A program made the position numbers and the translations under genes. Below are positions 1-27,698 of a DNA stretch of 27,698 bases, in pieces (the first letter of the stretch is position 1; each line of letters opens with the position of its first letter). The DNA comes from a virus (Duplodnaviria; Caudoviricetes): IMG/VR virus record IMGVR_UViG_3300017911_000217, positions 1-27,698 of that record; one strand, 5' to 3'. The notes under the pieces were generated by a model. That model was given only the letters and a program-made list of their open reading frames with translations. It was not told the DNA's origin and searched no databases.

Positions 1-465
1 ATCCACCACGCGGGTAAGGACGCATCGAGGGGCATGAATAGTATGCGCGGCTCAAGCGCGCTGGCTGGTGCGGCTGATACCGTACTGGCGGTGACGAAGA
101 CAGAAGACACCGTCACAATGGGTATGGACAAGCAGAAAGACGCTGATCCAATCGAGCAGATGACCTTCGAGATGGTGAACATCGGCATGATTGGCGACAC
201 ATCTGTGGTCATGAAACAGCACCGAGCCGAACCCGAAAAGAAGCGACCGAGGCTGTCTCCGAGGCAGTCAGATGCGCTTCGCGTACTGCAAAATATGCTC
301 ATTGACACACGCGAAAAGCAGGTGCGGATCACCGCTTGGCAGGACGAACACAAGCGTCAATTTCCAGATTTGTCGCCCGGCAACCGCCGTGATGCGAGAA
401 ATGCCCTGTGTGATAAGCGTGTGATCGTGCAGGCAGATGGGAATGTATGGATTTCAAGGGATTAG
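1..465 (+). CDS. AAA_25/RepA-type SF4 helicase (primase-helicase), C-terminal part, 5'-truncated by the window
   Basis: Frame 1 is open from base 1: IHHAGKDASRGMNSMRGSSALAGAADTVLAV matches the HHxxK...RGSSAL..AAD motifs of RepA/AAA_25 helicases. It is followed by a short C-terminal domain. The track start at 34 is an internal Met. Confidence 0.85.
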   Translation: MHHAGKDASRGMNSMRGSSALAGAADTVLAVTKTEDTVTMGMDKQKDADPIEQMTFEMVNIGMIGDTSVVMKQHRAEPEKKRPRLSPRQSDALRVLQNMLIDTREKQVRITAWQDEHKRQFPDLSPGNRRDARNALCDKRVIVQADGNVWISRD

Positions 466-474
466 GGATGATGG

Positions 475-574
475 ATCACACGAAATCACACGCAATCACA
501 CGATATATCACACGCGGTGATGTGCGTGTGTGTGATGTGATGATCCCTAAGGATCACATCACATTCATCACACG
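475..574. repeat. Iteron-like direct repeats plus inverted repeat (candidate replication origin)
   Basis: ATCACACG at 475, 485, 495, 507 and 567. Inverted arms TGTGATGTGAT (531-541) / ATCACATCACA (553-563) flank TGATCC-CTAA-GGATCA (541-556). The repeats are directly seen; origin function is inferred. Confidence 0.7.
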
Positions 575-592
575 GTCGCATATGAGGGTAAA

Positions 593-1198
593 ATGGTAAG
601 ATCAAAGAGAGTAAAAACTGCTGATAGAGGTGTGACGCAACACATGAGGCGACAAGACCAGCGTCTTAATCAGATACAGTATGAACGCATACAATCTGCA
701 TTGGTGGAACACGACAAGGCGGTTTATCAGTATGAGCAGAAATGGGGCATTGAGAGATTGCAGGAATTGGTGTCGCCAGAACTGCGCGAGAGGTTCTACC
801 AACAGCGCGATAAACTGAACGCGGCAATCGACAGCAATGACGGCAAAGAGGTGCAGAAACAGGTGCAGGTCAGCATCAGAGCGTATGCGGCACTGGAGAA
901 GGCTGCCATTGCGAATGGTGAGCAACCGCTGACAGGTGAGCATTGGGAACATCCAATGCCATCGGGTAAGGTGCTGGCTATTACCAAGACGCACGCCGAA
1001 GCAGGCAAGGTGGCGAGAGACAACCGCGAGATGGTGGTGTATTGTTTAGATGAAATCGCAAACATTCTTGACGCCAAGCAAAGCGAACTCGCCAAGCGCG
1101 TTGAAGAAATCAAATCAATCTTTCCCGGCGCAGAGGTTACCAGCGTCACACCAATCAAAAAGCAAGAGGTATTCATAGATGACGAAATCCCATTCTGA
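593..1198 (+). CDS. Hypothetical phage protein with SSB-like acidic C-terminus (DDEIPF)
   Basis: 201-aa ORF with SD GAGGG at 584-588; ends ...EVFIDDEIPF. Confidence 0.75.
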   Translation: MVRSKRVKTADRGVTQHMRRQDQRLNQIQYERIQSALVEHDKAVYQYEQKWGIERLQELVSPELRERFYQQRDKLNAAIDSNDGKEVQKQVQVSIRAYAALEKAAIANGEQPLTGEHWEHPMPSGKVLAITKTHAEAGKVARDNREMVVYCLDEIANILDAKQSELAKRVEEIKSIFPGAEVTSVTPIKKQEVFIDDEIPF

Positions 1199-1832
1199 GT
1201 TTAAGAGGCCTTGGTCTGTCATGCCGATGCGTGCGTTCAAGGATCGTGAGTTGAAAGAGCGTGAGTTTCGCGTTCTGGGCGCGCTGTGTTGCTATACGAA
1301 CAAGGCTGGTGTGTGTTGGCCTTCGATGGACACACTGTGCGATGTGACAGGCTATGCCGAGCGAAAGAGCATCCACGAAGCAATGAAGCGACTGAAGGCG
1401 AAGAAATACGTTCGGCAGTTAAATCCGAAGGACTATCAAGCAGGCGCGCTTGGCTGGAAAAGCAATCGGTATCAGGTGCTGTGGACAGGAAAAGAGCCAG
1501 TGCCATCGCTTGAGGACATACACATTGCGAAACCGCTACAGCCTATCGTGGATCAGGAAGACGTACCTGTGAAAGAAATAGGGGGTGTGGGGGATGTAGA
1601 ACGTCAATCACATATACTCACACACACATACTTGCACGCGATCCAGCAGGCGACCGGGCAGGTCAAGTTGTTCGACAACGAGGTAGCACACGCGCGCAAG
1701 ATCGCGCTGGCTGAGAAGACTGCTGAGGATGTGCGTGCGGCTACGCTGGCGGCGGCTGATGAAGCCCTGAAGCGCAGGGCAGGCGTACCTTCGCTTTACG
1801 ATGTTGCGGTGTATATGCGCGTTGTACAATAA
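1179..1832 (+). CDS. Helix-turn-helix (HTH_36-like) protein, phage replication-initiator-like
   Basis: SD GAGGT at 1166-1170. The N-terminus DRELKEREFRVLGALCCYTNKAGVCWPSMDTLCDVTG..RKSIHEAMKRLKAKKYV has the L..Y.N..G.CWPS..TL....G pattern of initiator-type winged HTH proteins. Confidence 0.75.
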   Translation: MTKSHSEFKRPWSVMPMRAFKDRELKEREFRVLGALCCYTNKAGVCWPSMDTLCDVTGYAERKSIHEAMKRLKAKKYVRQLNPKDYQAGALGWKSNRYQVLWTGKEPVPSLEDIHIAKPLQPIVDQEDVPVKEIGGVGDVERQSHILTHTYLHAIQQATGQVKLFDNEVAHARKIALAEKTAEDVRAATLAAADEALKRRAGVPSLYDVAVYMRVVQ

Positions 1833-1879
1833 ATGAACGGTGGTTTGCTTTTGTACAGCGCAGGAAAAAGCGATGCACG

Positions 1880-1951
1880 CCCCACAGAAAAGGCGACCCC
1901 TTGCCCCCCGCCCCCGCATCTATCGATATGGGGGTGTCACACAAAATTTTT
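1880..1951. other. C-tract cluster, imperfect hairpin and A4T5 run upstream of the packaging genes
   Basis: C4 (1880-83), C4 (1897-1900), C6 (1904-09) and C5 (1911-15); imperfect hairpin 1911-1934; AAAATTTTT at 1943-1951. Function (pac site or terminus) is inference. Confidence 0.4.
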
Positions 1952-1971
1952 GTACCAACTGGAGATAAGAA

Positions 1972-2256
1972 ATGGATAGATACGAAATATTAGAGGCCGC
2001 GCGTGATGCGGTTACAGATCGCGGTGAGGATTATGGTGATGCACGCGATAATTTTGAGCGCATTGCCGCGTTATGGACGTACCTGCTGGGGGTGGATGTG
2101 CAACCGCATCAGGTTTCTGCTATGATGATTGCGGTGAAACTTGCGCGCCTGTGTAATGAACCGAAGCATTTGGACAGTATGGTTGATATTGCAGGTTATG
2201 CGGCTTTATGGAGTGAGTGTCTTGACGAAGAAACCCCTGACAACCCGGCAGGCTAG
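1972..2256 (+). CDS. DUF6378-like phage protein
   Basis: SD GGAG at 1961. Motifs DRGEDYG...NFERIAALW...MMIAVKLAR...H.DS.VDIAGYAA are characteristic of the family. Confidence 0.85.
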   Translation: MDRYEILEAARDAVTDRGEDYGDARDNFERIAALWTYLLGVDVQPHQVSAMMIAVKLARLCNEPKHLDSMVDIAGYAALWSECLDEETPDNPAG

Positions 2257-2626
2257 GGCTGGTTTAGCCAACCCTGACGCTGACAAGCGCGAGGCGGTCG
2301 TGCAGGAACTTGAGGCTATTGGTGCTGGCGAGATCACTGATGTGATCCGCTGGACTGATATGGGCGAGGTTTTGTTGGTAGGATCGGATCAATTGAATGA
2401 TCGCGCCCGGCGTGCGATTAAGAAGGTGAAGGTAACGCCCAACGCACACGGCAACAGCATCGAGGTAGAGATGCACGACAAGTTATCCGCGTTGCGGCTC
2501 TTGGCGAAGCATCGCGGGTTGCTTGAGCCGAATAGTGACGATCAGCGGCCTAGCATGATTGGGATTAACGTGACCGGGCCGAAGGTCACGACATATGAGG
2601 TTAAGGACGATGGCGACAGTGATTAA
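2222..2626 (+). CDS. terS: Terminase small subunit
   Basis: AIKKVKV...IEVEMHDKLSALRLLAKHRGL resembles the Terminase_2 C-terminal motif, and the gene lies upstream of terL. Start re-called at TTG 2222 (GGAG at 2210-13) instead of track start 2141. Confidence 0.75.
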   Translation: MTKKPLTTRQARAGLANPDADKREAVVQELEAIGAGEITDVIRWTDMGEVLLVGSDQLNDRARRAIKKVKVTPNAHGNSIEVEMHDKLSALRLLAKHRGLLEPNSDDQRPSMIGINVTGPKVTTYEVKDDGDSD

Positions 2627-2822
2627 CTTTCCTAGTCGTCATTTTGTGCGCTTCTTCTCTGATCCTATCATGTGTGATACCTGCGGTCACGACACGCCCG
2701 GCTATGTTTATGAGGGTTCGGGCATGATTGTCTGTCATGTGTGTGAAGATGTCATGTTGCACCTTGAGACTGAGCGCGAGGTGTTTTTTATTTTTGAGGG
2801 TAGCGATGGCGAGAGCGAATAA
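2610..2822 (+). CDS. Small zinc-ribbon protein
   Basis: ATG 2610 with AAGGA upstream; CDTC...CHVC (two CxxC motifs); overlaps both terS and terL. Confidence 0.65.
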   Translation: MATVINFPSRHFVRFFSDPIMCDTCGHDTPGYVYEGSGMIVCHVCEDVMLHLETEREVFFIFEGSDGESE

Positions 2823-4359
2823 TGCAACCGATAGGTCAACACGGCGGCGCAAGCAGAAGGGGCTTGAGGCGTTAGAGGGGTTGAGCCTTGATTTTTCAGA
2901 AAGTCCAACGGTATGGGATTTTTTAAACGACAATTCATTCGTGCGTGGCCTAATGGGGCCAGTTGGTTCAGGCAAGACTTATGCTTCACTTGCGGAAGTG
3001 ATGTTGAGGGCTGTGAAGCAACCGCCTTCACCTGTGGACAACACGCGCTATTCCAGATTTGCAGTGATACGAAATTCCTACCCGGAATTGAGGACGACCA
3101 CGATCAAGACTTGGCAGGAGATATTTCCTGAGAATGTGTGGGGTCAGATGCGCTGGTCGCCACCGATCACCCATCACATCAAGTTGCCGCCCCGGGATGG
3201 GGCGGCTGGCCTTGATTGTGAGGTGATCTTTCTGGCTCTCGATCAGCCGAAGGATGTGCGGAAGTTGCTATCGCTTGAACTGACAGGCGGGTTTATTGAT
3301 GAAGCGCGTGAACTGCCAAAGGCGGTGGTTGATGGCTTGACATCGCGTGTGGGTCGTTATCCGACCAAGCGACACGGTGGTTGCCCTTGGCGCGGTGTGT
3401 GGATGTCCACCAACCCGATGGATAGTGACCATTGGTGGCCTAACCTTGCGGAGAAAAACCCGATCAAGGGCAAGTACCCTTGGAAGTTTTACAAGCAACC
3501 GGGCGGTGTGATCGAGGCGACCAAAGAGCATGACGACACGATCTATGCCGCAAATAAGCATTGGATACAAAATCCGAAGGCGGAGAACATTAATAATCTG
3601 CCGCCGGGCTATTACGAACAGCAGTTGGCAGGCAAGACGCTGGATTGGATTAGTTGCTATGCGGCGGCTAAGTATGTCTATGTGCAGGACGGTAAACCTG
3701 TCTGGCATGAATTTACCGACACGCTGATGTCTGATGACTTGGAGATTGAGAAGGGTATGCCAGTGCATATCGGGCTTGACTTTGGTTTAACGCCTGCGGC
3801 TGTGTTTGGGCAGAAGATGCCGAATGGTCGCTGGCACGTTGTGCATGAATTGGTGGCGTTTGATATGGGGCTTGAACGGTTCTGTCATCACCTGCTTGCG
3901 GATATTGAGACACACTTTCCCGGCAGTGAAGTATTTATCTGGGGTGACCCGGCTGGCGTAAAGCGCGATGAAATCTTCGAGGTGACCGCGTTTGAGCATA
4001 TGCAAACACTTGGTTTGCGCGCTCAACCGACCGCATCGAATGATTTTATGGTGCGGCGCGAGGCTGGTGCTATGCCGATGAATAGGTTGATTGATGGCAA
4101 GCCGGGCTTGCTGGTTGATCGTTCATGTTCAAGGGTGCGTAAATCTTTGGCTGGTGGCTATCACTTTAAGCGTGTCGCTATGGGTGGTGGTCAGGAACGG
4201 TTTAGAGATGCGCCTAATAAAAACGAACATTCGCACGTTGGCGATGCGTATGGCTATCTGATGCTTGGCGGCGGTGAGCATAGGTCGCTGACGCGCAACA
4301 GTGTGGGCCGCCAGCAGTTTAAACAGTTTACTGCGGCCAGTGATTTTAGCGTCTTCTAA
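2806..4359 (+). CDS. terL: Terminase large subunit
   Basis: Walker A GPVGSGKT, Walker B GFIDEARE, coupling motif STNP, nuclease motifs GLDFG and NEHSHVGDA. Start re-called at ATG 2806 (GAGGG upstream). Confidence 0.96.
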   Translation: MARANNATDRSTRRRKQKGLEALEGLSLDFSESPTVWDFLNDNSFVRGLMGPVGSGKTYASLAEVMLRAVKQPPSPVDNTRYSRFAVIRNSYPELRTTTIKTWQEIFPENVWGQMRWSPPITHHIKLPPRDGAAGLDCEVIFLALDQPKDVRKLLSLELTGGFIDEARELPKAVVDGLTSRVGRYPTKRHGGCPWRGVWMSTNPMDSDHWWPNLAEKNPIKGKYPWKFYKQPGGVIEATKEHDDTIYAANKHWIQNPKAENINNLPPGYYEQQLAGKTLDWISCYAAAKYVYVQDGKPVWHEFTDTLMSDDLEIEKGMPVHIGLDFGLTPAAVFGQKMPNGRWHVVHELVAFDMGLERFCHHLLADIETHFPGSEVFIWGDPAGVKRDEIFEVTAFEHMQTLGLRAQPTASNDFMVRREAGAMPMNRLIDGKPGLLVDRSCSRVRKSLAGGYHFKRVAMGGGQERFRDAPNKNEHSHVGDAYGYLMLGGGEHRSLTRNSVGRQQFKQFTAASDFSVF

Positions 4360-4383
4360 AAGAAAGCCCCGCCGAAGCGGGGC
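4358..4383 (-). terminator. Intrinsic terminator oriented on the minus strand
   Basis: Minus strand reads GCCCCGC-TTCG-GCGGGGC-TTTCTTTT: 7-bp GC stem, C(UUCG)G loop and U-tract. On the plus strand the stem is followed by AAG, so it is a poor plus-strand terminator. Confidence 0.85.
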
Positions 4384-4420
4384 AAGTTTAGGGAGGATAA
4401 ATCATGAAAAAACATGATGA
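4358..4420 (-). ncRNA. Putative ~60-nt small RNA with anti-Shine-Dalgarno UCCUCCC motif
   Basis: Lies between the minus-strand promoter (4426-4453) and terminator (4358-4383). Predicted sequence UCAUCAUGUUUUUUCAUGAUUUAUCCUCCCUAAACUUGCCCCGCUUCGGCGGGGCUUUCUUUU forms three hairpins. Confidence 0.65.
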
Positions 4421-4463
4421 ACCTAATTATAGGCCAATGAACGATGCAGTCAATACTAACTAA
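4404..4463 (+). CDS. Possible 19-aa leader peptide MKKHDEPNYRPMNDAVNTN
   Basis: Strong SD GGGAGGA (4391-97) 6 nt before ATG 4404; overlaps the GNAT start. It may only be the mirror image of the sRNA. Confidence 0.25.
   Translation: MKKHDEPNYRPMNDAVNTN
4426..4453 (-). promoter_or_regulatory. sigma70-type promoter, minus strand
   Basis: -35 TTGACT (4453-4448), 16-nt spacer, -10 TATAAT (4431-4426). Confidence 0.7.
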
Positions 4464-4908
4464 CAAGAAAGTCTCGCTTGTGCCGTTTCATTGGGCGCAC
4501 GTTAAGATGATGGAATTGCGGCCATTTGATGACAATCTTGTGAAGACAATGCCACATTTTGATGAACGCTTGCAGTATTACCAGCAAGAGGGCGGCATGA
4601 CTGCGGTATCCAGTGGCAAGATTGCGTGTTGCTTTGGTGCTGTACCCTTGTGGCCGGGCGTGGCGGAGTGCTGGCTGATCACCGCATATCAAGTTGAGCG
4701 CACACCGATAACGCTAACGCGGTCAGCAATGCGGTATTTCGATCAGTGTGCTATCGACATGAAATTGCACCGATTGCAGATCACAGTTGATAGCCGCAAT
4801 GTGCTTGCAATGCGGTGGGCAGTTGGGTTAAAATTCGGAGCAGAAGGCACGTTGCGGCAGTATGGCCACGACAAGTCAGACCACGTTTTATTCGCAAAGG
4901 TTTATTGA
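4444..4908 (+). CDS. GNAT-family acetyltransferase-like phage protein
   Basis: CFGAVPLWPGVAECW...LHRLQITVDSRN..AMRWA..LKF..EGTLRQYG.D..D is a RimJ/RimL-like GNAT pattern. Confidence 0.85.
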   Translation: MQSILTNKKVSLVPFHWAHVKMMELRPFDDNLVKTMPHFDERLQYYQQEGGMTAVSSGKIACCFGAVPLWPGVAECWLITAYQVERTPITLTRSAMRYFDQCAIDMKLHRLQITVDSRNVLAMRWAVGLKFGAEGTLRQYGHDKSDHVLFAKVY

Positions 4909-5129
4909 TGGGCGCACTATTTAAAACACCGAAAGCACCAGCACCTGACCCTGAGTTAAAGGCGGCGCAGGAGCGTCAAGAGGAACGTCTTGAGGCGCAA
5001 GAACGTGAGAAGATGGCCGCTATTTCAGCGCGCCAGCGTGCGCGCCGGATTGGTGGTCAGCGTTTGCTGTTGTCATCGGAGCGTGATGTGCCGCAGTTGG
5101 GTATTCAGCAAGATAAGTTAGGATCGTAA
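4908..5129 (+). CDS. Small virion-associated protein (positional analogue of T7 gp6.7/7.3)
   Basis: ATG 4908 overlaps the GNAT stop (TGATG); MGALFKTPKAPAPDPEL...coiled...KLGS. Track start 4815 is too far upstream. Confidence 0.7.
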   Translation: MGALFKTPKAPAPDPELKAAQERQEERLEAQEREKMAAISARQRARRIGGQRLLLSSERDVPQLGIQQDKLGS

Positions 5130-5130
5130 T

Positions 5131-5367
5131 ATGGGCGGTGCAGTAAAGGCAGTATCTAAGGCTATTGGTGGCGGCAAGAAAGCCGCGCCAAAACCTGCGG
5201 TTCAGGTAGTGGCGGAGCGTGTTGCTCCTAAGAAGGTATCACGCGCGGAGCGTGTGGCGGCATCTCGTATGCGCGCACGACCACGCGGTATGCGTTCACT
5301 GCTTGGTGGTGGTCGCACCGAGGCTGGTACGATTGAAGAAGAACAGCAAACATTGGGGTCAGGCTAA
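5131..5367 (+). CDS. Small basic virion-associated protein (gp7.3-like position)
   Basis: MGGAVKAVSKAIGGGKKAAPKP...RGMRSLL...TLGSG; tightly packed in the operon. Confidence 0.7.
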   Translation: MGGAVKAVSKAIGGGKKAAPKPAVQVVAERVAPKKVSRAERVAASRMRARPRGMRSLLGGGRTEAGTIEEEQQTLGSG

Positions 5368-5405
5368 TGGGTTACGGCAAGAAAAAAGGCGGTAAAAAGA
5401 AATGA
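5367..5405 (+). CDS. 12-aa Lys/Gly micropeptide MGYGKKKGGKKK
   Basis: Start overlaps the upstream stop (TAATG) and the stop overlaps the next start (ATGA). Absent from the ORF track. Confidence 0.5.
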   Translation: MGYGKKKGGKKK

Positions 5406-5563
5406 GCAAGAAAAAAGAAGTGTGGGATAAGAAGCGTCCCAAGTCTATTGGCAAGCCAAAGTCTTTAACGTCAGCGCAGAAGCGCAGCGCAATGCGTGCC
5501 GCCAAGAAGGCTGGTCGCCCATATCCAAACCTTATTGATAATATGAGAGCCGCGCGTGCCTAA
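5402..5563 (+). CDS. 53-aa basic phage protein
   Basis: MSKKKEVWDKKRPKSIGKPKSLTSAQKRSAMRAAKKAGRPYPNLIDNMRAARA, translated by hand; fills the gap with overlapping ends. Confidence 0.75.
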   Translation: MSKKKEVWDKKRPKSIGKPKSLTSAQKRSAMRAAKKAGRPYPNLIDNMRAARA

Positions 5564-5828
5564 GAAAGAGTACCAAAACCCGAAGGGTGGGCTGAACCAA
5601 AAGGGGCGTGATTATTACAAGCGCACCGAAGGCTCGAACCTAAAACGGCCAGTGCCGAAGGGTACAAACCCGCGCCGCGTAAAATTCGCCGCGCGCTTTT
5701 CTGGCATGAAAGGCCCGGAGAAAAAGCCTGATGGCACACCCACACGCTTGGGCTTGGCACTAAAAAGGTGGGGTTTCCGATCAAAAGAAAGCGCGCGCAA
5801 CTTTGCGGATAGGAACAAAAAATCATGA
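5556..5828 (+). CDS. DUF6321-like basic phage protein
   Basis: GTG start; NPKGGLNQKGR..Y....GSNLKRPV...RR..F.AR..GM...TR..LALKRWG. Confidence 0.75.
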   Translation: MPKKEYQNPKGGLNQKGRDYYKRTEGSNLKRPVPKGTNPRRVKFAARFSGMKGPEKKPDGTPTRLGLALKRWGFRSKESARNFADRNKKS

Positions 5829-7372
5829 GCAAGTTATCTGCTGAACAAATCATGAAACGTCATGAAATGGCGCAAAGACGCAAGGACAACTGGCGTCAGA
5901 TTTATGAAGATTGCTATGAGTTTGCGTTGCCACAGCGTAACCTATACGATGGCTACTATGAGGGTGGGGGATCGCCCGGCCAGAATAAAATGGTTCGCGT
6001 GTTTGATAGTACCGCCATCAACGCCACACAGCGATTTGCAAACCGCATCCAATCTGGTTTGTTCCCGCCGTATGGCAACTGGTGTCGCTTAGAGCCGGGT
6101 GCAGATATTCCGGCAGATCGCGCAATCGAGGCACAAGCCGCGCTCGATGTTTACTCCGAAAAAATGTTTGACGTATTGCGTCAGTCTAACTTTGACTTGG
6201 CTATGGGTGAGTTTCTGCTTGACCTAGCCGTTGGCACAGCCGTGATGCTGGTACAGCCGGGCGATGAAATCACACCTATTCGCTTTGAGGCAGTGCCGCA
6301 GTATTTGGTTTGCATCGAAGAAGGCGCAAACGGCAAGGTCGATAATGTATATCGCCGTATGCGTATCAAGGGCGAGGCTATCACACAGCACTGGCCTGAC
6401 GCGGAAATCCCACCGCGCTTGGCGCAGATGATTGAAGACAAGCCAACCGAAGAAGTTGATCTGATTGAGGCGACCATCTATGACCCTGAGATGGGGCAGT
6501 ATTGCTATCACGTTATCTGGCCACACGGCAAAGACGAACTGCTGAAGCGGTACATGAAATCATCACCGTGGATCGTGGCACGCTACAGCAAGGTCGCTGG
6601 TGAGGTGTATGGCCGTGGCCCATTGGTCACCGCTATCCCAGACATCAAGACGCTAAACAAGACGCTTGAGTTGCTGCTGAAGAACGCGAGCCTGTCTATT
6701 GCTGGCGTATATACAGCCGCAGATGATGGCGTATTGAACCCACAGACCATTCGCATTGCGCCGGGCGCAGTTATCCCTGTGGCGCGTAATGGTGGGCCGC
6801 AGGGCGAAAGCCTGCGGATGTTGCCACGCTCTGGTGACTTTAACGTCAGCCAGATCGTGATCAACGACCTGCGTATGAACATCAAGAAGATTCTGTTGGA
6901 CGATACCCTGCCGCCAGACAATATGTCAGCGCGGTCAGCAACCGAGGTTGCGGAGCGCATGAAAGAACTGGCGCAGAACTTGGGGTCAGCGTTTGGTCGC
7001 TTGATTACTGAGACAATGTTGCCGCTGGTTGCGCGCATCCTGTATGTAATGGATGAACGTGGCTTGATCGAACTGCCGCTGAAGGTCAATGGCCTTGAGG
7101 TTAAGGTCAGCCCGGTCAGCCCGATTGCACAAGCGCAGAACTTGGGCGACATCGAAAAGATCATGAATTGGGTGCAGTTGTCTGCTGGCCTTGGTATGGA
7201 TGGCCAGATGGCGGTACGCACCGCATCTATCTCTGATTATGTTGCCGATAAGTTGGGTGTCCCAGCCGAACTACGCACCACGCCTGCTGAACGACAGCAG
7301 ATGATGGAGCAGGCACAGCAAGCCGCGATGATGGCGGCACAGGCGCAGGGCGCACCAGTAGAAGGGGAATAG
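5825..7372 (+). CDS. Portal protein (head-to-tail connector, T7 gp8/Bbp21 family)
   Basis: 515 aa; motifs FDSTA...A.R..SGL.PP...W, PWIVARY...GEVYGRGP and SATEV.ER..E....LG..FGRL. Confidence 0.96.
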   Translation: MSKLSAEQIMKRHEMAQRRKDNWRQIYEDCYEFALPQRNLYDGYYEGGGSPGQNKMVRVFDSTAINATQRFANRIQSGLFPPYGNWCRLEPGADIPADRAIEAQAALDVYSEKMFDVLRQSNFDLAMGEFLLDLAVGTAVMLVQPGDEITPIRFEAVPQYLVCIEEGANGKVDNVYRRMRIKGEAITQHWPDAEIPPRLAQMIEDKPTEEVDLIEATIYDPEMGQYCYHVIWPHGKDELLKRYMKSSPWIVARYSKVAGEVYGRGPLVTAIPDIKTLNKTLELLLKNASLSIAGVYTAADDGVLNPQTIRIAPGAVIPVARNGGPQGESLRMLPRSGDFNVSQIVINDLRMNIKKILLDDTLPPDNMSARSATEVAERMKELAQNLGSAFGRLITETMLPLVARILYVMDERGLIELPLKVNGLEVKVSPVSPIAQAQNLGDIEKIMNWVQLSAGLGMDGQMAVRTASISDYVADKLGVPAELRTTPAERQQMMEQAQQAAMMAAQAQGAPVEGE

Positions 7373-7373
7373 C

Positions 7374-7643
7374 ATGAATGTTGAGGGATGGGACGGTCTT
7401 AGAACCGTAGAGCCTGAAGTACGTCAAACCAATGAGGAACATCGCGATGATATTGATCGGCTATACCTCAGAGTATTCGCCAGTGAGGATGGGCAGAAAC
7501 TACATGAACATCTGCGCTCACTGACGATAGAGCAACCCACTTGGTATCCGGGTGAAGATGCTTCACACGGTTATGCTAGGGAGGGTCAAAATTCACTTGT
7601 TCGAGAAATCGAACGCAGAATAATGAGGGCAAGAAACCTATGA
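7374..7643 (+). CDS. Bbp19-like phage protein
   Basis: Y.RVF.SEDGQK...HL......AREGQNSLV..I motif; usual position after the portal. Confidence 0.8.
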   Translation: MNVEGWDGLRTVEPEVRQTNEEHRDDIDRLYLRVFASEDGQKLHEHLRSLTIEQPTWYPGEDASHGYAREGQNSLVREIERRIMRARNL

Positions 7644-8413
7644 ATGAAACCGAGGGCCTGCTGGCCGAGGCCGTTGTCGAGGAAGACAACAGCACCGATA
7701 ACCAACAGCAACAGGAATCAAACATCTCCCACCTTGATCCGGCAGAACAGCCGGAACAACAACAAGCAACCGAAGAAGCACCAGAGCGTCCTGAGTGGTT
7801 GCCGGAAAAGTTTAAACAGCCAGAAGACTTGGCAAATGCCTATTCTGAGTTGCAGAAAAAGTTTTCGCAGGGCAAGCATAAAGCCCCAGATGAATACGAT
7901 GTCAGTGTATTCAATGACGCAAACATCCCCGAAGATGATGAACTATTCAACACATACCGCGATTGGGCCAAGGACAACGGCATCAGTCAGGATGCGTTTG
8001 AGCAGTTAGCAGGTAAATTCATCGAGATGGCCGGGGCTGAAGCGCAAGAGGCTGAGATTTCTTATCAAGAAGAATATAAGAAACTTGGCAACAACGCTGA
8101 TGCTGTCATCAAGTCTATGACCGATTGGGCATCGAGCCTTGTTCGCAAGGGTGTCTGGGGTCAGGATGACTTTGAAGAATTTAAGATTATGGGCGGCACA
8201 GCCCAAGGTCTTAGGGCTTTGCAGAAAATCAGATCGTACTATGGCGATCAGGCTATTCCTGTAAACGTAGCACAGCCGGAGGGCTTGCCATCGAAAGAGG
8301 AACTGCAACATATGGTCGGTACGCCTGAGTATCAGAGTGATCCATCGTACCGAGCAAAGGTTGAAAGACTGTTTGATCAGGTGTATGGTACTGAAGAATA
8401 TCAAGCATCTTAA
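7640..8413 (+). CDS. Capsid assembly scaffolding protein
   Basis: Acidic; RPEWLPEKF...DLANAYSELQKK; C-terminal PEYQSDPSYRAKVERLF; lies between portal and capsid. Confidence 0.88.
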   Translation: MNETEGLLAEAVVEEDNSTDNQQQQESNISHLDPAEQPEQQQATEEAPERPEWLPEKFKQPEDLANAYSELQKKFSQGKHKAPDEYDVSVFNDANIPEDDELFNTYRDWAKDNGISQDAFEQLAGKFIEMAGAEAQEAEISYQEEYKKLGNNADAVIKSMTDWASSLVRKGVWGQDDFEEFKIMGGTAQGLRALQKIRSYYGDQAIPVNVAQPEGLPSKEELQHMVGTPEYQSDPSYRAKVERLFDQVYGTEEYQAS

Positions 8414-8433
8414 TCACAACAAGACCTTACGCG

Positions 8434-8465
8434 AGGCTGGGTGTTTACACACCCGGCCTTTTTCT
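8434..8465 (+). terminator. Intrinsic terminator after the scaffold gene
   Basis: AGGCTGGGTGT-TTAC-ACACCCGGCCT followed by TTTTCT. Confidence 0.75.
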
Positions 8466-8472
8466 GTATATT
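8444..8472 (+). promoter_or_regulatory. Putative sigma70-type promoter for the capsid gene
   Basis: -35 TTTACA (8444-49), 17 nt, -10 TATATT (8467-72). The predicted start near 8479 coincides with the first leader hairpin. Confidence 0.55.
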
Positions 8473-8478
8473 TGTCTT

Positions 8479-8564
8479 GACAGATACCCGACCTTCGGCC
8501 TGTCGCCCACGTTTGGGGGCGTGACGTTCATGCCCAAGTGACAGCCCTGCTTGCAGGATACCTG
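8479..8564 (+). promoter_or_regulatory. Structured 5' leader of the capsid mRNA
   Basis: Hairpins GACAG-ATAC-CCGA-CCT-TCGG-C-CTGTC (8479-8504), GCCC..GGGC (8505-20) and CAG-C-CCTG-CTTG-CAGG-ATAC-CTG (8542-64). Confidence 0.6.
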
Positions 8565-8604
8565 ATGCGATCTCAACTTTAACTTTGTTCAATAGGAGTA
8601 TGAA

Positions 8605-9441
8605 ATGGCAGTTGGCATTTCTTCAGCCTTTGTTCAGTTGTTCGATGCCGAGGTCAAGCAGGCATATCAGGGCGCACGCGCTCTGGCAGGCGTGACACGC
8701 GAGCGTAACAATGTCGAAGGCAATCAGGTGAAATTCCCGAAGATCGGGAAAGGCACTGCAACAGTCCGCGTACCGCAGACTGACGTAACCCCGCTTAATG
8801 TGACCTACTCACAAGTGTCGGCCACAATGAGTGACTACATCGCCGCTGAATATAGCGACATCTTTAATCAGCAAAAAGTCAATTTTGACGAACGCCGTGA
8901 ATTGGTTTCTGTCGTTGGTAGCGCAATTGGCCGCCGTATGGACCAGTTGGTTATTGACGCAATCAATGCCGCGTCTTCACCGTCAACCGTTGGCACAAAC
9001 ATTGGTGGCACAGGCACAAACATGAACCTTGCCAAGTTGCTCGCCGCTAAAAAGGCAATGGATGCCAAGAACGTACCTGCTGAAGGTCGTTGCATGATCA
9101 TCCACGCCAACAACCTCTCAGCACTGCTGGACGAAACAGAACTGACATCAAGCGATTTTGCTACCGTCAAGGCACTGTCAACTGGTGAAATTGATACCTT
9201 CTTGGGCTTCAAATTCATCACAATCGGTGACCGTGACGAAGGTGGCCTGCCGCTTGCTTCAGGTGTTCGTACTTGCTTGGCCTTCCACCGCGATGCGGCT
9301 GGTCTGGGCATTGGCATGAACCAGAAGTCTGAAATCAACTATGTTCCTGAGAAGACATCGTTCCTCGTTGCTTCAATGTTCTCCGCTGGTGCGGTAGCCA
9401 TTGACGATGAAGGCATTGTCAAAATCTCAGCGACTGAATAA
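8605..9441 (+). CDS. Major capsid protein
   Basis: SD AGGAG at 8594; 278 aa; FVQLFDAEVKQAYQ, AIGRRMDQLVIDA, SSDF..VKAL..GEIDTFLGFKF, IDDEGIVKI (BPP-1/HTVC010P-type MCP pattern); follows the scaffold. Confidence 0.93.
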   Translation: MAVGISSAFVQLFDAEVKQAYQGARALAGVTRERNNVEGNQVKFPKIGKGTATVRVPQTDVTPLNVTYSQVSATMSDYIAAEYSDIFNQQKVNFDERRELVSVVGSAIGRRMDQLVIDAINAASSPSTVGTNIGGTGTNMNLAKLLAAKKAMDAKNVPAEGRCMIIHANNLSALLDETELTSSDFATVKALSTGEIDTFLGFKFITIGDRDEGGLPLASGVRTCLAFHRDAAGLGIGMNQKSEINYVPEKTSFLVASMFSAGAVAIDDEGIVKISATE

Positions 9442-9453
9442 GGAGATTAAATA

Positions 9454-9726
9454 ATGGCTTATTCAAATGCAGGTTGGAACGTAATTGGTGCGGCGAAGTC
9501 AGGCAATGCCCCTTCAATGTACACTTACACATCAGCAGACGCGATTGCTACTGTGAACACTTCAGGTTACTTCAATGACCTGTCTGACACACTGGCAGTT
9601 GGCGACATCATCTTTGTGCATGACAGCGCAACCCCAACAATGTCAATTGTTATGGTAGCGTCAAACGCCTCTGGCGTTGTCGATGTCACAGACGGTACTG
9701 CTGTCGCAATGACAGACACCGACTAA
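9454..9726 (+). CDS. Small capsid-associated/decoration-like protein
   Basis: SD AAGGAG; YTSADAIATVNTSGYFN....L.VGDIIFV; lies between the MCP gene and a terminator-like hairpin. Confidence 0.7.
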   Translation: MAYSNAGWNVIGAAKSGNAPSMYTYTSADAIATVNTSGYFNDLSDTLAVGDIIFVHDSATPTMSIVMVASNASGVVDVTDGTAVAMTDTD

Positions 9727-9733
9727 ATTGATC

Positions 9734-9762
9734 GGGGCGGGTTATCCCGCCCCCTTCATCTT
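9734..9762 (+). terminator. Hairpin/leaky terminator after the capsid genes
   Basis: GGGGCGGG-TTAT-CCCGCCCC followed by an imperfect U-tract CTTCATCTT. Confidence 0.65.
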
Positions 9763-9776
9763 ATTGGAGACACGCA

Positions 9777-10391
9777 ATGGCGCAAGGCGATACTAAACTC
9801 TCAATCTGTTCTGACGCGCTCATTATGCTTGGCGCATCTCCCCTTTCTAGTTTCTCAGATGGTACTGATGAAGCGCAGGTCGCTGACCGTCTATATGACG
9901 ATGTGCGCGACACGCTGTTAATGCAGTACCCATTTTCTTGGTCTATCAAAAAAGTAAAACTGGCGCGTCTGGTCGATACGCCAATCAACGAATGGAAGTA
10001 TAAGTACCAGTTGCCGGGCGATATGCTGGGCAACCCAAAGGCGGTGTTTGCTACCAGTTACATCTCAAGCCCGACCATCAGGGAGTTTGAGATTTACAGT
10101 GATGGCCTGCACACCAACATTGAAAATGCTTGGGTTGATTATCAGTACACACCAGAGCCTGCCGAGTTTCCGCCATATTTTGTGCGGCTGTTGCGTACAG
10201 CACTGGCGGCAGAGTTTGCCGAGCCGATCACCGACCAGATCACCAAGGCGCAGTATTTCCATCAGCAGGCATACGGTGCGCCATCCGACAATATGCGCGG
10301 TGGTTTGTTCCGGGTCGCCGTTAACATTGATGGCACTGACCGCCCGGCACAAACAATACAAGAGTTTCCCATTACCGACATAAGGTTCTAA
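9777..10391 (+). CDS. Tail tubular protein A / adaptor (T7 gp11-like)
   Basis: ICSDALIMLGA.P..SF...A....Y...RD.LL..YPFSW...YQLP.D; positioned after the capsid. Confidence 0.88.
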   Translation: MAQGDTKLSICSDALIMLGASPLSSFSDGTDEAQVADRLYDDVRDTLLMQYPFSWSIKKVKLARLVDTPINEWKYKYQLPGDMLGNPKAVFATSYISSPTIREFEIYSDGLHTNIENAWVDYQYTPEPAEFPPYFVRLLRTALAAEFAEPITDQITKAQYFHQQAYGAPSDNMRGGLFRVAVNIDGTDRPAQTIQEFPITDIRF

Positions 10392-10392
10392 A

Positions 10393-12417
10393 ATGTCGCG
10401 GATCATTCAGATACAAAATGATTTTACTAGCGGTGAGTTAGACCCACGCCTGCGCGCTAGAACTGACATTTCACAGTATAACTCTGGGCTGACTACAGCG
10501 CGCAATGTATCTATCCAGCCGCAAGGCGGTGCTGTTCGGCGTGATGGCACTAAGTATGTTGCCGAACTAGACAGCGGCGCGGCTAACGCGGTGCGTATGG
10601 TATCGTTTGAATTTAGCATCAGCGACAGTTATATGCTGATCTTCACGCCCGGTAAGATGTATGTATTTAAGAACAACGCGCTTGTCACCGACATCAACGG
10701 CAGTGGCAACGACTACCTGACCGTCAGCGCGTTAACGTCTAGCATTTTGCCAGAAATGAATTGGGTGCAATCAGCGGATACAGTTATCGTCACGCATGAA
10801 GACTTAGCACCGCTGAAGATTGTACGCGGTGCATCCGACAGCACTTGGACAGCCAGCACTATCTCATTTGGATATGTGCCGCAGTATGCTTACAGCATTA
10901 CAACTGTTGATGGCTCAACGCTGACTACAGATAGTTTCGACCATCTCGACCCCAGCGGCACATCCGGCAACATCACAATTGAGGCTATGAAAAGTGGTGG
11001 CAGTAGTGAGAGTGATGTATTCACGCAATCTGCATCCTACTATGAGAACCAGTATCTAAACGTCACGCCATTTGGCCGCTTGCGTATTATTCGCAAGGTT
11101 GATGACCACACACTAGAGTGTTACGCGGAAGTGCCATTGTTTGATACAAACGCTATCGACAAGGCTGACTTTGAGATTGAACGCGGCTATGAGGATGTAT
11201 GGTCGTCATCACGCGGTTACCCGCGTAGCGTGACATTCCACGAAGGCCGCCTGTACTTTGGCGGCACTAAGTCACGACCATCAACTTTGTTTGGCTCGCG
11301 CGTATCTGACTTTTTTAACTTTGATCCGGGCGAGGCGTTGGATGACGCAGGCGTTGAGGCCACGCTAGACACTGGCACGTTTAACGCAATCATCGACATT
11401 TACGCTGGTCGTCACTTGCAGGTGTTTACGACAGGCGGTGAGTTTTATGTGCCGCAGTCACTGGACGAGCCGATCACGCCATCAAACTTTATCGTAAAAG
11501 AGCAAACCGCGTTTGGTAGCAAGCCGGGCATCCGGGTGCAGAACGTGGATGGCTCGACCATCTTTGTTCAGCGTCAGGGTAAGTCACTGCAAGAGTTTGT
11601 GTTTAGCGACACGGTAAACGCTTATGTGTCAGCCAAGATTTCACTGCTGTCATCTCACCTGCTAAAGTCACCGAGCGAGGTGGCTGTGCGTAGATCAACA
11701 GCGACAGACGAAGGCGACCGCCTGATGATCGTCAATGATGATGATGGGTCTATTGCTTGCTATACGCTGTTGCGCTCACAGAACGTGATCGCGCCCAGCG
11801 AGTGGACGACAGATGGTGACTTTATAAACATTGGCGTTGATGTCGATACGATCTATGTGGTGGTCAAGCGTAACATCGACAGCAGTGATGTTTACTATGT
11901 GGAGGTGTTCGATGCGGATGTCTTGGTTGATTGTGCTATTACAGGCGGTGCGGCATCCAGTGTTAATGTGGCGCATCTGGAAGGTGAAACCGTCAAGGTT
12001 ATTCGAGATGGGGTCGTTGAGGCAGATCAAACTGTCGGTGCTTCTCCACACACTGTCACTTTCGCTCAGAGTGCGACTGCGAGCCACACAGTTGGTCTTA
12101 ACTTTACCCCAGAGATAAAGACCCTCCCGGTCGAGCCAAGGCTACCCAGCGGCTCTCTGAAGGGCTTTAAGAAGCGTATCTTTGAGGTAAATGCCGAATT
12201 GTTTGAGACGCAGGCTCTAACCATCAACGGCAAAGAGGTAGCGTTTAGACGTTTTGGTGACGACATCTTAGATGACGATGTTGAAGAATTTACAGGGATC
12301 AAGACATTACACGGTATTTTAGGTTATACTTACGATGGGCAGATCACAGTTGGGCAAAACGTGCCACTGAAAATGACTGTACTTGGCATTGATTATAAAG
12401 TGAGTGTGGGACAATGA
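10393..12417 (+). CDS. Tail tubular protein B / nozzle (T7 gp12-like)
   Basis: 674 aa; N-terminal F.SGELDP.L.AR.D...Y.......N....QGG..RR.GT; GYPRSVTFHEGRLYFGG; HLEGETV. Confidence 0.9.
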   Translation: MSRIIQIQNDFTSGELDPRLRARTDISQYNSGLTTARNVSIQPQGGAVRRDGTKYVAELDSGAANAVRMVSFEFSISDSYMLIFTPGKMYVFKNNALVTDINGSGNDYLTVSALTSSILPEMNWVQSADTVIVTHEDLAPLKIVRGASDSTWTASTISFGYVPQYAYSITTVDGSTLTTDSFDHLDPSGTSGNITIEAMKSGGSSESDVFTQSASYYENQYLNVTPFGRLRIIRKVDDHTLECYAEVPLFDTNAIDKADFEIERGYEDVWSSSRGYPRSVTFHEGRLYFGGTKSRPSTLFGSRVSDFFNFDPGEALDDAGVEATLDTGTFNAIIDIYAGRHLQVFTTGGEFYVPQSLDEPITPSNFIVKEQTAFGSKPGIRVQNVDGSTIFVQRQGKSLQEFVFSDTVNAYVSAKISLLSSHLLKSPSEVAVRRSTATDEGDRLMIVNDDDGSIACYTLLRSQNVIAPSEWTTDGDFINIGVDVDTIYVVVKRNIDSSDVYYVEVFDADVLVDCAITGGAASSVNVAHLEGETVKVIRDGVVEADQTVGASPHTVTFAQSATASHTVGLNFTPEIKTLPVEPRLPSGSLKGFKKRIFEVNAELFETQALTINGKEVAFRRFGDDILDDDVEEFTGIKTLHGILGYTYDGQITVGQNVPLKMTVLGIDYKVSVGQ

Positions 12418-12962
12418 CAGCACAGGTAGCATTAGCAGGCGTACAGGGCATCATGAAGATGCAAGCCGCGCGCACGCAAGCCAAGGGCTTGGCGGCGCAG
12501 GCGACAATGGCGAGACTGCAAGCAAAGCAAGAAAGCCTGAAATACAAACAGCAGGGCGTTAGTGTTCTGGAGAATATCCTGAGAACATCTGCGGCGATTA
12601 CTGCACGCGCGGCGGCTGGCGGCATTGATCCATTCACCGGGAGCGCGGCAAACTTGGCGCGTTACGCATTGTCTAAAGGTGTGCAGGAATTGTACACGGT
12701 ACAGGACAACGAATTGATTACAATTCGCGGCGGCGAAATGCAGGCTGGCCAGTATATGGCGCAGGCCAAAGGTCTTATGCAGGGTGCTATGATGGACGCT
12801 GTATTCGGCGTGGCAAGCGCATCGCTTGCGCCAAAGATTGGTGGGCCTGCGCCGACATCAGGTTTGCAGTCAGGCGCGTCAGGCAGTGGCGCATACTTGC
12901 GTACAGGCATGACATCCGGCACGCGCCCGACACTCGACCCTTTAAGAATGGTGTTTAGTTAA
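12414..12962 (+). CDS. Internal virion (ejection) protein, gp14-like
   Basis: Ala/Gly/Gln-rich, ARAAAGGIDPFTGS motif, directly after the nozzle gene. Confidence 0.7.
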   Translation: MTAQVALAGVQGIMKMQAARTQAKGLAAQATMARLQAKQESLKYKQQGVSVLENILRTSAAITARAAAGGIDPFTGSAANLARYALSKGVQELYTVQDNELITIRGGEMQAGQYMAQAKGLMQGAMMDAVFGVASASLAPKIGGPAPTSGLQSGASGSGAYLRTGMTSGTRPTLDPLRMVFS

Positions 12963-14716
12963 TGGCTGATTTACCTCGATACAGACCGCTAGGTGTTTCC
13001 ATTGGCAGTATGCCATCGGTGAACTTTGTGCAGACAGGCAAGGTTGTTGCTCAGAAATACGAGAACATCGACCGCGCGCTTGGGCAGATTTCTAACTATC
13101 TGTATGAGCAAGAGGTCGCCAAGGCTAAGACCGCTGGCGCACGCTATGGTGCGGAGCAAGCACCCACAGCCGAGCAGTTAGACAAAGCCCGGCAGTCAGG
13201 CACTGGTTTGCGTCAGATGCTACCGGGCGACACTGACACTGTATTTGGTCAAGCGGCGCAGGCAAGCGCAATGGCTGTCATTGAGGCTAAGATGGAAGTC
13301 TCAGCGCGCAATGCCATCACGCAGTTACGCATTGATGCCGAGCAGAAAGACTTATCCGCAGATGAATTTCAAGTGCAGTTGAATGGCTTGATTGATGGTT
13401 ATGCGTCATCACTGGCACAGATCGACCCGGTATCGGCTGTAAACTTTGAGGCATCTATTGCGGCGACAGCAAACACAAACTTGCTGGCTCACGCGCAAGA
13501 CATTGCGGAAAAGATTGAGGCGCAAGAAAGCATCGCCGTTGAGTTTGACTTTACGCAAAACATTTTGCCATCTGTCGATATGATCATCTCAAACGGTGCG
13601 ACCAGAAACGCTGACACAGGCGAGGTCACCACAGTTGAGACACAATTGAACGAACTGCGAAATAAGGCAGTGACGCTGGCTCTCGCCACATTTGACGAAG
13701 ACAAGGCTGAAAGTTTTATCAAGCGTTATGATGATCGCGTCTTAACCGCAACAAACACATACATGACTAATTGGGCAATGACCAAACCATCACAGCATCT
13801 GCGTCAGATGAGGGCTGGTGAGTTTACAGACGGTCGCGTTGGCGATATGTGGAACAGCATGAACGACACGCAGAAAGATGCGGTGCGTAAATCTGTGCGC
13901 GATGAGATCACAGCCAGAAACTCTTTGATTGCGAGCAATGAGCGTGTTGATGAAATCAACGCGAATAATAGAGTTGATGAATTGTTGCCAAAGGTTTTAG
14001 ATAATATAAGAAACCCGAAAGAAGATATTGACGCTGATTTGGCTGAGATCAGGACGCTAAAGCCAGAACTGTATGATTCTCTGATTGAGGTGCGCGACAG
14101 CAAGGGTGGACGCGATGACGCTGACACAATCGCTGATTTAGACCGAAAAAAGATCAAGGGCGAACTAACTTACGAAGATGTTATTGCCGCCACGACAGCG
14201 AAGAACTTAACACCTAACACTGCCGATGGTTACTTTACCAGCATCGCCGCCCAGAGAGACAAAAGATTTGTCAGGGCAATGCGTATGCTATCAAGGGAGT
14301 ACGGCAGTCCTGACGAAATTATGCTTGGGCGCGCATTGAAAGAAGATGAACTTGATCGTCTGAATGAGTTAAATGATCTGATAAACGAAATGGAAGAAAG
14401 CCGCGAAGATTTAAACTTTGACCCAATGACGTTTGCCAAAGAGGCTATTAAGGAAAAAGGTGGGGCTGCCAAGGTTTCTTCGGCTATCAATAACCTTACA
14501 AGCGATATTGACGCAAGGCTTGGTTCGTTCCCTGTTATTAAACAGATGATGAACACATCAAGCCGCATTGAAGCAATTGAGGAAATGCTTGCTGAAGAAT
14601 ACGAGCCGGGCGGTTTGTTCTCAAGTAAAAAAGGTGTATCCCCATCAGCGCGCAGAATACTATCAGATATTCTGGTAAGCCTTAGACGACTTGAAAAAAT
14701 GGAGGCCGGGCAGTGA
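12962..14716 (+). CDS. Internal virion (ejection) protein, gp15-like position
   Basis: 584-aa ORF with helical-type composition, coupled to both neighbours; assignment is by synteny. Confidence 0.6.
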   Translation: MADLPRYRPLGVSIGSMPSVNFVQTGKVVAQKYENIDRALGQISNYLYEQEVAKAKTAGARYGAEQAPTAEQLDKARQSGTGLRQMLPGDTDTVFGQAAQASAMAVIEAKMEVSARNAITQLRIDAEQKDLSADEFQVQLNGLIDGYASSLAQIDPVSAVNFEASIAATANTNLLAHAQDIAEKIEAQESIAVEFDFTQNILPSVDMIISNGATRNADTGEVTTVETQLNELRNKAVTLALATFDEDKAESFIKRYDDRVLTATNTYMTNWAMTKPSQHLRQMRAGEFTDGRVGDMWNSMNDTQKDAVRKSVRDEITARNSLIASNERVDEINANNRVDELLPKVLDNIRNPKEDIDADLAEIRTLKPELYDSLIEVRDSKGGRDDADTIADLDRKKIKGELTYEDVIAATTAKNLTPNTADGYFTSIAAQRDKRFVRAMRMLSREYGSPDEIMLGRALKEDELDRLNELNDLINEMEESREDLNFDPMTFAKEAIKEKGGAAKVSSAINNLTSDIDARLGSFPVIKQMMNTSSRIEAIEEMLAEEYEPGGLFSSKKGVSPSARRILSDILVSLRRLEKMEAGQ

Positions 14717-16506
14717 TTGATAAAGAGTTAGAAACGCTGATCGCAGAGAACGGCACAGGGATGCAAAGAGAGTATGTGCCAAGCGAAGATGGCACAACGC
14801 GCGCCATTGTTACGCGGCGTATGGGCGCGACAGGCATGAACTTACAGCCGCCTATCCGCACGCCTATGCAACAGGCAGAACCGCGTGACATGACCGCAGG
14901 CGAAGCCGCTGCCGAGATTGGCACAGCAACAGCAGGTCTGGCGACAGGTGCTGTCGCTGGCGCGGTTGGCTTGCCCGGTGATATTGCGTCATTACTTTAT
15001 GGCAGTTATAAGGCGGCGTTCCCCGGACAAGACGAGGGGCGCGCAGAGGCTTTTGTTAAAGGCGTTGAGACTGTATCTAACGCGGCAGGGTCTGAGGCGG
15101 CACTTAATCTTATCAATAGCGTGATCCCGATTGAAAGCATGAACCCAGAAATGCGTGAGGCTTATGAGCAGGCACAAACTGCTGGTACGTTTGTCGGTAT
15201 GGGTAAGGCAACAAAGGGCGCGACAGCCGCGACTAAAGAGTTTATCGCTGGCGCGCCAGCGCGTGTAGCCGCACGCGAAACCGACACAGGCGTAACGCTT
15301 GCGGCTGGTGTTGATCCTACGCCTGCGATTGACCGCATGATTGCAAAAGCAACTGCGCCTAAAGATGACAAACCGGGCATCATTGCTTTCCACGGTTCTG
15401 GCGCAGATTTTGATGAATTTAAGGTAGATAAGATTGGAACAGGCGAAGGCGCGCAAGCGTATGGGTATGGCCTGTATTTTACTGACAGCGAAGACATTGC
15501 TAAATATTACCGTAGTGCGGTGACAGGAATGGATAGATACAATCAGCCTGACCTTGACACGCAAGCAGGTGGCTTCACTGAAGAATTAGGGTTTGATACA
15601 GTTGGTGGCACACATTCGCTTTCATCTGCTGACCCAGACTATGATTATTATATTGGAGAGTTAGATAAATTTGCTGTTAATAAATCTGAAAATTTATCAG
15701 AAAACTCTAAAACGTGGGAGTTTGAGGATGGCAGTGAACTGACCCTTCAAACAGAAGGCGTGATGACATTTAATGGCAAGCCGCTAGATAGCGTTTACAC
15801 GCGAGATGTTGAAGACAGGTTTGGCGTTGACATTAAGCGCATTGCAGAAGAAGCAAAGAATTTTGGAATTAGGGACGATGTTGGTACATTAGAAGACGAC
15901 ATTGGCATGATTTTCTCTAACTTAGGTCAAGGCATTTTTAATAAGCGAGATGCAAAAACCGCTGTTGAAAGCCTTGCAGGCCCATCAGGTCCGGGCGCGC
16001 CAAGCCGATACGAAACTATTTATAAGTATTTTATTGAGCCAAAGATTGACATGACAAGGGTTGATTACCTAATGAACGCTGGTCAGAAAAAAGGCAAGAT
16101 GTACAAGGTCGGCCTTGAGCCAAAGCCAGAAGATATGCTGGATTATGACTTGCCATTAAGCCAGCAGCCAAAGTTTGAAAAGGTTTTAGCCCCTATTTAT
16201 GAAGAGTATGGCGTAGCGAAAACGGCTGATATTGGCACTTTGTTTGAAAGTATCAAAAGCCAGCGTGGGATAATGCCAAAAGATTTATCTAAAAAACTTT
16301 CTGACGCTGGCATTCCCGGCATCAAGTATCGCGCCGCAGGTTCAAGAGGCGCAGGCATTGATGATGCGGCGGCTAAACGCAACTATGTTATCTTTGATGA
16401 CAAGATGATCAAAATCTTAGAAAAGTATGGTATTGTTGGGCCAGTATCTATTGCCGCAATGAACGCAGTCAGCGGTGACGAAAGTGAGGCAGACAATGGC
16501 GCGTAG
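14713..16506 (+). CDS. Putative ejection protein with C-terminal ADP-ribosyltransferase-like (ART-PolyVal-type) domain
   Basis: GTG start with GGAGG at 14701. Ala/Gly-rich N-half, then AFHGS..DFDEF...IGTGEGAQAYGYGLYFT...IAKYY ... GKMYKV ... AGIPGIKY ... NYVIFDD. Confidence 0.7.
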   Translation: MIDKELETLIAENGTGMQREYVPSEDGTTRAIVTRRMGATGMNLQPPIRTPMQQAEPRDMTAGEAAAEIGTATAGLATGAVAGAVGLPGDIASLLYGSYKAAFPGQDEGRAEAFVKGVETVSNAAGSEAALNLINSVIPIESMNPEMREAYEQAQTAGTFVGMGKATKGATAATKEFIAGAPARVAARETDTGVTLAAGVDPTPAIDRMIAKATAPKDDKPGIIAFHGSGADFDEFKVDKIGTGEGAQAYGYGLYFTDSEDIAKYYRSAVTGMDRYNQPDLDTQAGGFTEELGFDTVGGTHSLSSADPDYDYYIGELDKFAVNKSENLSENSKTWEFEDGSELTLQTEGVMTFNGKPLDSVYTRDVEDRFGVDIKRIAEEAKNFGIRDDVGTLEDDIGMIFSNLGQGIFNKRDAKTAVESLAGPSGPGAPSRYETIYKYFIEPKIDMTRVDYLMNAGQKKGKMYKVGLEPKPEDMLDYDLPLSQQPKFEKVLAPIYEEYGVAKTADIGTLFESIKSQRGIMPKDLSKKLSDAGIPGIKYRAAGSRGAGIDDAAAKRNYVIFDDKMIKILEKYGIVGPVSIAAMNAVSGDESEADNGA

Positions 16507-19417
16507 ACCAGTTAACCTTGAGACAATGCTGGAAGAAGAAAACGTCCAGCGTGATCTGCAAGAAGTAAAGTATGCTGTCCCGGAAGATCAGCCCGATGAT
16601 CTTATCAGCGATGAGCCAAATGTGTTTGCGCCTGAAACTCAGGAAGAACCAACTGCGGTAGAGCCTATCCAAGTTGCAGGCAAGATTGATTTGTTTACTG
16701 GTCTTGTCAAGGGCGTTACCAAGCGTGTGGACGAAGCCGAGAGGCGTGCCACACCGACAGCAAAACCGGAGGCACTAGAGCAACGCGGCGAAGATATTGT
16801 GGTGCGTAAAGCGTCTGATGAAGAAGAAGCAGAACTGGCCACAACGCTTGGCGTTACATCTAAATACACTAAGGGTCTAAACCTACCAGCGATTGCGGAA
16901 GCCGCCAAAGATATTGATATGGCCGTGTATCTGCAAAAGATCAAAGACGACAACGCTGAACTGTTTGAGACTGTTCGGCGCGGTACTATTAGTTACGCCA
17001 ACCTTCTAAAGATGGCAGAGGAAAAGGGCGTTGATCACCTTGTGCGTGAGTTTATCAAGCCGGGTCGCAAAAGCGCGATGCGCGCCGAAGACATCCTTGC
17101 TGGCCTGATTGGAGCGCAAGAACTAAGCAAGCGCACACAACAACTTGCTGAACGCGCATTTAAACTGACTGACCCGGCAGAACGCGAGGCGGCGTTTGAA
17201 CTAGCCGCCAATGCGGTCAAGGCCGAGGTCAATCTATACGCGCAGATTTCAGGCGAGGTATCCGAGGCGGCGCGTTCTGTATTTGCAATGCGTGAGGCGC
17301 AGCGTGTTGGCCTAGCCACCACACGCGGCGAGGAACTAAACAACCTGTTGCAGAACGAAGGCATCGACAGTTACGAGCGTTTCTTTGAGGCGTACTTGGC
17401 TATTCCACCCGGGCCGGGCAAGGCTAAGTTTTTACAGCGCGGATGGCATGACAAATCAATGGACTTTTTGAGTGAGAGTTTCATTAACGCTATTCTGTCG
17501 CACCCAGTAACTCATATGGTAAACGTGGCGGGTAACACTGGCTTTAACATTTTGCGTGGCGCAGAAGAAGCGGCTGCCGCAACCCACGGTCTTGTCCGAT
17601 CAGCAGTGACAGGAAACAAAGACCGTGTTTACTTTAGGGAAGCCCTAATACAGTTAGATAGTATGCGATCAGGATTTGTTGATGCCACACTTGTGTCAGC
17701 GAAATCATTTAAGCGCGGCGAGGCTTTGTCAGATGGTACTAAGATAGACACGCGATCACGCCGAGCAATCGGATCAACAGATGACCTTGGCGAGATCATC
17801 GGTATGTACGCCAAAGGTGATGTTGGTACTGCATTTATTAACACATTTGGTGTTTTAAACAGAATGTCTAGCCGTTTTCTTACAGCGGAAGATGAGTTTT
17901 TCAAGGGCATCCAGTATCAGGCTGAAATCAAGAAGCAAGCGCGCGTGCGTAGTTTCAAAGAGTTTGACTTGGCCATTGAGCGCGGTGATGACGTTGAAAC
18001 AGCAACGCAAAAAATGGGCGAGAGTTACGCGGCCTTGGTTAACAACCCACCAGAGCCTATGAGAAAAACAGCATCTGATATTTCCAAAGAAGCAACATTC
18101 CAAGCCGAAATGGGCAAAATTGGAGCAACGATTGAGCCTCTTATGGCTCACCCGCTGGCCAAACTTTTTGCTGTGCCGTTTTACAGAACACCGACAAACG
18201 TAATAAAAGAAACATTCAAGCGGTCACCGTTTGGCATTGCCAACTATTTTTACAAGGCAATGAAGCAGGGTGGGCGCGAGGCTGACCTTGCGTTTGGTCG
18301 GTTTGCCACAGGCACTGGCATTGCATCTCTTTTCGCCACTTATGCTATTGGTTACGATACGCCAGATAAAAACATCATTATCACTGGCTCACCCCTTAAT
18401 GACAGAGAAGCACAGCAGGCGCGCCAGCGTTTAAATATTCAAGACTTTTCTATTAACATTAAGCGCGAAGATGGGTCTGGGTTGTACGACAGTTATACAT
18501 ACTCACGCTTAGACCCTATGTCTGGCTTACTTGCTATGTCATCCGACTTTGCCTATTACGTCCAGCATGAAGACGATATAGATGCTGTGACGGATGTGGC
18601 GACTGCGCTTGGAATGGCTGTTATGAATTACAGTTTAGAAATGCCGTTTTTGCAGGGCGTGCAAGAACTTGGCATGATCTTCAGTGGCAGCGATACGGAA
18701 AATATCGGCGAGCGTTTGAATGAGTTTCTTGCAAGCCGCGCCACCGCTGCGGCTCTTTCAACTGTGCCAGCGGTTGCTTCACCTATATCCCCAACATCGT
18801 CATCACTTGTCGCAGGCTTTGAGCGTATCGGTGATCCTGAGATGACTGAGACACGAATGTTGTCAGAGCGTTTTGGCGATGTGGAGAATATGAGCGATGT
18901 TGAGCGTGGTTTTTATCTTGAATTGCAAAGAGCAATGTCAAGAAACCCATTTTTCAACGAAGACTTGCCGCCACGCCTTAACCTTTGGGGCGAGCCTTTG
19001 CAGGCGGGTCGCGGTGTTGGATGGGAGATCATTAACCCAATCCGCATTGCCGAGGCTAAATATCAGGGTGTTGATAAAGAGTTGTTGCGGATTGGCGATG
19101 GTATCTCAATGCCTAACAAGAAGATGGGCGGCGTGCGTCTGTCAGCGGAGCAATACAACAGATTTATCATGTTAACTGCACAGTCTGACTATGGGGGCAG
19201 TATGCCCGGCAGTGGCAATTATGATGCTGGTCAGACGCTCGCTGATGAATTGCTGGAACTGGTTAACAGCAGAAGTTATCAAAGAATTGAGTTTGACAGC
19301 GACAAACTAAAAGAGATTAGAAATGTTGTTGAAAGTCGCCGCAGTGATGCGAGGGCTGTGTTGCTGGACGAGTACCCTGAACTTGCCGCCAGAATTGATG
19401 CGCGCAAGCAAAAGTGA
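16496..19417 (+). CDS. Large internal virion protein (gp16-like position)
   Basis: About 973 aa from ATG 16496 (GAGG upstream); motifs RFL.AEDEFFK, PFYRTPTNV and YSRLDP; last gene before the tail fibre. Confidence 0.75.
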   Translation: MARRPVNLETMLEEENVQRDLQEVKYAVPEDQPDDLISDEPNVFAPETQEEPTAVEPIQVAGKIDLFTGLVKGVTKRVDEAERRATPTAKPEALEQRGEDIVVRKASDEEEAELATTLGVTSKYTKGLNLPAIAEAAKDIDMAVYLQKIKDDNAELFETVRRGTISYANLLKMAEEKGVDHLVREFIKPGRKSAMRAEDILAGLIGAQELSKRTQQLAERAFKLTDPAEREAAFELAANAVKAEVNLYAQISGEVSEAARSVFAMREAQRVGLATTRGEELNNLLQNEGIDSYERFFEAYLAIPPGPGKAKFLQRGWHDKSMDFLSESFINAILSHPVTHMVNVAGNTGFNILRGAEEAAAATHGLVRSAVTGNKDRVYFREALIQLDSMRSGFVDATLVSAKSFKRGEALSDGTKIDTRSRRAIGSTDDLGEIIGMYAKGDVGTAFINTFGVLNRMSSRFLTAEDEFFKGIQYQAEIKKQARVRSFKEFDLAIERGDDVETATQKMGESYAALVNNPPEPMRKTASDISKEATFQAEMGKIGATIEPLMAHPLAKLFAVPFYRTPTNVIKETFKRSPFGIANYFYKAMKQGGREADLAFGRFATGTGIASLFATYAIGYDTPDKNIIITGSPLNDREAQQARQRLNIQDFSINIKREDGSGLYDSYTYSRLDPMSGLLAMSSDFAYYVQHEDDIDAVTDVATALGMAVMNYSLEMPFLQGVQELGMIFSGSDTENIGERLNEFLASRATAAALSTVPAVASPISPTSSSLVAGFERIGDPEMTETRMLSERFGDVENMSDVERGFYLELQRAMSRNPFFNEDLPPRLNLWGEPLQAGRGVGWEIINPIRIAEAKYQGVDKELLRIGDGISMPNKKMGGVRLSAEQYNRFIMLTAQSDYGGSMPGSGNYDAGQTLADELLELVNSRSYQRIEFDSDKLKEIRNVVESRRSDARAVLLDEYPELAARIDARKQK

Positions 19418-19423
19418 TATATT
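19395..19423 (+). promoter_or_regulatory. Putative promoter for the tail-fibre region
   Basis: TTGATG (19395-400), 17 nt, TATATT (19418-23), with extended -10 TGn (19415-17). Confidence 0.5.
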
Positions 19424-19445
19424 AATGCTGACGAGAGGCTAACCA

Positions 19446-20852
19446 ATGGCAGACTATAACATTAACGCGATTACAAGGCGTGTGGTATTTACCGGGTCAG
19501 CCGGGCTTGGGCCATACGCATTTACGTTTGAGGTGCTGGATGAAGATGACATCGCGGTGTATTTCAACGCGACTAAACTCACCATCACCACAGACTATAC
19601 CGTAACCGTTAATGCCAATGGTACTGGCTCAGTCACCATCGTTACAGGCGGCAATGTATCCGACACGCCAGATGCAAACGACACAATCACAGTTGTTGGC
19701 GCGCGTGACATCGAGCGCACCACAGACTTTGTGACTGCTGGTGACCTGCGCGCCGCCGCGCTGAACGAGCAACTTGACGGTCAGATCATCATGACCCAGC
19801 AGTTGGCCGAGGAAAACAAGCGCGCGCTATCCGCGCCAGTGACTGACCCGGCACACGTTGATGATGGCGGCTCGCTCGACATGACACTGCCTGCGAAGGA
19901 TACGCGCAAGGGTAAGACGCTACAGTTTAACGCGACAACTGGTAACCCGGAAGCCGGGCCAACGGCAGACGAAGTTAGCAACGCGCAGACTTACGCCAAC
20001 AATGCGTCAGCGTCAGCCACCGCCGCCGCGTCAAGCGCGACATCTGCCGCATCATCAGCCACCAGCGCATCTAACGCGCAGACCGCCGCGGAGACAGCGG
20101 AGACAAATGCGGAAACCGCTGAGACAAATGCGGAAACAGCGCAGACAGCGGCTGAGACAGCCAAGACTGCCGCGGAAACTGCACAGACCGCTTCCGAAAC
20201 TGCGAAGACCGGGGCTGAGACTGCACAGACTGCGGCTGAAACAGCGCAGGCCGCGGCAGAAACTGCGGAGACAAACGCTGAGACAGCGGAGACAAACGCG
20301 CAGGCGAGCGAAGACGAAGCCGAAGCGTGGGCGCAGAAGATTGATGGCGAAGCGGTCACAGGCGAAGGCTATTCATCTAAGGCTTGGGCAACAGGCGGCA
20401 CAGGTGTTACAGATACAGCAGGTTCTGGTGCGGCTAAAGAGTGGGCGATTGAGACTGCATCTACTGTTGATGGCACAGAATACTCTGCCAAAGAGTACGC
20501 CATTGGCTCACAGGCCGCTAATACTAACGGTTCTGCAAAGCAGTGGGCGTTAGGTGGTGGTGCATCATATTCAACGAATACCACGGTAGATGGCACAAAC
20601 TACTCAGCACGTTATTGGGCAGAACAAGCGGCGGCAAGCGTTGATGGTTTTGACGACACATACCTTGGCGCAAAGTCATCCGACCCAACTGTGGATAATG
20701 ATGGGGACGCTTTGACCGCTGGCGATATTTATTTTTCAACGACACTAAACAAACTTCGCGTCTATGATGGCACAAACTGGAATGATGCTGTCACAGACAC
20801 AACTGGCTTTGCTACTAACGGCTTCGCCATTGCTATGGCTATCGCATTATAG
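19446..20852 (+). CDS. Tail fibre protein (T7 gp17-like N-terminal anchor, coiled-coil shaft)
   Basis: N-terminal Y.FTF.V....DI.V...L....DYTV...DF...LN..LD...QQL; Ala/Thr/Glu heptads; SAKxWA repeats; ends GFAIAMAIAL. Confidence 0.88.
   Translation: MADYNINAITRRVVFTGSAGLGPYAFTFEVLDEDDIAVYFNATKLTITTDYTVTVNANGTGSVTIVTGGNVSDTPDANDTITVVGARDIERTTDFVTAGDLRAAALNEQLDGQIIMTQQLAEENKRALSAPVTDPAHVDDGGSLDMTLPAKDTRKGKTLQFNATTGNPEAGPTADEVSNAQTYANNASASATAAASSATSAASSATSASNAQTAAETAETNAETAETNAETAQTAAETAKTAAETAQTASETAKTGAETAQTAAETAQAAAETAETNAETAETNAQASEDEAEAWAQKIDGEAVTGEGYSSKAWATGGTGVTDTAGSGAAKEWAIETASTVDGTEYSAKEYAIGSQAANTNGSAKQWALGGGASYSTNTTVDGTNYSARYWAEQAAASVDGFDDTYLGAKSSDPTVDNDGDALTAGDIYFSTTLNKLRVYDGTNWNDAVTDTTGFATNGFAIAMAIAL
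20088..20297 (+). repeat. Ten tandem 21-bp / 7-aa repeats (AETAETN / AETAQTA)
   Basis: Read directly from the translation; synonymous positions differ between units. Confidence 0.9.
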
Positions 20853-20861
20853 GAGTAAAGG

Positions 20862-21197
20862 ATGGCACAGAACTTTAGACGATATGTACTTAACTCGGTA
20901 GGCACTACAGCCGCCGACATTCCTGATGGGGCTAACTTTGACAGTTACGACACACTGGTTGGTATCCATTGCACTAACATCACAGACAATGCGATTAACG
21001 TAGATGTCTATATTAACGATGGCACTAACGACATTTACTTGGTCAAGGGTGCGCCTATTGCGGCTGGTGGTGCGCTACAGATTATGGATGGCGGTGCTAA
21101 GATTGTGGTGCAGTCAGGTGACAGATTATACGTTAAATCAGATACGGCATCATCTCTGGATGTGTGGGTATCTGCTGTTGATGCTATTTCTACATAG
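20862..21197 (+). CDS. Small tail-fibre-associated protein
   Basis: SD AGGAG; YLVKGAPIAAGGALQIMDGGAKIVVQSGD.L.V.SDTASSLDV; 111 aa. Confidence 0.75.
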   Translation: MAQNFRRYVLNSVGTTAADIPDGANFDSYDTLVGIHCTNITDNAINVDVYINDGTNDIYLVKGAPIAAGGALQIMDGGAKIVVQSGDRLYVKSDTASSLDVWVSAVDAIST

Positions 21198-21204
21198 GTG
21201 ATTT

Positions 21205-22074
21205 ATGGGTTACGTTGGCAATCAAACATCTAACAGTTACACAAGCCTAGCCAAGCAGACTATCACTGGCGATGGCGGTGCATCCTATACGCTTGACCAC
21301 GCTGTAGCAAACGTCAATGAGATTGAGGTGTTCGTCAATAACGTCCGACAAGAGCCTTCAGTTGCCTATACGGTGTCAGGTACTGCATTGACTATGACAG
21401 GCAACGTAGCGGCTTCAGATGACTTCTATGTGGTGTTTCAGGGTAAGGCTATCCAGACTGTTGTGCCGCCTGATGACAGCGTGACCACGGCTCGTATCAA
21501 TGATGGTGCTGTGACAAACGCTAAGATTGCAGACAACGCAGTAGATACAGCGCAGATTGCGGCAAACGCTGTGACATCTGCTAAACTATATAGCGGTCAC
21601 TATGCAGATGGTCTTACTGCTTTAGACATTTGGTATCAATCAGCAAGTGCATCGCAACCTTCTGGCTCTGGTGTGATTAGTAGCCTCACGCAGTTTACGC
21701 AAAACTTTGACAATCTTGGCACAAGCATGAGCCAAAATGGTTCTGGTGTGTTTACATTCCCCTCTACTGGTGTGTGGGAGATAGAGTGGAACATAGCGGC
21801 ATTATCAAGCGGTGTGTCAAACACATATATTGTTGGCTACATTTACACCACAATAAATAACGGAACTAATTGGGTTTTTGCGGCAGGTTCTGGTGGTGGT
21901 AACGCTTCAAGCGGTCAGTATGCGGAATCTCACGCAAAAGTATATTTCAAAGTTGATGACACAAGTAATGATAAAGTCAGATTTCACAAAGACAGCCAAA
22001 GCGGCTTTAGCATGATGGGTAACTCAACTGGTTTGCGTACATTCGCTGTATTCAAAAAAGTAGCGGAACTATAG
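21205..22074 (+). CDS. Tail fibre/receptor-binding protein with beta-rich (C1q-like) head
   Basis: MGYVGNQ...VFVNNVRQEP..AYTVSGT.LT; V(T/D)xAxIxxxA repeats; SGVFTFPSTGVWEI. Confidence 0.75.
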   Translation: MGYVGNQTSNSYTSLAKQTITGDGGASYTLDHAVANVNEIEVFVNNVRQEPSVAYTVSGTALTMTGNVAASDDFYVVFQGKAIQTVVPPDDSVTTARINDGAVTNAKIADNAVDTAQIAANAVTSAKLYSGHYADGLTALDIWYQSASASQPSGSGVISSLTQFTQNFDNLGTSMSQNGSGVFTFPSTGVWEIEWNIAALSSGVSNTYIVGYIYTTINNGTNWVFAAGSGGGNASSGQYAESHAKVYFKVDDTSNDKVRFHKDSQSGFSMMGNSTGLRTFAVFKKVAEL

Positions 22075-22083
22075 GAGTAAGCA

Positions 22084-23172
22084 ATGGCACTTTCTAAAAT
22101 TACAAACGCTTCCGTTGCTGACACTGCTGTTCACGGACGCAGAAATCTCATTATCAATGGGGCTATGAATGTAGCACAGCGTGGTACGTCATTTACAGGA
22201 AATGTCTACACCTTAGATAGATTCAAACCATCTGCCGCCAATACAGACCAACTCGTTGCTACCGTAACACAAGAGTCCGATTCGCCAAATGGATTTAGTA
22301 ACTCTTTAAAACTTACCACCACAACGGCAGAAACCACATTAGATGCTGATGAACATCTTAGTGTTAGATACCGTATTGAGGGGCAAGATTTACAGCACTT
22401 AAAGTTTGGAACTTCTGATGCCTTGCAGACTACATTGTCTTTTTGGGTTAAGTCATCTGAAGCGGCTACATTCACGGTGTTTATATACCAAGCCGATGAT
22501 GGTAGAATGGTCACAAAACCATACACTATTAACTCTGCTGACACTTGGGAATACAAAACCATAACTTTTCCAGCAGACACAACAGGCGTGATAGATAATA
22601 ACAACGGTGAAGGTTTCCAAATTTCTTTTGGTTTAGGTGCAGGTAGCAATCTTACTGGCGGGTCAACTGGTTCTTGGGCGGCATACTCTACGAGCAATGA
22701 GCAAGCAGGAAACACTTCAACTATTCCTACAACGCTTAACGCCACTTGGCAAATTACAGGCGTTCAGTTAGAAGTTGGCGACACTGCTACCCCCTTCGAG
22801 CATCGGTCATACGGTGAGGAACTGGCGTTGTGTCAGAGGTATTACTATGTTCTTGGTGATGGCTCTATCCAAAGTAACTCTAAATTAGGAAACGGTTATG
22901 GCTGGGCTTCAGGGCAAGTGGAACTTATTGTCAATTTTCCAGTACAACTGCGTTCTGCCCCAACATTAAAGCAACCTAGTGGAAGCAACAAATACACTTG
23001 GGCTTCTTCTTCTGGTTCTATCACCTTTGATGATTTGACTATATATCAACCTAATGTACAGAATTGCTTAATATATAAATCTGGACTATCTGGCGTTACT
23101 CAAGGTCGAGGCTACCGCGCACACCTTAATAATGATTCTGATGGATATGTCGCTTTTGATGCGGAGTTATAA
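22084..23172 (+). CDS. Tail fibre protein with carbohydrate-binding-like domain
   Basis: RNLIINGAMNVAQRG...DRF...TLSFWVKS...TGVQLEVG..ATPFEHRSYGEELALCQRYY. Confidence 0.8.
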   Translation: MALSKITNASVADTAVHGRRNLIINGAMNVAQRGTSFTGNVYTLDRFKPSAANTDQLVATVTQESDSPNGFSNSLKLTTTTAETTLDADEHLSVRYRIEGQDLQHLKFGTSDALQTTLSFWVKSSEAATFTVFIYQADDGRMVTKPYTINSADTWEYKTITFPADTTGVIDNNNGEGFQISFGLGAGSNLTGGSTGSWAAYSTSNEQAGNTSTIPTTLNATWQITGVQLEVGDTATPFEHRSYGEELALCQRYYYVLGDGSIQSNSKLGNGYGWASGQVELIVNFPVQLRSAPTLKQPSGSNKYTWASSSGSITFDDLTIYQPNVQNCLIYKSGLSGVTQGRGYRAHLNNDSDGYVAFDAEL

Positions 23173-23174
23173 AA

Positions 23175-23351
23175 ATGGAAGATATGAATGTTACATCAGC
23201 ACAATACAACGCTATTGATGGGGTCAACGGCTCAATCACAGCAGTCATTGACGGAGAAACACTATCTGTACCAATGGACACAGCGAACAGACACTACCAA
23301 GCAATCTTAGATTGGGTGGCAGACGGTAACACAATACAGGATGCAGACTAA
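23175..23351 (+). CDS. 58-aa tail-fibre assembly chaperone-like protein
   Basis: Hand-translated MEDMNVTSAQY...VPMDTANRHYQAILDWVADGNTIQDAD; GGAG upstream; stop overlaps the next start. Missing from the track. Confidence 0.75.
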   Translation: MEDMNVTSAQYNAIDGVNGSITAVIDGETLSVPMDTANRHYQAILDWVADGNTIQDAD

Positions 23352-23815
23352 TGGCTTATATCGGGGTCGCTCCCTCAAGCGGTTTATTTAAGAAACTAGA
23401 CAGCATCACCACGGTTAATGCACAGGCCGCATACACGATGCAGTACAACAGCAGTAACTTCAAGCCAGCGACTGCTGAACAACTTATTGTGTCTGTAAAC
23501 GGTGTCATCCAAGCACCCAATGATGCCTACACCATTAGCGGTAGCACCATCACGTTCTCAGAGAACCTAGTCACTGGTGATGTCATTGACTTCATCGTGG
23601 CTCTGGGCGAGGTGGGTAACACAGTCACGCCTGTTGATGGCTCAGTGGATGTAAACAAGATGTCAGCCAGCATCATGAAAGATGCAGCGATTAGGGTAAA
23701 CGACACAAGCCTAACGAATGATGTTACAATAGCATCAGATGAAAACGCTATGGTGGCTGGCCCATTTACCGTATCGGCTAACCTCACAGTAAACGGAGTG
23801 TTGACCATTGTCTAA
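23351..23815 (+). CDS. Tail fibre adaptor-like protein
   Basis: MAYIG...VSVNGVIQAP..AYTISGSTITF (paralogous to the 21205 N-terminus); ends ENAMVAGPFTVSANLTVNGVLTIV. Confidence 0.75.
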   Translation: MAYIGVAPSSGLFKKLDSITTVNAQAAYTMQYNSSNFKPATAEQLIVSVNGVIQAPNDAYTISGSTITFSENLVTGDVIDFIVALGEVGNTVTPVDGSVDVNKMSASIMKDAAIRVNDTSLTNDVTIASDENAMVAGPFTVSANLTVNGVLTIV

Positions 23816-24314
23816 GTTATACGTTGATGAACTACAGCCAAAGACATCTGGCGGTATTATTAAAAACCCACAACTGCCTGTTGCTACCGTTAGTTTAACC
23901 AGAGGCAACCCTGATGATGCAACTGACCCTTACTCACCAGCGCAAGGTACGGTCATTAAGTTTGACCAAGTGTTGATTAACAGGGGCAACATTTATGACC
24001 CGACAACTGGAAGGTTTACTGCCAATCAAGCAGGGGCTTGGGAGTTTACTGGTGCTTTTATGACAGGAACAACAACAAGCACCAATCACAGTCTTAAATT
24101 TTATAAGAACGGTAGCACATCAGACCCTTTCACAACTGGCATTACCAGAGCATACAATGAGGTAGATAGTCTTTTTGTTATGATGCCAGTTAATTTTGTT
24201 CTTGAATTAGAAAAAGATGATTACATCACTGCCATTTTCTGGGCTGGCGAGTTACATATAGATGTTGCAGGTGCGGCGGCATACAACAGTGCAACCTTTA
24301 AGTTTCTTGGATAG
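23808..24314 (+). CDS. C1q-like domain protein
   Basis: TTG start with GGAG upstream; IKFDQVLINRGNIYDPTTGRFTA...G.WEF...KNG...LELEKDDYI. Confidence 0.8.
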   Translation: MSKLYVDELQPKTSGGIIKNPQLPVATVSLTRGNPDDATDPYSPAQGTVIKFDQVLINRGNIYDPTTGRFTANQAGAWEFTGAFMTGTTTSTNHSLKFYKNGSTSDPFTTGITRAYNEVDSLFVMMPVNFVLELEKDDYITAIFWAGELHIDVAGAAAYNSATFKFLG

Positions 24315-24323
24315 GAGTAAACA

Positions 24324-24842
24324 ATGGCAAGCATCATAGGCGTTGAAACGCTCCAACATACAAACGGCACTACAGCCGCTACGATTGACAGCAGTGGTCG
24401 TATTCTGCAACCTGCCAAACCAGCATTTAATTTGCAAGGCAACAATTCAAACAATAAAAGTGTGGGTGACGGTGAGGTTTTTGGTGCTACAGATGATGGT
24501 CAAGCGGCTTTTAAAACTTCTGGCGATGGCGCATTTTTACAGGGCGGGATAACATATAATTCTGCTACAGGTGAAATCACCGTTCCTGTTGCTGGTGTCT
24601 ATTATTTATGCGGTATGTTTTATATGAATCAGTCATCTATTGCTCAAGTTACAATAAGACAAAACGGTGCAATTAGGGCGAGAAACTATGATGGTTCAAG
24701 TGCTGTAGGGTCTATGGAGTTGAGCATTGTTTTAAATCTTAATGCCAACGATAAGATAACATATCAACAAGATTCTGGGGCGACTAGAACATTTTACGAA
24801 GGCGCACAACACACATATGTATTTGGCGCACTATTAGGATAA
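24324..24842 (+). CDS. C1q-like domain protein
   Basis: KPAF...YNSATGEITVPVAGVYY...QNG...VLNLNANDKI...FGALLG. Confidence 0.8.
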   Translation: MASIIGVETLQHTNGTTAATIDSSGRILQPAKPAFNLQGNNSNNKSVGDGEVFGATDDGQAAFKTSGDGAFLQGGITYNSATGEITVPVAGVYYLCGMFYMNQSSIAQVTIRQNGAIRARNYDGSSAVGSMELSIVLNLNANDKITYQQDSGATRTFYEGAQHTYVFGALLG

Positions 24843-24852
24843 GGAGAGCGGG

Positions 24853-25338
24853 ATGACTTCAGTATTAAAAGTAGACAACATCCAGAACTCATCTGGAACA
24901 AATGCGCTTAGCATTGACAGCAGTGGTCGTATCCTTACTCCAGCAAGGCCAGCGTTTGCGGCTCGCACCAGTGCTACTACAGGCGCAACATCTACAGTTA
25001 AGTTTGGAACAGAAATTTTTGACCACGGCGGTAACTACGACACAACAAACTATCGTTTTACAGCCCCGATTGCTGGTCTTTATTTCTTCGAGGTTCACGT
25101 TTTGACAGAAAGAAGCACAGCCATATATGAAGTCTCGATAGATTTAGAAAAAAACGGCACTATTTTTGAGCGTCTTTATTCTGCTAAAGGAGACGCTTCT
25201 AATCACCATCTAGAGATTCGAGGTTCTACTTTAGTAGAGTTAGCCGCAAATGATTACGTTGATGTGTATAACAATTCTTCAAGAAGCATTATCACTTCAG
25301 ACAAGCATTGTATATTCAATGGCTACCTAATCGGATAG
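24853..25338 (+). CDS. C1q domain protein
   Basis: RPAFAA...VKF....DHGGNYDTTNYRFTAPIAGLYFF...KNG...VELAANDYV.V...FNGYLIG (canonical C1q signature). Confidence 0.88.
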   Translation: MTSVLKVDNIQNSSGTNALSIDSSGRILTPARPAFAARTSATTGATSTVKFGTEIFDHGGNYDTTNYRFTAPIAGLYFFEVHVLTERSTAIYEVSIDLEKNGTIFERLYSAKGDASNHHLEIRGSTLVELAANDYVDVYNNSSRSIITSDKHCIFNGYLIG

Positions 25339-25347
25339 GAGACTGAT

Positions 25348-25869
25348 ATGGCACTTACACGAATAAACAATCAGGCTCTTACCGATGTGACAGAATTGCC
25401 AGCAAACGTAGATTTGCAACGCCCTGTAGTTACAGCAAGGAAAGGTTCTCCGCAATCTATCACTCGAGCAACTTGGACAAAGGTAACTGGCTTTACAACC
25501 AATGAGCATGACAGCCACAGTGCTTGGGATGGAAGCAAGTTTACTGTGCCATCAGGCCAAGCGGGTCGATACCTTGTTTCTTGCTTCTTGTATTTAGACT
25601 TTACAGATGCTGGTAGCGATGGAGAGCAAGCCAGAGGTGCAATTTATATTAATGGTACTTTAAATGCCATATTTGGCGGTTTGTCTATGGCTAATGGTGG
25701 TCGTCATATATATTACCACAATTCTACAGGTTCTCTTGTTTATGACTTAAGTGTTGGGGATGAGGTTGAGTTTTACGCTTATATGCAAGACGATACCGCA
25801 AGTGGCACTTTATATGTACACGGTGGGCCTACCAACGGCTCACAGATTGGCATTTCGAGGATTGATTGA
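25348..25869 (+). CDS. C1q-like domain protein
   Basis: DSHSAWDGSKFTVPSGQAGRYLV...IYING...DLSVGDEVEFY. Confidence 0.75.
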   Translation: MALTRINNQALTDVTELPANVDLQRPVVTARKGSPQSITRATWTKVTGFTTNEHDSHSAWDGSKFTVPSGQAGRYLVSCFLYLDFTDAGSDGEQARGAIYINGTLNAIFGGLSMANGGRHIYYHNSTGSLVYDLSVGDEVEFYAYMQDDTASGTLYVHGGPTNGSQIGISRID

Positions 25870-26036
25870 TGGATAACGGTACACGCATCGCGGTAGAACT
25901 ATCAGTGGCAGGGGTAACCTTCGCCAGTTTTATGGATGCGTTGCCAGCCATTGCCGCTGGGTTTGCGGCGGTTTATTATGTGGCTATGACTGTTGAAGCA
26001 GTAGTAAGGATGCGAGGCAAATGGAACAAAGATTAA
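25869..26036 (+). CDS. 55-aa holin-like membrane protein
   Basis: Hand-translated MDNGTRIAVELSVAGVTFASFMDALPAIAAGFAAVYYVAMTVEAVVRMRGKWNKD; hydrophobic core with basic tail; TGATG overlap with the upstream gene. Confidence 0.6.
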   Translation: MDNGTRIAVELSVAGVTFASFMDALPAIAAGFAAVYYVAMTVEAVVRMRGKWNKD

Positions 26037-26218
26037 CACAATTAATCTGCGGCCTGTTGTCTGCCGCCGTGATCTGGGGCTTCTCAACAATCAATAAGTT
26101 GCAGTTGCAGGTAAACACAATGGAGACCGGACATATCAGCGCACATGAGTTTAATGAGTTGCGCCGCAGTGTAGACCGCCTGACCTTATTGCTTGAATTA
26201 CAGGCGGCAGAAAAATGA
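26021..26218 (+). CDS. Small membrane-anchored coiled-coil protein
   Basis: GAGG SD; N-terminal hydrophobic segment followed by a heptad-like region. Confidence 0.6.
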   Translation: MEQRLTQLICGLLSAAVIWGFSTINKLQLQVNTMETGHISAHEFNELRRSVDRLTLLLELQAAEK

Positions 26219-26406
26219 TAAAGTTTGTCTTCGTATTGCTGATGATCCTTCCTGATGGTCAGACTAAGATGAAGACAGAACTTGTTGAGCGTTGCCCACC
26301 AAAGGCTGGTGTGGAACAGATATTTAACGAAGCGAAGCGGGAAGGCCACATCTTAGATTGGGCCGCAACCTGCGTAACCTATAAGTTTAATCTTGAAGCG
26401 TCATGA
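26215..26406 (+). CDS. Small protein with hydrophobic N-terminus and two Cys
   Basis: MIKFVFVLLMILPDG...C...C; ATGA overlaps at both ends. Confidence 0.6.
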   Translation: MIKFVFVLLMILPDGQTKMKTELVERCPPKAGVEQIFNEAKREGHILDWAATCVTYKFNLEAS

Positions 26407-26573
26407 CACTAGAAAATGTTATCTTCACAATGTGGCCACAATTAGTTGCACTGGTCATGATTGCGTGGCTGATCTCCCGGCTGTCGGAGAAGATCGCACA
26501 AGCAGAGAAAAAAATAACGGTCTTGTTTGAGTTGATAAACAAGATGCGGGACGATTGGAATAGTAAAAAGTAA
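26403..26573 (+). CDS. 56-aa membrane-anchored coiled-coil protein
   Basis: Hand-translated MTLENVIFTMWPQLVALVMIAWLISRLSEKIAQAEKKITVLFELINKMRDDWNSKK. Confidence 0.65.
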   Translation: MTLENVIFTMWPQLVALVMIAWLISRLSEKIAQAEKKITVLFELINKMRDDWNSKK

Positions 26574-26596
26574 ACGCTTATTTAATCGGGGGATTG

Positions 26597-27013
26597 ATGA
26601 TAGGCGAAACAACAAAGGGTCTGGCGGCTGAATATCTTGCGGCAGCCGCAGTGTTAGAGCAGGGCTGGCGGGTGTCTCTCAGCCAGCAAGACAAGGTTGA
26701 TTTAGTCGCGTGGAACGATGACAGGTTTGTGAGAATACAGGTCAAGGGTAGTAGCCTGCGGCATGATAGCGGCAGGTCGCCATCATATCAATTTCAACTA
26801 GGGTCGGGCAGTAAGAAGAAGGTGCTGCCAACAGTAAAAGATTATGACGTTATCGCGCTCGTTGGAATACATCACCGCCGCACGTTCTTCTTGCCAACCG
26901 AGGCGGTGCAACAGTACAGTAAGCGCGTTAACCCGCGCAGGTTTGAGATGCCTGAGATTGAGGCTGAAACGTGGCAGAAAACGATTGAGGTGGTAAATGC
27001 TAGATTGGGATAA
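26597..27013 (+). CDS. PD-(D/E)XK endonuclease (PDDEXK_5-like)
   Basis: G.AAEY.A....L..GW.V......VDLVA......RIQVK motif; ATG 26597 (or TTG 26594). Confidence 0.8.
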   Translation: MIGETTKGLAAEYLAAAAVLEQGWRVSLSQQDKVDLVAWNDDRFVRIQVKGSSLRHDSGRSPSYQFQLGSGSKKKVLPTVKDYDVIALVGIHHRRTFFLPTEAVQQYSKRVNPRRFEMPEIEAETWQKTIEVVNARLG

Positions 27014-27371
27014 GTATCCAAATTTCACCAAAGAAGAATTTGATTGTAGTCAGACTAACTGCAATGAGATGGTGCATAGTTTTATGGCGTTGCTTCAGCA
27101 ACTGCGTGATGAACTTGGTGAGCCGATCCGCATCACCAGCGGATACCGCGACCCACGCCATAGCGTGGAAGCCTCTAAGAGCGCGCCCGGTGTCCACACC
27201 AGAGGCTTGGCGTGTGACATAGCCTGCGATGGCCAGCAAGCCTACAGGATCATTCAGATCGCCATTAAACTAGGTTTCACTGGCATCGGTGTAAAGCAAT
27301 CAGGTCACGGTCGGTTTGTCCATCTGGACACATACACTGGGTCACCGCGTCCGAACATATGGAGTTATTAA
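26997..27371 (+). CDS. Peptidase M15A-family Zn peptidase, probable endolysin
   Basis: NFT.EEFDC...L..LR...G.PI.ITSGYR...H..G.A.DI...GFTGIG...FVHLD (H, D, H ligands); SD GAGGTGG. Confidence 0.9.
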   Translation: MLDWDKYPNFTKEEFDCSQTNCNEMVHSFMALLQQLRDELGEPIRITSGYRDPRHSVEASKSAPGVHTRGLACDIACDGQQAYRIIQIAIKLGFTGIGVKQSGHGRFVHLDTYTGSPRPNIWSY

Positions 27372-27698
27372 ATGTTACCATTGCTTATGAAAATATTTGG
27401 AAGCAAAGACGTCATCAGCCAAGGCATGAAGTTAATTGATGACATTCATGTTTCTGAGACTGAGGCTGTCGAGGTAAAGACAAAGGCCAGGATTGATTTG
27501 ATGCAGGCAGACGCGCCGTTCAAACTGGCGCAGCGTTATCTTGCGCTGATGTTCACCGTCGCATATCTGCTGTGCTTTGCCATCACCTTGGGCATGACGC
27601 TCTATGGTCAGGGCAACATTGATGGTGTGAGAGATGTGCTAAACGAATATTATGTGGGTGAGATCATGCTGACCATCATCGCCTTTTACTTTGGCGGC
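27372..27698 (+). CDS. Holin (3TM / GTA-holin-like), 3'-truncated
   Basis: Open to the window end: MLPLLMKIFGSKDVI..G.KLIDD...APFKLAQRYLALMF (TM) ... IMLTIIAFYFGG; follows the endolysin. Confidence 0.75.
   Translation, partial: MLPLLMKIFGSKDVISQGMKLIDDIHVSETEAVEVKTKARIDLMQADAPFKLAQRYLALMFTVAYLLCFAITLGMTLYGQGNIDGVRDVLNEYYVGEIMLTIIAFYFGG

Follow-up and report, generated by a model that had tools for sequence, protein, structure and literature searches.

Between the genes for the large terminase subunit (terL) and a GNAT-like protein, the genome of a marine tailed phage (Duplodnaviria; Caudoviricetes) carries on its minus strand a compact cassette that, judged by comparison with related phages, is real and conserved and is predicted to be a small RNA gene. 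The RNA family concerned, alpha-R8, is a known one, and what is new is the predicted phage-internal target: across relatives, as far as sequence comparison can tell, the unpaired region of the RNA varies in step with the start region of the phage primase-helicase gene. On balance, the small RNA would seem to act as a brake on the lytic programme of the phage by pairing with ribosome-binding sites of phage mRNA. The original prediction had proposed a phage-encoded small RNA gene with an anti-Shine-Dalgarno (anti-SD) motif and a host-type promoter, and this much is supported by conservation over about 23 lineages.

The window, meaning the whole stretch of 27,698 nucleotides analysed here, is a linear virus record of 27.7 kb estimated to be 82% complete, in which the end of a primase gene is followed by terS, terL, the GNAT-like gene and then portal, scaffold, capsid, tail and lysis genes. 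The 3' end of the primase-helicase gene (1-465, plus strand) is recognised by PHROG and AAA_25 matches and aligns at 45% identity with residues 479-624 of a full-length relative; the window does not reach back to the start region of the gene. Directly after its stop codon, positions 475-574 harbour five exact 8 nt direct repeats with inverted arms, at spacings of 10, 10, 12 and 60, which are likely to represent the iterons of a replication origin. On the same strand, terL occupies 2728-4359 (true start probably 2806) and the GNAT-like gene 4444-4908; the latter matches PHROG 4177/308, is annotated as 'putative acetyltransferase' in relatives and has no Pfam match. The nearest cultured terL is that of the OM43 phage MEP301 (63%), in which terL overlaps the acetyltransferase gene with no insert between them, and a search for a host among cultured relatives at this distance gave none. 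Further downstream, the non-coding leader of the capsid gene, around 190 nt long, combines a plus-strand terminator with an overlapping 10/12 promoter-like site (8433-8605), and five consecutive tail-fibre-related ORFs of similar size, three of them matching PHROG 15750, span 23351-25869 and possibly form an array of receptor-binding tips.

The cassette begins with a predicted sigma-70 promoter, located where it had been proposed on the minus strand: the -35 box TTGACT (4453-4448), which indeed falls within the first codons of the GNAT ORF (codons 2-4), is separated by 16 nt from the -10 box TATAAT (4431-4426). It scores 11/12 and is the sole site to do so among the 43 promoter-like sites found in the window by two scans (21 + 22). 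With the 5' end placed from the -10 box, the predicted product is an alpha-R8/MmgR-type small RNA of about 62 nt (4358-4419, minus strand). This stretch folds at -21.7 kcal/mol (z -6.2), and none of 200 shuffled sequences was equally stable. Fold prediction recovers the anticipated 5' hairpin as a weak structure of 6 bp (4418-4401), followed by a predicted single-stranded pairing region (4400-4384) comprising a 9/10 match to the alpha-R8 decamer (4399-4390) and then an ACUU linker (4387-4384). The intrinsic terminator (4383-4358) is likewise as described, with a 7 bp GC stem (4383-4366), a UUCG loop and, on the minus strand only, a U tail overlapping the terL stop codon. The exception is the middle hairpin UUUA-UCCUCCC-UAAA, said to present the motif in a loop: its 4 bp stem is not predicted, CUCC is unpaired at a probability of 1.0, and the anti-SD stretch is modelled as a single-stranded linker rather than a loop. 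A composite pattern of these parts, made post hoc from the observed arrangement, occurs once in the window and in none of 100 shuffled versions. One RNA run contained 5% of the window's words, and its contigs left 4304-4772 uncovered, so that it bears neither way on expression.

The letters of the RNA cassette also contain plus-strand features that were absent from the original prediction. A strong SD-like sequence (4390-4397), the exact complement of the RNA seed, precedes a 19-codon upstream ORF (4404-4463, ATG at 4404) that overlaps the start of the GNAT gene by 20 nt; it is a possible coupling leader for GNAT. Across lineages, such ORFs vary in length from 3 to 19 codons and are sometimes the GNAT gene itself. 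A start codon follows the plus-strand SD in 12 of 22 lineages and is missing from the other 10 despite the presence of the motif; in six of the 22, the start is in frame with GNAT or the stop of the ORF lies within -4 to +8 nt of the GNAT start. GNAT's own SD is weak in most lineages. In the sister clade of the window phage, the cassette SD starts GNAT itself at loci L054 and L057, and at L058 and L146 an ORF with a stop codon overlapping the start of GNAT. It is likely that the cassette SD serves GNAT or a coupled upstream ORF in the window's clade.

Among 137 distinct terL junctions, terL lies directly next to GNAT in 77, 39 have an insert of 69-139 nt, 10 contain a small gene and 11 have no GNAT in reach. 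The 10 small-gene junctions also have the cassette just before GNAT, showing it to be tied to the 5' end of that gene. In total, the cassette was found in 57 of 168 distinct GNAT-upstream regions (over 549 loci), representing 23 lineages. All 39 short inserts have a minus-strand terminator; CUCC is present in the 26 nt before it in 35 of them, and in 16 of 20 lineage representatives compared with a shuffled mean of 3.7, and ACU directly precedes the terminator stem in 48 of 56 cassettes. Hairpins of differing sequence occupy the position of the 5' hairpin in most relatives. A minus-strand promoter scoring at least 9/12 was detected in 14 of 20 lineage representatives but in only one of 77 cassette-free junctions, with control frequencies of 2/20 on plus strands and 11% in shuffled sequences. 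The window's clade (three loci) and the sister clade (six loci) both retain TTGAC, although its codon phase differs between them, and it occurs in 4/77 cassette-free junctions; its retention across codon phases implies that the constraint acts on the DNA. Promoter, motif and terminator orientation, the features whose loss in related phages had been named as grounds for abandoning the idea, are thus conserved over about 23 lineages.

A phage moron is a unit with its own promoter and terminator lying between genes that are immediate neighbours in related phages. Since terL and GNAT are directly adjacent in 77 of the 137 junctions and in MEP301, the cassette is, on sequence criteria, a moron-like unit without a protein gene. 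On a quick terL tree, the labels of which undercount cassettes, the short-insert label has to change six times, and inserts are present in the deepest rows, which sit on long branches. Several variants were observed. The cassettes of L127, L130 and L385 have a U-rich seed without CUCC, and in L385 the primase SD also lacks the usual GGAG, with the RNA-primase pair still ranking 2 of 18. L003, L104 and L113 appear to encode two-seed RNAs, with a second anti-SD motif in the 5' hairpin loop. The insert at L139 (2304-2384) has a terminator and no C/U seed, and that at L195 (888-1028) has a terminator plus an extra hairpin showing the motif in its loop. In G040 (L256, 3939-5791), terL and GNAT are separated by a primase gene that ends at the cassette terminator, an arrangement suggesting that the replication block moved while the cassette stayed with GNAT; the primase gene is also close to the GNAT gene in L455, L394 and L355.

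A search of the whole window against Rfam at the gathering cut-off gave no matches. The proposed Rfam check nevertheless identified a best match, RF00519 (suhB/MmgR), which was also the best in L003; at 28.8 bits in the window, it stood below that family's cut-off of 41 bits. Of 20 loci, nine gave an RF00519 match at the cassette, and two related phage cassettes pass the cut-off at the same position (42.1 and 42.6 bits); in the first of these to be checked, the match lies directly before GNAT. The alpha-R8 decamer, matched at 9/10 positions in the window, is perfect in L141, the nearest distinct relative, and among 56 cassettes it is matched at 10/10 in two and 9/10 in nine. As outlined in PMC12559287, alpha-R8 RNAs combine a terminator with a single-stranded 10 nt core after a weak hairpin. 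The window RNA has both the 3' Rho-independent terminator and a weak hairpin upstream of the core; its neighbours are terL and GNAT rather than the FGase gene linked to the main chromosomal alpha-R8 copy, a linkage that alpha-R8 paralogs also lack. On the basis of sequence, the RNA is of alpha-R8 type and probably homologous to alpha-R8, without being a formal member.

This assignment departs from the models originally named, cuckoo/alpha-r14 and AbcR, and from the suggestion of an undescribed regulatory system, as alpha-R8/suhB/MmgR is a described family. Cuckoo or alpha-r14 RNAs are defined by two or more stem-loops, each with the motif in its loop. That identity was rejected for the phage RNA, which has a single motif in an unpaired linker, no repeated stem-loops and no ar14 match; neither ar14 nor any other of the named families was among 19 Rfam matches (one same-clan overlap having been suppressed). 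Three RF00519 matches of about 20 bits in cassette-free phages lie antisense inside a coding gene and were discarded as chance. A sequence-only model built from 24 cassette cores found no second cassette copy in 39 sources, though it is insensitive, giving 10 matches and missing known cassettes. RNAalifold on eight transcripts produced no usable consensus, the alignment being poor. A literature search, with subscription papers mostly outside its scope, found neither a phage-borne alpha-R8 RNA nor a small RNA aimed at primase.

The primase-helicase gene, identified in relatives through AAA_25 and primase/helicase PHROGs, was chosen as a target post hoc, after a screen of the start regions of all genes in 11 genomes. 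In 14 phages with both parts, the predicted duplexes of cognate pairs beat the row and column means by 3.4 kcal/mol (p<1e-5). Uninterrupted complementarity over at least 8 nt was seen in 6 of 14 cognate cells compared with 3 of 182 non-cognate cells. For example, three close relatives each have a different 8-mer before the primase ATG, in each case matching their own RNA, and in a further relative an 11 nt match ends at the ATG. Among 23 gene families, cognate pairing is strongest for primase (z -4.7). The signal holds with 18 cognate pairs (p<1e-5) and with one pair per lineage (11 lineages; median p 0.00045, maximum 0.0056). Four pairs added later, of which one belongs to a lineage already represented and two are linked by contig overlaps of 99.95-100%, gave on their own a mean residual of -2.9 (p 0.048). 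With opening energies included, the cognate mean was -6.3 compared with -3.0, and the lineage p at most 0.0026; all of these energies are predictions, and the lineages are not independent. Of the 18 pairs, three do not show the effect, namely those of L395, L427 and the G001 prophage. GNAT ranks second of the 23 families (z -4.6; with true starts, residual -1.3, p 0.015), but was left out of the evidence for trans pairing because the low-energy rows are those in which the start region and the RNA overlap. The next non-overlapping family, YqaJ/RecE, reaches z -2.35 and was also set aside as a second target, with no clear match in 10 of the 12 loci that have the gene.

A counterpart in cis exists in the leaders of the primase genes themselves. 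Of 84 distinct primase leaders, 62 contain a hairpin of at least 9 bp; in 41 of these the loop includes CUCC and is complementary to the SD region of the same leader. Pairing of this loop with downstream tandem SD-like sites is a candidate SD-hiding pseudoknot. Where both regions are known, CUCC is present in a primase-leader hairpin loop in 16 of the 22 relatives without the cassette; the other six form a distant group with a plain terminator in the primase leader and neither element. Among cassette-bearing relatives, 11 of 15 lack the primase-leader loop and four have both, these counts of cassette versus leader loop being phylogenetically non-independent. L318 also has neither element. In L268, L289, L405, L420, L447 and others, a very stable leader hairpin lies 20-60 nt upstream of the primase ATG, and in L268 and L289 its loop contains a perfect alpha-R8 decamer.

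No contig extending the 5' end of the window phage's own primase gene was found. The closest relative by primase, L447 (81%), carries the in-cis loop; it ranks 42 of 78 for the window RNA and shows no specific match. In the sister clade, in which both elements are present, accessible primase pairing is 0 in two of four pairs and non-specific in the other two. None of the start regions inside the window pairs well with the RNA (best real one -10.7); a site at 450-470 (-16.6) was dropped, as it coincides with the primase stop and repeat region and makes an implausible start. Together, the weak primase pairing in the sister clade and the cassette SD feeding GNAT suggest that the cis role at GNAT may dominate here, such that in the window phage action on the GNAT leader may be as important as, or more important than, action on primase.

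One relative (66% terL) is a prophage in the Hyphomicrobiales MAG G001, with both an integrase and the cassette. It is around 35 kb long (G001:C36, about 63,600-98,900; L236, L135, L237) and is flanked by a metallo-beta-lactamase-fold gene and by mazG-hflX-hfq-ntrX-ntrY. The MAG therefore has hfq, and also its own 69.7-bit mmgR adjoining an FGase gene. The best match of the prophage RNA is to the start of the first gene (YqaJ-like), not to primase. Sub-threshold second alpha-R8-like copies of 31-34 bits were seen in three alphaproteobacterial MAGs: L224 (G001:C16), L225 (G002:C32) and L226 (G003:C83). Of the cassette-bearing relatives scanned, three have a serine resolvase-like gene, all have a RecE-like gene and one has an integrase.

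These observations point to phage targets: primase-helicase in trans, which the original prediction did not include, and, in some lineages, the leader of GNAT in cis. Under the proposed mechanism, host RNA polymerase would transcribe the RNA from phage entry onward or in the prophage, and host Hfq would bind its U tail. The RNA would then block translation of primase-helicase in trans and, where the cassette SD serves GNAT or a coupled upstream ORF, block these in cis. More speculatively, the RNA could accumulate in proportion to genome copies, like the copy-control RNAs of plasmids, and be soaked up by late mRNA extending through the cassette, producing a switch. A broader scenario, offered tentatively, is that marine podophages of a widespread group took over a host small RNA of carbon and nitrogen status and re-aimed it at their own primase-helicase. 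The same anti-SD element would act either in cis, as a leader pseudoknot, or in trans, as an Hfq-type RNA, with lineages having switched between the two and RNA and target co-evolving base by base; the late transcript would be a sponge in a protein-free switch for replication or dormancy, which may also listen to host MmgR and its sponge.

Alternatively, the RNA might mainly act as host MmgR or SisA does, repressing mRNAs for uptake and carbon storage (such as those of TonB-dependent receptors), which could lower superinfection. As the principal function this is unlikely, although the 9/10 match to the host decamer and the failure of the G001 prophage RNA to match its own primase leader would both fit. 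Precedents also exist: SisA and SuhB repress TonB-receptor and other mRNAs through the seed (PMC12559287; bioRxiv 10.64898/2025.12.09.693200), and a prophage small RNA that lowers lamB is known (PMC12803456). The seeds, however, drift from the host decamer, which is perfect in only two of 56 cassettes, and this drift tracks the phage primase leaders. Targeting of host mRNAs is in any case compatible with a brake on phage genes, the two not being exclusive.

The cassette could instead work in cis only, as a plain antisense RNA or convergent transcription unit for the GNAT leader and late genes, the likeness to primase then reflecting an SD style shared within each genome. The position of the promoter on the GNAT start, the weakness of GNAT's own SD in most lineages, and the plus-strand starts found in 12 of 22 lineages and linked to GNAT in six give this idea some appeal, and it fits the window's own clade best. 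Yet it is improbable as a general account, given that 10 lineages have the motif without a plus-strand start, that a perfect antisense RNA needs neither a conserved seed nor an ACUU linker, and that the cognate signal is missing from other gene families, the next non-overlapping one being that at z -2.35. It seems very improbable that no functional RNA is made, with the insert being a plus-strand ribosome-binding site or leader for GNAT plus a terminator that keeps spurious antisense transcription out of terL. The SD and upstream ORF do exist in the sequence, but such an insert would not account for a minus-strand promoter conserved only where the insert is (14/20 versus 1/77), across two codon phases, for the alpha-R8 linker in 48 of 56 cassettes, or for two relatives above the Rfam cut-off. 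An SD and small ORF covered by an antisense RNA also recall a type I toxin-antitoxin system, in which the 19-aa peptide would be the toxin and the RNA the antitoxin. This is scarcely credible: the peptide is polar rather than the conserved small hydrophobic protein expected of such toxins, and the corresponding ORFs, which 10 of 22 lineages lack, differ in length (3-19 codons) and in some cases are the GNAT gene.

To our knowledge, nearly all phage small RNAs studied are from enterobacterial, Vibrio or Pseudomonas phages. If the RNA is indeed a brake on phage genes, a host regulatory RNA family has been re-aimed at a phage's own replication gene, and small marine phages without their own RNA polymerase would have a means of timing replication or remaining dormant that needs no protein regulator. 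It would also be an example from nature of a single control element that has shifted between cis and trans. The natural compensatory variants make the pairing of RNA and leader directly testable by swaps.

Among known systems, the closest are the alpha-R8 RNAs (MmgR of Sinorhizobium meliloti, SuhB of Sphingopyxis granuli and SisA-D of Caulobacter), which, as described in PMC12559287, share the weak 5' hairpin, single-stranded decamer (9/10), ACUU linker, terminator and size. The window RNA differs from them in being phage-borne, in having no FGase neighbour, in scoring below the Rfam cut-off and in its variable seed flanks. Furthermore, the described alpha-R8 members act on host mRNAs for metabolism and uptake, whereas the predicted target of the window-type RNA is a phage gene. 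The cuckoo/alpha-r14 (CcsR, NfeR1) and AbcR (alpha-r15) RNAs also have C/U-rich anti-SD motifs in alphaproteobacteria, but the phage RNA does not have repeated stem-loops. Constitutive small RNAs limit the translation of replication proteins in plasmids, as with CopA of R1, Inc of IncB/ColIb and RNAI of ColE2. These are encoded opposite the rep leader and complement it in full, in contrast to the short, imperfect pairing of the phage RNA with a locus several kb away. P22 sar and P4 CI are small RNAs that pair with mRNA and thereby hold back lytic genes of the phage encoding them; they are not of alpha-R8 type. The same holds for lambda OOP and aQ and for c4 of P1/P7, which, as described in PMC12197685, target the cII, Q or antirepressor mRNAs rather than a primase-helicase SD. 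Finally, AgvB and AsxR, located at lambdoid moron sites, resemble the phage RNA, as described by Tree et al. 2014 (PMC4104026), as 51-60 nt Hfq-type RNAs with their own terminator, a conserved position in the late region and variable pairing regions; they differ in being anti-sRNAs directed against host small RNAs in E. coli.
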